DNA from: a bacterium
Lineage (GTDB): Bacteria; Bdellovibrionota_C; UBA2361; CALJRW01
Assembly: GCA_031385045.1 (NCBI GenBank)
Contig: JANNBC010000011.1
Span: 17,857-81,856 of the forward strand
Length of the DNA stretch: 64,000 bases
Direction: 5' to 3'
The notes under the pieces are model-generated. The model was given only the letters and a program-made list of their open reading frames with translations. It was not told where the DNA came from and did not search any database. The position numbers and the translations under genes were made by a program. Shown in pieces: positions 1 to 64,000 of the stretch. Positions within the stretch are counted from its first letter, which is position 1. Each line of letters opens with the position of its first letter.

Positions 1-103
1 CTTTATCCTTAGGCTCTTTAATGTCGGCAGATGGCAGAGGCAGTTTTTGACAGGCAGAGAAAGTTAAGGCCAAAACTAAGAATAAATAGACTAGGGTTTT
101 CAT
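1..103 (-). CDS. Partial (5' end only) putative lipoprotein
   Basis: Not in ORF track. ATG at 103 reads MKTLVYLFLVLALTFSACQKLPLPSADIKEPKDK, open to the window edge: basic N-terminus, hydrophobic core and lipobox-like FSA-C. Confidence 0.7.
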   Translation of the reverse strand, partial: MKTLVYLFLVLALTFSACQKLPLPSADIKEPKDK

Positions 104-172
104 GGTATTTATGGATAAATAAGCCCTTAGATTATAGCATCGCTTGAAATTAGGTGCAATTCTAAGTAGAAA

Positions 173-358
173 TCAAATCAGACCTGCTTTTTCGCAAGCA
201 TCACGGAAGACAAAGTCTACAAATCTAGCCCGCTCTTCGCGTTTTTTTCTTTTTTCTTCAAGATAGGCAGGAAGGTTATCTAATACTTCAAGGACATCCC
301 ACATCCTAGAGTCCTCAAATTCAAATCCCAATTCTCTTAAACGCTTTACTTGACTCAT
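173..358 (-). CDS. Small hypothetical protein, probable partner (antitoxin-like) of the adjacent ATPase
   Basis: 61 aa, highly charged; start overlaps the stop of 355..915 (ATGA overlap). Confidence 0.55.
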   Translation of the reverse strand: MSQVKRLRELGFEFEDSRMWDVLEVLDNLPAYLEEKRKKREERARFVDFVFRDACEKAGLI

Positions 359-915
359 AATTCTTGAAATAAATTATATTTGATTTGATCAAAGACTATT
401 TCTTTTCCATTAGGCTTAGCTGCAATGATTATAGCAGAATTATTAGTATTATTAAATAACCACCAATTATCAACTAGCTTCTGGTAAATGGAACGGAAAT
501 TATTAAGAGATCTTGGAAAGCGACGCAGAATAGTATCACCTGGTATATTATGCCCTCCCTCTTTAACACGATTAGCTACTCTTTGAATTGCTAAATCAAC
601 TGATTCCACAAAAATAAAATAGATTTCTATATGATACCCCAATGTTCGTGCATCTTTAATCAATTTAATCCAAATCTTCCCAGAAAGAGTGGTTTCAAAA
701 GCAATATCTTGTTTTGCATCCAATAAATTACGAATAACTTTGATTAGAACACGCCCTGATTCTATTTCTGACTTAACTGAATTCCCTAAACCATTAGCAA
801 TTGTATCTGCATTTAAAAATGTTTTAATTTGACCATTTTTTTTCAAAACATCTGCCAAGGTAGATTTTCCACTACCATTTGGTCCTGCAAGAATAATTAA
901 TTTAGGAGGTGTCAT
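355..915 (-). CDS. Zeta-toxin-like P-loop ATPase/kinase (COG4185-like)
   Basis: Walker A AGPNGSGKST, NAD motif, FETTLSG, RVANRVKEGGHNIP...RRFPRSL, typical of this family. Confidence 0.8.
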   Translation of the reverse strand: MTPPKLIILAGPNGSGKSTLADVLKKNGQIKTFLNADTIANGLGNSVKSEIESGRVLIKVIRNLLDAKQDIAFETTLSGKIWIKLIKDARTLGYHIEIYFIFVESVDLAIQRVANRVKEGGHNIPGDTILRRFPRSLNNFRSIYQKLVDNWWLFNNTNNSAIIIAAKPNGKEIVFDQIKYNLFQEL

Positions 916-1105
916 TATTTAATTAGAATATAACTTTGAGGGAAGTGGCTCAAGGGGGAAGTTTGTTAGGTGTAAAAAAGTTATGTTTGAAAACTAAGTC
1001 CGCAGTCGCCTGAGGTTATTGAGAAATTTTGGAGCTTTATCGGGACATTCCGTCTTCGCCAGAAGTTATCAGGAAGAAGGAAATAATTAGAGGGCTTCGA
1101 CGTGA

Positions 1106-1150
1106 CACTTATTTTTACTTATTAGCCTATGGCTAATAAGTAAAAATAAG

Positions 1151-1152
<2 letters not shown>
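1106..1152. repeat. Perfect 22-bp inverted repeat (3-nt loop) abutting the tRNA 3' end; possible terminator
   Basis: cacttatttttacttattagcc-tat-ggctaataagtaaaaataagtg; the last 2 nt overlap the tRNA CCA. Confidence 0.85.
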
Positions 1153-1227
<75 letters not shown>

Positions 1228-1417
1228 CAAATATTGTAGATCATTCAAGAGTTTATAGCAAGTTTCATCAAAAATAACCGTGATTTTCGAAACTTCTGGG
1301 CAATTTAAATCGTGGTATAGCTAAGCTTAAATACCAAAAATAACATTCATTAGGAACTCATTTAAAAGCATCAAGCCTATATTAGTGCCAGCAAAATGGG
1401 TAATTTATTAGCTATGA

Positions 1418-2530
1418 TTGAAGCTCAAACGTTTCACTGTTACAATGATCAGACTTTATGAAGATAATTCCTTAGTGCCAGATTTAAATTTTGAACAAAA
1501 ATGGACCAACACTCCAAGTAGACTAATTATCTTACGTTCTAACGACCGTGAAGTTCAAATACTAGCGATTGCCGTCTCCGCCCTCTTCCATATAGTTTTA
1601 TTTTTTATAGTCTACCTTAACTTTACTGGTCTTTTTTCCAAAGAGACAGAAAGCCTAACCGAGAAAGTTTTAGAGGTAGAGCTTTTACCAGAGCTATTTA
1701 GTAAGAAAAAACAAATTGTCAGTGAATCCGAAAAAGTTAATCAGATTAAATCAGAACAAGCATTTAAAGAAGCAGAACAAAATAATTCTATTCTAGAAGA
1801 ATCAGTTAAGCGTGGAGATGGCGGGAAACCAATTGCTAAAACAATCACAAAACCAGTAACGATCCAAAAAGACCCTTCGCCAAAAACTACTCCAAAAGAA
1901 AAGCCTGCTAAACAAGTGGTAGAGAAAACTAAACCGAAAACAAATGAGCCAGGCAATAAAATAGTTCCAGAAATTAAATTAGAAAAAACTACATCTGCCT
2001 CTGATGCCTCTGAAGAAAAGATTGACCTACAAACTAAAACTCAGAATAATTTAAATTCCGCCCTAGCTGGGAATCTTTTTGCCGGACAAGGGGGGAGTCC
2101 TGATTTATTACCAAATGTTCGCGAAGGAGAAATCACTTTACTAAACACTAAAGCTTCTAAGTATGCTGTTTTTGTTAGGCGTGTTGCCCTACAAGTTTTT
2201 AACGAACTAAAAAATCGTGCTTGGAAACAATTAAATTTTGAAGAAATTCAAAGTATTATTGGGAATGCTACCGTCATTGCCAAGCTTGATCCAAAAGGTA
2301 ATTTACTAAGCGCTCAACTAATATCTAATTCGGGATCAAAGATTTTTAATGATCTAATCTATCTTGCGGTCAAAGATAAAGCCCGCGATCCACATCCACC
2401 AGAGTCGGCTTTAGTTGATGGTCAATTTCATTTTGTATTTCAAACCAAGATGACATCAGCAATGTCACCTGGTCGAAATGGTGGATACTCTGAAAGACGC
2501 TGGTTGGTGCTTAGTGTTGGGTTGGAATAA
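1418..2530 (+). CDS. TonB/TolA-like membrane-anchored protein
   Basis: Single N-terminal TM with SALFH (SxxxH motif), K/P/T-rich linker, C-terminal TonB_C-like domain (LDPKGNLLSAQLISNSGSKIFND). True start may be a downstream ATG. Confidence 0.7.
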   Translation: MKLKRFTVTMIRLYEDNSLVPDLNFEQKWTNTPSRLIILRSNDREVQILAIAVSALFHIVLFFIVYLNFTGLFSKETESLTEKVLEVELLPELFSKKKQIVSESEKVNQIKSEQAFKEAEQNNSILEESVKRGDGGKPIAKTITKPVTIQKDPSPKTTPKEKPAKQVVEKTKPKTNEPGNKIVPEIKLEKTTSASDASEEKIDLQTKTQNNLNSALAGNLFAGQGGSPDLLPNVREGEITLLNTKASKYAVFVRRVALQVFNELKNRAWKQLNFEEIQSIIGNATVIAKLDPKGNLLSAQLISNSGSKIFNDLIYLAVKDKARDPHPPESALVDGQFHFVFQTKMTSAMSPGRNGGYSERRWLVLSVGLE

Positions 2531-2573
2531 TCAATAGATTAGCTATAATACTAAAAAATATTTAAAAATATAA

Positions 2574-5500
2574 TTAGAATTCAGGCTTTAATTTCTTCAA
2601 CTCATTCATAGCATTTTCGGCGCCATCTTTAGCCATCTTTGTTGGGCTAAAACTAATTGGCTGCGCAGTGATTTGTCCATTCACAGCTTTATCTAAATCT
2701 GCACCATTTGATGATTTTGATAAAGTCTGACCTGCACCTGCTAAAGCAACCAACCCCTTCCCTGGATCTTTAGTAGCTATAGCTTCCCCTCCTAACAAGC
2801 CAGCAGTTTGAGTTACAGCACCTTGCAACCGCTGATGATTACCTTTTAGATCTAAGGTACTACCAGTATTGGCCTGATAATTAGTTGAAGCATAAGAAAC
2901 TGCAGGTGATAATGCGCTAACTTGCCCACCCAATTCAGACATAAATCCATTACTTGGATAGCTAAAGGCTTTATCATAACTAGAACCTAACATTCCTCCA
3001 GCACCAATTAACTCTAAGTCTTTTGGTTTATCTTTTGGATCAAATGCTCCAGCAACAACTCCACGAGCCGCCATCATGCCCGACATGTGATTACTAAACT
3101 TAGCTCCTTGACTATAACTCTGTTCCCGCATGCCAAAGTTAGCTTGTTGAGTAAGTCGTCCACCCATTTCATTGGAAGCACGAGCTTGTTGTCCCATGAC
3201 AAGTTGTCCCATCGAAGATTGAATATTGGCATCCCTGGAAGCTTGCTTAGAATCAAGAACTCCTGTCTGTCGATCTTTTTCCCAGTCTGCTCTTTGAGCT
3301 GCAACATCCGCTGACTCAATTCCAAGTTTTCCTTGTTGATTCTGAACGGCGGCACGATAAAGTGCAGGAGCACCTTTTTTGGTCAAATCAGCTGCCTTAC
3401 CACCAAGACCTTTCATGGTCTCTACCATAGAAGGATCTCCAGGTGCCCCCGCTCCGCTTGTTCCAGGGGCACTCTGTGATGAATTTGGCGAAGCTGAACC
3501 AGGAGCTGCTGGGGCTGTTTTTGCTAACTGTGTTACTTCATCAAAAGCCATAGCTGCTTTCATTGAACCCATTACAGATTCCGCTCCCGCTTTACTCTTA
3601 TCAAACTGGGCAATCTTAGCCGCGTTTCCAATTTCTCCAAATTGTTTCCCATCAGGAATACTTTGACTACCTTGATCAAATAAACTGCTTCGTGTCCCCA
3701 GTGCAGAACTCCGCATTTCTAAGCCCATCGCACTATTCTTAGATTGTAAAGCTCTTAAAGCTAAGCCTTCCTGACGAGCACCTTTCGCATTAAATGTCTG
3801 CTCTGCAGCCATGTTGTTCATTGTACCATGACGAGTCTCTTCGGCAATGGCACCTGACCTAGCAGCCGATCCACCCTCAGATGAAACCCCACCAATCCCT
3901 TCTTTAACCATGTTGGACATACCAGATTTAGCACCTAGTAATAATTGTCCAGTTACTGCCGGCACTGCGAAATAAAGAGCTGACATTAAGTAAATGTAAT
4001 AGGCATTTACAAGATCATGGTTTAGAGAACGAGAAAGAATTAATCCGCGATCAAATAAATCTAAAGCAGTACCTTCTGTTAAACGTAGACCTTGAAGAAT
4101 AGAAGTAGCCTTTCCATCAGGACCAAAAACAAAATCTACAGAGTTAGTAGTGTTTACATCATTTGGAAAATCTAACTTTAAAATACTATAGTTTAAAGAA
4201 GCTACGTTATTAGAGTTACCAAGATTTGCCCAAATAGATTTTTCAATATTTTGAATCACAGCAAAGCCTGCATCCCAACTCTTGGCCCAAACATAAAAAC
4301 TAGACCAAGTAATCATCCACTTCCACCAACCAGGAACTAGTACCATGACACAGGCGAGTGGGTAACCAATCGAAAGAAGATAAAGAATCATCCCTTGAAC
4401 GTGTGGTAACATTTTTGCCCAAGTATAAACCTCGGCAAACTTATTTTTAGAGTTAGTTGTTCTACTAAACTCTTCCGCGTAATTGGCACTTCGATCTGAT
4501 GGTAATAAATTTTGATCAGCAAGTTGTGGTGCCAGTGCAAACTCATTGCGAATCATATAAGCCATAATCATATGCAACATGAATTGCTGTCTTTGCGAAG
4601 CTGTGGCAATTGGCTCTTCAGTACCATCAGACTTTAAAAATTCCCAATCATAGGTAAATACAAAATCCATCACATCAGTTTTTATAACTTCATTCTTCAC
4701 AGAATCAGCAGCCACAGGTAGGTCTAAAGAAGTTCGTAAATTAATGTAATGCAATGCTGATTCCCATCGAATCCCAGTCATCAACATCCATAGCCAATCA
4801 TCACAGGTAATAGTTGTCGCTTGAAATTGCACATCGGCAGAACTTGGCGCTGTGTTGTTATCGCTAAAAGCAAATTGTTGAAAACCTGGGTTGGCTAAAT
4901 CATTAGTCTTCTTATTGAGTAATTGCTTATAGGCATAAGGAGTTGGAATTCTAATCTTATTTAACTCGCACAGTAACTTATCTTTATCATTACCAGAACT
5001 ACAATCAGTAGAAATGCTTGTACCAGAATTGGTAATTGTGTCAGGAGTTCCAGTAAATAAAGTTTTAGGTAAATTAAGTCCATTGGAACTTGAAGCTTTA
5101 ATAAAAGCCCCCTTATTTAAGTATTCACTCATTTTATCACCGCACTCACTGGACATATACTGAACCAGTAATTCTCGGAGCTCATTATTGGTAATCTTAG
5201 CACCAGTAATATTTTCCATTAACTCCCACTTCTCAGTGCTTAATAGTGGCCAGTTTGTGGTTTGTGTTGGTGCAGAGTTCTGGTGACGATCTTTAGGTAA
5301 CTCCCCTCTAATCCCCATTAATCCCACAACGTTCTGTATTACCTCGCTAGAAACTTCATCGATTTTGGTAAAAAACCAAGGAACATAAATAGCATAACTT
5401 GCTCCTGTTTTTTGATAGTCAGGAGTAATCGCTCCAGAAGCAGTACTACTAATAATTGGGTTATTAAGTCCCGTGTAGGCAAGTTCCCAAACTACTCTTT

Positions 5501-5963
5501 GATCCTGCCTCTCTCCCCCAATCTCCCAAGCAACACCGTGACGCTCGACAATGTTAAAGAGCAAGAAATACATAATTCCTGGGCCGGCTGCAAACCAACC
5601 GTACATCTTAGGTGGCTGACCAAGAGCCATCATAATAACTGCTATGAAAAAACTTAGCATGAAGATAAAAGCACCGATTGTTTTAAGGTAGGAAGCATCG
5701 CCACCCATTGGACTACTGTTTGCAGTTCCCAACTGATCTAATCCACCAAATTTTTGAAGCAATGCACCAAGAGTCCAATAACCCATCGTGGCATAAGAAG
5801 CAGTAATAGGATTTGTAGCAGAAGAACAATATTGTCCCCAGGCAAGGTGGCCGTCCGCATCTGGCGTACAGCGAGTTGTAATTACAGGTTGGGCATAGGC
5901 AGATCCAGCTACCCCAAAAACAATTACTAATAGAAAAAACCCTGTTAAAATCCTTTTAATCAT
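2574..5963 (-). CDS. traG: TraG-like mating-pair stabilisation protein (TraG_N domain plus long Gly/Ala/Ser-rich tail)
   Basis: N-terminal TM segments, VPWFF...SSEV motif, periplasmic Cys, then AKMLPHVQGMILYLLSIGYPL...YVWAKSWDAGFAVI resembling the F-type TraG membrane block; low-complexity C-terminal ~450 aa. Confidence 0.7.
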   Translation of the reverse strand: MIKRILTGFFLLVIVFGVAGSAYAQPVITTRCTPDADGHLAWGQYCSSATNPITASYATMGYWTLGALLQKFGGLDQLGTANSSPMGGDASYLKTIGAFIFMLSFFIAVIMMALGQPPKMYGWFAAGPGIMYFLLFNIVERHGVAWEIGGERQDQRVVWELAYTGLNNPIISSTASGAITPDYQKTGASYAIYVPWFFTKIDEVSSEVIQNVVGLMGIRGELPKDRHQNSAPTQTTNWPLLSTEKWELMENITGAKITNNELRELLVQYMSSECGDKMSEYLNKGAFIKASSSNGLNLPKTLFTGTPDTITNSGTSISTDCSSGNDKDKLLCELNKIRIPTPYAYKQLLNKKTNDLANPGFQQFAFSDNNTAPSSADVQFQATTITCDDWLWMLMTGIRWESALHYINLRTSLDLPVAADSVKNEVIKTDVMDFVFTYDWEFLKSDGTEEPIATASQRQQFMLHMIMAYMIRNEFALAPQLADQNLLPSDRSANYAEEFSRTTNSKNKFAEVYTWAKMLPHVQGMILYLLSIGYPLACVMVLVPGWWKWMITWSSFYVWAKSWDAGFAVIQNIEKSIWANLGNSNNVASLNYSILKLDFPNDVNTTNSVDFVFGPDGKATSILQGLRLTEGTALDLFDRGLILSRSLNHDLVNAYYIYLMSALYFAVPAVTGQLLLGAKSGMSNMVKEGIGGVSSEGGSAARSGAIAEETRHGTMNNMAAEQTFNAKGARQEGLALRALQSKNSAMGLEMRSSALGTRSSLFDQGSQSIPDGKQFGEIGNAAKIAQFDKSKAGAESVMGSMKAAMAFDEVTQLAKTAPAAPGSASPNSSQSAPGTSGAGAPGDPSMVETMKGLGGKAADLTKKGAPALYRAAVQNQQGKLGIESADVAAQRADWEKDRQTGVLDSKQASRDANIQSSMGQLVMGQQARASNEMGGRLTQQANFGMREQSYSQGAKFSNHMSGMMAARGVVAGAFDPKDKPKDLELIGAGGMLGSSYDKAFSYPSNGFMSELGGQVSALSPAVSYASTNYQANTGSTLDLKGNHQRLQGAVTQTAGLLGGEAIATKDPGKGLVALAGAGQTLSKSSNGADLDKAVNGQITAQPISFSPTKMAKDGAENAMNELKKLKPEF

Positions 5964-5971
5964 TATTCCTG

Positions 5972-6922
5972 CTATCTTTTTACATACTCCGGTTCTTTAT
6001 AATTCTTAACTCTTTCGTTCACTGCTTCATGCATTGCCAGAATACTTTTAGCAATATTTAACTGCGTAGCTTGTAGATCTGATAATTTACCTTCAGTACT
6101 TTCATTTAATTGACTTAACAAGACTTGTAGTGCTTCGCGCTGATCTTCATTAAAGGTTCCAATTGCAGTATTCACCAGTCCCGCATAATTATAAATAATT
6201 CCTAGAGCATGATAATAGGCAATATTAGTTACAAAGATAAAGTAATAATTAGAATAACTAAAAGCATCTCGTTGTGCGTCAGTTAACTCTCCTGTTGGGC
6301 TTCCATAAATCTTCCAAAATTCCGAATATGGCTTAGGACTTTTAAATGCCTCACAGGATAACTCTTTAGTAAAAGTTCGATAAAGTTTTAAGAATGACTG
6401 GGCCGCAAACTCAGTAAATTTAACATCAGGGATTGAAAGTAGATTATATTTAGCAGCAAGTGCCTCTTGATTATTAAAATATGTATCACTTCCCTCTTTT
6501 AACTTATCGGGAGTAGAGTTAGCTTCCCCTGTGCAAATTTTTTCTAAAACCTCCGATAAGGCTTTCCACTTAGCAGTTGCTAACTCACAAGTTAAAGTAG
6601 TAACTGCTTTTTGGCCTTCAGCCTTACAGTCATCAACCGTAGATCCTGTAGGCTCCACTCGTTTCGTAGTCCACTCTACCTCAGTTTCAGCATTACCAGT
6701 CCGTTCAACTGTTACATCCCCAAAATACTTTTTATATTCCTCCTTAAAGTCATTTAATTTATCCTGAGGAAAAGTAGTAATTAGAGAATTGGCACAAAAG
6801 GTCACATCAACAAGGGAAATCTTTTTCTTGCCTGTAAAATTACAATCTTGGGCATACAAGATATTTGTAAAAAGTATTAATATTGCTAAGAAAAAGCTTT
6901 TTTCTAAAACCTTTAGATTCAT
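5972..6922 (-). CDS. Secreted hypothetical protein, possibly TraH C-terminal-like
   Basis: Signal peptide (…TNILYA-QD), 6 Cys, helical C-terminus; lies between traF-like and traG-like genes. Confidence 0.5.
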   Translation of the reverse strand: MNLKVLEKSFFLAILILFTNILYAQDCNFTGKKKISLVDVTFCANSLITTFPQDKLNDFKEEYKKYFGDVTVERTGNAETEVEWTTKRVEPTGSTVDDCKAEGQKAVTTLTCELATAKWKALSEVLEKICTGEANSTPDKLKEGSDTYFNNQEALAAKYNLLSIPDVKFTEFAAQSFLKLYRTFTKELSCEAFKSPKPYSEFWKIYGSPTGELTDAQRDAFSYSNYYFIFVTNIAYYHALGIIYNYAGLVNTAIGTFNEDQREALQVLLSQLNESTEGKLSDLQATQLNIAKSILAMHEAVNERVKNYKEPEYVKR

Positions 6923-6924
6923 GA

Positions 6925-7584
6925 CTAATTGTTTACAAATAAATTGTTCATACCAGCAGCATCTCCATCCGCACGTCGCTTAGGCGTCTCTTCTTGCTTG
7001 GAATCTTCTGCGTCTTTACTCGATAAACAAGAATCAACAATTAATCCAACATCATGAGATTTATTAGCAGTAGCTTTATCAGTAATACACTTACTTAATT
7101 CAGCAAGTAATTGTTTTGCTGGTTGAGAACCAGAATTCTTAGCAACTTCGGCAACAAGTTGATAAGTGCTCATGGATCGCTCCATTTGTTGATTACTAAA
7201 TTCATTGGCCGCTTGTAGCCCTGCTAAAACTGCCGGCTCTGTCATGGCCACACCAGTCATATAAAGTGTCACTTGTCCTTTAAGACCCAAGTTTAATAAA
7301 TCAACACTTCCTTTATGACTCATAGAATCTACATAACCCTGATACGATCCAACTCGTAAATTCTTATTTTTAATTGGGGCAGGTGCAGCGCCAGCTCCAT
7401 CGCCACCATCGCTCGGAACTCGAGGCACAAGCACAGGGGGAAGAAAGTTATCTCCAATCGCAGTATTTGTCGGCCCCAATGATTCATTTGCTTTATACAT
7501 TAATGGGGTACTATCCTCTGCTTGAACGATACCCTGACTGCAAATCATTAAGCCTGCAATTAAAACTAGCAATCCCTTTCTCAT
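6925..7584 (-). CDS. Secreted hypothetical protein, possibly TraH N-terminal-like
   Basis: Signal peptide (…GIVQA-ED); segment YMTGVAMTEPAVLAGLQAANEFSNQQ; coupled to both neighbours. Confidence 0.5.
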   Translation of the reverse strand: MRKGLLVLIAGLMICSQGIVQAEDSTPLMYKANESLGPTNTAIGDNFLPPVLVPRVPSDGGDGAGAAPAPIKNKNLRVGSYQGYVDSMSHKGSVDLLNLGLKGQVTLYMTGVAMTEPAVLAGLQAANEFSNQQMERSMSTYQLVAEVAKNSGSQPAKQLLAELSKCITDKATANKSHDVGLIVDSCLSSKDAEDSKQEETPKRRADGDAAGMNNLFVNN

Positions 7585-8654
7585 TTGCCTCTCACAATTT
7601 TAAACATTTCATCCAAGTAATTAGCGCTAACAACATCATTTATTTGATAAAACTTCCCAGAGCTAGAATCGACAACCATAATTGTTGGCGCACTAGTAAT
7701 ATTTAATTTCTGAGCTAACTCTTTAGATGCCAAAGTCGTGAACTTCGCTCCGGTTCTTTTCTGGAAATTAGCTAACGCCCCGTCCGATACGTCATCTAAT
7801 GAGAATCCTAGGATATTTAACTCGTCACTATCATCTAACTTAGCAAACACTGTTTGTAATGCGGTAGCTAAGTCAATTGATTTTTGATCGGTTGTCTTAA
7901 AAAAGAAGTAAACATCTACCTGACCAGTTGGAAGATAAGGAACCTTACCAGTAAGTTCTGATCTAGCTTGAGCTCGCTCGGCTTGTGCAATATCTCTTTT
8001 CTCTTCCGGGGATCCAGAGAATAAATCATTATCTTTGCGCTTAGCTTTTTTTAGTAACTCTTGAGCATCAACTGCCAAGCGACCCACTTGGTTTTCAACT
8101 TTAGGCTGCTCGTCAATAAACTGCATTAAGTCAGGATTATTATTAATTTCTGACTTAACCCAACCATCGGCTGGAATTGCTCCCGTTTTATACATGGCTA
8201 AACCATGAATGGAGGCAGCATCTTTGTTGATCTTCTCTAGTGCTTCAATATAGTTTTGGTACTGAACAGCATATTCAAAAGCTAATTTCTTATCCCCGAC
8301 CTTCAAAGCTTCAATCATTGCTTGGAAAGGTTTTGGAGCATCTTTAATCGCCTTTACTTCGTGAGGTAGTTTTGGATCGCCATACTCGGCAATAATTTTT
8401 TCTTGAGGAGTTTCAGGTTGTTTAGGAGTAGAATCGGCTTTTTCAGCATTGGGAAGAAGATCACTTGGTTCTTCTTTATAATAGGCTTTCTCAATTTTTA
8501 GCTGTTTACCAAAAATATTTCGAACATCTCTTTCCTGCCCAGGGAAAAAAGATTGTGAGTCAGCCTGGCAATTAAGACTTGCTATAGCTACTTGAGTAAC
8601 TACTAAACAAAGTCCTAAATATTTAAATTTACTAAACATTTTTCTAATACCCAC
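7581..8654 (-). CDS. TraF-like periplasmic thioredoxin-fold protein lacking CxxC
   Basis: Signal peptide, helical middle, C-terminal VYFFFK…ILGFSLD…LNITSAPTIMVVD thioredoxin-like pattern as in TraF/TrbB. Confidence 0.6.
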   Translation of the reverse strand: MGIRKMFSKFKYLGLCLVVTQVAIASLNCQADSQSFFPGQERDVRNIFGKQLKIEKAYYKEEPSDLLPNAEKADSTPKQPETPQEKIIAEYGDPKLPHEVKAIKDAPKPFQAMIEALKVGDKKLAFEYAVQYQNYIEALEKINKDAASIHGLAMYKTGAIPADGWVKSEINNNPDLMQFIDEQPKVENQVGRLAVDAQELLKKAKRKDNDLFSGSPEEKRDIAQAERAQARSELTGKVPYLPTGQVDVYFFFKTTDQKSIDLATALQTVFAKLDDSDELNILGFSLDDVSDGALANFQKRTGAKFTTLASKELAQKLNITSAPTIMVVDSSSGKFYQINDVVSANYLDEMFKIVRGK

Positions 8655-8758
8655 TTCCCAAAAACTGCCTCTACATATTTCATATCGTACTAAAACATTG
8701 AAATGCTTCAGCTAAATCACGATATTTTCTTTAAAATCGATCAAATAGTTAATGGCAA

Positions 8759-9160
8759 TTACGGCTCTAAAATTTTATTATAACTATCAAAAATAGCTTT
8801 ATACTGATCCACAATGGCATTATCAGCTAATGGATTATCACTACTAGCACCCTTTTTCTTAGTGCTAAGCGAAGATTGTAACTTTTTCTCAGTTCTTTTT
8901 GGCATAGTTTTAGCCAATTCTAAGTCAACAATCGGACTCTTCCACTCATTAGTCTCTTCACAGGTCTCAACAACTAAGTCATCAACATTCTTTAAAGGCG
9001 AAATATACTTATTCCCCCCATTTCCACAGTAAACTGAAGATGCCACCAGCTCGCAGTCCTCCCCTTGCTTAGTGCTATAAACACCATTTTTACAGTTCCA
9101 AACCTCAGCATCAGCCAAAGATGTTATAATTAATAATAACAATAAGTTAACTCGCACCAT
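8759..9160 (-). CDS. Small secreted Cys-containing hypothetical protein
   Basis: ORF track 8759..9181; ATG at 9160 gives a clean signal peptide MVRVNLLLLLIITSLADA; 4 Cys. Confidence 0.6.
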   Translation of the reverse strand: MVRVNLLLLLIITSLADAEVWNCKNGVYSTKQGEDCELVASSVYCGNGGNKYISPLKNVDDLVVETCEETNEWKSPIVDLELAKTMPKRTEKKLQSSLSTKKKGASSDNPLADNAIVDQYKAIFDSYNKILEP

Positions 9161-9265
9161 AGAAAGACTATCGGCTAACAAAGCAAACTTAATTAGAAAT
9201 TTTCGCAGCTTAAAACAATTAATTTATCAAGCTCACGATAAACTAGAATTAGTATTCAAAAAATT

Positions 9266-9294
9266 TTGACATATATATGTTTAATATATATGCT
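9266..9294 (+). promoter_or_regulatory. Sigma70-type promoter of the vapBC pair (likely leaderless)
   Basis: TTGACA(9266)-17 bp-TATGCT(9289), ATG 7 nt later at 9302; palindromic catatatatg overlaps the spacer. Confidence 0.6.
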
Positions 9295-9301
9295 TAAACA
9301 T

Positions 9302-9550
9302 ATGAAAAGAACTTCCCTCATGTTAGATGATAATTTACTAGAAGAAATCCGAGCTCTGGCTCAACAAGAAGGGCGAACCTTAAAAGATCAAATTCAATTA
9401 ATACTAAGAGAAGGAATTAGAAATATGCCTAGTGCCGAGAAAAAAAATTTTAAACTTAAACTCCCAAGAACAATGGGAAAATTAATTTCAGAAGTTGATA
9501 TAAGTAATCGAGATCAATTATTTAATATCTTTGATCAGAAATCTAAATGA
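9302..9550 (+). CDS. vapB: VapB-like ribbon-helix-helix antitoxin
   Basis: MKRTSLMLDDNLLEEIRALAQQEGRTLK RHH pattern; overlaps vapC start. The ORF-track TTG start at 9266 is the -35 box. Confidence 0.8.
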   Translation: MKRTSLMLDDNLLEEIRALAQQEGRTLKDQIQLILREGIRNMPSAEKKNFKLKLPRTMGKLISEVDISNRDQLFNIFDQKSK

Positions 9551-9978
9551 TTGCAGTTGATACAAATATTTTGGTATATGCGACTCGCCAGGAATTTCCT
9601 CAGCATCAGATTGCCTATGAACTTTTAGTGGACCTAGCTGAGGGCAACAGTCTTTGGGCAATCACCTGGCCTTCAATTTATGAATTCAGTCGAGTACTAA
9701 CTCATCATAATTTGGTGAATCCTCCCGCCAGTACCAATGAAATATTTTTAATAATTGAAAGCTTACTTAAATCCCCAAGCCTTAGAGTCTTATCACATGG
9801 CACTAATCATCAACAAACAATGCTAGCAGAAACTAAAAATACATTCGCTAAGGGAAATTTTTTCTTTGACTTACAAATCGCCTCGATTCTTAAGGAGCAT
9901 GGAGTAAAAGAAATTATTACAGCTGACAGTGATTTTTTAAAATTCTCTTGGTTAAAAGTCACGAATCCGTTTCTCTAG
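9547..9978 (+). CDS. vapC: VapC PIN-domain toxin
   Basis: MIAVDTNILVYA, conserved E (SIYEF), FDLQIA, ITADSDF acidic PIN residues. Confidence 0.9.
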   Translation: MIAVDTNILVYATRQEFPQHQIAYELLVDLAEGNSLWAITWPSIYEFSRVLTHHNLVNPPASTNEIFLIIESLLKSPSLRVLSHGTNHQQTMLAETKNTFAKGNFFFDLQIASILKEHGVKEIITADSDFLKFSWLKVTNPFL

Positions 9979-10147
9979 CAAAATCTTTAATAGCAAAACC
10001 TTCCCTCTTAACAATTCATTGCTTAGGCCTACCCTAATAACTCTTCAAAAGTTCTTAAAAATACTTTTTAGCACAACTTACTCATAATTTTCTCGATTAT
10101 CTCCCATCCATAATCGCTACTTATTCTTAGAAGATAAGATCAGCGAC

Positions 10148-10176
10148 TTGAAATCTAAATGTAACTGAGTTACAAT
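10148..10176 (+). promoter_or_regulatory. Promoter with overlapping operator palindrome for the toxin-remnant/HTH pair
   Basis: TTGAAA(10148)-17 bp-TACAAT(10171), with tgtaact-g-agttaca (10160-10174) overlapping the -10. Confidence 0.6.
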
Positions 10177-10345
10177 ATGAACAAGAATCATAAGACAACA
10201 AACCTCTTAATGAAAGTTAAGTTTTGTATTCAACACGGGCTTTATCTTGACACTAGACACGCTTCAGATCGACAGTCGTCAGAAAGACAAATTAATAGAT
10301 TTGAATATTTTGTTGATTATTACAGCAATTGATTTGGACCTAGAA
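10177..10345 (+). pseudogene. Internally deleted/frameshifted DUF4258-like toxin remnant
   Basis: 51-codon ORF 10177..10332 has YLDTRHASDRQ..ERQINRFE; the family-like C-terminus LLIITAIDL is in the +1 frame from 10310. Confidence 0.55.
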
Positions 10346-10346
10346 C

Positions 10347-10799
10347 ATGCTAATAAAAACTAAGAAACATCACATCGATCATGGGTTAGGGTTTCCAATT
10401 AAACTTTTAAATGTGCCAATGTGCAAAATGAGAGGAGAATGGACACCTGCTATTAATTATAACTTGCTTAGTAAATTAGTGCTTCATCAACTCTGCTGTC
10501 TGGAAAGCAAGCTAAGTGGCAATCACGTCAGATTTATCAGATTATATTTTGAAATGACCCTACAGCAATTTGCTGAGCGTTTTGGAATTACTCACCCTGG
10601 CGTTATTAAATGGGAAAATATGAGGGGCGAACCAACTGGCATGACTTGGGCAATTGAAAAAGATGTGAGATTATTTATTCTTTGTCGGCTCTCTAAGAAA
10701 TCAAAAGAGTTAGTGAGTCTTTACCGAACCCTTGAAAAAGTAATTAACAAAACTGACTCTATTTATTTAGAAATAGATCTTCGAAAACTGGCGGCATAA
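10347..10799 (+). CDS. XRE/Cro HTH protein (MqsA/HigA-like antitoxin)
   Basis: GLGFPIKLLNVPM N-terminus, VRFIRLYFEMTLQQFAERFGITHPGVIKWE helix-turn-helix. Confidence 0.75.
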   Translation: MLIKTKKHHIDHGLGFPIKLLNVPMCKMRGEWTPAINYNLLSKLVLHQLCCLESKLSGNHVRFIRLYFEMTLQQFAERFGITHPGVIKWENMRGEPTGMTWAIEKDVRLFILCRLSKKSKELVSLYRTLEKVINKTDSIYLEIDLRKLAA

Positions 10800-10801
10800 A
10801 A

Positions 10802-13657
10802 CTACTGCGAACAACTACAAACCAAATTCCGATCTCCATAAGCCGCATCAATCCGCGCAACAGTTGGCCAGAATTTATAGCTCTTCACAAAACTGGTTGG
10901 ATAAGCTGCTAGTTCACGAGAGTAAGGATGCTCCCAAACGTTAGCACAAACTTCCAGCGCTATGTGAGGCGCTGACTTTAAAGGATTATCAGCACGATCT
11001 AATTCCCCTGATTTAATATCAGAAATTTCTTTAGAAATTCCAATCATTGCTTCGCAAAAGCGATTAATTTCCGATAGGCTTTCAGACTCAGTTGGTTCCA
11101 CCATAATCGTTCCCGGAACTGGCCAAGAGACTGTAGGAGCATGAAAACCATAGTCCATTAATCGCTTAGCAATGTCTTCCACTTCCACACCAACTTCTTT
11201 AAATGATCGACAATCTAAAATACACTCATGCGCTACTAATTTATTTTTACCACGATAGAGAACTGGATAAAAACTAGCTAACTTATGTGCCATATAATTA
11301 GCACTAAGAATTGCCACCTGAGATGCTTTAACTAAACCTTCAGCTCCCATCATGGCGATATAAGCAAGAGAGATGGAAAGAATTGAGGCACTGCCATAAG
11401 GCGCAGCCGAAACTGGCCCAAAGCCATCATTACTAAATGCAAGTGGATGTGATGGTAAATAATTTCGCAAATGTTCTTTAGCGGCAATTGGCCCCACTCC
11501 CGGCCCGCCACCACCATGTGGAATACAAAATGTTTTATGCAAATTAATGTGCATGACATCAGCTCCAATTTCTGCTGGATAAGAAAGTCCCACTAGCGCA
11601 TTAAAATTAGCACCATCTAAATATACTTGCCCGCCATGCTTATGAATTAATTCACAGATAATCTTAATGTCTTCTTCAAATACTCCATGAGTGGAAGGAT
11701 AAGTAACCATTAAGGCAGCTAAATTACTTTGATGTAATTTAGCCTTTACTTCCAGGTCTACTAAATCAACATTTCCATCATTGTCGCACTCCACTACAAT
11801 AACTTTTAAACCAGCGATCACGGCACTGGCAGGGTTTGTTCCATGCGCCGACTTAGGAATTAAGCAGATATCTCGATGAGCTTCTCCCTTAGCATTTAGG
11901 AAAGCTTTAATCGCAATTAATCCAGCGAACTCCCCTTGAGAACCAGCATTAGGTTGTAAGGAAACACAATCAAAACCAGTAATTTCCTCCAAAGACTTCT
12001 CTAGAGTTTTAATTAACTCCAAGTAACCAATAGTTTGAGAATCAGGTGCAAACGGGTGAATCTTAGAAAATTCTGGCATAGTAACTGGCAACATTTCAGC
12101 AGTAGCATTTAATTTCATGGTGCAAGACCCAAGTGGGATCATTGCTGTTGCTAAAGATAAATCCTTTGTCTCTAATCTTTTGGCGTAACGCAAAAATTCA
12201 GTTTCAGTATGATAGGCATTAAAGACAGATTCTTTTAAATACTGATCACTTCTGCTTAAGGAAAAACCAAGTTGCTCGTTGGCAAAAATTGATTCAATTT
12301 CTTTTAGTGATATTTCCTTTTTAATTAGAACTTTAATTAATTCTTGAAGATCTTCGGCCGAAGTTGTTTCATCAAGTGCAATAATAATGGAACCCTTTTT
12401 CCAAAGACCTAAATTGATATTTAATGCTGCTGCCCTAGCAAGCATCTCCGGATTGGCATCAATTTCAATCGTATCAAAAAATTCTTTTTGCTTAATGGCA
12501 ATTCCATTTTGCCCTAAAACTTGTGCTAATGTTTTTGTTAAGCGATGTACCCGCGAGGCAATTGCTTTTAAGCCAGCTGGACCATGATAAGTTGCGTACA
12601 TAACTGACATAATTGCCAGTAGTACTTGCGCCGTACAAATATTACTAGTCGCCTTATCCCTACGAATATGTTGCTCACGAGTTTGTAAAGATAATCTAAG
12701 TGCCGGATTACCTAAGCGATCCTTAGAAACACCAATTAATCTTCCAGGAATTAATCTTTGAAACTCGGTCTTACAAGCAATAAAACCTGCGTGCGGGCCA
12801 CCAAACCCCATTGGCACACCAAAGCGTTGTGCTGAACCAACAGCGATATCCGCTCCTAATTTTCCAGGAGACTCTAATAAACAAAGCGCTAACAGATCTG
12901 TACCAACGGTAATAAAACATCCGGCATTCTTTGCCGTGGTAATAAATTTACGATAATCAACAACCCCACCATGACTAGCAGGGTACTGTAAGTAACAACC
13001 AAAGACTTCTTGAAACTCAGAAAACATTTGATAATCGGCAACTTCTAATTCAATTCCTAGACTCGTAGCTCTAGTTTGAATTACAGCCAGCGTTTGTGGA
13101 AAAACATTTTGATCAACAAAATACTTACGAACGTTAGGATTATTTTTCCCATAAAGATTATAGGACATATACATAGCCTCAGCCGCGGCAGTGCCCTCAT
13201 CTAGAAGTGAAGCATTAGAAATCTCTAAGCCTGTTAAACTCATAATCATTGTTTGAAAATTTAACAATGCTTCTAAGCGACCCTGAGAAATCTCTGGCTG
13301 ATAGGGAGTATACTGTGTATACCAACTTGGATTTTCTAAAATGTTTCTCTGAATTACTGCAGGAATAACTGTATCATAATACCCGCAACCAATATAACTT
13401 TTGCCAATAATGTTTTTCTTAGCAAGTGATTGAAAGTATGCCAAACATTCAGCTTCCGACAGAGGCTCGGAAAAAGTACTAAGCTTTAAATCTTTGGAAA
13501 CTCGAATCTGATTAGGGATAACTTTAGTAATAAAATCATTTAAGGTTTGATACCCAAGTTCTTTTAGTAGAACATTAATCTCAGAATCACTAAGACCAAG
13601 ATGTCGATTTGCAAAGATATCCGTTGTCTTAGTTGATGATTGTTGTTCAATTCCCAT
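10802..13657 (-). CDS. gcvP: Glycine dehydrogenase (glycine cleavage P protein, single chain)
   Basis: [35 protein letters not shown] lysine in [18 protein letters not shown]. Confidence 0.98.
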
Positions 13658-13714
13658 AATTATTATTGGCTAAATATCTAAATTAAAGTTTTCTCTATCC
13701 TCACACTAGTGAGC

Positions 13715-14095
13715 TTAAGCATGTGTAAGTTTGGCGTATTCTTCAGCTGACATAAGTTTAGCAACTTCTACTTCCGAAATATTTTCCAACTCAAAAATCC
13801 AAGCAGCGCTATGGGGATCTGAATTTAGTAAATTAGGCTGGTCGTTTAATTCTTGATTAACGCTAACAACTTTCCCAGAAATAGGCGCGTAGACATCAGA
13901 AGCCGCCTTTGTAGATTCCACAACACAGGCGGGACTCCCAGCATGCAGTTCCTTGCCAATAGCAGGAAGTTCCACATAAACAACCTCACCTAATTCCGAC
14001 TGAGCAAAATAGGTAATCCCAATTCTAGCTACGCCATTTTCCAGCAACACCCACTCATGATCTTTAGTATACTTATAATTTGTTGGATAATTCAT
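13715..14095 (-). CDS. gcvH: Glycine cleavage H protein
   Basis: YTKDHEWV, lipoyl-lysine VESTKAASDVYAP; ATG at 14095 preferred because it avoids overlap with ald. Confidence 0.95.
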   Translation of the reverse strand: MNYPTNYKYTKDHEWVLLENGVARIGITYFAQSELGEVVYVELPAIGKELHAGSPACVVESTKAASDVYAPISGKVVSVNQELNDQPNLLNSDPHSAAWIFELENISEVEVAKLMSAEEYAKLTHA

Positions 14096-14100
14096 AATAT

Positions 14101-15210
14101 CTACTCCAAAACTAAATCTACACATTCTAAATTAAGCGCATGGGCAACTTCCAAGTTACAGATTTGCCCACCATAAGTATTCACAGCTTTCATTAATTCA
14201 GGCGTAGCTTTTAAGGCTTCCGTTAAACCTAAATCAGCAATCTTCTGAACATAAGGAAGTGTTACTTTTGTTAAAGCCTTAGTTGAAGTTCGCGCAACTT
14301 GCGATGGCATATTTGGAACGCCATAATGAATCACTCCAGCTTCAACATAAGTTGGATGCTCCAAGCTAGTTGTCTTAATTGTTTCCGCAGCTCCACCTTG
14401 GTCAATAGAAATATCAATCAGGACTGAACCTTCTTGCATTAACCCTACCTGCTCTTTAGTTAATACTCGTGGAGCTTTTGCTCCAGGAATTAGCACAGCT
14501 AAGATCATCACATCAGTTTCGGGACATAACTTAGAAATATTTTCTGGAGTAGATTGGTAAGTCTTTAAGCGATCTCCATAACGACTAGCTAAATCAGCTA
14601 AGCGTGCTTCATTAATATCTAAGACATGAACCCTAGCTCCCATCCCATAGGCTACTTCAACCGCAGCCTGACCCGCAATTCCAGCACCAATCACGGTTAC
14701 TTCCCCAGGAGAAACTGTATTTGTTCCCCCTAGCAGGACTCCCCGCCCACCTTTTTGTGTCAAAATTAAATGCGCTCCAAGTTGCACCGCAAGTTTTCCA
14801 GCAACCTCGCTCATTGGCTCCAAAAGCGGTAGTCGCCCATCAGGCATTTGAACTAATTCATAACTAATTCCTGTCATCCCTGACTTAACTAGTTCCTTGG
14901 CAACTTCTGGTAATCCAGCCAAATGTAGATAATCAAAAATTACTAAATCTTTGCGAAAATATTGATATTCTTCCGGAGCTGGCTCTTTCACCTTTACTAA
15001 TAATTCGGCTCGCTTCCAGCACTCCTCAAGTGTTGAAACAACTTCACAACCAACATCTAAATAATCTTGATTTGTGAAAAAAGAGCCTAGGCCCGCATCT
15101 TTCTCAATTAAAACTTTATGCCCTGTAAGAATTAACTGCCTTGCTCCATAGGGAGTGATCGCGACTCTTTTCTCTAGGGTTTTTCTTTCTCTCGGTACGG
15201 AAATGATCAT
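14101..15210 (-). CDS. ald: Alanine dehydrogenase
   Basis: KVKEP, LPLLEPMSEVAG, GAGIAG, DISIDQGG, HYGVPNMP motifs. Confidence 0.93.
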   Translation of the reverse strand: MIISVPRERKTLEKRVAITPYGARQLILTGHKVLIEKDAGLGSFFTNQDYLDVGCEVVSTLEECWKRAELLVKVKEPAPEEYQYFRKDLVIFDYLHLAGLPEVAKELVKSGMTGISYELVQMPDGRLPLLEPMSEVAGKLAVQLGAHLILTQKGGRGVLLGGTNTVSPGEVTVIGAGIAGQAAVEVAYGMGARVHVLDINEARLADLASRYGDRLKTYQSTPENISKLCPETDVMILAVLIPGAKAPRVLTKEQVGLMQEGSVLIDISIDQGGAAETIKTTSLEHPTYVEAGVIHYGVPNMPSQVARTSTKALTKVTLPYVQKIADLGLTEALKATPELMKAVNTYGGQICNLEVAHALNLECVDLVLE

Positions 15211-15318
15211 TGTAATTTTTTTTTTAATTAGTAAGATTAGGCTGATAGGATAATATTGAAAATATTCCCAATGATTTAACGAGTATTGTCAATCCGCCTA
15301 CGCTAAAGCTTTGGCGCA

Positions 15319-15367
15319 TAATTATTACACCCAGTTAGTCGAAACGACTAACTGGGTGTAATAATTA
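15319..15367. repeat. Perfect 23-bp inverted repeat between divergent ald and folD
   Basis: taattattacacccagttagtcg-aaa-cgactaactgggtgtaataatta. Confidence 0.85.
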
Positions 15368-15391
15368 AAAACCTTTAACTAATAAGTCAAC

Positions 15392-16315
15392 ATGAAGTTT
15401 AATAAAGATAAAAATAATTTTAAGAAATTAAGTGGCAACTGGTTGTCTAGTATTTTGCAAGCTGAAATACTAGAAGAAGTTCAGCAACTTAAGACTAAAA
15501 AAGGACGCGTCCCCGGACTTGGAGTAATTTTAGTTGGCAATAATCCCGCATCCCTTTCTTATGTCAAACGTAAAAGTATGGTTGCTGAGCAACAATGTGG
15601 CTTTATTACTAAAGATCTAAACTTAGCTGATAACTGTACTGAAGCTGAACTCTCCGAGGCAATTAAAAAGTTTAATCAAGATCCAGAAATAGATGGAATT
15701 CTCTTACAACTTCCACTACCAAGACACCTTTCGGCAAATAAATTTATTGATCAGATTGATCCTAGAAAAGATGCCGATGCGCTTCACCCCTTAAACCAAG
15801 GGATTATGTTTCGGGGGGAAGGATATTTAAAACCTTGTACACCACTTGGCTCAATGGCGCTAATTGATCTAGCCTATTCTAAGTTTGAATCTGATCAAGC
15901 TAATGTTAAATTCTCAGATATTCCCGAAGTAGATTTAAAAGGTAAGACTGCTGTTATTATCGGCCGTTCAATTTTAGTTGGGAAACCACTTCACTCCCTA
16001 CTTCTAAATCGTGACTGCACAGTAATTCAAGCTCACTCTAAAACAGGAAATATCGCGGAAGTGTGTAAACAAGCAGATATTATTTTAGCTGCCGCTGGCG
16101 TACCACAATTAGTTAAGGCTTCGTGGATTAAAAAAGGTGCTGTTGTGATTGATGTTGGAATTAATCGTAACCCAGAAGGATTTTTAATTGGAGATGTGGA
16201 CTTTGAAGAAGTTGCCCCTCTCTCCTCTGCAATTACTCCTGTCCCTGGTGGAGTCGGTCCAATGACAGTCGCAATGTTAATGAAAAACACTCTAGAAATT
16301 TACAAAAGACAGTAA
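15392..16315 (+). CDS. folD: Bifunctional methylene-THF dehydrogenase/cyclohydrolase
   Basis: GILLQLPLP, KDADALHP, PCTPLG, GRSILVGKP, ITPVPGGVGPMT. Confidence 0.97.
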   Translation: MKFNKDKNNFKKLSGNWLSSILQAEILEEVQQLKTKKGRVPGLGVILVGNNPASLSYVKRKSMVAEQQCGFITKDLNLADNCTEAELSEAIKKFNQDPEIDGILLQLPLPRHLSANKFIDQIDPRKDADALHPLNQGIMFRGEGYLKPCTPLGSMALIDLAYSKFESDQANVKFSDIPEVDLKGKTAVIIGRSILVGKPLHSLLLNRDCTVIQAHSKTGNIAEVCKQADIILAAAGVPQLVKASWIKKGAVVIDVGINRNPEGFLIGDVDFEEVAPLSSAITPVPGGVGPMTVAMLMKNTLEIYKRQ

Positions 16316-17409
16316 TGACTATCCAAAGAACTCCGCTTTACACCGAACATCTAAAACTTAAAGCCCAGATGGTTCCTTTTGCTGGTTGGGAAATGCCAGT
16401 TAGCTATTCAGGAATCATTGCCGAGCATCAAGCTTGTCGACAATCAGCAGGACTATTTGATGTTAGCCACATGGGTGAAATCTTAGTCTCTGGAGCTCAG
16501 GCTGAAGAAACTTTACAATATCTCTGCTGTAATGATCTAACTAAAATTAAAGATGGGCAAGCTCAATATTCAGCTTTCTTAAATCCTAACGGCGGTGTTA
16601 TCGACGACCTAATTATTTACCGTTTTAATTCTACTAAATTCCTTCTTTGCGTTAATGCTTCTAATGCCGAGAATGACTATCAGTGGATGCTTACTCATAA
16701 TAAATACCAGGCAGAGATTTTAAACCTGAGTAATTTTTACGGACAAATTGCTATCCAAGGCCCAAAGGCTGAAGCAATTCTAATAAAACTTTTTCCAACT
16801 GCTTCGGAATTAAAATACTTTCACTTCTTAGAAACTAACTGGCTAGATCGCCCAGTGCTAATTGCGAGAACTGGCTACACCGGAGAAGATGGCTTTGAAG
16901 TATACTTGCAAGCGGAACACACAGCTAAACTTTGGACTGAGTTACTAGAACTTGGTGGAGCAGACATTACACCTTGTGGTTTAGGCGCTAGAGACACATT
17001 AAGACTAGAAGCTTCCTATCCTCTGCATGGTCATGAATTAACACCAGAGACCCCTGCTCTCTCTTCAGGACTAGCTTGGATTATAAAATTTAATAAGCCA
17101 AACTTTATTGGCAAAGATGCCTTAGTTAAATACAAAGAATCAAACTATCCAAGACTCACTGGCCTGGAATTACTAGAACCAGGAATTGCTCGTGAAGGAA
17201 CTAAAGTTTTCAACGGAGCAGGAGTTGATATTGGACACTTAACTAGTGGCACAAAAACACCAACACTTAATAAAGCAATTGCCTTAGGAATTATCGATGC
17301 CAAAGAATCTGAACTTGGAAATGAAGTCTTCCTAGATATTCGTGGACGTAAAGTTAAAGCAATTGTTAGGAAGCTACCTTTCTATCAAAAATCCCCGAAC
17401 CAGTCATAA
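16315..17409 (+). CDS. gcvT: Glycine cleavage aminomethyltransferase T
   Basis: FAGWEMP, LFDVSHMGE, RTGYTGEDGFE, GLGARDTLRLEA. Confidence 0.97.
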   Translation: MTIQRTPLYTEHLKLKAQMVPFAGWEMPVSYSGIIAEHQACRQSAGLFDVSHMGEILVSGAQAEETLQYLCCNDLTKIKDGQAQYSAFLNPNGGVIDDLIIYRFNSTKFLLCVNASNAENDYQWMLTHNKYQAEILNLSNFYGQIAIQGPKAEAILIKLFPTASELKYFHFLETNWLDRPVLIARTGYTGEDGFEVYLQAEHTAKLWTELLELGGADITPCGLGARDTLRLEASYPLHGHELTPETPALSSGLAWIIKFNKPNFIGKDALVKYKESNYPRLTGLELLEPGIAREGTKVFNGAGVDIGHLTSGTKTPTLNKAIALGIIDAKESELGNEVFLDIRGRKVKAIVRKLPFYQKSPNQS

Positions 17410-17440
17410 TAACGATCGTTCTAATCTAAGTAAAATTCAC

Positions 17441-17475
17441 TTGACTGAATTTTACTCACGAGTATAATTCAGTCA
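17441..17475 (+). promoter_or_regulatory. Promoter embedded in a 16-bp inverted repeat (probable operator), leaderless start
   Basis: TTGACT(17441)-16 bp-TATAAT(17463); arms tgactgaattttactc / gagtataattcagtca with 1 mismatch; ATG at 17477. Confidence 0.65.
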
Positions 17476-17476
17476 T

Positions 17477-18604
17477 ATGAATATTACTCGTTCTCTAAAA
17501 AAGCCAATTACAACTGATTTAAAAGATAAGATCGTGTTAATTGGAGGACCTAGGCAGGTTGGAAAAACAACACTAGCCAAAACATTTATTCAGAAGAATG
17601 AACAATATTTAAACTGGGATGACTTAGAAGATCGTCAAATACTAAAAACTCATCAAATCGATCCAAAACTAAAAATCGTTATTCTGGATGAAATTCATAA
17701 ATATGCCAGATGGAGAACACTCTTAAAAGGTTTATATGATAAGTATAAGCAGGAACTAAAAATCATCGTAACTGGATCAGCAAAACTTGATCATTTCAGA
17801 AAAGGTGGAGATTCTCTTTTCGGTCGTTTTTTTTACTATCGGCTTCATCCCTTAACTCTAGCTGAAGTAGATCCTAAACTTCAAACTCAAACTCAAACTC
17901 TGGAACGCCTAATTAAATTTGGTGGATTTCCAGAACCATTTATTAAAGCGGATCAAGATTTTCACCGCAGATGGCAAAGGGAGCGAATTAGCCGAGTTAT
18001 AAAACAAGACCTAAGCGATCTAAGTCATGTTAACGAAATTTCCTTACTAGAACTTTTAGTTGATGCTCTTCCACAACGAGTTGGCTCCCCCTTATCAATT
18101 AAAAGCCTACAAGAAGATCTAGAGGTTTCACCAAATACTGTTTCTAGATGGATCAGTCTCTTAGAAGAAATCTATTACTGTTATCGGATTATTCCCTATG
18201 GCCCACCAAAAATCAGGGCAGTTAAAAAAACTAATAAACTATATCTCTGGGACTGGTCAGAAGTGCAAGATGTTGGAGCACGCAATGAGAACCTAATTGC
18301 TTCGCACCTTTTGAAGTACTGTCACTATCAGGAAGATACCAAAGGCTTCAAAATGGAACTTCGCTATTTAAAAGATGTTGATGGAAAAGAAATAGACTTT
18401 GTAGTCATAAAAGATAAGAAACCAATCTTTGCTGTAGAATGTAAAACTGGGGAATCAAATATCTCTAAAAATCTCTTCTATTTTCAAGAAAGAACCGAAA
18501 TCCCTAAGTTTTACCAAGTTCATTTTGGTCAGAAACAATACCAAAATAAAAATATAATGGTTTTGCCATTTGCTGAATTCTGCAGGATTGAAAAAATTCC
18601 CTAG
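17477..18604 (+). CDS. AAA_14 ATPase with DUF4143/PD-(D/E)XK-like C-terminus
   Basis: GPRQVGKT, LDEIHK, VTGSA, GGFPEP, EIDFV…AVECK. Confidence 0.88.
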   Translation: MNITRSLKKPITTDLKDKIVLIGGPRQVGKTTLAKTFIQKNEQYLNWDDLEDRQILKTHQIDPKLKIVILDEIHKYARWRTLLKGLYDKYKQELKIIVTGSAKLDHFRKGGDSLFGRFFYYRLHPLTLAEVDPKLQTQTQTLERLIKFGGFPEPFIKADQDFHRRWQRERISRVIKQDLSDLSHVNEISLLELLVDALPQRVGSPLSIKSLQEDLEVSPNTVSRWISLLEEIYYCYRIIPYGPPKIRAVKKTNKLYLWDWSEVQDVGARNENLIASHLLKYCHYQEDTKGFKMELRYLKDVDGKEIDFVVIKDKKPIFAVECKTGESNISKNLFYFQERTEIPKFYQVHFGQKQYQNKNIMVLPFAEFCRIEKIP

Positions 18605-18707
18605 ATCCTAATTGCCTGTATTTACTAGTAATGATTTTTATTACTTGAAAAATTAGGCTGTATAGGCTAGTATTTCATGAAATACAACATGTTGCACGTC
18701 AAATATC

Positions 18708-19847
18708 ATGTACATTAGAAGAATACTAAATCTCGAAAAAACTCTACAAAGAAAATCCTGCTTCCTACTGGGACCAAGGCAAACAGGCAAAACTAGTCTG
18801 ATTAAAGAAACATATCAGGATGCAAAATATTATAACCTACTAGAAGTAGAAACTTTTCGAGCACTTAGTCAAAAACCAGGCTTGATCAAAGCTGAACTAA
18901 GCCCCAAAGATCAATTAATAATCATTGATGAAATCCAAAAACTTCCGGAATTATTAGATGAAGTGCAACTAATTACTCAAAGTTCCTCTGTAAAATTTTT
19001 ACTAACTGGATCTAGTGCCAGAAAATTGAAACGTGCCGGAGTAAATCTTTTAGGTGGGCGAGCAAAATCAATTAACTTGCATCCTCTAGTCAAAATTGAA
19101 CTTAAAGATCAATTTAACTTAAACCAAGCTTTACAAAAAGGACTACTACCCTCGATTTATTTTTCAGATGATTACTACTCAGACTTAAAGGATTATATTG
19201 AGTTATACCTAAAAGAAGAAATCGCTATTGAAACTCAAATCAGAAATCTCTCTAATTTTTCTCGTTTTCTAGATATAGCGGCTCTTTACAATTCACAAAT
19301 AATTAATTTCACAAATATAGCTAATGATGCACAAGTAGCTCCAAGCTCCGTTAAAGAGTATTTTCAAGTTCTAGTTGATACTCTCATAGCTAATCGCTTA
19401 CCAGCTTGGACTAAATCAAAAAAAAGAAAGGCATATTCATCTGATAAATTTTATTTCTTCGATATTGGTGTAACTAGGTACCTTCAAGGTAGAAAAACTC
19501 TTGATCGCAACTCTAGTGATTTCGGTGAAGCCTTAGAAAGTTATCTTTTTCATGAACTATCCACTTATTGTGATTATGTTTCTGGAGATAATCTAGCTTA
19601 CTGGAGATCCACGTCTGGATATGAAGTTGACTTCCTACTTGGAGAACATACTGCCATAGAAATTAAAGCGACCGAAAGAGTTGTATCCAAGGATCTAAAA
19701 GGGCTTTTAGCCTTGAAAGAGGAAAGCATTTTCAAAAATTATCTTTTGGTTAGCCTAGATACTCGAGAACGCAGAGAAGCTGGGGTAGAAATTCTTCATT
19801 TAAATACTTTCCTGAGTCGACTTTGGAATAATGATTTTAGCGATTAA
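18708..19847 (+). CDS. AAA_14 ATPase with DUF4143 (second, divergent member)
   Basis: GPRQTGKT, IDEIQK, LTGSSAR, KFYFFDIG, EVDFL…IEIK. Confidence 0.88.
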   Translation: MYIRRILNLEKTLQRKSCFLLGPRQTGKTSLIKETYQDAKYYNLLEVETFRALSQKPGLIKAELSPKDQLIIIDEIQKLPELLDEVQLITQSSSVKFLLTGSSARKLKRAGVNLLGGRAKSINLHPLVKIELKDQFNLNQALQKGLLPSIYFSDDYYSDLKDYIELYLKEEIAIETQIRNLSNFSRFLDIAALYNSQIINFTNIANDAQVAPSSVKEYFQVLVDTLIANRLPAWTKSKKRKAYSSDKFYFFDIGVTRYLQGRKTLDRNSSDFGEALESYLFHELSTYCDYVSGDNLAYWRSTSGYEVDFLLGEHTAIEIKATERVVSKDLKGLLALKEESIFKNYLLVSLDTRERREAGVEILHLNTFLSRLWNNDFSD

Positions 19848-19853
19848 ATGAGA

Positions 19854-19889
19854 AAAGCCCCTTAAATTGTTTCCAACCTAAGGGGCTTT
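19854..19889. terminator. Hairpin between convergent genes (likely terminator)
   Basis: aaagcccctta…taaggggcttt, 11-bp arms. Confidence 0.65.
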
Positions 19890-19911
19890 CTAATTAGTCT
19901 TCTGAAAAGAC

Positions 19912-20259
19912 CTAAGCTACAGGAGCAGCTTCTGCAGTTGCTGTCGCAAGTTCTTCTTTCTTATTTTTTTTGGTAGACGTAGCCTCAACTTCAATCTTCT
20001 TACGCGCCTTACGAACTACTACTGGGGAATTAATCACTAGAGCAGTCTCTTCATCTTCTCGCTTATAAGAGATATCAAAACCATCTTTCTCAATTTCGAA
20101 ATATTTTTCGATCACCTGAACTAACTCTTCTTTAAACGAAGCCATTTCTTCACTGTTTAATCCAGTGCGGTCTTGAACCAACACGAAATGTAATCTGCTC
20201 TTGGCTGTCTGATTGCTACTAGCTGCACTGCCAAAAATTTTCTGCCATAAAGTAATCAT
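19912..20259 (-). CDS. minE: Cell division topological specificity factor MinE (with a charged C-terminal extension)
   Basis: TAKSRLHFVLVQDR, FKEELVQVIEKY; directly downstream of minD. Confidence 0.88.
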   Translation of the reverse strand: MITLWQKIFGSAASSNQTAKSRLHFVLVQDRTGLNSEEMASFKEELVQVIEKYFEIEKDGFDISYKREDEETALVINSPVVVRKARKKIEVEATSTKKNKKEELATATAEAAPVA

Positions 20260-20373
20260 TTGAAACCCCTTAAATAATTATCCGAACGCTAATCAAAGTT
20301 TGAATAGCTAAAAAACAACTCGCTAAACAATGATAAATTTTAGTATTTATCAGGTAGCTGTTAACTCTCTATT

Positions 20374-21204
20374 CTAAGCCATACCTAGGCGACGTGACAA
20401 CCTAGTAAATATAGATGGTGCACGATAATCTGACTCATCCATCTCGCCATGACCGCATAAACGATCAGCAACTTGCATAAATCCTTTAGCAGATCTAGCC
20501 TTAGGATTATAAACAACTGGCTCACCAGTATTAGCAGCAATAATTACATTATCATCACGCTCTACAACACCAATTAATTCGATTCCTAAAATCTCTTTTA
20601 CGTCAGCCACTGATAGCATGTCACCACGGCTAACCATGTTGTAATCTAAACGATTAATTAACATCTTAGCTTCAATTCCTGCCGCAGCTAGCAGACCAAT
20701 TACTCGGTCACCATCACGAATCGAAGAAACTTCGGGAGTAGTAACAATAATAGCGGAATCAGCAGCGGCATAAGCATTCTTAAAGCCTTGCTCAATACCT
20801 GCTGGAGAATCAATTAAGATAAAATGAAATTCACGTTTGTATTGTTCAATTACGTGTCGAACTTCATCTTCAGTGATCACATCCTTGTCATCAGTTTGTG
20901 ACGCCGGAAGCATATAAAGATTCGGAGATTTTTTAGATTTAATAATTGCCTGGCTTGGCTTACAAACACCCTTAGCAACATCAACGATGTTAAAGACAAT
21001 GCGATTCTCTAACCCTAGAATCACATCAAGGTTACGAAGTCCAATGTCAGCATCAACTAATAATGTTCTCATGCCTTTCATAGCTAAAGCAGCACCGATA
21101 CTTGCAGTAGATGTTGTTTTACCAGTACCGCCCTTACCTGAAGTAATTACAATTACTTCGGCTAAGCCTTTCTTTTTACCTGTGGATCCGTTTGAATTAT
21201 TCAT
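20374..21204 (-). CDS. minD: Septum site-determining ATPase MinD
   Basis: TSGKGGTGKTT, DADIGLRNLD, DSPAGIEQGF, C-terminal amphipathic IFTRLSRRLG. Confidence 0.97.
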   Translation of the reverse strand: MNNSNGSTGKKKGLAEVIVITSGKGGTGKTTSTASIGAALAMKGMRTLLVDADIGLRNLDVILGLENRIVFNIVDVAKGVCKPSQAIIKSKKSPNLYMLPASQTDDKDVITEDEVRHVIEQYKREFHFILIDSPAGIEQGFKNAYAAADSAIIVTTPEVSSIRDGDRVIGLLAAAGIEAKMLINRLDYNMVSRGDMLSVADVKEILGIELIGVVERDDNVIIAANTGEPVVYNPKARSAKGFMQVADRLCGHGEMDESDYRAPSIFTRLSRRLGMA

Positions 21205-21421
21205 AAGATTAACTACCTACATCGACAAATTTACTCTAACAAAGCTGAGGCTGAGTTAGAAACACATTGGGAATATTGTTGCCGCTAAACTAGTACAATA
21301 TCCAAAAAAATCAAGAAAATTTATCTTGTTTTGTCATTTAATAAAAAAATATTACTAAATCAGAAAACAATACAAACTTTAGTGAGATGAAAACCTTTGA
21401 TAAAAATCCTTCAGTACGAAA

Positions 21422-22273
21422 TTAACGAATTCGATTCGCTGCATTTCTGGAGTTATACTGCTCAACAACAATAGCACTTCCATCTACGTACGCAATCTCA
21501 ACGCCTTTGCCCTTTTTAAGCTCTGTTCCTCTAGAAATTACCGAACCAATACGAAGTTGTGTTGGCTGTAAATCTAAAGAAAAGATAAAGCGTCCACCAC
21601 CATTCTCATCATAAGCACCAGCGTGCACGACACCACGAAGAATCCCAAGGACAATCACATCCCCTCCAGCAACAATCTCAGCTCCGTAATTCACATCCCC
21701 TACAAGCACAATAGAATTTTCTGTTTCAATTTTTTGACCAGAGCGTAAAGTTGCGTGCACAATCATGGCATCGGGGTTATCCCAGAACATTGAATTAGCA
21801 AATGGCGAATTCTTAGATTTTGCTTCTGGAAAGCTAACATCAAAATCATCTTTGGTAACTTCAGTCTCAATCGCTTCTGATAAATTTTCAATACCAGCAA
21901 AAAGTCCTGAGCGTGGAGTGGAACTTGTTCTTTCCGGTTGGAAAGAAGTCGTACGAGACACATGCAAGCCAGAGTAATCATCCATCGCATCGTCCTTGGA
22001 AGCAAACTCTTTATTTTGCACTTTAATTTGAAATTTTGTTTTTAATAGCTCGATCACCTGAGCACAAAGCTCATCAGACGGGATCCCTTCACACCACTCT
22101 AAAATCACCTCATTTCCTGAAAGAAATGAGCGACGAGCTTCTAGATAATCGGCAATCGCGTGAAGCAAGACTGAAGATTCCTCCGTAGCAAGCAATCTAA
22201 GAGTTAAACCATCCCCCGTTCCGCGGGCACTGACTAAGGAAGAACCTGATTTGTTACTTGATTCGTTTTGCAT
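21422..22273 (-). CDS. minC: Septum site-determining protein MinC
   Basis: C-terminal LRSGQKI…GDVNYGAEIVAGGDVIVLGILRGVVHAGA; upstream of minD. Confidence 0.9.
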   Translation of the reverse strand: MQNESSNKSGSSLVSARGTGDGLTLRLLATEESSVLLHAIADYLEARRSFLSGNEVILEWCEGIPSDELCAQVIELLKTKFQIKVQNKEFASKDDAMDDYSGLHVSRTTSFQPERTSSTPRSGLFAGIENLSEAIETEVTKDDFDVSFPEAKSKNSPFANSMFWDNPDAMIVHATLRSGQKIETENSIVLVGDVNYGAEIVAGGDVIVLGILRGVVHAGAYDENGGGRFIFSLDLQPTQLRIGSVISRGTELKKGKGVEIAYVDGSAIVVEQYNSRNAANRIR

Positions 22274-22436
22274 ATGGATTTTTACTTGGTTGGTTTAAAC
22301 TACTTGTAGTATGCTTATAGCAAAATTAGATCTTCCTAGTCAAATGAATTATCTTAGATAATCAGTTGGCAAAGGCTTACTAGTCATATACGAAGCGACA
22401 TTAAAATTTACTGAAAATTCAAATGCGCTTAGTATA

Positions 22437-22602
22437 TCAAGTGCGAAGCACTTGAAGCGACCCTTGGGGGTCGCTCAGGCATTGAGTCTTATCCTATAAG
22501 GCTCAATGCTGGGGAATACACATATACTAAAACCTAATAAACTGAAAAAGCCGCGGCTTTTTGCCAAGCAGTTAAGAAAAACCCTAGTGGGTTTTAGTAT
22601 AT
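22437..22602. repeat. Cluster of hairpins (REP/MITE-like or structured ncRNA)
   Basis: Hairpins at 22437-22455, 22456-22475 and 22479-22509; an 81-bp unit 22522-22602 bounded by a 13-bp IR (atatactaaaacc) contains the palindrome aaaaagccgcggcttttt. Confidence 0.7.
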
Positions 22603-22711
22603 TTTGGATTTACTACATACTACTTCTTTGCCTAACAAATACCAAGTATTAACAGATTTCCAATGAAGTATTTTTACCCACTAAAGCTGTATAAATTTTA
22701 GATTTGCCATT

Positions 22712-23215
22712 ATGAAGAAAGCTAAATTAAGCCTCCCTAAATTATCTAAAGTTGAATTTGCAAAATTCTTCTGCTCCGGCTTTTACACTGGAGAGTTCCC
22801 TTTTGCCCCCGGAACGGCTGGAAGCTTTGCCTACCTTTTAATTTGGTATTTCGTACTTTCCCCTAACTACCTTTGGCAATTAATCGCCCTAGTCCTTGTG
22901 ACCACTATTGGCTGGATTCTAACCGCCTACCTACTCCCAAGAATAAATCAGGATGGCAATAAAAAACACAACGACCCATCTTGGATTGTAATCGACGAAT
23001 GGGCTGGCCTGGCCATAGCCTTCCTAGCCGTAGACCCCAAAAATGTATGGCAAATAATCGCCGCCTTTGCTCTATTTCGCTTCTTTGATGCCACCAAGAT
23101 TTGGCCAGTAAGTTATGCAGAAAAAAAGGCTGGGGCGGCTGGGGTGATGTTGGATGATATTGTTGCTGGGGTATTGAGCGTTATAATTCTAGCCTGCGCT
23201 CAATTTTTAATATAA
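22712..23215 (+). CDS. pgpA: Phosphatidylglycerophosphatase A
   Basis: PFAPGTAGS, DPSWIVIDEWAG, LFRFFDATKIWP, GVMLDDIVAG. Confidence 0.93.
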   Translation: MKKAKLSLPKLSKVEFAKFFCSGFYTGEFPFAPGTAGSFAYLLIWYFVLSPNYLWQLIALVLVTTIGWILTAYLLPRINQDGNKKHNDPSWIVIDEWAGLAIAFLAVDPKNVWQIIAAFALFRFFDATKIWPVSYAEKKAGAAGVMLDDIVAGVLSVIILACAQFLI

Positions 23216-23356
23216 ACAGCTGGGCATTCAATTTAAGACTAAAAAGTTGCCTATCTTTCCAAGACTTTTCTTGGCCCTTGAATAAAAAGCACTACATTGC
23301 TTAAATCTCTAAACATAAAACATATGCTATAAAACAAATTATTAGCTTAATTATAC

Positions 23357-26300
23357 TTACTGAGCACTTCCCGTTTCATCTTCTTGCAGACTAGATAACA
23401 TCTGCGTCAAGATACCTCTCATTGCTTTTCTAGTAGCCGGATCCATCGGAACTTCAGGAAGAGGCACTGCATTAGGCTGTACTTGCTCAGTACCAGGTGC
23501 CCTCTCCTCACTTACAGAATTTATCGGAAGCTCTGAAAGAACCTTTGATGCAAAAATATTCATCGCGCTATCATTAGGATTAAATTGCAAAACATGAGGA
23601 TTTTCAACAGGCCTACGAACATAAAACTGGTTAGACCACCTTTCTAAACTATCGGCTGTTATTACATGATAACCAATCTGGCGAGCACCAATTACCAACC
23701 GAAAATACTCATCATGTAACTCCAAATCATCGGAGTAAGCTCTCGGATTATTTGTAAGTGCTGGTTGATCACTCCTATATGTAAAGTGATTATAAATCTG
23801 CATATTTGAATAAACAACATGATACAAATATGCTTGAAATTTTCCTATGGTGATTGGATCTGAAACGGAATCAAAGTAAGCTTCCAAAGCTACTATTTTA
23901 ATTTGATCTTCTTTACTCCATCTCTCCTCGTCATTTCGATCTCGCTCCTCAACATGCCTCTTAAATAAGGCAGCATCGTAAGCTAGCTCTGCAAGTTGCT
24001 TACTACTTAGTGTGTTTGAATTAAATGCGTAAACTAATGGATAAATATTAAAAGGGCTATTCTGTACTAACTCCATAAACTCCTCTGTTTTGACTGTAGG
24101 ATCAAAACAAGCTCTAAAAAGATTAGCCTCTGCCTTAGTTTCGGTTAGAAGCCATACTCCTTCTCTATATTTGATTATTTCACTCCCTGATACCTTTTTT
24201 TCGAATGGCACTTGGGCAAATTTATTTAGGTTAGCGATGAAGTCACCTAACTGCCCATCTAGACTATCAATAAACTGAGAAACCTGAATTTTCTCTCTCG
24301 ATCTCATTATATCATAGACTTCAATGAAAGGATTATTAGCATTTTCAGCTGCAAAGCGAATATCATCAATTGCTCGCGATGAGATATTTGCGGACGAAGA
24401 TAGCTCACCTAACCCTTGAATCGCAAGCAAGGCTTCCTTAACTTTAATAAAATGGCGCGCATCACTCTCAAAAACAATCTCTGCGATTGCCTGTAATCTC
24501 AACTCTAATCTTCTAGTTAAAGCTGCTTGATCACCATTATGATAATTACGATTAAAACAATGCATAACATACGGTAGGGCAACTAAAACTGAATGTGCTT
24601 CTTGATTTGTATTCGTTTCATCATAATTTTTAAAAATGCGAATTACATCTCGCATAATTTGGAACTGCCCCTTCTGCCCGCAACTCTCTCTATAGATATA
24701 ATTAAAAGTAGTTTTTAATAAGTTTGCTGAATATGGTGCCTGCAGCGACGAAAATCCAGTAGCATCATATTCAAATAAACCAGCAGAAATTATATTTCTA
24801 AAACCTTGAGTATTTACTCCAGCATCAGTCTCTTGAGATACTAACCTCTCCCCAACCATCAACTTAGCGATATAGTGGCTTAAAGGGTCTTGTCTGTGGC
24901 CTAGAGAAATAGACTGCAACTCTGATATCAATTCAAATTGTCGATTTCTGGATTGTTCAAGGTAATAGCGAAGGGCTAAAGCAAAATTTACTACTGGAAT
25001 AGAGGTCGATCCATTTTCCTTTACAAGCATTAAATCAACTTGTTCAACAAGTTTGCCGACTAAACTTGGATCTACCTCACTAAACAATGGTAAAGTACTA
25101 AATTCTTTTATAAGATCTAAGATTACACTATGCATTGATGTTCTATCTTGAGGCAAGAGATCATGTTTCATGACTGAAAAAGCAGGAATACCGATGGCAT
25201 AAGCTTGAGTATCTGCAGCTTTAAGTAACATATCTATTTGAATTGCAGGATGCTTTGCATTTGATGAAAAAATTCCTCGCTGCTGAGAATCCCCTTTAGT
25301 CCTATCTTCAACTTTAATATCTTCTAATAAATATTGGGCTAATTCTGGACCAGAGATAAATCTTCGATCTCCAAACTGAAGACTTATTAAAGATTCATTA
25401 AGTTGACCTAAAAGAATATCATTATCGGTTTTTCTTGAATCTAGTTGCGTATCTGAACGAAGTGGGATCTTAATCTTATCTACTACCGATTTTCTTTCTT
25501 GAATTCCCCATTGCTTCCCATTTATGCCCGGCCTAGCTAGATTATCTAAAGTATCAAAGTAGCTTGGGACATCAGTTAATTTATAAAGTAGGATCTCAGG
25601 GAAAAATAATTCCCTAAAAATTGGGTTAATTTGCTTCCAGTCTTTCGCCATTTCAGTTTCGATTTTATCCTTGGATAAATCATTACCAAAGATTACAATC
25701 AATTCGAATCTAATAACATGCATGATCTTAGCAAGACGAGTTTGCTCATCGACAGCACCTTCAGGGTGAAGCTCCTTATGACGCAAAGCCCAATTCAAAT
25801 TTTGCAAAAGATCATTCTGACTTCTTGAAGCTTCCGTTCTTAAAGGACTCATAGTCATAATATCATCATCGCTACCATACGAAAGATACCCACTATCGTT
25901 TGGCACTTTATGCAAAAGAAATGTCAGAACTGAATTTTGAACATCAACCATATTCCTGACCGCCTCAGGCCAAATACAAAGCTGACAATCCTCAGAATCT
26001 TCTGGGAGATTTTTAAATTTAAAATCTGGCTCAAGAATACAATTTAATGTTGTCGCTAAAATCCTACTTACAACATGAATATCATTTTGAAATCCAGAAT
26101 AATCTTGATAATGATTAAATGTTAAAACAACCTGATCCCAAAGCAATTTAAAGGCAATCCTACTTACCTTATCACTAACTGGCCTCTCACCATCTGCTAG
26201 ACCTAATCTATCTTGAGGAAAGATCAAACCTGCGATTGTTGGTTGCGCAATTAAAACTAATGAATCAGCAACCGCTTTATAAACAATCTGCAAAGCACTA

Positions 26301-26893
26301 AGCGAAGAATAATCTCTTTTAAAGTTACCATTTTCTCGAACCTCCTGAATCAGCGCCCCCAGATTTTGATTCAAGATACTTTTAGGAGAGAATACTGTAT
26401 CCTTTCTATGTTCTGTCTGATAAATTTTATCAAGTACGTTAACAGCAGCAACCCCATTGAAAATTAAATCTTGAATAATTAACGAGCCCACTCTATTTGA
26501 ATCTTGCCCATGGAGCGCAAACTGGTTCCATTCTTTAATGTCATTACGGGCACCACTTGCCTGACCAAGCCAAACACCATTAATTGACTGCGCAGCATCA
26601 AAACATCGAGTAAAATAATGAATGATAAAGGTACAATCTTTAGCGTCTAAAGTATCATATATATTTTTCAAGCCAGACGTATCCTTTACCCAAGTAGCTT
26701 CAGGGCTTAAGATCTTGGCGCTAAGCGCATGAATCAAGTTAGTAGAACTCAAATCACGTAGATAATCTGCAGGGACAAAAGACCGCAAATCAAATTCAGT
26801 AGATATTTTCAATCGCTCCAATTGCGCGACAAACTGTACTTCAATTTCACGATGATTTAGTAATGGACTATTGGTTTGATGATAACTAGCCAT
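23357..26893 (-). CDS. Large hypothetical protein (paralog of 27040..30813)
   Basis: 1178-aa ORF, no signal peptide or recognisable domain; collinear similarity to its neighbour. Confidence 0.85.
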   Translation of the reverse strand: MASYHQTNSPLLNHREIEVQFVAQLERLKISTEFDLRSFVPADYLRDLSSTNLIHALSAKILSPEATWVKDTSGLKNIYDTLDAKDCTFIIHYFTRCFDAAQSINGVWLGQASGARNDIKEWNQFALHGQDSNRVGSLIIQDLIFNGVAAVNVLDKIYQTEHRKDTVFSPKSILNQNLGALIQEVRENGNFKRDYSSLSALQIVYKAVADSLVLIAQPTIAGLIFPQDRLGLADGERPVSDKVSRIAFKLLWDQVVLTFNHYQDYSGFQNDIHVVSRILATTLNCILEPDFKFKNLPEDSEDCQLCIWPEAVRNMVDVQNSVLTFLLHKVPNDSGYLSYGSDDDIMTMSPLRTEASRSQNDLLQNLNWALRHKELHPEGAVDEQTRLAKIMHVIRFELIVIFGNDLSKDKIETEMAKDWKQINPIFRELFFPEILLYKLTDVPSYFDTLDNLARPGINGKQWGIQERKSVVDKIKIPLRSDTQLDSRKTDNDILLGQLNESLISLQFGDRRFISGPELAQYLLEDIKVEDRTKGDSQQRGIFSSNAKHPAIQIDMLLKAADTQAYAIGIPAFSVMKHDLLPQDRTSMHSVILDLIKEFSTLPLFSEVDPSLVGKLVEQVDLMLVKENGSTSIPVVNFALALRYYLEQSRNRQFELISELQSISLGHRQDPLSHYIAKLMVGERLVSQETDAGVNTQGFRNIISAGLFEYDATGFSSLQAPYSANLLKTTFNYIYRESCGQKGQFQIMRDVIRIFKNYDETNTNQEAHSVLVALPYVMHCFNRNYHNGDQAALTRRLELRLQAIAEIVFESDARHFIKVKEALLAIQGLGELSSSANISSRAIDDIRFAAENANNPFIEVYDIMRSREKIQVSQFIDSLDGQLGDFIANLNKFAQVPFEKKVSGSEIIKYREGVWLLTETKAEANLFRACFDPTVKTEEFMELVQNSPFNIYPLVYAFNSNTLSSKQLAELAYDAALFKRHVEERDRNDEERWSKEDQIKIVALEAYFDSVSDPITIGKFQAYLYHVVYSNMQIYNHFTYRSDQPALTNNPRAYSDDLELHDEYFRLVIGARQIGYHVITADSLERWSNQFYVRRPVENPHVLQFNPNDSAMNIFASKVLSELPINSVSEERAPGTEQVQPNAVPLPEVPMDPATRKAMRGILTQMLSSLQEDETGSAQ

Positions 26894-27039
26894 GATTAAT
26901 TTATTATAAATTTTTAATCAAAAACTTATCATAAACTGAATCGCTAAGAAATCTAGACGACTTAAAGTACTAATATCATCAAGATTTTTATACAATAACT
27001 AAGTTAAACATTATATTATTAGTAATAAGGAGAAATAAA

Positions 27040-30000
27040 CTAATTCAGCCCGCCCAAATACTGTTTAGTTAATTCAACTTTTTCATCATTAGAGAGATCT
27101 GGATTTGCCAGTAAGCCTGCCAATAGAACTTTGGTTAAATGTGAGGAATTTGCAGGTATTTTTAGTGATTCTTGATCAAGCTTAGTATTTTCTTGCTCAG
27201 TTTCTTCTTCCGCAAGCGTCTTAGCCATATAAGTTGTGATGGCTGATTTTTCTGGATCAAAGTGAATCATTTCAGCCTTATGCGACCAACTAGAAGAATG
27301 AATCTTTGCAGACCAATTAGCTAAAGAACTAGAAACGGCCTTATCATAACTCATACCTCTAGCACCAACTACTAAACGGTAGAACTCATCATGTAAACGT
27401 GAATCATCCGCACGCACTCTTGGATTACTAGTTAAACCAGGCTGATCTCGACGATAAGTAAAATGATTATAGATCTCCATGTTGGTATAGAGAACGTGAT
27501 AAAAATAAGACTGATACTTCAATCTTAATTCTTTTTTCTTCTGCGCAATTTCAGCATGAAGCAATTCTTGATCGACTTCGATAACCTTAACATTTTCGTT
27601 GTTGTCAGTAGCTTCTGCCCCAGCTAGCTCTAAGTTTGCTTTCTCAGCATTAGCAATATGTTTCTCCCTTACAGTACTTGCAACTTGAGTTAATGAATCA
27701 GCGAAAAATTTATTTAAGCTTGCTAAGTTCTTTCCTTTATCTGCGTGATTATCACCAAAAAGGCTTGCATCATAAGCTAACTTTGCCAGATCACCCGGCT
27801 GTAATGCTGGCATTTCTAAGGCCAACAAAAATGGATAATTATTAAAAGGTCCTTTTTCTACTTCTTCTTTATAAGCATCTATGGTTACATTACTATCAAG
27901 GCAAGCCTTAAAAATTTTAGCTTCAGCTGCTGTTTCATCTAGTAACCATCTACCTTCAACTAATTCTATCCTTTTCTTAAACCACTTTGTTTCCTCGGCT
28001 GCTACATTTTGAGTACCTGAACTATCCAAAGAAGAGTCAGCATCAGAAGCTATGCTCTCTCTTTTAGGCTTTTCATCTTCGCCTGCTAAATAAATTAATT
28101 TATCAAGACGATCTTGATAATTTGCAAGTCCCGCTTGCAAATCAGAACCAGAGATTATCGAAATGAATGCTGGTAAATCAATTGACTGCCTCGCATTCAT
28201 AATATCATAAACCTCGACAAAGGGATTATGATCATACTCAACAGACTTTGAACTTCTAACGAGAGCATCATCAGGTAAATCCTTACCTAAAGCCTTCATT
28301 GCTGTTTTTACAGGCTCAAATAACTTGGAGTCTTCACCAATACCAAAAACAACTCCCTGAATAAGATCTAACCTCTCTGCTAAATTAAACTTAGCAAGGC
28401 CATCGGTTCCTTTTAAACGATTAAGAACATACGGCAATGCAACTAAGACCGAATGCGCCTCTTGCATACCACCATTTGTCTGATCATAATTTTTAAAGAT
28501 CTGGATCACATCTTTCATAATCTGTAATCCATCAGGTTGCTCTTGTATATTCTTATATATAAATCTGAATATCGTCTCATTTAAACGGAGCGGGTATGGG
28601 CTATGTACGAAAGTAAAATTAGACATGTTAAACATGAATAGATTCGTTCCAATTTCATTTCGTAAGCTAAATTTAGATCCAGGATTTGGCTTGTCATTTG
28701 GATCTTTAACAATTCCCTCTTTCGGAACTACACAAGCACCATGCATCAAACTTGCAATAACTTGACACTTATCATCCTGTCTATGTCCATCGATGATACA
28801 TTTTAATTCCGCGGCAAGATCATATTGCTTATTACGAGTCTGTTCTAATAAATATGCCAATGCCATGCCAAAATTATTTACCTTTATGCCTGTTTCCTGA
28901 GTCTGAAACATGGCATCAATTTTCTCTTTAAGCACAAGCTTCTCCATCGGGTCGTTAGCAAGTGCCACAAGACCCATTGAATTAGCATTTGGTAATGTTC
29001 CAAAATCTTCAACAATCTTTAATATTAAATTTCGCGTTGCTTCATTCAAATCGGCAGTCTTTGTATGACTCTTCTGCGCAGTTGCCAATCTTTGTTTAAA
29101 GCCAACAAATTGACCTTGCGCGACAGCACCTTCACAATAAACATCAAGCGTTGCCGCTTTTAATAATTGATCTTCTTGTAATTTACGATGGTTAGATTTC
29201 GCTGAAAAAATACCCTTCAGTGCAGATTCTCCTTCAACTTTATCCGAGCCATCAATCAGAAATTTTGCTAACTCTACTCCTGAGTGAAATCTCCTATCTC
29301 CAATTTGCAAACTCAGTAAAGATCGATTTAATTCTTTTAAATTATCTGGAGCTTCTGGCTTAAGTGGGATTGCTAGTCGTTCAATTAAATTTTTTCTCTC
29401 TTCGGCAGATAAATTTACACCGACTAGCTCTGGTCGCACCAATTTATTTAACTCATTAAAGTAAATAGAAGTAGGGTCAGTTAATTTAAAATGAAGAATC
29501 TCAGGGAAGAACATTTCTTGAAAAACCTGATTCATATCTTTCCAATCTTTGGCCATTTCTTTCTTGACGGTATCTACAGAAAGGTTTTCACCAAAAATTG
29601 TCATTAACTGAAAACGAACTACATCAGTAATTCCAGTTAATCTTGCTTGTTCATAAATAACACCATCTGTGTACAACTCTGTGTGTCTAATCTTCCAGTT
29701 AATATATTTATAAAGATCATTTCTAGCCCCATTATCTTCACCTCTTAAAGGAGAGCTAATCATCCAACCATCATCTGCTAAATAACCTAGAAATCCATTA
29801 TCATTTGGAACTTTCGAAAAGAGAAAGGTCTGCACGGTATTTTGCAAACTCACAGAGGTTTTGATTGCCTCGGGCCAACGAGTAATGTGGCATACATCAG
29901 AGCTTGCAGGTAAATTTTTAAAGTCAAAGTCTGGCTCTTTCAAACATCGGAGCGTTGTCATCAAGACCCTATTCACAATTGGGGAATCTCGATCAAACCC

Positions 30001-30813
30001 TGGCATTTGATCATAGTGATTTAAGGTTGCAACTGACTGATCCCAAAATAACTTTGTTGCCAAGGTGCTAACTCGATCTTCAATATCACTTAACTGCACA
30101 TCATTATCAGTTGCTCCTTTCTGAGTAGATGTAACCATTCCAAATTTTTTTGGTTCATAAATAAGCTGCAAAGACTCCGCAACAGATTTATAGATAATCT
30201 GCAAAGAGCCCAAGGCAGAATAAGGCTCTTTAAAACCACCATCCTCACGCAATTCTTTTAAAAATGCTCCAAGGTTTTGATCCAGAATTTTCTGTGGTGA
30301 GAATGGAGTATCTTTCCTAACTTGAAGTTTAAAGACTTCCTCCAGAGCTTTAATTGCGGCTATGCCATTAACGACCAAATCCTGCATAACCTGACAACCT
30401 GGTCGCGCAAGATTGTCAGTCAATAAAGATACAGTCTTCCACTCTTTAACATCATTACGATCACCACTTTTATCACCAAGCCAAACCAAATGTCGCTTTT
30501 GGGCTTTATCGAAAAACTTAGTTGTTTTATCAATTAATTCGTTAGTATCAGCTCCAAAAATTTTCCCATAGGCGATCTTTAATTCCTCATTTAATTTTCC
30601 AAAATCTGTTCCTGAAGTCGTTGCTGCTTGACTAAGTTTATGCACTAAATTTGCTGAGCTTAATCTATAACTAATACTTTTTGGAAGACATTCCCGAATA
30701 TCAAATTCAGCGGCATTATCAAGCCTTGATAAATTATCTAAAAATTCCTGGTTAATGTCGACACGACTGACAACTGGTTTTGGTGATGATGGATTACTAA
30801 CAGCTTCTGGCAT
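27040..30813 (-). CDS. Large hypothetical protein (paralog of 23357..26893)
   Basis: 1257-aa ORF with shared blocks such as QEAHSVLVALPYV and IYNHFTYR.DQP.LT.NPR. Confidence 0.85.
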   Translation of the reverse strand: MPEAVSNPSSPKPVVSRVDINQEFLDNLSRLDNAAEFDIRECLPKSISYRLSSANLVHKLSQAATTSGTDFGKLNEELKIAYGKIFGADTNELIDKTTKFFDKAQKRHLVWLGDKSGDRNDVKEWKTVSLLTDNLARPGCQVMQDLVVNGIAAIKALEEVFKLQVRKDTPFSPQKILDQNLGAFLKELREDGGFKEPYSALGSLQIIYKSVAESLQLIYEPKKFGMVTSTQKGATDNDVQLSDIEDRVSTLATKLFWDQSVATLNHYDQMPGFDRDSPIVNRVLMTTLRCLKEPDFDFKNLPASSDVCHITRWPEAIKTSVSLQNTVQTFLFSKVPNDNGFLGYLADDGWMISSPLRGEDNGARNDLYKYINWKIRHTELYTDGVIYEQARLTGITDVVRFQLMTIFGENLSVDTVKKEMAKDWKDMNQVFQEMFFPEILHFKLTDPTSIYFNELNKLVRPELVGVNLSAEERKNLIERLAIPLKPEAPDNLKELNRSLLSLQIGDRRFHSGVELAKFLIDGSDKVEGESALKGIFSAKSNHRKLQEDQLLKAATLDVYCEGAVAQGQFVGFKQRLATAQKSHTKTADLNEATRNLILKIVEDFGTLPNANSMGLVALANDPMEKLVLKEKIDAMFQTQETGIKVNNFGMALAYLLEQTRNKQYDLAAELKCIIDGHRQDDKCQVIASLMHGACVVPKEGIVKDPNDKPNPGSKFSLRNEIGTNLFMFNMSNFTFVHSPYPLRLNETIFRFIYKNIQEQPDGLQIMKDVIQIFKNYDQTNGGMQEAHSVLVALPYVLNRLKGTDGLAKFNLAERLDLIQGVVFGIGEDSKLFEPVKTAMKALGKDLPDDALVRSSKSVEYDHNPFVEVYDIMNARQSIDLPAFISIISGSDLQAGLANYQDRLDKLIYLAGEDEKPKRESIASDADSSLDSSGTQNVAAEETKWFKKRIELVEGRWLLDETAAEAKIFKACLDSNVTIDAYKEEVEKGPFNNYPFLLALEMPALQPGDLAKLAYDASLFGDNHADKGKNLASLNKFFADSLTQVASTVREKHIANAEKANLELAGAEATDNNENVKVIEVDQELLHAEIAQKKKELRLKYQSYFYHVLYTNMEIYNHFTYRRDQPGLTSNPRVRADDSRLHDEFYRLVVGARGMSYDKAVSSSLANWSAKIHSSSWSHKAEMIHFDPEKSAITTYMAKTLAEEETEQENTKLDQESLKIPANSSHLTKVLLAGLLANPDLSNDEKVELTKQYLGGLN

Positions 30814-31052
30814 CTTTACTTAATTAACTAATTATCCTTAATTTGCATGAGTATTTAAACCAATACTTTAATTGAGAAACTCATCTTATAACTAATAAAG
30901 ATAAGAAAACTCAGTAGCACATACCCTTACGTCTCATTGTGTCGACAGTTTGATCCTATAAATTAAGCTCTTTTTACGCATATAAGTAGCTAAATTCTTT
31001 AAATAAATGCTGATATTCAGAACTAGGGAAGGTTCTGACTTATTAAAACATG

Positions 31053-31090
31053 ATTAGGCGAGTGAAAGCTTAAACTTCCAATCGCCTAAT
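31053..31090 (-). terminator. Hairpin downstream of the 627-aa ORF
   Basis: attaggcga…tcgcctaat, 9-bp arms, 15 nt past the stop. Confidence 0.45.
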
Positions 31091-31105
31091 TTGATAGCAA
31101 ATTTA

Positions 31106-32989
31106 TTAGGCTGCTGCTGGGGCTTTTGTTTCTGCAGGCTTAACTTTTACACCAGACTCCTCACGTCTAAATAATTCAGGTTTAGAGGAAAGCTGTGTCT
31201 CCAACCATTCATGTGCCTGAAACACATCCCTTTTAGAATCTGCAGCATGCTCTTTCCCTGGAGTAACATCATCAAGGACAATCTTCTTAAACCTTTTTTC
31301 AAATTCAGCCATAATCTTTAACAACTCAACAATCCCATCTGGCTTAACATAGAAGTCACGGCTACCTCGTAGGAAATCATTACTACTCCCATCTAAAGAA
31401 ATAGAGGCTTTTGATTCATCAACAGCATTAAACATTGGAACCAAATCTACTTTTAATTTTGTAACGTCAGTCATTGCTGACAATTTGAGTTCTTCGGATG
31501 TAATACTTGTTAAAAAAGACATATCCTTGCTAATTGCAGAGAAGGTTTGATAAGTCCCATCTTTGTACTTAACTTTCACTGACACAATATCAGTCCCAAG
31601 TACTGTTGCTACTTCTGGCGGCAAAGAATTTCTATTAAATAATGTTTTAGATAAGAAGCGACTCAACTCTCTTCGTGCTGTAACATCTTCCTTAGCAGCA
31701 ATTGCTAAATCTTGCAGTCCTCGATAAAGCTTACCTGGCTCACTCTTGTCATCATTAACTAACTCAAGTGAAGTTAGGGCACTTTTAATTTGACTTGGCC
31801 ACATGTAACGAATCAGTCCAGTAGGACTTAATACGCTCTTCCCATTCCAAGGACTAGTTTGTCGTAGTTCATTTGTAAGCTTTGGATCTGTCCAATACCG
31901 CTCATAACTAAAACATACTGTCTTAGGATCTATATTATCTTTCAAACAAGAAAGCTTTCTTGAACCTGCCGCATAAGAAAGATGGTCATGATTAAAGCCA
32001 TAAAAAGTAACCATATCCATTACAGCTTCGGGTGCATTTCCATAAAACTTATCGAGATAGCTAACATAATTTGTCAGCTTTAAACCTTGAGGTTCAAGGT
32101 TAAGCCCAGACCAGTTACAATGGCTTGAGATTACATTATTTAACTCAATGGATGAGAAGCTACAGAATTCCGTTCTCAAGTTGTGTAACTTTGCGTTATG
32201 CACAATCAATTGTCCTTCACATCTATTTTGGATGGCAGATCCTACAAGTTGATTTACTATGCCATCAATCTTCTCTCCCGAAAGTGTTTGTCCAAAATCA
32301 GGACTAGATTTTGCTGCTTCATCAATATTTTTTATCTTACTAACATTAGAATCATTGCTATTTAAAACCCTAATAGCCTCATCTAAACTACTTGCAATTT
32401 CTCCACTTGGAAAACCTACACGCACTTTCTCTAATATTCGACTTAATTGTTGGTTACTAATTTCATCAGAAATATCAAAAGCAACAATAGTTTTACTAAA
32501 TGATTTGTCAGGTTCTAAATTACTATTAACTACTCCCTTGGCTCTCTGCCCCTCAGTTTTCCTAAGAGATTCTCCAAGTTCCTTCTGCAATAGCGAGCTA
32601 TCACTGCGCTCTAGTTCAAGTTTAAAAGCAAACCGTGGCGTATTTTCTAATCTTTTTGCTGGACGCTCAGTAAAGAATGCTGATAGTTTTTGCATCACAA
32701 CCACCTGCAATTCTTGATCCATTTTATGATCTACAGCTACTCGGCTGGAATCAGTTTTATTCTTTTCAGTAACTTCACCTGCCAACTGTTTTATGTTGCT
32801 CTTTGCCTTTCTTTGTCTATCGGCAATTCTTTCTGGGTAAAGACGATTCAAAGTATTATCAAAAGTCTGGCCTACTTTATCAGACCAGTTCCTCGGAGTT
32901 CTCGGCATTTGTGCATCTTTTAAAGTGCTTCCAGAAGTTGCTGGGGCTCCTGCCGTAGAAGATGAAGGTGTAGATGTTGTTTTACTCAT
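31106..32989 (-). CDS. Hypothetical protein
   Basis: 627-aa ORF, Ser/Thr/Ala-rich N-terminus, no recognisable family. Confidence 0.8.
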   Translation of the reverse strand: MSKTTSTPSSSTAGAPATSGSTLKDAQMPRTPRNWSDKVGQTFDNTLNRLYPERIADRQRKAKSNIKQLAGEVTEKNKTDSSRVAVDHKMDQELQVVVMQKLSAFFTERPAKRLENTPRFAFKLELERSDSSLLQKELGESLRKTEGQRAKGVVNSNLEPDKSFSKTIVAFDISDEISNQQLSRILEKVRVGFPSGEIASSLDEAIRVLNSNDSNVSKIKNIDEAAKSSPDFGQTLSGEKIDGIVNQLVGSAIQNRCEGQLIVHNAKLHNLRTEFCSFSSIELNNVISSHCNWSGLNLEPQGLKLTNYVSYLDKFYGNAPEAVMDMVTFYGFNHDHLSYAAGSRKLSCLKDNIDPKTVCFSYERYWTDPKLTNELRQTSPWNGKSVLSPTGLIRYMWPSQIKSALTSLELVNDDKSEPGKLYRGLQDLAIAAKEDVTARRELSRFLSKTLFNRNSLPPEVATVLGTDIVSVKVKYKDGTYQTFSAISKDMSFLTSITSEELKLSAMTDVTKLKVDLVPMFNAVDESKASISLDGSSNDFLRGSRDFYVKPDGIVELLKIMAEFEKRFKKIVLDDVTPGKEHAADSKRDVFQAHEWLETQLSSKPELFRREESGVKVKPAETKAPAAA

Positions 32990-33106
32990 AGCTATGTTGA
33001 TTCTATATTATAGAAGGATATTGTAGTTATTCTACCATCTAAGACAATGTGATTCTATTTTTTTAGAATATTTGTAAATTTTCCTTAAACTGTTATTAAG
33101 CTAGCA

Positions 33107-35062
33107 ATGAAAATTTATGTACATTTTGACCAAAATGAGATTGATCTGGGCACTTTAATCTCTGAAACAAACAATTCGGTCTGCCTAAAAGATCCTAAAA
33201 ATAAGGAAATCACTTGCAATACTAATAGGTTATACTACTTAGGTGATTATCAGGATGGTTTAGACTTAAATCAGATAAACCTTAAGGCCGAAGAGCTCTG
33301 GCCTGCCATTGAAATCCCAAAGCTTTGGGAAGCATTTAAAAAGAAAGCTTCCGTTCCGGGAGCTGAGCTGACAATTAAGCATTTTGGAACAGATCTACCA
33401 GAACAGCACTTTGCCCTTTTCCTAGCTGTGCACCACGAAAAAGTATATTTTAAACGCAAGTCTCAGGAATTTCACCTGCGAACTGAGAAAGAAGTTGCTG
33501 AAAGATTATTAAACAGCAAAAAAGATCAAACAAATCAACTAGAGCTTCAAGCTACTTTAGAGTTCCTAAGAGATAACATTAGCAATCTTCAAGGCCTGCC
33601 AGAAATTGCGCAGAGACTAGTTAATAATTTATTAGCCTTTGCAGCAGAGAGTCGCGACCTCTTACCAGATGAAAAAAAAGAAGCTCGGGAGTTCTTAAAA
33701 GAATTAATTAAAATTTTAAAGATTACTGATCTCGATCCAATCCCGGCATCTGCTTATCAAATCTTATTAAAACTTGGTGTCATTAATAATTACGCTGACT
33801 TAATTTTAATCCGTCATCATCAAAGCCTAAGTTTCACAAAACAAGCCTTACAGGAATGTAAAAAATTAGCTGTAGATTATCCAAAAATCATTCAAGATAA
33901 AAATCGCAAAGATTTAACTAAAGTTCCAATGTTTACGATTGACGATCAGTCAACTCTTGATATGGATGATGCCATTTCCTTAGAACAAACTATTGATGGC
34001 TGGCAGTTGGGAATTCATATTAGTGACATCTCCGCCTTAATTGCTAAGGGTTCCGTATTAGATAAATTAGCTTTAAAACGGGCGACTTCGGTTTACTCTA
34101 CTGGACAAAATATCAATATGCTTCCAGCAGAAATTTCTGAAAATTTGGGGAGTTTATTAGCAGGAGAAACTCGTCCGGCCTTAACAATTCACTTAAATTT
34201 AGACCGACATTACAACTTGTTATCTTCTAAAATCTTTCCAAGTTTAATTAAAGTAACCGAGCGACTTTCTTATCAACAAGTTGATCGATTACTAGAAGCT
34301 GAAGATTCGCGCTTTGTAGAACTTTATCAAATTACTAATCAATTTGAGACAAAGCGCTTAGAATCTGGTGCGATTAAAACTCCTAAGAAAGTTAGCGATA
34401 CTAAGCTAGTTGATGGGAAGTTAACTTTAGAGATTTTTGATGAGCATGATTTCGCTCGGAACATTATTGCTGAGTTAATGATTATTGCTAATAAGATTTT
34501 TGCTGAATATGCTTCGCAAAATTTCTTGCCAGCATTCTTTCGTTGCCAGGAAGCGCCAGAGCAAACGCAGAATGATGCTGGACAACAAAACCCTGAACAA
34601 TTTAAGCCTTCTTACACCAGCCTAACGGCTAAGCCCCACCACGCTTTGGGATTAAACGCTTACTTACAGGCCACTTCTCCCATCCGTCGCTATCAAGATT
34701 TGTGCAATCAACGCCAAATAATTAGTCATTTAAAAACTAAAAAGACTGAGCTAGATCGCAAAGACTTAGAAAAGATTAAGAAGTTAACATTTGCACCACT
34801 AAAAGAAGCTGTAACTGCTAGCAAAGAAAGTCGTAGATATTGGCTCTTAAGGTATGTGGCAGAAAACTATCCTAAAGGATCTGAATTTACTGCTCAAGTA
34901 ATTAAGAATGACAAAAAACTTGGCATGGTAACATTAAAAGATTTGATTATCACTGGACTTGTTGCGCTACCACAAAGCATGAATAGCAATACTGAAATCA
35001 AGGTTCGCTTGTTAGCAGTAAATCCTGAAAAAAATGATTTAAAGCTAGAACTGATTGCTTAA
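33107..35062 (+). CDS. RNB-domain exoribonuclease (RNase II/R family)
   Basis: Catalytic TIDDQSTLDMDDA, HISD, AELMIIAN, TSPIRRYQD. Confidence 0.92.
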   Translation: MKIYVHFDQNEIDLGTLISETNNSVCLKDPKNKEITCNTNRLYYLGDYQDGLDLNQINLKAEELWPAIEIPKLWEAFKKKASVPGAELTIKHFGTDLPEQHFALFLAVHHEKVYFKRKSQEFHLRTEKEVAERLLNSKKDQTNQLELQATLEFLRDNISNLQGLPEIAQRLVNNLLAFAAESRDLLPDEKKEAREFLKELIKILKITDLDPIPASAYQILLKLGVINNYADLILIRHHQSLSFTKQALQECKKLAVDYPKIIQDKNRKDLTKVPMFTIDDQSTLDMDDAISLEQTIDGWQLGIHISDISALIAKGSVLDKLALKRATSVYSTGQNINMLPAEISENLGSLLAGETRPALTIHLNLDRHYNLLSSKIFPSLIKVTERLSYQQVDRLLEAEDSRFVELYQITNQFETKRLESGAIKTPKKVSDTKLVDGKLTLEIFDEHDFARNIIAELMIIANKIFAEYASQNFLPAFFRCQEAPEQTQNDAGQQNPEQFKPSYTSLTAKPHHALGLNAYLQATSPIRRYQDLCNQRQIISHLKTKKTELDRKDLEKIKKLTFAPLKEAVTASKESRRYWLLRYVAENYPKGSEFTAQVIKNDKKLGMVTLKDLIITGLVALPQSMNSNTEIKVRLLAVNPEKNDLKLELIA

Positions 35063-35116
35063 CAACAATCATTCTTAAGCTCCGGTGCTCTAGTAAATCA
35101 TACTTTGTTCTGGGAA

Positions 35117-35554
35117 TTAATCTTTAAGGTTTTCTAAATCGATTAAATCTTGTGGGCGCCCAGCTGACTTTTTAAGTTTTCTTAGATCATTTTTAGAAAT
35201 AAAATGAATCTTAAGATCATTAAGATTAACATCAAATTTATTCTTCCAGGCATTTGCAAAAGTAGCACCTTTAACTTTTGTTAATAGGTCAATTCTATTT
35301 GGAGCAACGCCAAAAATGAACAAAACACCTGGTCGTGAGAAATCGTCTGCTGATAAGCTATCAATTGGAGCATTAAAACTCTTCAAGGCTTGCATTACTT
35401 TTTTGGAATTTAACTTAGAAGGTTCAATCCAGATATCTAAGTCTTTCGTATAACGTGGTTCAGTGTAGTAAGACACAGCATATCCGCCAATCACTAGATA
35501 TTTTACTTTAGCGTCGTTTAAACAATGCAACAGATCTCTGAAATCGGAGTTCAT
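35117..35554 (-). CDS. Minimal nucleotidyltransferase-fold protein
   Basis: YLVIGGYAV, PRYTKDLDIW, KKSAGRPQDLIDLE. Confidence 0.8.
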   Translation of the reverse strand: MNSDFRDLLHCLNDAKVKYLVIGGYAVSYYTEPRYTKDLDIWIEPSKLNSKKVMQALKSFNAPIDSLSADDFSRPGVLFIFGVAPNRIDLLTKVKGATFANAWKNKFDVNLNDLKIHFISKNDLRKLKKSAGRPQDLIDLENLKD

Positions 35555-35711
35555 TAATATCTTTCCCTTTTAATTTCCAAGCATCTTCCACTAGCTCCCA
35601 AACGGCATTTAGCCTAACTTCAGCAGACTGTTTTTGCCAATACTTAATGGAATCTTTTTGGTTAAAATCTTCCATTTTACCAAAAAAAATCTTCTCCATT
35701 TTTTTACGCAT
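35508..35711 (-). CDS. Small hypothetical protein paired with the nucleotidyltransferase
   Basis: 67 aa, YWQKQSAEVRLNAVWEL…RFQRSV; overlaps the downstream gene. Confidence 0.65.
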   Translation of the reverse strand: MRKKMEKIFFGKMEDFNQKDSIKYWQKQSAEVRLNAVWELVEDAWKLKGKDINELRFQRSVALFKRR

Positions 35712-35713
35712 AA

Positions 35714-36178
35714 TTATTTAACTTCATTTGGAACCACACGAACCGCTAACATTTTCCCCTTATTCTCTTCACACTCAGCTCCAGTGATCATTATCTCAGA
35801 GGCATCAAAATGCATCCGAGTATCTAGGAGTTGCATCCCTGATGTATCATGCCAGTTAATCCACAGACCAACTCGTTGATCTTCAAAATAAAGCATTTCT
35901 AATTCCAGATCATCGCCATTACTTAGAGTTAATTTTCTCTTCTCTTGCATTGGTAAGACTACTGACTGTGCGGAATCTAGGTTGAAATTTTTGAAATGGA
36001 GATCTTCTAGTTTATCTTTAATGTGCGCCAGGGATTCTGGTATAACTAATTTTTTATCAGAAAGATCAGCTCGCGGGTGATCACAAGTAATAGTCTCAAC
36101 TATTAGAGTTACGTCTTCAGCGAAAGAAAAAACTGGAGTCAAAAAAACACAAAGTAGTAAGAAATTAATTCTAAGCAT
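35714..36178 (-). CDS. Exported hypothetical protein in the ECF operon
   Basis: Signal peptide (…VFSFA-ED); 2-nt spacing to both neighbours. Confidence 0.7.
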   Translation of the reverse strand: MLRINFLLLCVFLTPVFSFAEDVTLIVETITCDHPRADLSDKKLVIPESLAHIKDKLEDLHFKNFNLDSAQSVVLPMQEKRKLTLSNGDDLELEMLYFEDQRVGLWINWHDTSGMQLLDTRMHFDASEIMITGAECEENKGKMLAVRVVPNEVK

Positions 36179-36180
36179 AA

Positions 36181-36861
36181 CTATTTATTCTGTTGGACAT
36201 TAGCCAGGTAACGACTACGCGGGGCTTTAACCCAAATAATATTAGAAGATCCATTACGTGCTGGAATCATTCTAATTCGTCCATCGCTCTTAAGCCAATC
36301 TAACTCTACAGCATTACGGGGGCCTTGGTTACTAGCTAAAGTAACAGGGATATTTGTATCTACTGCCCCCGTCTCGCTAGCTACCTTCGTATCTATTGCA
36401 ATACTAGCAATTTTTTGATGTGTTGTTATTGGACTAACTTCAAAATAATTAACATAACCTAGTTTGAAAATCAGACCCAAACAGAAAGCAGTAGATGCTG
36501 TTGCTAAGGTTGCAGAAATTGGATTTCTCTTCCAAAAGCTTTCCAAAATAGAAACTTTTGGCAATTCAGCTTCGTGAAAAATAGAATTTTTTTCAGCTTG
36601 TAAAAGGCGAGAATTTAGCACATTCCATTTATTATCTACTTCTGCAGGGTTATAGTTCTGAGTAATTTGGACGGAAAGAGACTCTAACTCATGTAGAAAC
36701 TCTTTGGCCTCAGAAGATTTGAGAAGAAATTTCTCGACATATAAATTGGTTAAAAAACCCAATTCACGATCATAATAGGCACTTAGTATGCTTTGTTGTT
36801 TTTCGCTAAGTTTATTCATAATCTTACATCTTAAAATAATTATACCAAATTTCACTACCAT
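36181..36861 (-). CDS. Putative membrane anti-sigma factor
   Basis: LSAYYDREL anti-sigma-type N-terminus, single central TM, directly after the ECF sigma. True start may be the internal MNKLS. Confidence 0.7.
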   Translation of the reverse strand: MVVKFGIIILRCKIMNKLSEKQQSILSAYYDRELGFLTNLYVEKFLLKSSEAKEFLHELESLSVQITQNYNPAEVDNKWNVLNSRLLQAEKNSIFHEAELPKVSILESFWKRNPISATLATASTAFCLGLIFKLGYVNYFEVSPITTHQKIASIAIDTKVASETGAVDTNIPVTLASNQGPRNAVELDWLKSDGRIRMIPARNGSSNIIWVKAPRSRYLANVQQNK

Positions 36862-36872
36862 CCACCAGTAGT

Positions 36873-37445
36873 TTAGCGGATATCGACTAAGGCTTTTTGA
36901 AGTGCTTTACGCGCATAAAAAAGCCGACTCATGACTGTTCCGCTGTTTAACCCACAAACACTGGCAATTTCTTCATACGAAAAACCTTCTACTTCTCTCA
37001 TTAAAAGTACACTGCGGTGTTCCTCACTAAGTTTAGCCAAAGCATTCTTAAGTATTCCCATACTCTGCTTGGTTTCTAACTGTTGATCCGGCTGTGCACT
37101 CATTGAGTTTAAAATTCCTTCTTCCGAACTAATTCGATCAAATTCTGGCTCCTCTAAAGAGGCTTGAACCCGACGCGACAGGCGACGCTTTACATCAATC
37201 GCCATGTTTCTAGTAATACGATAAAGCCAAGTATAAAAACTACTCTCGCCTTTGAAATTTTTAATTCCTAAATAGGCCTTAACAAAAGATTCTTGCACGA
37301 CCTCCTCGGCGTCTTGCTCTGAACGCATGATACTAAATGCTAGATTATAAATCCGCGAATAGTAATACTCATAAAGCGCGCGGAAGGCTTGCTTGTCTCC
37401 TGCCTGCACATCTGCAATTAATTTTAATTCCTGAACCTTATCCAC
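36873..37445 (-). CDS. ECF RNA polymerase sigma factor (RpoE-like)
   Basis: DAEEVVQESFVKAY, FYTWLYRI, EGFSYEEIA…GTVMSRLFYAR. Confidence 0.93.
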   Translation of the reverse strand: MDKVQELKLIADVQAGDKQAFRALYEYYYSRIYNLAFSIMRSEQDAEEVVQESFVKAYLGIKNFKGESSFYTWLYRITRNMAIDVKRRLSRRVQASLEEPEFDRISSEEGILNSMSAQPDQQLETKQSMGILKNALAKLSEEHRSVLLMREVEGFSYEEIASVCGLNSGTVMSRLFYARKALQKALVDIR

Positions 37446-40184
37446 CTAATGTATCTCACCCCAATTAGAACCGATTCCTAAGCCAATTTTTAAAGGTACG
37501 GCTAGACTTAGGGCGGATTCCATCAGATCCTGAATTAATTGACGTGCTTGCTCTTGGAAATCTTCACTGGTCTCGAAAAGTAATTCATCGTGGACTTGGA
37601 GAATAATTTTGAGGGGTAATTTATCAGCAATTATAACATGTTGCAGACGGTTCATGGCGATTTTGATAATATCGGCAGCAGTTCCTTGCACAGGGGCATT
37701 AAGTGCGGCGCGAACTAAAAAGCCTTTGTCACGCCCTGCTGTATCAATTGATTTAATATAACGCTTCCGTCCAAACATTGTCTCCACGTAGCCGTCCGCA
37801 TTTAGCATGGCCTCTACGTTTTTGAAATACTCACGAACTCCAGAGTAATAAGAAAAATAGTCATCGATATAGCGAGTTGCCTGGCCAACTGGAATTTCTA
37901 ATTCTCTCGCCAAGCGAAAACCACTCATGCCATAAATGATTCCAAAGTTAATTGTTTTTCCAAGGCGTCGTTGATTAGAATCTAGTGGCAGGTCTGCTGG
38001 TAAATTAAGAATTTGTCGAGCTGTCTGCGTGTGAATATCTTGATCGTTTTTAAAAGCATTAATTAAATTCTGATCCTGACTTAAGTCGGCCAAGACGCGA
38101 AGTTCAATTTGAGAGTAATCGGCGGAAATTAATTTTTTACCTTTTGGTGCGCAGAAAGCTTCGCGAATTTTACGTCCATACTCACTTTGAATTGGGATAT
38201 TTTGTAAATTAGGACTGGAGCTAGAAAGTCTCCCAGTTGCCGTAATGGTTTGATTAAAACTTGTATGTAAGCGATTAGTCTTGGCATTTACATAGCGTGG
38301 AAGCGCATCAACATAAGTTGATTTTAATTTATAGAGCTCACGGTAATCTAAGATTGTTTTTGGGAGCGGGTGCAAATAACTTAATTTTTCTAAAGTTGTG
38401 ACATCAGTAGAAATTCCAGTTTTAGTTTTTTTAAGTCCCGCGGTTGGTAAGTTTAATTTATCAAAAAGAATTGTGGCTAATTGCTTGGTGGAGTTTTGAT
38501 TAAAATCTTCGCCTGCTAGATCTTGAATTTTAATATTTAAGGCTTCTAGATCTATCTCTAATTCCTTTGACATTTTTAATAGAAATTCAGTATCTAAACC
38601 GATACCATTCCTTTCAATATCAGAGAGAACTCCGATTAAAGGCATCTCAATGTCATCCATCACTCTGCTAAGATCATTTTCAATAATCTTTGGGGCTAAT
38701 TGCTCTTTTAATAGCCAAGCATAGTGCGCATCTTGTGCGGCATAATGCGTTGCAACAGAAACTTCAACTTCTGCAAAGCTAGCGAGCCCCGCAGTGGTAT
38801 CAGTATACTCTGTCACATCATACCCCAAGTAATCTTTAGCTAAGCGAGTTAAGCCAAAAGAACTGGCATCAGCATCTATCAGGTATGCGGCAACCATAGT
38901 ATCAAAACTAATTCCAACCACTCGTACTTGATAATTAGCCAAGACGCCAACATCATATTTTAAGTTTTGGCCAATTTTTTTAATATTTGGATTTTCTAGG
39001 ATTGATTTTAGGGAACTAATTAGTAACTCTACTGGAATTTGTGGCTCACTTGATTCCCTGTGCGCTATTGGTAAGTAGAAAGATTTGTTATTGTCCCAAC
39101 AAAATGCTGCGCCAACAATTTCCGCTTCTAAGGTATTTAGAGAAGTAGTTTCTAAATCAAAAGAGAATTCTTTTTGTGACTCTAATTGTTTTAGCCAAGT
39201 TGGAAAATCTTTGGCATAGATTGTCTGGTAATCAGCAATCGCTTCTTTCTTTGGGGAATTGTTTTTTAAAAATTCGGCTACTAAAGAATCGAACTCTAAC
39301 TGTTCGGTTAGTTTCTTTAACTCATCAATATTAATAATTTGTCGTTTAATATAGGATTTTAAATCTTCTGGATTTAATTCTTGAATTAATGGCTGAGCTG
39401 GTAAATCAGTAAGGATAAGTGGAACATTTAATTCAATCTGCGTTAGCGATTTACTTAGGCGTAAGACTTGCGGATCGTTTTTTATTTGTTCGGCAATCTT
39501 TTTAGAGCCACGAATACTAGTATTAGTAGCTAGTAAATCAGCGCTTTCAATAATCTGTTCAATATTACCATAAGCTTGAATTAATGCCGTAGCAGTTTTT
39601 GGACCTACTCCACTAAGGCCGGGAATGTTATCAGAGCTATCTCCTGTTAGTGCTAAGAAGTCTACTACTTGCTCGGGAGCAACGCCAAATTTCTCAATCA
39701 CTTCTGCTTTCTGATAGTGCTTCCCCTTCATCGGATCGTAAATACTAGTTAAGGGATGAACAAGTTGCATCAGGTCTTTATCGGCAGAGACAACGACTGT
39801 TTCTTGATTACATTTTTGAAATTGATTAACAAAAGTTCCAATTAAATCATCAGCTTCAAAACCAGGCATCTCTAAGGTACGCAAACCAAGTGCTTTAGAA
39901 ATTTCTCGAAAGTAGGGCATCTGCGGAACTAAGTCCTCTGGGCACTCGGAACGATTTGCTTTATAAAGTGGATAGAGTTGATTACGGAAAGTTTCTTTGC
40001 CGGCATCAAAAATCATTACAACTTGATCACTCTCCATCTCCTTTAAAAGTTTTAGGAGCATTTTGGTAAAACCGAATAAGGCGTTTGTTGGAAATCCGTT
40101 TTTAGTTTTTAGAGGCTGAAGAACTGCGTAGTAGGCACGGAAGATATAGCCAGAGCCATCAATAAGGTAAATTTTATCGGACAT
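37446..40184 (-). CDS. polA: DNA polymerase I
   Basis: 5'-3' exo (LIDGS, EADD, GDSSDNIPG), intact 3'-5' exo (FDLET, QNLKYD, YAAQD), polymerase motifs ADYSQIELR, KTINFGIIYG, QVHDEL. Confidence 0.98.
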   Translation of the reverse strand: MSDKIYLIDGSGYIFRAYYAVLQPLKTKNGFPTNALFGFTKMLLKLLKEMESDQVVMIFDAGKETFRNQLYPLYKANRSECPEDLVPQMPYFREISKALGLRTLEMPGFEADDLIGTFVNQFQKCNQETVVVSADKDLMQLVHPLTSIYDPMKGKHYQKAEVIEKFGVAPEQVVDFLALTGDSSDNIPGLSGVGPKTATALIQAYGNIEQIIESADLLATNTSIRGSKKIAEQIKNDPQVLRLSKSLTQIELNVPLILTDLPAQPLIQELNPEDLKSYIKRQIINIDELKKLTEQLEFDSLVAEFLKNNSPKKEAIADYQTIYAKDFPTWLKQLESQKEFSFDLETTSLNTLEAEIVGAAFCWDNNKSFYLPIAHRESSEPQIPVELLISSLKSILENPNIKKIGQNLKYDVGVLANYQVRVVGISFDTMVAAYLIDADASSFGLTRLAKDYLGYDVTEYTDTTAGLASFAEVEVSVATHYAAQDAHYAWLLKEQLAPKIIENDLSRVMDDIEMPLIGVLSDIERNGIGLDTEFLLKMSKELEIDLEALNIKIQDLAGEDFNQNSTKQLATILFDKLNLPTAGLKKTKTGISTDVTTLEKLSYLHPLPKTILDYRELYKLKSTYVDALPRYVNAKTNRLHTSFNQTITATGRLSSSSPNLQNIPIQSEYGRKIREAFCAPKGKKLISADYSQIELRVLADLSQDQNLINAFKNDQDIHTQTARQILNLPADLPLDSNQRRLGKTINFGIIYGMSGFRLARELEIPVGQATRYIDDYFSYYSGVREYFKNVEAMLNADGYVETMFGRKRYIKSIDTAGRDKGFLVRAALNAPVQGTAADIIKIAMNRLQHVIIADKLPLKIILQVHDELLFETSEDFQEQARQLIQDLMESALSLAVPLKIGLGIGSNWGEIH

Positions 40185-40265
40185 GAAGAACTGAATTTAG
40201 AAATAAGCTCGTAGAGCATAACTAAATTTAGCTAAATAAACAAAGAGTTACTTAGATTTAAAGAG

Positions 40266-40291
40266 AGAGCCGAAGATGACTCTTCAGCTCT
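40266..40291. terminator. Hairpin between the zinc-finger ORF and polA
   Basis: agagccgaaga-tgac-tcttcagctct. Confidence 0.45.
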
Positions 40292-40306
40292 ATATATTTT
40301 TTCAAA

Positions 40307-40627
40307 TTAAGCTTCTGCCCTAGCGAAGTTTAACCCAAGCTCTTCATTTAATCTTTTATGAAGTCTGTCACGTACTCCTGCTGGCATGGCAGTTATTTGG
40401 AAGCAATGTTTAGCTTCTTCAATTATAAGCTCGATATCCTCAGCCAAACTCTGACATTCATTACATTCCTCAAAGTGATGCTCCAAACGACCGGCAAGCG
40501 ACAGGGGAATCTGTTGCTCTCTAAGTTCTGAGTATAAATCCTTAAAGTCATCACAATTAATATACTGTTTTTCTAGGTAACTTGTTAATTTAAGGTTATA
40601 TTTATTCATATCCAAACTTATTTCCAA
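40307..40627 (-). CDS. Small zf-HC2 (ZAS-like) zinc-finger protein
   Basis: INCDDF…EHHFEECNEC gives C…HxxxCxxC; no TM. Start may be the internal MNKY. Confidence 0.65.
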   Translation of the reverse strand: MEISLDMNKYNLKLTSYLEKQYINCDDFKDLYSELREQQIPLSLAGRLEHHFEECNECQSLAEDIELIIEEAKHCFQITAMPAGVRDRLHKRLNEELGLNFARAEA

Positions 40628-40833
40628 AGGTTTAAAATCGCAAGCCTTAGTAACTTTTGGGGCTCACAACCGTCGTGTATAGGTTTGATGTAGGCAGTTA
40701 CAAAAAAGATGCAAATTTTTTACATTTTTGTTACATATCTAAATTTTTTCTGCTAAGTTGCTGATATCATTAACTCCAAATCTCTCAGAGAGCTCGGGGG
40801 AATGTCAGTTTTTTACAAATATGTCTTTATTTT

Positions 40834-41898
40834 ATGATTAAATCACTATTTCAACTGCTCCTTTGCCTAGTCATTTCAACTAACATCTTTGCTGAGGAAG
40901 CCTTTAAGATTGGAGTGATTGTTGCCCAAACAGGAGCGGCAGCAAAATATGGTAAATTCGCCAAAATGGGTCTCGAGCTAGCTAAAGAAGAGATTAACCA
41001 AGCAGGTGGTGTGGCTGGTAAACCAGTGGAATTAATCTATGAAGACTCCCAAACTCAACCCAACAAAGCTCTTGGTGCTTTTAACAAACTCCATAATATC
41101 GATCATGTTGATGCTATCATAGGGGACGTCTGGGAATTTCTAACTAATGCTTTTCTACCCCAAGCTGATAAGACTAAGACTCTAGTTATGTCACCCACCT
41201 CCATGCCACACTCGATCACTATTACTAGTCCCTACTTCTTTACTATGGGGCACCACATAGAATACCTAGACTCTGCCTTTCGTTTATACTTTAAGAAACA
41301 TCCCGAAATAAAAAAGATGGCACTTATTAACTGGGATAATACTTGGGGACTGGGTTACGGCAAAAAGATTAAAGAAATTATTAAAGAATTTAATATTGAA
41401 TTAGTTGATGAACTTGCTACTCAAGATTGGAACACAGACATGAAATCAGAAGTCACTAGAGTGTTACGTAAGAAACCAGATCTAATCTTCGCACCCTACC
41501 TAGGAGAACGAATCGCCAGACGTGTAAAAGAATTTAAATCTTCTACAAAAATCTTAACAACTTTAAATATAGTAGAAAGCCTACTTGATGACAGTGCTAA
41601 CAAAGAACAATTAGAAGATATTTATTTTGTTGATTTCACTGCGCCAGAAGAATACAACAAGAAATTCCAAGATCGTTTTAATGAAGTGCCACAATTTGAA
41701 AGTCACCTGAGCTACGAATCGCTTCGGAGCCTAGTTAAAGCCTATAATCAAAATCCAGAAAATATACAGACAGGATTAAAGAGTGTGGCCTATCAAGGAG
41801 TATCTGGGAAAATTGATTTTACTAAATCAAATAATGGGAATAATGCAGAGGCCGTTCTATATAAGATTGTGAATGGTAACGCTGAAAAAGTTAGTTAG
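40834..41898 (+). CDS. Periplasmic substrate-binding protein (LivJ/LivK-type)
   Basis: Signal peptide, KIGVI…TG.AA.YG, EINQAGGVAGKPVELIYEDS, GVSGKIDF. Confidence 0.88.
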   Translation: MIKSLFQLLLCLVISTNIFAEEAFKIGVIVAQTGAAAKYGKFAKMGLELAKEEINQAGGVAGKPVELIYEDSQTQPNKALGAFNKLHNIDHVDAIIGDVWEFLTNAFLPQADKTKTLVMSPTSMPHSITITSPYFFTMGHHIEYLDSAFRLYFKKHPEIKKMALINWDNTWGLGYGKKIKEIIKEFNIELVDELATQDWNTDMKSEVTRVLRKKPDLIFAPYLGERIARRVKEFKSSTKILTTLNIVESLLDDSANKEQLEDIYFVDFTAPEEYNKKFQDRFNEVPQFESHLSYESLRSLVKAYNQNPENIQTGLKSVAYQGVSGKIDFTKSNNGNNAEAVLYKIVNGNAEKVS

Positions 41899-41926
41899 CA
41901 CAAAGATTCTAATAACAAATAAATTA

Positions 41927-42748
41927 TCATTCAATATAAGTTCCGATTCGCTCAGGCCTACCTATATTGAAATATATATAGGATAATTTACCTAGAATAT
42001 TTTTCGCTGGAATATACGGATTATCATAATGTCTAGAATCCCTACTGCGATCGCGATTATCACCTAACAAAAAATAACTTCCTTCGGGAACAAAATATGG
42101 CCCTGACTGCTCAGTTCCACCATCAACCCAAATGCCATAATCCACTTTAACTGGAGCACCATTAAGAAAAACTTTAGCATCTTTCACTTCAATCTGATCT
42201 CCTGGCAGACCGATAACCCTTTTTATATTTCTTAGTGCAGACTCATCTGCTTCAGTCTTTGGATTATCTTCTTGGGCAAAAGCTACAAAATCAAAACGCT
42301 CAATTGGGCGTGCTAAATAAAACTTTTTACTAACTACTACATAATCTCCATCAAACAGTGTTGGAAGATTAGATTCCCCCTTAAATCGAAATGCTTCAAA
42401 ACGATTCAGCATTTTATTTTCAAGGAATAAACTTGGAAGGGACATAATCGCTCCCAATCCTAAACAAAAATACCACTTATTGTACCAGTTAAGTTTATTT
42501 TTTACTTCGCCACTCTGAAATGAGTCTGCTAAAGTGTAAATCATAATTAGCAAAACAAGTGCACAAACTATGGCCATCCCCCAAAAATAATCTGGAAGAT
42601 TGAGGTAAACTCCTATAGGAAATGCTAGATAGGCAATCAACATTAAGATTACACCTTTTTTGACTTCAGATTTATATATCTGACCCAGGCCTGGAGATAA
42701 TATACTTAGAAATAATGCTACGTAACGCTTTGGCTTAAAATTAGTCAT
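41927..42748 (-). CDS. lepB: Signal peptidase I with extra N-terminal membrane domain
   Basis: GESNLPTLFDGD (Ser nucleophile), IKRVIGLPGD (Lys), GDNRDRSRDSR. Confidence 0.9.
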   Translation of the reverse strand: MTNFKPKRYVALFLSILSPGLGQIYKSEVKKGVILMLIAYLAFPIGVYLNLPDYFWGMAIVCALVLLIMIYTLADSFQSGEVKNKLNWYNKWYFCLGLGAIMSLPSLFLENKMLNRFEAFRFKGESNLPTLFDGDYVVVSKKFYLARPIERFDFVAFAQEDNPKTEADESALRNIKRVIGLPGDQIEVKDAKVFLNGAPVKVDYGIWVDGGTEQSGPYFVPEGSYFLLGDNRDRSRDSRHYDNPYIPAKNILGKLSYIYFNIGRPERIGTYIE

Positions 42749-42781
42749 ATGAACAATGCTCTCAGTTACTACAGAATAGAT

Positions 42782-43468
42782 CTACTCAACAAACTTATAC
42801 CCAACCCCATGAATAGTTAGGATATGTCTTGGCACAGTAATATTAGGTTCTATCTTCTGACGTAATTTTGCGATGTGGTTATCAACTGTTCTAGTTGTTG
42901 GATAAGAATTGTAGCCCCAGACTTCATCTAGTAATTCATCACGGGAAACTACGTCCCCTATTTTCCCGATTAGATATTTTAGCAAACGATATTCACGGGC
43001 AGATAATTCTAGTGGCTCTTCCTTTTTCTTAGCTTGATAAGCTTTGAAATCTATCGAGATGTCTCCGAACTGGTAAGTAGTAATTTCTAAGGTTTGAATT
43101 GATCGACGAAGCAAAGCTTTTACTCGAGCCAATAATTCCCTAACTCCAAATGGCTTGGCAATATAATCATCAGCCCCCAGCTCCAATCCCAGAACCTTAT
43201 CAACTTCTTCGGTCCGAGCCGTCAGCATAATAATAGGTGTAGAGTTACCCTTATTACGCAGCTCTCGGCACATTTGCATGCCGTCCATGACAGGTAACAT
43301 CACATCTGTAATCACTACGTCGGGACACTCTTTTTCGATTAGAGCAATGCCTTCCTGACCATTCTCAGCTGTAAATATTTGATATCCCTCAAGTTCTAGG
43401 TTTAGAACCAAGCTAGTACGAACTGACTGGTCATCTTCAATTAATGCGATTTTGTATTTATTAGCCAT
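42782..43468 (-). CDS. OmpR-family response regulator (no kinase adjacent)
   Basis: IEDD, DVMLP, GADDYIAKPF, RTVDNHIAKLRQKIE, GVGYKF. Confidence 0.95.
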   Translation of the reverse strand: MANKYKIALIEDDQSVRTSLVLNLELEGYQIFTAENGQEGIALIEKECPDVVITDVMLPVMDGMQMCRELRNKGNSTPIIMLTARTEEVDKVLGLELGADDYIAKPFGVRELLARVKALLRRSIQTLEITTYQFGDISIDFKAYQAKKKEEPLELSAREYRLLKYLIGKIGDVVSRDELLDEVWGYNSYPTTRTVDNHIAKLRQKIEPNITVPRHILTIHGVGYKFVE

Positions 43469-43698
43469 CTTAACTATTATTTTACAATAGTTTTAGAGAA
43501 ATTGCATTAGTAGTTATTTAACTACTTAGAAATGACGCTATAACAATCGAGCACTAGCAAAATTGACTTAAGCGTCTATTTATCTTATAAATTCCCCCCT
43601 GATAGTTTGTACTAAATGATGAAATTTCATTAGTTTAAGTAACTATCGACTGAATTAATGCGCTTCTACAAGTTAGAAGGCTACTTAGAATAAATACA

Positions 43699-44019
43699 AT
43701 GTCTGAAAATTACGCAATTATTAAATCTGGTGCTAAGCAGTACCGAGTTCATCAAGGTGAGACCGTTATGGTTGAAAAGTTTGGTGTAGCCGTTGGTGGA
43801 ACTTGCACATTTGATCAAGTTATCGCAGTTGGTAGCGCTGAAAATCTTAAAATCGGCGAGCCACTATTAGCTGGAGCAACAGTTACTGGAACAGTTCTTC
43901 AAGCGGTTAAACAAAAGAAAACTATTTCTTTCCAACACCGTAAAAGAAAAACTCACCGTAAAAAAACTGGTCACAGACAAGAGTTAGTGGCAGTACGAAT
44001 TGATTCAATTCAAGCATAA
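43699..44019 (+). CDS. rplU: 50S ribosomal protein L21
   Basis: YAIIKSGAKQYRV, GHRQ. Confidence 0.96.
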   Translation: MSENYAIIKSGAKQYRVHQGETVMVEKFGVAVGGTCTFDQVIAVGSAENLKIGEPLLAGATVTGTVLQAVKQKKTISFQHRKRKTHRKKTGHRQELVAVRIDSIQA

Positions 44020-44046
44020 TTTTTATATCATAAACAGGAGTTTACA

Positions 44047-44304
44047 ATGGCCCATAAGAAAGCCGCAGGTAGTTCCAAGAACGGAAGAAAGACTGCGGGA
44101 AAACGTTTAGGCGTTAAAAAGTTTGGTGGTGAAGCTGTAATTGCCGGAAATATTATCATCCGTCAAAGAGGTACTAAGTTTCACGCTGGAGAGAATGTTG
44201 GAATGGGCAGTGACCATACATTATTTGCTTTAACTGATGGTGTCGTATCTTTTAAACAAGGATACAAACATTACGTTAATGTTCAGCCAGTAGTAGCTGA
44301 GTAG
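44047..44304 (+). CDS. rpmA: 50S ribosomal protein L27
   Basis: [30 protein letters not shown]. Confidence 0.98.
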
Positions 44305-44312
44305 TAAACCTA

Positions 44313-44339
44313 TCAGGACGAACGCATAGTTCGTCCTGA
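44313..44339. terminator. Perfect 11-bp hairpin after rpmA (no U-tract on +)
   Basis: tcaggacgaac-gcata-gttcgtcctga. Confidence 0.5.
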
Positions 44340-44442
44340 CAAAATCCCCTCCCCCCTTAACTTCTCAAACCTCAAACACACAAAATAATCTGATTAATCA
44401 GATAAAAATTTCCATATATTAGAAAGACAAAATAATCAGAAG

Positions 44443-45447
44443 ATGAAATTTATTGACGAAACAATTATTGATGTAGCTTCAGGCAATGGCGGTGCCGGCT
44501 CGCGTAGTTTTCGTCGTGAAAAATTTGTACCGATGGGTGGGCCAGATGGTGGAAACGGTGGTCGCGGTGGTTCTGTGATTGTAATTGCCGATAAAAATAT
44601 CCAGACCCTGATTGATTTTAAATTTAAACCGCTTTGGCGCGCCGATCATGGGAAATCTGGTTCAGGACGTAGGAAAGACGGGCTTTCTGGTCAAGATCTT
44701 GTAATCAAACTACCAGTTGGAACAGAAATTTTTAATAACGCCACGCAAGAACTTGTTTGTGACCTAACAGAAGAGGGACAAGAAGTTGTGATTGCCAAAG
44801 GTGGTCGTGGTGGCAAAGGAAATGTATTTTTCAAATCAGCTACTAACCAAGCACCAACCCATGCCCAAGCAGGTGAGCCCGGAGAAAACTTTCGCTTCAA
44901 ACTTAACTTAAAACTTGTAGCAGACGTGGGAATTGTAGGATTTCCTAATGCTGGCAAATCAACCTTAATTTCTAAAGTTTCTGCCGCCAAGCCAAAGATA
45001 TCAGATTATCCTTTTACAACACTCACTCCCAACTTAGGAGTTGTCCAAGGTAAATTTAGAAACTTTGTAATTGCTGATATCCCTGGATTAATTCCGGGAG
45101 CTAGCGAAGGTAAAGGGTTAGGTTTTAAATTTTTAAAACACGTAGAGCGTACTAAAGTCTTATTATTTTTAGTTGATCCCTTTGCCCTCGATGAGCATGG
45201 AGAGCAGATTTCAGCCTGGGATAATTACAACCAATTAAGTCATGAATTAACAAATTTCAGCGAATGGATGGAGAGCAAGAAAAAAATTATTGCTATTAGT
45301 AAATCTGAAACAATTGCCCAAGAAGAAGAACGTACGGCTATAGAACAGATCTTTAAGGATAATAATCAAGAGGTCCATTTTATTTCCAGTTTAACTGCCG
45401 AGGGTCTGCCAGACCTACTACTTAATATTGAAAAAATACTTGCTTGA
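44443..45447 (+). CDS. obgE: GTPase ObgE/CgtA
   Basis: FRREKFVPMGGPDGG, GFPNAGKST, YPFTTL, DIPGL. Confidence 0.97.
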   Translation: MKFIDETIIDVASGNGGAGSRSFRREKFVPMGGPDGGNGGRGGSVIVIADKNIQTLIDFKFKPLWRADHGKSGSGRRKDGLSGQDLVIKLPVGTEIFNNATQELVCDLTEEGQEVVIAKGGRGGKGNVFFKSATNQAPTHAQAGEPGENFRFKLNLKLVADVGIVGFPNAGKSTLISKVSAAKPKISDYPFTTLTPNLGVVQGKFRNFVIADIPGLIPGASEGKGLGFKFLKHVERTKVLLFLVDPFALDEHGEQISAWDNYNQLSHELTNFSEWMESKKKIIAISKSETIAQEEERTAIEQIFKDNNQEVHFISSLTAEGLPDLLLNIEKILA

Positions 45448-45482
45448 GACAATCGCACCGTTTATAATTAAAACATAACCTA

Positions 45483-45854
45483 ATGAATAACTCTTTAATC
45501 AATCAAATTATCACCTCTGCTTCGGACAGCAAATCAATTAACCCGATTGCCTTTGACGTCAGAGGCCTTGTTGATTATACAGAAACTATCATTGTCCTTA
45601 GTGGACGCTCAGACCGGCATACTATTGGTATCGCTAATCGCATCATCGAAGATTTAAGTAAGCATAAAATTAAACCCAAGTATCTAGAGGGATATGATAA
45701 AGGCCATTGGATCTTAATCGATTTCTTTGATGTTGTTGTGCATGTATTTTACGAGCCAACTAGAGAGATTTATAACCTAGAAGCCTTGTTCCATCGCGCA
45801 AAAGTTATTAACCTCAGTAAAATTATTGATAATTCTAAAAAAGAAGCAGCTTAA
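45483..45854 (+). CDS. rsfS: Ribosome silencing factor RsfS
   Basis: SGRSDRH, WILIDFFDVVVHVF…REIYNLE. Confidence 0.92.
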   Translation: MNNSLINQIITSASDSKSINPIAFDVRGLVDYTETIIVLSGRSDRHTIGIANRIIEDLSKHKIKPKYLEGYDKGHWILIDFFDVVVHVFYEPTREIYNLEALFHRAKVINLSKIIDNSKKEAA

Positions 45855-46074
45855 AGCGACTCCCTGCTGTTTTCAAAATTGCGCCAAGCTTGTGGGTTTA
45901 GGTCAGGCAGAGTAATATCCTTTTGGTACTAATTAATCCTAGTTAATAAAGCAGTGAACCCGACTAAGATCTACGTTTTAATCGGGCATCTTCTTTCGGT
46001 TTCACTAAAATTATCCTTAGTTACCTTTCCACTTCTCACTCATTTAAGTGAGCTTTTAAGTACCTAAGAACTAA

Positions 46075-46776
46075 ATGTTTTATTCCCCTTTTCATCTGAG
46101 CACCCAACAAAGAAATTCGTGTTTAGGGTTTTTAATTTCTAAAATAACTAAAGCTATCCATCTGACACTTCGCTGGAAACAGGAAGGTGTTATTCAGAAT
46201 AGTAAACATTGGTCTGAAGGCGAACCTGCTGTCTTAGCTTTTTGGCACTCACAGCAAATTTACATGCCCTACATTTACGACGTTAAAGACTACCCAGTTA
46301 ATATATGTAAACCACTTTTTGCGCTTGCCAGTAATCACCGAGACGGGCAACTAGCGGCTCAAACAATTAAAGATCGGAATATTTCCGTTATTGGTGGCTC
46401 ATCCACTCGGGGTGGTCGTAAAGCATTTATTGAAATGATTAAAAAGATTAAAACTGGGAATCATGTGATTATTTCCCCAGATGGACCAAAAGGTCCGGCA
46501 GAAATTGCTAAATATGGGACTATTAAACTAGCTTCAATGACTGGTGCTAAAATCATACCGGTCGCCCTGAATGCCAAATGGAAGTGGAGCTTTAATAGTT
46601 GGGATGAAATGTTTATCCCCAAACCATTTTCCAAGGTCTTTTTGCTAGTCGGAGAAGGATATAGTATAAAGAAGAACCTAAGTAAGGAAGAGTTAGTATC
46701 AGAGTCAACTAAACTAACTGAGATTTTAAAAAAATTAAACAATCGGGTAAATTTTAAATTAGGCATTAATGAATAA
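46075..46776 (+). CDS. DUF374 / lysophospholipid acyltransferase-family protein
   Basis: FWH, SNHRDG, GSSTRGG, SPDGPKGP, SWD..IPKPF. Confidence 0.85.
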   Translation: MFYSPFHLSTQQRNSCLGFLISKITKAIHLTLRWKQEGVIQNSKHWSEGEPAVLAFWHSQQIYMPYIYDVKDYPVNICKPLFALASNHRDGQLAAQTIKDRNISVIGGSSTRGGRKAFIEMIKKIKTGNHVIISPDGPKGPAEIAKYGTIKLASMTGAKIIPVALNAKWKWSFNSWDEMFIPKPFSKVFLLVGEGYSIKKNLSKEELVSESTKLTEILKKLNNRVNFKLGINE

Positions 46777-47614
46777 AGTATTTTTCATAGTGATTCACAT
46801 CTTAGCAATCGCGGCTTTTATTGTCGGCTATTCACCTTTTGCATTGGCACTCTGCTTAGCATTTTATTTGATTCGCATGTTTGCCATCACTGGTTGCTTT
46901 CATCGCCTGATGTCTCACCGTACATATCAAACAAGTAGATGGTTTCAATTTGTCTTAGCTTTCATCGGAACTTGCGCGGCGCAAAAAGGTCCACTTTGGT
47001 GGGCGGCAGCTCATCGCCATCATCACAAACATGCTGATACGGAAGAAGATATTCACTCTCCAGGAATTAAAGGAATTTGGTGGGCACATGCTGGTTGGGT
47101 TCTTTCTGAGGAGCATGATGAAGCAGATTTAAAACTAGTTAAAGACTTGTCAGTTTATCCAGAATTAAATTGGTTAGATAAATATCATTACGTTCCACCT
47201 CTAATGTACATGGTTGGATGTTATCTACTAGGACTGATAGTTGAAAATTACTTCCCTGGCTTACATACAACAGCATTCCAATGTTTATTCTGGGGATGTT
47301 TTCTGAGTACTGTACTACTTTATCATGGAGTTTTTTGTATTAATTCATTTACACATTTAGTTGGTAAAAGACGTTTTAATACTAGTGACGAAAGTCGCAA
47401 TAGCTTCTTCTTATCGATTATCACTCTAGGTGAAGGTTGGCATAATAACCACCACCGTTATCCTGGCTCTGAACGACAAGGATTTTATTGGTGGGAAATG
47501 GATATAACACATTATGTTTTAGTGATTTTTTCTAAGCTAGGGCTGGTATGGAATCTAAGAACTCCTCCAGAGAGAATCTATCAAGAAGCTCTGGAGAATA
47601 AGCGTAACAGATAG
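46769..47614 (+). CDS. Delta-9-type fatty acid desaturase
   Basis: His boxes HRLMSH, HRHHH and GEGWHNNHH. Confidence 0.93.
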   Translation: MNKVFFIVIHILAIAAFIVGYSPFALALCLAFYLIRMFAITGCFHRLMSHRTYQTSRWFQFVLAFIGTCAAQKGPLWWAAAHRHHHKHADTEEDIHSPGIKGIWWAHAGWVLSEEHDEADLKLVKDLSVYPELNWLDKYHYVPPLMYMVGCYLLGLIVENYFPGLHTTAFQCLFWGCFLSTVLLYHGVFCINSFTHLVGKRRFNTSDESRNSFFLSIITLGEGWHNNHHRYPGSERQGFYWWEMDITHYVLVIFSKLGLVWNLRTPPERIYQEALENKRNR

Positions 47615-47743
47615 AATTTTCTGCCGTACTTAAGTAAAGAATAAAATCAAAACGAATATTCCAAGCCTATGTGCAGATGAGTGGCTTTTAGTTATACTAG
47701 AACCATGCCTTAATATGGGACAACCTTAACCGTTCATACAGAT

Positions 47744-48817
47744 ATGCAAAAACAATTTATTAGCTTACTGACTCTGGCAGTATTAATTTTTCCAAGCCTA
47801 ACTATTGCCGAACCTACCTATCGGGGCTTCCAAATTGGGATTACTGATTTTACTGATGAAGAAATAAATTCTTTAAATACAGATTGGCATGCTAATGTCG
47901 TTCGCATTCAGGTTGGAAACAATGCTGAGATGGATGGCACTACTGGAGCTGCTTATTTTCAAATGATTAGTGATAACCTTGATGAAATTGATTTACTGAT
48001 TCCAAAGTTTACAGCAAATTCAATTAAAGTAATCTTAACACTTTACTCCCCGCCTGGCGGATTTTTAGCTCGCTTTGCTCCTTCCCACTACGCAATGTTC
48101 TCTGACTTAAGCTTGCAAGATGAGTTTGTCACCATGTGGGGAATCTTAGCTACTAGATACAAAGATAACCCAACAGTAATTGGATATGATTTATCTAATG
48201 AGCCTGCATTAAGAAAATCTTTAAAATCAAAAACATCACTACCTTGGCCTGATCTAATCAAACGAACCATTGCGGAAATCAGAACAATCGATCCAATAAA
48301 ACAAATTATTGTGAAATCACTGTATGGCAACCCAGCAACATTAGCTGCCTTACCAAAATTAAATGATCCTAATTTTTGCTATAGCTTTCATGTTTACCCA
48401 GACAATCGCTATATCAATCAAGGATTTGATGGAAAACCAATTAAACATAATCCACCTAAAAAATCTGTGATTATTAAACATAGTTTTTTACCAATTCAAA
48501 AACTACTTAGAAAATTTCCGCTCCGAGAGCGAAGTAATGTCTGCTTTAATATTGGTGAGTTTGCTGTACCACGTTGGGCCCCAAAAGCTGATAATTACAT
48601 GCAAAACCTTTTAAGGATTTTCGAGGCGAGCAGAGTACCGGCGACAACTTATGCCCGTGCTAGAAAAATCAATCTTCAGTCTTGGACTTACCATGCTTTT
48701 AACGAATCTACAGTTTGGGATCCACGAGCAAGCACTGATCCAAATATTGAAGAATTTCCAATCGAGACCCCCCTACGCGCTGTGGTATTGCAAACTTTTA
48801 TGCAGAAAAATCAGTAG
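47744..48817 (+). CDS. Secreted glycoside hydrolase, family 5-like
   Basis: Signal peptide, ANVVRI, YDLSNEP (acid/base), YSFHVY, IGEFA (nucleophile). Confidence 0.85.
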   Translation: MQKQFISLLTLAVLIFPSLTIAEPTYRGFQIGITDFTDEEINSLNTDWHANVVRIQVGNNAEMDGTTGAAYFQMISDNLDEIDLLIPKFTANSIKVILTLYSPPGGFLARFAPSHYAMFSDLSLQDEFVTMWGILATRYKDNPTVIGYDLSNEPALRKSLKSKTSLPWPDLIKRTIAEIRTIDPIKQIIVKSLYGNPATLAALPKLNDPNFCYSFHVYPDNRYINQGFDGKPIKHNPPKKSVIIKHSFLPIQKLLRKFPLRERSNVCFNIGEFAVPRWAPKADNYMQNLLRIFEASRVPATTYARARKINLQSWTYHAFNESTVWDPRASTDPNIEEFPIETPLRAVVLQTFMQKNQ

Positions 48818-48871
48818 TAAGCTAACATAATCTATTTTTGGCTAATTAAGAATTTGTGATAAACTCGTTCC

Positions 48872-49849
48872 ATGATTTTCTCACCTAGTTCAATAAACTT
48901 ACTAAGAGCCACAGAAGCTTTAAAAAATAATCAACTGATTGGACTGCCGACTGAAACCGTTTATGGTTTAGCTGGGAATGCGCTAAGCGACGTTGCTATC
49001 CAAAGAATATTTGCTCTTAAGGGACGCCCAGCAACCAACCCTTTAATTGTACATATTGCCGACTTTAATCAGATCGATTCACTGATTGCACCACTAAATA
49101 CCCAGCAAGCTAAAAACTTAGAGAAATTAAAAGTTTTTTGGCCAGGGCCACTGACTATCATCCTTCCAAAAAGCTCCCTTGTTCCAGATCTTCTTACCGC
49201 CAATAGTCCAACTGTTGCTATTCGTATTCCTAACCACCAAATTGCTCTAAAAATTATCCGTGACTCGGGATTGCCACTTGCAGCTCCAAGCGCTAACCGC
49301 TCAAACTATATCAGCCCAACTTCTGCACAACATGTCTTAGAGGAATTTGGTGAAGAATTAGAATTTATTATTGATGGTGGTAGCTGTACTATTGGCTTAG
49401 AATCAACAGTGATCTCTTTAGTTTCAGATATCCCTCAGATCTTACGTCCGGGAGCAATTACTCTTAATCAAATTCGTTCAATTATTCCAGAGGTTCAGTT
49501 GCTAGAAAGAATACTCTCCCCAGATGCCCAACAATCAGCGCCAGGTCAACAAATTAAACATTACAGTCCAAAAACAAAGTTAATCTTTAAAGAGGACTAT
49601 AAACCTACAAAAGACTTACAAAAGATTGCCTATGTCGCCTTTACCCAACTTTCGGAACTAGAACAAAAGTCTTTTTTTAGTTATAAGTTATTAAGTACTA
49701 GTGGTAACTTAACTGAAATTGCCCAAAAACTATTTGGAACACTTAGAGAATTGGATCAACAAAACTTAGACTTAATTATAATCGATAAGTGTCCTGAGGA
49801 GCAATTAGGCTTAGCGATTATGGATCGACTAAAACGAGCAACAAATTAA
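48872..49849 (+). CDS. sua5: L-threonylcarbamoyladenylate synthase (Sua5 type)
   Basis: PTETVYGL, KGRPATNPLIVH, WPGPLT, AAPSAN, PGQ..KHYSP and SUA5 C-terminal domain. Confidence 0.95.
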   Translation: MIFSPSSINLLRATEALKNNQLIGLPTETVYGLAGNALSDVAIQRIFALKGRPATNPLIVHIADFNQIDSLIAPLNTQQAKNLEKLKVFWPGPLTIILPKSSLVPDLLTANSPTVAIRIPNHQIALKIIRDSGLPLAAPSANRSNYISPTSAQHVLEEFGEELEFIIDGGSCTIGLESTVISLVSDIPQILRPGAITLNQIRSIIPEVQLLERILSPDAQQSAPGQQIKHYSPKTKLIFKEDYKPTKDLQKIAYVAFTQLSELEQKSFFSYKLLSTSGNLTEIAQKLFGTLRELDQQNLDLIIIDKCPEEQLGLAIMDRLKRATN

Positions 49850-49860
49850 AGAGATAAAAT

Positions 49861-50400
49861 ATGGAAGCAAAGATTTTTGGTGTAGAAATTAAAGATTTAA
49901 AATCTTTCCCTGATGGTCGTGGATTTTTTAGAGAAATTTTTCGTCATAATGAGAGTCTATTTACTGGCGGTCAATTTGCTCAGTGGAGCCACAGTAAAAT
50001 GCAGAAGGATGTTGTCAAGGCTTGGCATTATCATCACCTTCAAACTGATTGGTGGTATGTTCCTCTCGGTCAAGTTCAAGTAGTACTCTATGATAAGCGA
50101 GAAGAAAGCCCAACTTACCAAACAAAAATGGTTCTTACTGTTGGAGAAACGGACACTTATGGACCTGAAACAAAAGAAGTCTGCATTAAAATTCCACCTG
50201 GAGTCTTACATGCCTGCCAAGTGCTCAGCCCAATTGCTCATTTATTTTATATTACATCTGAAATTTACAACCCAGATGATGAGGGACGCTTTGCTTATAA
50301 CTCTCCATTAATCCCACATGAATGGACAGCTAATGCTATTACTTCCGAAAAAGATCGCGTCGATTTTATTCCAATAAATCCTCGCAAACTATCTTGCTAG
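49861..50400 (+). CDS. rfbC: dTDP-4-dehydrorhamnose 3,5-epimerase-family cupin
   Basis: DGRGFFRE, KAWHYH, D.REESPTY, IPPGVLH. Confidence 0.8.
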   Translation: MEAKIFGVEIKDLKSFPDGRGFFREIFRHNESLFTGGQFAQWSHSKMQKDVVKAWHYHHLQTDWWYVPLGQVQVVLYDKREESPTYQTKMVLTVGETDTYGPETKEVCIKIPPGVLHACQVLSPIAHLFYITSEIYNPDDEGRFAYNSPLIPHEWTANAITSEKDRVDFIPINPRKLSC

Positions 50401-50403
50401 AAA

Positions 50404-51513
50404 TTAAATAATTTCGATATTAGTTCGGGGGACTGTAATAACACGCCGATCTTCCAACTCTAACTCAGCGACACGCACCATGGCACCAGTTTCAATTAGC
50501 TCCGGATTTACTGGTAAATTAATAATTTTTCCATTCATTCCAAAGTAAGGATAGCGGATGACTTTTACTTCTGCTCCAATTTCTAAACCGGTAATCTTTG
50601 CTGTCCGCTTATTCTTAAGGGATGTATTGGCAACAATAATTTCAGGCCTCACAGCACCAGCGCGAATCTGTGTAGCTCCATTAATTGCAGTGGAACTTCC
50701 TTCCAATCTACCTAAGATTTCTAAATAGCGATCCGACATGTGTAGATCACCAAACCCTTCTGTAATAATTAGGGTAAAAGGTAAAACTTCTCCTCCCGTA
50801 ATAGGCAAGCCAAGTTCATACCCTAAATATTTTGTTAAAAGCTGATTATCAATACTTCCAAGGATTAGGCCAGCAGCTCCCGATTGTTTAACAGCTTCTA
50901 GCGCTTCCCAAGTTGGAAAATTTGGACTGACAAGAATTTTATCTTTAGAATCACTGGGAATATCACTAGCTAATAGCTCTAATTCCATTTCGGGATGAAG
51001 AATTTTGATTTCACCGAAACGCTCTCCACCAACTCCAAAAATACCTTGCACAAAAGTTGCTTGGGAGACAATTTCAACTTGTTGTTCTCCAATGATATTT
51101 TTTACTGTACCCGCTAAATAGGCTTGAAGCTTTAATTTTTTTGAAGATCCCCGAATTCCTACATGAGCATTATGTTGACTGATAAATTCAATCTGCCCAC
51201 TGATTGGCGCCAAAACATTTGTTTCAAATAAACCAAAGAAAGTTTTGTATTGGAAAATTAATTGGTTTTTTTCTACTTGCTCACCTTCTTTTAAAGTTAA
51301 GTTCCGCATCACAAGATCTAAATCTAATCCAGACTGCTCTACTAACTTAACTACTAAAAGATCTCCCGGCATTTCTGCTTCAGCAATAATTTGATCTGCT
51401 ATAACCTGCTGGCCAATCTGAACTAAAATCTTTCCTTTAAGTGGCAATTCACGGAGTTTTACTAACTCTGTTTTCTCAGCAAGAATTAAACTTGGGACTA
51501 AACTACTAGACAC
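50404..51513 (-). CDS. Hypothetical protein with barrel-sandwich-hybrid-like N-terminus and KOW-like C-terminus (GlmL-associated)
   Basis: LPLKGKILVQIGQQV, APISGQI, QGIFGVGGE, TEGFG, TQIRAGAVRPEII, GAEVKVIRYPYFG. Confidence 0.75.
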   Translation of the reverse strand: MSSSLVPSLILAEKTELVKLRELPLKGKILVQIGQQVIADQIIAEAEMPGDLLVVKLVEQSGLDLDLVMRNLTLKEGEQVEKNQLIFQYKTFFGLFETNVLAPISGQIEFISQHNAHVGIRGSSKKLKLQAYLAGTVKNIIGEQQVEIVSQATFVQGIFGVGGERFGEIKILHPEMELELLASDIPSDSKDKILVSPNFPTWEALEAVKQSGAAGLILGSIDNQLLTKYLGYELGLPITGGEVLPFTLIITEGFGDLHMSDRYLEILGRLEGSSTAINGATQIRAGAVRPEIIVANTSLKNKRTAKITGLEIGAEVKVIRYPYFGMNGKIINLPVNPELIETGAMVRVAELELEDRRVITVPRTNIEII

Positions 51514-53257
51514 TTAGCAACCTCCCATCTAAGATTAAACCTGATTCTCCAGCTACGATGTTCACATCCAGCATTTCTCCATAACCTGCGCCGACATCGA
51601 TTAATTTATTATTAGGAATTACAGTCAGTCGATAGCTATCCCCTTTACCCAAGGGAACAACCTTCACTTCTCCTTTAACAATCTGAATCGGATGGCGATC
51701 GTTAATTTGGATACTAGCTAAATTTAGCCCTAAACCCTTCTGATGCTTAGCAACTGGCGTGATACTATGAGCGACATGCACCAAGCAGTCATTTAAAAAA
51801 ATCTCTTCCGCCGCGGCTGGCGCAACTTCAGCAAAGACACCGAGATGTGGCAACATAAAGATTGAGTCTACCGTAATTTTTGTAAGCCCCTTTAGAGCAA
51901 AACCATCCTGCATCATCATTGCCGCTTGCATCCGATCAGGAGCATGACTAATTACACCACCAGAACCAATTACTAAATCTAATGCCATCATATCTACTAA
52001 CTCAATCTTAGAGGAACGTTGATTGAAAATATTGGCAATTCCTTTTTTTTGAACCTGCTGATTAACTCCAATCGCTAAGTGTTTATGATGCAATAAAGAT
52101 AAGCGCAAAGCCTCACGACAGATAGCTTGCTCCAGAAATAAATCATCTTGAGCCTGTGGGATGGAGGTAGGGCGAATCATTTTATTACGGATGCGGTTAA
52201 TTACTTCATCGGGATCTTGAACCTTATCTAACCACCGCATAATATTCTTAAGCCCTGCTTCTTTTAGGACATTGGCAACCGAGTAACTCATTCCCAAATT
52301 AGCTGAGACAGTACGATTAAAAACATATTCTCCTTGGCTTAGAAAAACACTAAAGACATCCGTTGTAGCTCCACCAATATCTACTGCTAAAATATTTTGA
52401 TTACTCCTCTCGGCATAGGTCTTAATAATCTTACCTACAGCAGAGGGTGTCGGCAGAATTGGTTCGGGTGTCCAAGTAAGCAAACGATCATATCCAGGAG
52501 AATGACTCATGACATGAGTTAAAAAAAGTTCATGCACGGCTTCTCTAGTTGGGATTAAATTCTCATCTAAATAGCTTGGGCGAAGGTTTTCAACCGCAGT
52601 AAAGCTAGCAAGTGGTTGTAGAATTTTTTGAACGTCAGGAAGAGCTACTTTATTACCAGCATAAATCACTGGCAATTTTAATGTTTTACCAAAACGAGGA
52701 GTTGGCGCTGCTGCTAGTAAAATCTCAGCAAGCTCGATTACCTGATCCACTGCTCCAGATTCAAATCCTCCGGCCAGTAAAAAGATATCCGGTTTTAAAT
52801 GGCGGATCTGATTAATCTTTTCATAATCTTCTAAGTGATCATCAAAGGAAATAGTTCCCAGCACAATAGCACCGGCACCAAGAGCGGCTCTAGCTGCGGA
52901 ACTAGCACTTAAGTTACCAACAATTCCAGCAACCAACATTTGTAGTCCACCACCAGCAGAGCTTGTTGATAAATAAAGATCTATACCTTGAGTTGGATCT
53001 TTACTATCTAAAACAAAAGGCTGCTCATTTAACTTAATTGTTTTCTTTAAAAATAGTCGCCCGCTAACTTCCTCTAATTCACGAAAAGCATTTAGGGCAC
53101 CAACAGTTACATCAGCAATCGGATTTTCAACAGTTGTTGGAGCTTCCCCACGAAATGTTAATTGCCAACGACTTTGCTTCCGCTCAAAGAGCAAAGCTTT
53201 AGTGGTCGTTGATCCACAATCAGTAACTAAAACAGTTTGTAAACGACGATCACCCAT
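51506..53257 (-). CDS. GlmL/MutL-like (glutamate mutase L family) actin-fold ATPase
   Basis: ASKHA motifs TDCGSTTTK, TSSAGGGL, VDIGGATTDV, RTVSANLGMSYS, GSGGVISH. Confidence 0.85.
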   Translation of the reverse strand: MGDRRLQTVLVTDCGSTTTKALLFERKQSRWQLTFRGEAPTTVENPIADVTVGALNAFRELEEVSGRLFLKKTIKLNEQPFVLDSKDPTQGIDLYLSTSSAGGGLQMLVAGIVGNLSASSAARAALGAGAIVLGTISFDDHLEDYEKINQIRHLKPDIFLLAGGFESGAVDQVIELAEILLAAAPTPRFGKTLKLPVIYAGNKVALPDVQKILQPLASFTAVENLRPSYLDENLIPTREAVHELFLTHVMSHSPGYDRLLTWTPEPILPTPSAVGKIIKTYAERSNQNILAVDIGGATTDVFSVFLSQGEYVFNRTVSANLGMSYSVANVLKEAGLKNIMRWLDKVQDPDEVINRIRNKMIRPTSIPQAQDDLFLEQAICREALRLSLLHHKHLAIGVNQQVQKKGIANIFNQRSSKIELVDMMALDLVIGSGGVISHAPDRMQAAMMMQDGFALKGLTKITVDSIFMLPHLGVFAEVAPAAAEEIFLNDCLVHVAHSITPVAKHQKGLGLNLASIQINDRHPIQIVKGEVKVVPLGKGDSYRLTVIPNNKLIDVGAGYGEMLDVNIVAGESGLILDGRLLSV

Positions 53258-53260
53258 AAC

Positions 53261-53959
53261 TTAAACACTTATCCCTAAAACTCTTAGGAAATCAAAAATC
53301 AAGAATTGAATCCGCTCGACCAATAATGCCATCCGCGCCATGACAGTAGAACCAAAGAAGGCTCCAAAACAAACCATTAACAATACTCGCCCCGACTGAT
53401 TAAATTTACGGGCAACAAGGGTTTGTTGCTTATTAGAAAAGAGAAAATAAAATAGGACAGCAATAAAAGTATAAACAAAAACAATATTACTAAAGCTTGC
53501 TAACCAATCAATTTGATCATTTACCTTAACAACTAAAGGCTTAAAACTCCCGGCAATCTGTGGCAAATACTGATTAAAAAAGCCTTTAAAGGCAAGACCA
53601 CCACTAGCTCCTAAAGTAAAGCCAATTACTAGTTTGGCAAGCCAGTTAAATCTTTTGCTATAAATAAAATAATACAAAAGCCCAAAGGCTGCTGGTAATA
53701 AATACCAAAAGTATAAGTAATTATGCTCCTTAGAAACTGTACCATCAGGAAAAGTATAAATATCTAAACCAAAGATAGGAACAATCACTTCCGGATAAAG
53801 AAAGTTCTTAACTGTAAAAAGCAACCCAAAGGCTGCTGAAATTCCAATAAATAAATGCTCAAAGAAGCGATAAAAGGAATTTTCTTTATACAAGAAACTA
53901 AAGATAGCTAATGTGCTAACTCCTCCAGTAATAATGGTTAAACTTTCCCAGTTAAACAT
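53261..53959 (-). CDS. Multi-pass membrane protein
   Basis: About 6 hydrophobic segments; FSFLYKEN.FYRFFEH.FIG and FGA.FG.TVMAR motifs. Confidence 0.8.
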   Translation of the reverse strand: MFNWESLTIITGGVSTLAIFSFLYKENSFYRFFEHLFIGISAAFGLLFTVKNFLYPEVIVPIFGLDIYTFPDGTVSKEHNYLYFWYLLPAAFGLLYYFIYSKRFNWLAKLVIGFTLGASGGLAFKGFFNQYLPQIAGSFKPLVVKVNDQIDWLASFSNIVFVYTFIAVLFYFLFSNKQQTLVARKFNQSGRVLLMVCFGAFFGSTVMARMALLVERIQFLIFDFLRVLGISV

Positions 53960-54812
53960 TTCGCTTCCGCTTCACAAAATAAACAATATTACCAATAATA
54001 ATTAAAACAATAATTAGTAACTGAGCAACACCTAAGCCAGTATTAACCAAAAGCGCCGTATCGGGCTCCCGATTAGGAAAATTTTGGTTAAGTAAATGTG
54101 AATACCAAGCAGCACCAGCAATACCCTCAAACAAGCCATCTAGCTGCTTCGAATCTAAATAGATATAAGCCTCAGGTATGGTAATTGAAGTACAACCATG
54201 AATAAATAATGGTCGATGAGTTTTACTACTAAAAAAACCTAAATAACGATCAAAGACTCCTACTAAACCTGTAAAATGGCCCAATAGTTTAATTTGATTA
54301 AAATCCTTAAAGTCTTTTAAGAAAGCAAAATTGTTTAAGGCGGTGCCATTAACATCTGCTTTAAATAATTCTTTTAAATCATCCGACTTGGTAATTTGTT
54401 GCAAAAGAATTGTAGCTCCTTGGCGAAAGCCTAAGTTAATCCAATCTTTACCATAGACCCAAGTTTCCTCGGGGTTTTCTTTTTGTAATTTTTCAGCAAC
54501 CTTTTCTGGTGTTAACTTTAGAAAAGCTTCAGCAAAAGGAATCATGGAAAATAAAACTACAGGCACACGCTTCCGAAAAAGATGCTCCATCAAGACCATG
54601 GCCTGAGCTTCATTTTCAGCTTTAGTACTAGGACCAAAATCTAAAGCAATAAAGGCAATCTCTCCTGGGCTAAATTGAATGTTCTCAATTAAGTTATAAG
54701 CTTGCGTCGAGGCTTTTAATCTTGCAGGTGTTAGTGAAAGTTTTAACAATAATGGAATTGCTAAAACAACAAAAACTAACAAATAGATATAGCGCCGATC
54801 TAGTTCTTTCAC
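53952..54812 (-). CDS. Membrane-anchored protein with central alpha/beta domain
   Basis: N- and C-terminal TMs. Start reassigned to GTG 54812 (AGGAGG upstream, GTGA overlap) rather than 54857. Confidence 0.75.
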   Translation of the reverse strand: MKELDRRYIYLLVFVVLAIPLLLKLSLTPARLKASTQAYNLIENIQFSPGEIAFIALDFGPSTKAENEAQAMVLMEHLFRKRVPVVLFSMIPFAEAFLKLTPEKVAEKLQKENPEETWVYGKDWINLGFRQGATILLQQITKSDDLKELFKADVNGTALNNFAFLKDFKDFNQIKLLGHFTGLVGVFDRYLGFFSSKTHRPLFIHGCTSITIPEAYIYLDSKQLDGLFEGIAGAAWYSHLLNQNFPNREPDTALLVNTGLGVAQLLIIVLIIIGNIVYFVKRKRNV

Positions 54813-55792
54813 TGGGAAGAATCCTCCTGAGTATAATCCGTCTCTAAGGAAAGCCACATTCTAAGTGCCATAATTAAACTGGCAACCCCAGCTCCTAAGG
54901 CAATCCCGCGAAAAGCCGCCGAGTTAGGAACTTCCAATAACCACAAACGCAACACAGGGAAACCATCCCAGAGCCACACTCCAAAAGGAATCTGACCCAA
55001 CATCACAATAATAGCGGCTAACATCATTAGGCCTGACTCAAAGGATCGAATACGAAAGGCACGATATGCAGCAGATGCCACATAGAAGCCTAAAAGTGCG
55101 AACATGGCCGATCCGAGTGCCACAAATAATCCTTCGTAAATTAAAAGATTAAACTGATAGATAAAAAATTCTTGATACTCCAGAGTTAAAAGCTGCCGAT
55201 AAACTCCAGAAAAAACATTTAACTTAGTTGCTAATGTCTCAAAGTAAAGCTGATCTTTAGGCTTAGTCTCCTGCAAAAAAACTTCCAGCTCAACCTTAGC
55301 TACCTTTAACTGCGTATCTAAATTTTCAATTGCTATTGTCTGAGGCTGGTTGCTATTAATGACTAAGGGGACTTTTTGATAAGAAGCTTGCAGTAAAGCA
55401 AATCCAGATAACTGCTCTTCCGGGTTAAGAGTCGCAAGCTTAGCAGAATACTCAGATAACATTGCAAAATGATTCGCAGGCTTAATATAGCTTTCCTGAC
55501 TCCACCAATCTGCTATCGAGACACAAAGCATCAGCCCTAAGCCAAGCAATAGTCCAAAGCTATTAACCATGTTCTTTTTTAAGAAAATCACTCGAGGCAC
55601 ATGAATCATTAGAATATTAATCAATCCTAACCCTAGCGCCATTGCTCCAATAATGCGTAGGCTTAAAGAGATTGGATCATTATAAAGACTCAGCTCTAAT
55701 CCTAAAAACTTTTCTGGCAAATAGAATTCTAGGAAAAAATAAATCCCCCCTAGAAATGTAAAAAATTTGATTAATAGTTTTTTGTTAATCAC
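54809..55792 (-). CDS. Multi-pass membrane protein
   Basis: Hydrophobic N- and C-terminal blocks around a helical insert; MFALLGFYVASAAYRAFR, VPNSAAFRGI. Confidence 0.8.
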   Translation of the reverse strand: MINKKLLIKFFTFLGGIYFFLEFYLPEKFLGLELSLYNDPISLSLRIIGAMALGLGLINILMIHVPRVIFLKKNMVNSFGLLLGLGLMLCVSIADWWSQESYIKPANHFAMLSEYSAKLATLNPEEQLSGFALLQASYQKVPLVINSNQPQTIAIENLDTQLKVAKVELEVFLQETKPKDQLYFETLATKLNVFSGVYRQLLTLEYQEFFIYQFNLLIYEGLFVALGSAMFALLGFYVASAAYRAFRIRSFESGLMMLAAIIVMLGQIPFGVWLWDGFPVLRLWLLEVPNSAAFRGIALGAGVASLIMALRMWLSLETDYTQEDSSQ

Positions 55793-56583
55793 AATATTGT
55801 CCAGAACGATTTGAAATCAAAATAAATTAAGTCGGGGTAAAAACTCTGAATTGTTGCAAAAATAACCCCACAAAAAATTATTCCAACAATCAAGTATTTA
55901 GAAAAATCTTGGGCATATAAACTACCGATTTGAATTGGATCCTGACTCAAATAGGCAGAGGCTGCAAAAATCTCCTCCCCAATTAAAGTATAATCACAAG
56001 AAACGATAAAGAATGCTACCTGCTCCGGGGAGACCGTTGCTCCAACTTGATGAGCACCAATTTGCTGCCCAGCCTCGGCAAGAATTAATGATTCCGCCGC
56101 AAATTCACCGAAAAGAAAGGCACCGCCGACTCGCTCCCTTTGAACTAAACCAATATAGCCGGCCGCAAAAGCAAACTGCTCAGTAGATAAAAATGGAATG
56201 TTTTTGGGATCAAAGAAATTTTCTCTTTTGGCAACACGATAGGCGCGCTGAACAGTATCTTCAGTAATCGCTAAAACTTCAGGATCGTTCTGTGGCACTA
56301 ATAATTTAGCTTTAAAGGTTGCTGCTCTTTTAGCAATGTAAAACAAAACTCCCAGACAAGCATAAAGCGTTGGGCCGATCCCACAAAGTCCAGAAGTAAA
56401 GCTAATGGGCCGACCTGCTTCCACTGATTTAGTAATTGTCTCCTCAATCGCTTCAATCCCTGGAATTTTTCTAACAAATAAATTTTTCGATTTTTGTGCT
56501 TTACGAATATAATAAAAAACAGGCGCTAACAATAAAAATGTTAGTAAAAAAATCATCCAAGTTGCATGCTCAATCCCTTGCAT
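55789..56583 (-). CDS. DUF6754-like membrane-anchored protein
   Basis: RKIPGIEAIEE, QFAFAAG, G.F.AESLILAE, DYTLIGEE.FAASAYLS; terminal TMs. Family name recalled from motifs. Confidence 0.7.
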   Translation of the reverse strand: MQGIEHATWMIFLLTFLLLAPVFYYIRKAQKSKNLFVRKIPGIEAIEETITKSVEAGRPISFTSGLCGIGPTLYACLGVLFYIAKRAATFKAKLLVPQNDPEVLAITEDTVQRAYRVAKRENFFDPKNIPFLSTEQFAFAAGYIGLVQRERVGGAFLFGEFAAESLILAEAGQQIGAHQVGATVSPEQVAFFIVSCDYTLIGEEIFAASAYLSQDPIQIGSLYAQDFSKYLIVGIIFCGVIFATIQSFYPDLIYFDFKSFWTIL

Positions 56584-56894
56584 TAGCTCAACTTCCCTTG
56601 AAGCTTAACCTGCTCTTCCAAATCAGTAAGAAAACTTTGATAATTCTCAGGACTACTAAGTAATTTTTGCAACAAGCCAAAGTGTTGCTTAAAAAATAAT
56701 CCCGCGATTGGAGCACAAAACTCACTACAGCAATAAGCAGTTTGGCGAAGTGGAAAAATAGATTCCAAAAAGAAAACAATTGGAGCATTAAGCTTTAAAC
56801 CGGAAATTTTATCAGCTAAAGATTGTAAATCAGGATCAGACACAGCACGCACGGGAATTGGACTTGGAATAAGGCTTGCTCGTTGACTATTCAT
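56583..56894 (-). CDS. Small hypothetical protein
   Basis: 103 aa; overlaps both neighbours (8-nt overlap and TAATG). Confidence 0.7.
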   Translation of the reverse strand: MNSQRASLIPSPIPVRAVSDPDLQSLADKISGLKLNAPIVFFLESIFPLRQTAYCCSEFCAPIAGLFFKQHFGLLQKLLSSPENYQSFLTDLEEQVKLQGKLS

Positions 56895-57636
56895 GCTTTG
56901 AAATTATTTTTGCTGGAGTACCAACAGCAATACAATTTGCTGGGACATCAGATTTTACTAAAGAGTGCGCTCCGATGATCGCTCCATCACCTATTTTTAC
57001 TCCATCCAGAATTGTTGCGCGAGTACCAATCCATACATTTTTACCAATTTCTACACCACCCTTAATCTCCATTGGTTGATCATTTAAAACCTGACCATGC
57101 TCATTAAGTTGATGATTCCCTGGTCCAATATAGACATAGGCAGCAATTAAGGTACTAGCACCAATTGAAATTTTAGACTCTGAGGCAATTCGGCAACTAG
57201 AACTAATATTAACTCCGTCAGCGATTCTAATATTAGCGTTTTTAGCAACAATAATTGTTCCCCGACCGACTGTTACATAATCTCCTAAATCGATCTGAGC
57301 CTCAGCTCCTTTAGCATCAAGCACAACTTGATCATCTAAAATAATTTTCTTACCAAGAGTAATACGATTAGTGCCTCTTAAGGTTCCTCCAAAGCCAACT
57401 GCCAAACGAGCGCCACACGATTTGAATAGATGCGGGTAGCAAATTGCCCTTAAGGCTAAGCCAGGCAAACCACGAAGGTTACTAAGAAAGAATGTAAAGA
57501 TTTCTAGGTCAATAAATTTCCACCAAGAACCATTATTAATTAATAATTCTTTATAGGCTCGAACGGGCCCAGCTGAAGTAAATTTTGCTTGTTGTTGTGT
57601 TAAGTTAGTCACGCCGAGAGAATAAAGCGAACTCAC
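56887..57636 (-). CDS. Hexapeptide-repeat (left-handed beta-helix) acyltransferase
   Basis: Repeats such as IGKNVWIGTRATILDGVKIGDGAIIGAHSLV and VGTPAKII. Confidence 0.9.
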   Translation of the reverse strand: MSSLYSLGVTNLTQQQAKFTSAGPVRAYKELLINNGSWWKFIDLEIFTFFLSNLRGLPGLALRAICYPHLFKSCGARLAVGFGGTLRGTNRITLGKKIILDDQVVLDAKGAEAQIDLGDYVTVGRGTIIVAKNANIRIADGVNISSSCRIASESKISIGASTLIAAYVYIGPGNHQLNEHGQVLNDQPMEIKGGVEIGKNVWIGTRATILDGVKIGDGAIIGAHSLVKSDVPANCIAVGTPAKIISKHE

Positions 57637-57669
57637 TATTTTATCAAGAAAAGATTATGACTTATAGGT

Positions 57670-58830
57670 TTACTGTAGCTCTAACTTAGAACTTCCACTA
57701 CCACCTGAGGTCTTACTTCTTTTTCTTTGTTTAATTTGATCGATATTAGTTTTTTGCTTTTGAAAGTCTCCCTGATCATCTAATTTCACACGAAGTCTGA
57801 GGTTATTGGCACTATCAGCATTTTTCAAAGCATCATCCAGTGTAATTTTAGTACTACGATACAGTTCGTAAAGTGACTGATCAAAGGTACTCATTCCAAA
57901 CTGGTTGCTTTTTTCAATCGCTTCCCGAATTTCCGTAATCTCACCTTTATGAATTAAGTCTTTAATCCTTGGGCTGTCTGTCATAATCTCTAAGGCCGCC
58001 ACTCGCTTACCAGTACTTGAGGGCACAAGTCGCTGACTGACTGTTGCTCTTAGGTTTAGACCTAACTGCATATAAATTTGACGGTGCTGCTCTGGTGGGA
58101 AAAAGTTCATAATCCTTTCAATTGCTTGATAGGCGTTGTTACCATGTAGCGTTGCTAAACAAAGGTGCCCAGTTTCAGCAAAAGTAATCGTTGCCTCCAT
58201 TGTTTCTTTATCTCGAATCTCTCCTAAGAGAACAACATCAGGAGCCTGTCGGAAAGCATTTTTAAGAGCGATCTTATAACTAGCGGTATCCATTCCAACT
58301 TCTCGCTGAGAAATAATCGATAGGCTGTGTTCATGAACAAATTCAATTGGATCTTCAATCGTAATAATATGCCCAGCTGTATTTTCTGCCCGATACTTAA
58401 TCATTGCTGCTAAGGTTGTTGATTTACCGGAACCTGTTGCACCAACAATCAGAATTAGTCCTCTTTTCTTCAAAGATAGTTCCTTTAAGACAGGAGGCAA
58501 TTCTAAATCATCAATCGACATTATCTCGGACTTAATCTTACGTATAACAGCAGCCTGTGTTCCGCGCTGGATAAATGCATTAAGTCGAAAACGGCCAATA
58601 TGTTGATAATGTAAGGCTAAGTTTACTTCTTGATCACGCTCATAATCACGGATCTGGTTATCATTCATTACGCTGTAAATCAGCTCTTTAACTTTATCAC
58701 CCTCTAGTTGGACACTGCCGGCCGCACGTACCACACCATCAACCCGGTACATTGGAGGACATCCATTCGTTAAATATAAATCCGAAGATTCATAACGATT
58801 CATCAATTCCAACAACTTTACCATATCCAT
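57670..58830 (-). CDS. pilU: Type IV pilus retraction ATPase PilU
   Basis: GATGSGKST, TIEDPIEF, RQAPDVVLLGEIRD, TLHGNNA; follows pilT. Confidence 0.92.
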   Translation of the reverse strand: MDMVKLLELMNRYESSDLYLTNGCPPMYRVDGVVRAAGSVQLEGDKVKELIYSVMNDNQIRDYERDQEVNLALHYQHIGRFRLNAFIQRGTQAAVIRKIKSEIMSIDDLELPPVLKELSLKKRGLILIVGATGSGKSTTLAAMIKYRAENTAGHIITIEDPIEFVHEHSLSIISQREVGMDTASYKIALKNAFRQAPDVVLLGEIRDKETMEATITFAETGHLCLATLHGNNAYQAIERIMNFFPPEQHRQIYMQLGLNLRATVSQRLVPSSTGKRVAALEIMTDSPRIKDLIHKGEITEIREAIEKSNQFGMSTFDQSLYELYRSTKITLDDALKNADSANNLRLRVKLDDQGDFQKQKTNIDQIKQRKRSKTSGGSGSSKLELQ

Positions 58831-58857
58831 AAGAATATCCTTTGATTAACTATAACT

Positions 58858-59907
58858 TTATTCTGGCATTTCCTTAAACATTTCAGCGTTATGCGCCTTC
58901 TCAATTGCTGTCTCTCTAGTAATTAATCCTTTTTCCAACAATTTTGCTAACGCCATATCCATTGTCTGCATTCCGATCCCTTGAGATGTCTGCATGGTAG
59001 ATGGAATTTGGTGAATTTTTCCTTCACGAATTAAGTTTTTTACTGCCGTAGTTCCAATTAAAATTTCTTGGGCAGCTATTCTTCCTCCACCTTTTTTCTT
59101 ACATAAAATTTGAGTTACAATTCCAATAATCGATTCAGAAAACATCGCCCTAATCTGCTCTTGCTGAGCTGGTGGGAATACGTCAATAATTCGGTCAACA
59201 GTTTTTGGAGCGCTTGATGTGTGTAAAGTTCCAAAAACTAAGTGTCCAGTTTCAGCAGCCGTAAGTGCCAATTGAATAGTTTCTAAATCTCGCATCTCCC
59301 CTACGAGAATCACATCAGGATCTTCTCGCAGAGCAGCCTTTAGAGCTGCCGCGAAACTTTTAGTATGCGCATGAACTTCCCGTTGGTTAATCAAACATCC
59401 TTGAGACCGATGAACGAATTCAATTGGATCTTCAATGGTTAAGATATGCCCATCACGCTCTTTATTCATTTTATCAATGATCGCAGCCAACGTCGTTGAC
59501 TTACCAGATCCGGTTGGGCCAGTAACCAAAAACAAACCTCTCTCCTTTCGTGCGATATCATATAATGCATCTGGCAACCCCAACTGTTCCATGGTTAAAA
59601 TGGTTGTGGGAATTTTTCGAAAGACTCCACCGACCCCTCTTTTTTGGCGAAAAACGTTAACCCTTAAACGCAAGGTATCACCAACTTCGATCGCAAAATC
59701 GACATCATTAGTTTCTTCAAAAATCTTTCTTTGACTATCGTTCATGATGTCATACATCATTTCCTGAGTTTGAGATTCTGTTAAGGCAGGAACTTTTAGT
59801 TTTTTAATTGAGCCATGAATCCTAAGCATCGGAGGCTCCCCAGCAGAAATATGAACATCAGAAGCATCTTGCTGCGAAGCAAACTTTAAAATTTGAGTAA
59901 TATCCAT
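58858..59907 (-). CDS. pilT: Type IV pilus retraction ATPase PilT
   Basis: GPTGSGKST, REDPDVILVGEMRD, GTLHTSSA, AVKNLIRE (AIRNLIRE motif), GMQTMD. Confidence 0.96.
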   Translation of the reverse strand: MDITQILKFASQQDASDVHISAGEPPMLRIHGSIKKLKVPALTESQTQEMMYDIMNDSQRKIFEETNDVDFAIEVGDTLRLRVNVFRQKRGVGGVFRKIPTTILTMEQLGLPDALYDIARKERGLFLVTGPTGSGKSTTLAAIIDKMNKERDGHILTIEDPIEFVHRSQGCLINQREVHAHTKSFAAALKAALREDPDVILVGEMRDLETIQLALTAAETGHLVFGTLHTSSAPKTVDRIIDVFPPAQQEQIRAMFSESIIGIVTQILCKKKGGGRIAAQEILIGTTAVKNLIREGKIHQIPSTMQTSQGIGMQTMDMALAKLLEKGLITRETAIEKAHNAEMFKEMPE

Positions 59908-60280
59908 TATAAGTTAAAAATAAATTTAGTAGTCGTAAGGAGCAATATAGTGACTCTAAAAAGTAATCTGTTACAAAGCATTATGTGGTCACTATATTAT
60001 TTAGTTTTAAGCGGTTCAAACTTGGATATCCGCCGCCACAAATGCTTTGGCGTGACAAGAATCTAAGATTTGAACTAGCCGTAATTACAGTATTTAATTT
60101 ACTAACGTACATTAATTTTTTGTCATTACTATCTAAGTTCACAATAAACTAACTAGTCACATTAATTAAGATGCATAATTGAGCTAAAAAGTAACAATTA
60201 GCCTTTTCGCACGTCTCCATGTATTCATCGTATGAAACTAGATATTCCTTAATACATAACAATAACTTAGGTAACTTAAA

Positions 60281-63200
60281 TTGAAGTCACTTTCCAAAAC
60301 ATATCTTGGTCTCTGCAATAGCTCTGCTAATGCCTGGCAACTATCTAAAATTATTGATTTTTCTGTCACGAATCTAATTATTACCAACTCCAATCAGGAA
60401 GCTCAAAACATTTACCAAGACCTAGCTTACTTCTCAGGAAACCAAAATCTAACACTGTTTAATAACTGGGAGATTTTACCTTACGAAAATAACTCTCCCC
60501 ACCCAGAAACCTCCTCGCAACGGATTAAAGAACTATTAAAAATTACCCAAAACCAACAGACAATCATAACAACAGTTCGAGCCGTTTTACAAAAGATCCC
60601 CGGCACCAAAAATTACCAAGACAACTCCCTAAACCTTGTACTTAAGAAGACCTACCTAGAAGCAGAATTAATTCAAAAGTTAGAACAAATTGGCTATCAA
60701 AGAAGTAGTACTGTCGAGCGACAAGGAGAATATAATTTTAAAGGAAAGGTTTTAGATATTTTTGCTAACCCAGACAACTTACCTATAAGACTAGAATTTG
60801 AATCATCATGTCTAATTAAAATTAGTTGCTTTGACTGGCAAACACAATTAAAAACCGGCGAAGAGAAACAAACTATTTCCATCTTACCAGTTAGAGAAAT
60901 TGACTACACTGTTAGCCCTCAGCAAATTCTAAATGCGATCAAACAGGCCGAGGTGCCAACAAAATATAAATTGGAACTAGAGCAACAACTTGGACTCTTG
61001 CAACTAAACTTTCCGGGGGTTGAAAACTTCACTCCACTATTAAATAAAAGCTTACAATCTCTACTGGAAATTATTCAAACTAATAAATCAAAAACAGCAC
61101 TCTATTTAATCGAGCCAGAAGCCCTAGAAGTTAGCTACCAAAAGTTTTATCAGCAATTAATTAAACGCTATGACAAACTAGCCTTAAAACAAGTAATCGC
61201 TCCGGCTAATGACTGCTTTGAGAGTATCGAATATTTTTTAAAGAATTGTACTGGAGCAACACTGCTTAAGTCTGAACAGAACGAGATTGATCATAAAATA
61301 AATTCCGAGATCATTAAAACACAAAATAACCAAGAAATTATTGCCCTCCAAAATTTAACATACGCTCAAAATCAACATCCAATTAACCCAGTTCTAAACG
61401 ATCTGGAAAAACAAGGTTATCAGATTAAGATCCTGGCTCAATCAGAGATTCGACAATCCCGAATCAAAGCTTTAATTGACCCAAAACTACTTAAGAAAGC
61501 TGAAATCCTAGCAGGCAATATTACTGCTGGCTTCAAAATACTAGCAAAAAAGATTATCTATATTTCAGAAAGTGATCTCTTTCCTGTTATTTCCAGAAGG
61601 CACAAACAAGAGCCGGCAAATACAAGCTTAAAATCTATTCTCAACACACTTTCCACCTTATCAATTGGTGATTTCATTATCCATGAAGATTATGGACGAG
61701 GAATTTATCAAGGACTAAAAAAAATGCAGGTTGCTGAGGCCTCAGGAGATTTTTTACAACTAAAGTATGCCGACAGCACACTCTACCTACCTGTTCAAAA
61801 GATAGGTCGACTGCAAAAATATGTTAGTAATAGCGAACAGGTTCCGGAATTGGATAAATTGGGCTCTAACAAATGGCCAACGCTCAAAAACAAGGTTAGA
61901 AAATCAATTCAAGAGTTAGCTGGAGAGCTTCTAAAACTTTACGCCCTGCGTGAAAATACTCCTGGCCAAACTTGTGCCCCATGGGGAACGCTTGATCAAG
62001 AATTTGCTGATTATTTTCCTTACAATGAAACACCTGATCAACTCCAAGCAATTCAAGAAACAATTTCCGATCTAAGCTCTGGTCAAGTAATGGAGCGATT
62101 AATATGCGGAGATGTTGGATTTGGAAAAACAGAGGTTGCACTACGAGCTGCTTTTAAGGTTGCCTCCGAAGGTTATCAAGTTGCTGTCTTAGCTCCCACT
62201 ACCTTGCTTGTCGATCAGCATCTCAAAAACTTTCGAGAGCGATTTAAATCATTTCCGATTCGCGTCGAAGCAATTTCCCGATTTTACTCAGCAAAACAAA
62301 ACCAAGAGACGCTAAATGAATTAGCGTCTGGGAAGATTGATCTGATTATTGGGACACATGCCCTCTTAAAAAATCGAAATATCTTTAAACGGCTTGGGCT
62401 GTTAGTGATCGACGAAGAACAAAGATTTGGAGTCAAACAAAAAGAACGAATTAAGCAAATGCAAAGTAATGTTCATGTTCTTTCCATGTCAGCAACTCCA
62501 ATTCCACGGACTCTCTACATGTCATTAATTGGCGTAAGAAAAATTAGCACCATTAGCTCCCCACCGGCAGAACGCTTGGCCGTTAAAACATATCTTATGG
62601 ATTATAGTGAAGAAGTCATTGAGGATGCGATCTGGAAAGAGATTCAGCGTGGGGGGCAAGTCTACTTCCTACATAATCAAATTAAAGATCTAGAACTAAC
62701 TTTAGCAAACCTTAAAAAACTAGTTCCTACGGCCCGCTTTGTTGCTGCCCATGGCCAAATGAATGAACATCAACTGGAAAAGATCATGAAAGATTTTATC
62801 AACAAGGAGTATGATGTTTTAATTACGACCACAATCATTGAAAATGGAATCGATCTTCCTAATGCCAACACCATGATTATCGATCGCGCCGATAAATTTG
62901 GCTTATCACAATTATACCAACTACGTGGTCGTGTCGGTCGAAGTAACCGCCAAGCTTTTACCTATCTCTTAGTTCCCAATATTAAAAAGATTACAACTGA
63001 TGCGAACGAACGACTCCGCGCGATGGAAAGTATTAATGACCTAGGTCAAGGATTTCAGCTAGCCATGCGCGATCTAGAGATTCGCGGTGCTGGCAATCTA
63101 CTAGGCAAAGAACAGTCAGGGAACATTACATTAATTGGCTTTGAGCTTTACTCAAAGCTTCTACAAGAAGCTATTTATAACCTTCAAGGACAAGAAACCT

Positions 63201-63661
63201 TAGAATTAATTGAGCCAGAAATTAAATTAACTTTTGATGCCTATATCCCTGATTGGTACTTACATGATCATACGGAGAGAATTGTTATTTACCAGAGAAT
63301 TGCTAGTCAAAATTCTGAGGAACAGTTAGATAGTCTCAAAATGGAAATAGAAGATCGCTATGGGCATCCTCCAATAGAATTGATCAATTATTTCGAAATG
63401 ATGAAGTTGCGTATTCTACTAAAAAGCTTGGGAATCTCAGAGTTAAATTATAAAAATGAGCAATTACTTTTTAAAATTGCAGAGCAGCATCGTCTAGATA
63501 CAGAAAAAGTTTTAGCAGTCTGCCTCTCTCGTCCTAAAAAATATAAACTCAGCCCGCGAGGTATTATTAGTATTCGTACAAATATTAAATACATCAACGA
63601 TCTCAATCTCTTAGCAGAATGGATCAGAACAGAGTTTCTGAAGTTTACTAAAGGAGCATAA
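60281..63661 (+). CDS. mfd: Transcription-repair coupling factor
   Basis: CarD/RID-like HEDYGRG, GDVGFGKTEV, DEEQRFGV, SATPIPRT, QLRGRVGRS, RDLEIRGAG, TRCF C-terminal domain. Confidence 0.97.
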   Translation: MKSLSKTYLGLCNSSANAWQLSKIIDFSVTNLIITNSNQEAQNIYQDLAYFSGNQNLTLFNNWEILPYENNSPHPETSSQRIKELLKITQNQQTIITTVRAVLQKIPGTKNYQDNSLNLVLKKTYLEAELIQKLEQIGYQRSSTVERQGEYNFKGKVLDIFANPDNLPIRLEFESSCLIKISCFDWQTQLKTGEEKQTISILPVREIDYTVSPQQILNAIKQAEVPTKYKLELEQQLGLLQLNFPGVENFTPLLNKSLQSLLEIIQTNKSKTALYLIEPEALEVSYQKFYQQLIKRYDKLALKQVIAPANDCFESIEYFLKNCTGATLLKSEQNEIDHKINSEIIKTQNNQEIIALQNLTYAQNQHPINPVLNDLEKQGYQIKILAQSEIRQSRIKALIDPKLLKKAEILAGNITAGFKILAKKIIYISESDLFPVISRRHKQEPANTSLKSILNTLSTLSIGDFIIHEDYGRGIYQGLKKMQVAEASGDFLQLKYADSTLYLPVQKIGRLQKYVSNSEQVPELDKLGSNKWPTLKNKVRKSIQELAGELLKLYALRENTPGQTCAPWGTLDQEFADYFPYNETPDQLQAIQETISDLSSGQVMERLICGDVGFGKTEVALRAAFKVASEGYQVAVLAPTTLLVDQHLKNFRERFKSFPIRVEAISRFYSAKQNQETLNELASGKIDLIIGTHALLKNRNIFKRLGLLVIDEEQRFGVKQKERIKQMQSNVHVLSMSATPIPRTLYMSLIGVRKISTISSPPAERLAVKTYLMDYSEEVIEDAIWKEIQRGGQVYFLHNQIKDLELTLANLKKLVPTARFVAAHGQMNEHQLEKIMKDFINKEYDVLITTTIIENGIDLPNANTMIIDRADKFGLSQLYQLRGRVGRSNRQAFTYLLVPNIKKITTDANERLRAMESINDLGQGFQLAMRDLEIRGAGNLLGKEQSGNITLIGFELYSKLLQEAIYNLQGQETLELIEPEIKLTFDAYIPDWYLHDHTERIVIYQRIASQNSEEQLDSLKMEIEDRYGHPPIELINYFEMMKLRILLKSLGISELNYKNEQLLFKIAEQHRLDTEKVLAVCLSRPKKYKLSPRGIISIRTNIKYINDLNLLAEWIRTEFLKFTKGA

Positions 63662-63876
63662 TTTGATGGACTTCAACTTTGACTTCATAGTAAATCTCTT
63701 GAGAACTTTTTAGATCTGGTATTATTGCTAATTGCTATTAGTTAAAGTTTGCCAACCAGGTATTCTTTTCTGCCCTCTCGACAACTTGGACAATTCCCGC
63801 GTATCAGCAAATCTCCCTGTTTCTAGCTGTTGATAATCTCTGGAAAGTATATTGCGAAGATATACTAAAACCCATT

Positions 63877-64000
63877 AGAGACTCTGTTAATAGTCAATAA
63901 AAAACAATTAAATGTTTTAAATATGTTGAGTTAAATATCGGTCACTAGACCATTGTTTTCCGTCCCGCACCATCGCATTTAAAGTAATTAGTAGCTTTCT
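63877..64000 (-). mobile_element. Right end of an IS110-family insertion sequence (truncated by the window edge)
   Basis: Transposase C-terminus followed on the minus strand by TTGACT-attaacagagtct-CT, the usual IS110 right-end layout (outward -35 box before a CT core). Confidence 0.7.
63917..64000 (-). CDS. IS110-family transposase, C-terminal 27 aa (partial)
   Basis: Not in ORF track. Minus strand reads RKLLITLNAMVRDGKQWSSDRYLTQHI*, matching the IS110 terminal motif RKL(L)xxLNAMxRDxxxW. Confidence 0.75.
   Translation of the reverse strand, partial: RKLLITLNAMVRDGKQWSSDRYLTQHI

What the first reader, a model, noticed from the sequence alone, without database searches (positions are those of the whole stretch)
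63860..64000. IS110 (bridge-recombinase family) end inserted in a repeat whose empty copy lies at 22577-22602
Seen: after the transposase stop the minus strand reads TTGACT attaac agagtct CT aatgggttttagtatat. The intergenic repeat at 22577-22602 (+) reads aaaaacc CT agtgggttttagtatat. From the CT onward 18 of 19 nt match, and similarity largely breaks down upstream of it. In the empty copy the CT sits at the apex of the hairpin aaaaccc-tagt-gggtttt. Established: IS621-type IS110 elements recombine at a CT core, target REP repeats using a bridge RNA encoded in the non-coding end, and carry a -35 box in the right end that forms a promoter after circularisation. Inference: this element targets a genome-specific palindromic repeat, so its target (about AAAAACC-CT-ARTGG) and the left half of its donor (AGAGTCT-CT) can be read directly.
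Basis: partly seen in the sequence, partly recalled or inferred. Interest (0 to 1): 0.72.

Follow-up and report, generated by a model that had tools for sequence, protein, structure and literature searches.

The report
RNA-guided jumping gene targeting mobile repeat
This is the end of a known kind of RNA-guided jumping gene, present in about ten copies, whose guide RNA steers it into one end of a small repeat that itself appears to move around the genome; it is a clean new example, not a new mechanism.

Summary
The window ends at a contig break inside an IS110-group element. One full copy (1,236 bp, contig C10) encodes an intact IS621-like recombinase. Its left end folds into the two-loop bridge RNA, with exact guides for target GAAAAAC-CT-AATGG and left donor AGAGTCT-CT. 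The predicted circle joins TTGACT and TATGTT 17 nt apart. Of 10 right junctions, 9 lie in the repeat end and 1 in a gene with the same CT-AATGG.

Corrections: filled sites read G(T/A)AAAAC-CT-AATGG. The repeat is not a short REP but a ~215-bp multi-hairpin, TA-flanked element, shared with one same-genus genome and present or absent at matching sites, so MITE-like.

No perfect empty target remains. Most copies that match the left guide best carry CC, a core that published rules disfavour. Circle and RNA were not observed. The scan noted repeat-inserted IS110s on other DNA before. New member of a known kind.

The parts
63917..64000 (-). Last 27 codons and TAA stop of the IS110 recombinase gene, cut by the contig end
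   Evidence: identical to the full 323-aa frame on C10
63879..63916 (-). 38-nt non-coding right end of the element
   Evidence: 3' non-coding length 38; the last 122 nt match C10 exactly in 8 of 10 copies, and the other two carry one extra T
63892..63897 (-). -35-like hexamer TTGACT; 17 nt from TATGTT in the predicted circle
   Evidence: promoter activity is inferred from IS621, not shown
63879..63885 (-). Left donor (LD) AGAGTCT
   Evidence: with the core, a 9 of 9 match to the donor-loop guide at left-end position 134
63877..63878 (-). CT core, right junction
   Evidence: present at 10 of 10 right and 5 of 5 left junctions
63860..63876 (-). Right target AATGG (63872-63876) and the terminal arm of the ~215-bp repeat, left outside the insertion
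   Evidence: 7 of 7 complement to the right target guide CCATTAG; the same flank at 9 of 10 right junctions
22386..22602 (+). Complete empty copy of the ~215-bp multi-hairpin, TA-flanked, MITE-like repeat, between two ORFs
   Evidence: DNA fold z = -9.99
22577..22590 (+). Unfilled 14-bp site AAAAACC-CT-AGTGG (core 22584-22585), 3 mismatches to the guide; probably a poor target
60281..63661 (+). mfd-like gene (context); the element lies about 200 bp downstream, convergent with it
   Evidence: TRCF, CarD_TRCF_RID, DEAD and Helicase_C domains

Best explanation
An intact-looking, recently spread IS110-group (IS621-like) bridge-recombinase element. Shown from sequence: the anatomy, the junctions, the guide matches and the repeat targeting. 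Inferred from IS621: the element circularises at its two CT cores, which joins TTGACT (right end) to TATGTT (left end) and transcribes a ~190-nt bridge RNA from the left end. The target loop pairs GAAAAACCU with the bottom strand and CCAUUAG with the top strand of a 14-bp site 17-18 bp inside the end of a ~215-bp mobile intergenic repeat. The donor loop pairs AGAGUCUCU and GCAAG with the circle junction. The RuvC/Tnp tetramer exchanges strands at CT. A mismatch at left position 2 is tolerated, and repeat copies with a CC core are probably refractory. The repeat supplies dozens of intergenic landing sites.
For: Protein: PF01548 E 8e-21 and PF02371 E 3e-18; IS621 structure 8WT6 E 2.8e-36; D15, E58, D100, D103 and S240 align with IS621's D11, E60, D102, D105 and S241. 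RNA: 5' stem-loop plus two stems with internal loops, z -3.50, 0 of 200 shuffles as good. Three guides are exact (9/9, 7/7, 9/9) and lie in the loops in IS110 order; all three co-occur in 0 of 20,000 shuffles, any two in 2. Targeting: 9 of 10 right junctions in repeat ends, against 8 of 486 unfilled CTAATGG sites. Relatives at 41-47% identity with other targets: the right guide matches its own flank 7/7 in 11 of 13, and donor and donor guide change together; 14 of 25 consensus pairs show a two-sided change in 6 left ends. Independent contigs: a 1,256-nt element contig at depth 112.6 against 14.1 and 13.2 for flanks in run X1, and long element contigs in X2-X4.
Against: No circle junction in the assembly or in contigs of 4 runs, and no RNA data; neither blank is evidence, but expression and circularisation are unshown. 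The right donor guide is weak on its own (CAAG occurs in 10,885 of 20,000 shuffles). The -10 box matches consensus at only 4 of 6. Four of 5 visible left junctions mismatch the guide at position 2. The handshake bases (AU and AA) give, by my reading, 2 pairs before and 1 after strand exchange for insertion, opposite to IS621's 1 and 3. In the relatives' cross-control some non-cognate flanks also reach 7/7, and several relatives are near-duplicates. X1 may be the source sample.
Confidence: 0.9

Rival explanations
1. Site choice needs the repeat's hairpin as well as the guide (a structural gate, as reported for ISPpu10).
For: The site sits in a local hairpin of -4.6 to -6.1 kcal/mol and within a strongly folding repeat. 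A 2026 preprint reports such a gate for ISPpu10. One non-repeat site with a single mismatch to the guide is empty (C17).
Against: One of 10 right junctions lies in an Stf0-like gene with no repeat end (also held by a contig of X1). The 14-bp match alone is rare enough: 0 perfect and 6 one-mismatch sites with a CT core in 2.83 Mb. The hairpin here spans the core instead of lying 5' of it.
Confidence: 0.3
2. The CC-core repeat subfamily spread because it escapes the element (a MITE versus IS110 conflict).
For: No perfect empty target in G000, while one of 34 rows from G001 loci is perfect (L056). Among empty repeat ends within 4 mismatches of the guide, my hand count gives 13 CC against 17 with T at position 9 in G000, and 1 against 20 in G001, where no close relative of the element was found. 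T9 is described as almost invariant.
Against: Eight of the CC copies form one clade, so the counts are not independent. Those copies have diverged from each other while the element's ends are near-identical, so the clade looks older than the burst. Filled versus empty by subfamily is not significant (Fisher p 0.11 with inferred junctions, 0.37 with seen ones, on hand-entered counts). One filled left junction is of the CC subfamily type (C10). G001 was sampled, not scanned whole.
Confidence: 0.12
3. The flank is not a target but part of the element, or the repeat match comes from assembly collapse.
For: Nine copies share 139-141 identical nt at contig ends, including the flank. The C10 path may be a chimeric join of two copies.
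Against: The C10 copy departs from the shared flank 6 nt after the core. Left flanks differ between copies right up to the core region, and dozens of empty repeats continue through the same site. The donor guide matches the bases before the CT, and the target guide the bases after it.
Confidence: 0.02

Closest known systems
IS621 of E. coli (IS110 group; Durrant 2024 PMC11208160, Hiraizumi 2024 PMC11208158, PMC13626964)
   Same: DEDD/Tnp recombinase, CT core, long left non-coding end with a 5' stem-loop and two guide loops, junction promoter, G:T wobble in the right donor guide, commonest natural target one mismatch from the guide, insertion into an intergenic repeat.
   Different: Distant protein (E 2.8e-36; far from identical in the alignment). 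Different target and left donor. A natural 7-nt perfect right guide, against 4 nt in IS621. The handshake pattern is predicted not to favour insertion. The target is a ~215-bp mobile repeat, not a short REP.
ISPpu10 and ISPpu9 of Pseudomonas putida (REP-targeting IS110; bioRxiv 10.64898/2026.03.19.712850, PMC12288879)
   Same: Insertion into a structured intergenic repeat. Left guide tolerant far from the core and right guide strict, which fits the filled sites here.
   Different: ISPpu10's stem-loop lies 5' of the core; here the hairpin spans the core. A role for structure was not tested here.
IS4321/IS5075 (IS1111 group, into Tn21 inverted repeats) and IS1383 (into IS1384 inverted repeats); seen only as titles in reference lists
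   Same: An IS110-superfamily element inserting into the terminal repeat of another mobile element.
   Different: [quoted passage not shown] This element has no such repeats and carries it upstream.
TA-flanked MITEs such as ERIC (PMC3184786, passages)
   Same: For the target repeat: intergenic, short terminal inverted repeats, TA at both ends, no ORF, present or absent at matching sites.
   Different: No match to Rfam. Modular hairpins that reassort between subfamilies. Mobilising enzyme not identified (no PF13358 match in G000).

Membership tests
IS110 group (IS621-like bridge recombinase) | DEDD RuvC-like domain plus Transposase_20 domain with catalytic Ser | tested here: met
   D15, E58, D100, D103, S240 in an open 323-aa frame on C10
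IS110 group (IS621-like bridge recombinase) | CT core at both ends, no longer target duplication | tested here: met
   5 of 5 left and 10 of 10 right junctions; the flanks rebuild the empty repeat with one CT
IS110 group (IS621-like bridge recombinase) | Long non-coding region upstream of the gene, no sub-terminal inverted repeats | tested here: met
   224-239 nt upstream, 38 nt downstream, no perfect inverted match of 6 nt or more between the ends
IS110 group (IS621-like bridge recombinase) | Left end folds into a 5' stem-loop, a target loop and a donor loop with guides in the order LTG, RTG, LDG, RDG | tested here: met
   the RDG rests on position and on conservation in relatives, not on chance statistics
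IS110 group (IS621-like bridge recombinase) | Sigma-70-like promoter rebuilt across the circle junction | tested here: inconclusive
   TTGACT-17-TATGTT (5/6 and 4/6) in the computed junction, with a similar layout in relatives; activity untested
IS110 group (IS621-like bridge recombinase) | Circular intermediate exists | tested here: inconclusive
   not seen in the assembly or in contigs of X1-X4; contigs drop rare forms
IS110 group (IS621-like bridge recombinase) | Bridge RNA is expressed, binds the protein and directs recombination | not testable with these tools
   no RNA holder listed; needs bench work
IS110 group (IS621-like bridge recombinase) | Handshake bases favour insertion (described as highly conserved, not defining) | tested here: not met
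   AU and AA give 2 pairs before and 1 after exchange by my reading, against 1 and 3 in IS621; relatives L010 and L012 also lack the donor-loop pair
IS1111 group | Sub-terminal inverted repeats and guide region downstream of the gene | tested here: not met
   definition from PMC11187229
MITE (for the target repeat) | Non-coding, dispersed, intergenic, with terminal inverted repeats | tested here: met
   39 loci of 140 nt or more, 0 of 39 mostly inside a long ORF although such ORFs cover 83% of the genome; ends TATACT...AGTATA
MITE (for the target repeat) | Evidence of mobility (empty orthologous sites) | tested here: met
   16 of 19 G001 loci had alignable flanks in G000; 1 had a full repeat at the same place, in the opposite orientation; L067 and L033 show near-clean 218-bp and ~245-bp insertions
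MITE (for the target repeat) | Defined target-site duplication and a partner transposase | tested here: inconclusive
   TA and ATAT duplication both fit the L067 site with 2 nt left over; no PF13358 (DDE_3) match in G000, which is 95% complete

The most novel reading that the evidence does not exclude
A bridge-RNA IS110 parasitises a genus-restricted MITE by landing inside its terminal repeat, and the MITE has answered with a CT-to-CC core change that made one subfamily immune and let it spread. That would be a readable arms race between two selfish elements, decided by one base of a known recombination rule.
Probability: 0.12. Interest if true: 0.6.

Novelty: new member of a known kind. Interest (0 to 1): 0.3.

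Why it matters
It adds a distant bridge recombinase (no other homologue found above about 47% identity over its length) whose target, donor, guides and promoter can all be read from one genome. It has a natural 7-nt right guide, a feature engineered into IS621 to improve it. The genome also holds a ready-made panel of filled and empty sites that tests published rules in nature: T at core position 9, tolerance at the far left, and the handshake bases. The mechanism itself is known, so the surprise for a specialist is modest.

Tried and rejected
Reading beyond 64000: impossible, the contig ends. Circle junction: not in the assembly, no such joint in contigs of X1-X4; no weight given. Expression: no RNA holder listed. 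The far half of the interrupted Stf0-like gene: not found in G000, and no homologue in 40 relatives with this query, so the left target of that off-repeat insertion is unknown. Close relatives of the element: none in genome contigs (4 loci), metagenome contigs (10 loci) or 40 related genomes (9 with a match, best 44-46%); a DNA search of G001 and G002 gave only short matches. The empty site of the window's copy: the DNA after mfd in G001 is unrelated and ends at a contig break. Rfam: 0 matches in 4 loci. The linear promoter scan is at shuffle level (7 against 4.9) and cannot see the junction. The two Y1/RAYT-like genes were considered as movers of the repeat; no repeat copy lies beside them, so the idea was dropped. 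The Fisher test of CC against T9 between genomes (p 0.001) was set aside: the counts were hand-entered with unequal filters and the copies are one clade. No covariance model was built. No structure or complex prediction was run; it would only have repeated the likeness to IS621.

Full report
Observation. The window is G000:C5:17857-81856 and ends with the contig. The 27 residues on the minus strand are identical to the end of a full gene on contig C10.

The element. One complete copy is assembled at C10:4542-5777 (minus), 1,236 bp with one core (the first attempt placed the right core one base off, corrected). Its 323-aa frame carries PF01548 and PF02371 and matches the solved IS621 and ISCro4 recombinases (E 2.8e-36 and 1.1e-35). 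D15, E58, D100, D103 and S240 align with the IS621 catalytic residues. The non-coding ends are 224-239 nt upstream and 38 nt downstream, without sub-terminal inverted repeats, which is the IS110-group layout (PMC11187229). The genome holds 10 right junctions and 5 left junctions. Four more contigs (C12, C53, C58, C59) end inside the repeat just short of the site; I infer that they lead into the element, which would give 9 left flanks for the 9 repeat-type right flanks. In run X1 the element contig has depth 112.6 against 14.1 and 13.2 for flanking contigs. This fits 8-10 copies, but the tool warns that depth is no copy number, and X1 may be the source sample.

The bridge RNA. The left end folds into a 5' stem-loop and two stems with internal loops (z -3.50). 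GAAAAACCT (position 67) equals left target plus core, CCATTAG (91) is the complement of core plus right target, and AGAGTCTCT (134) equals left donor plus core. All three together arose in 0 of 20,000 shuffles. The right donor guide, GCAAG, pairs four bases plus a G:T wobble, as G161:dT12 does in IS621; by itself it is not significant. Fourteen relatives were examined beside the own copy, and one without a left core was dropped. In the other 13, at 41-47% identity, the right target guide matched its own flank 7/7 in 11, across 7 other target sequences, and donor and guide changed together. Some are near-duplicates and the cross-control is not clean. Six left ends gave 14 of 25 consensus pairs with a two-sided change. 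The computed circle reads TTGACT, 17 nt, TATGTT. Circle, RNA and activity are inferred from IS621; none was observed.

The target. Filled sites read GTAAAAC-CT (4 of 5 left junctions) or GAAAAAC-CT (1 of 5), and CT-AATGGG (10 of 10 right junctions). The long element contigs of X1-X4 differ from the C10 left flank by 2-5 letters, which I read as the GTAAAAC type. Nine of 10 right junctions lie in repeat ends, against 8 of 486 unfilled CTAATGG sites. The tenth interrupts an Stf0-sulfotransferase-like gene, and that junction is also in an X1 contig. Its other half was not found, so C10 is either a chimeric join of two copies or a rearrangement. Published tolerance (few mismatches in IS621; a strict right guide in ISPpu10) makes it a poor site.

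The repeat. It is about 215 bp, or about 245 bp in a long form, built of five hairpins (z -9.99) with TATACT...AGTATA ends. There are 57 BLAST loci in G000, some of them chance fragments; 39 are 140 nt or longer, and none of those lies mostly in a long ORF. It was found in 1 of 40 related genomes, G001 of the same genus. Of 19 G001 loci, 16 had alignable flanks in G000. One had a full repeat at the same place, in the opposite orientation, and a 38-nt fragment lies near a second. Two show near-clean insertions. It is therefore MITE-like. Its duplication (TA or ATAT) and its mover are unresolved. The element lands 17-18 bp inside the right end, within the terminal arm.

Filled and empty sites. 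G000 has 0 perfect and 6 one-mismatch empty sites with a CT core, 5 of them in repeats. Four empty copies match the guide at all 12 flanking positions but have CC. In IS621 the second core base T is almost invariant and is read by the protein, so these are probably refractory. By hand count, keeping rows within 4 mismatches (chance rows and a few register-shifted rows were dropped), G000 has 13 CC and 17 T9 ends, and the sampled G001 loci have 1 and 20, including one perfect site. Against an escape story: eight of the CC copies form one clade that looks older than the element's burst, the subfamily difference in filling is not significant, and one filled junction is of the CC-subfamily type.

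A departure. The handshake bases are AU and AA. With target AC and donor CT at positions 6-7, I count 2 pairs before and 1 after strand exchange for insertion, against 1 and 3 in IS621 (PMC13626964). This predicts a weaker bias to insertion, yet the element has spread. Two relatives from the same order also lack the donor-loop pair. The count depends on my register and is untested.

Comparison with print. Seen: PMC11208160 (passages; section 10); PMC11208158 (passages; section 8); PMC13626964 (passages); bioRxiv 10.64898/2026.03.19.712850 (parts 1-3 of 8); 10.64898/2026.08.31.748434 (abstract and section 8); 10.64898/2026.08.14.744561, PMC11187229, PMC12288879 and PMC3184786 (passages). IS4321/IS5075 and IS1383 were seen only as reference titles. 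Targeting of REPs and of other mobile elements by this family is in print. Searches (8, 0, 10 and 17 papers, mostly seen as listings only) showed no report of this element, of an IS110-group element in a TA-flanked MITE, or of a repeat escaping by a core change. The library lacks most subscription journals and ISfinder, and no supplements were read; the Durrant orthologue tables could hold this element. The phylum label Bdellovibrionota comes from an earlier scan note and was not checked.

Verdict. It works like IS621 and meets every IS110-group feature that could be decided from sequence, apart from the handshake pattern. New member of a known kind; interest 0.3.

Noticed in passing
G000 contig ends C29, C36, C37, C38, C41, C51, C56, C59, C61: A second multi-copy element with GGTAAGTGACATT at both ends; most of its 11 contig-end flanks begin with a GAGCCWGGCWC-like palindrome, of which the genome has 22 strand matches. 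Family and target duplication not worked out.
   Followed up: partly
L043:357-1322 and L044:898-1824 (G000 C28 and C26): Two Y1/RAYT-like HUH genes of 321 and 308 aa. The second, beside a metK-like gene, is the subject of an earlier scan note.
   Followed up: partly
L002:736-945 (G000 C10:4331-4540): Stf0-sulfotransferase-like gene cut after about 70 codons by the element's right end; the rest was not found.
   Followed up: yes
L009, L010, L011, L012 (G036, G007, G008, G033): IS110 relatives in the same order also appear to sit in short repeats (CTTCGCG- and CTCTGCG-type), so repeat targeting looks general in this clade.
   Followed up: partly
G000 C7:108311-108737, C2:33922-34279, C2:72697-73009, C52:98561-98780: Tandem and inverted pairs of the ~215-bp repeat joined at TATA or ATAT; the two halves of the repeat reassort between subfamilies.
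   Followed up: partly
L039 (G001) and G000 C26:95060-95278: The same intergenic gap holds the repeat in opposite orientations in the two species: independent insertion or inversion.
   Followed up: no
L049, L050, L051, L004, L048: IS110 relatives whose left ends are about 90-130 nt longer, with extra sequence before the guide loops.
   Followed up: no
G000 C19:728-1030 (L003): A weak PF01548 match below the cut-off, possibly a second, decayed IS110.
   Followed up: no
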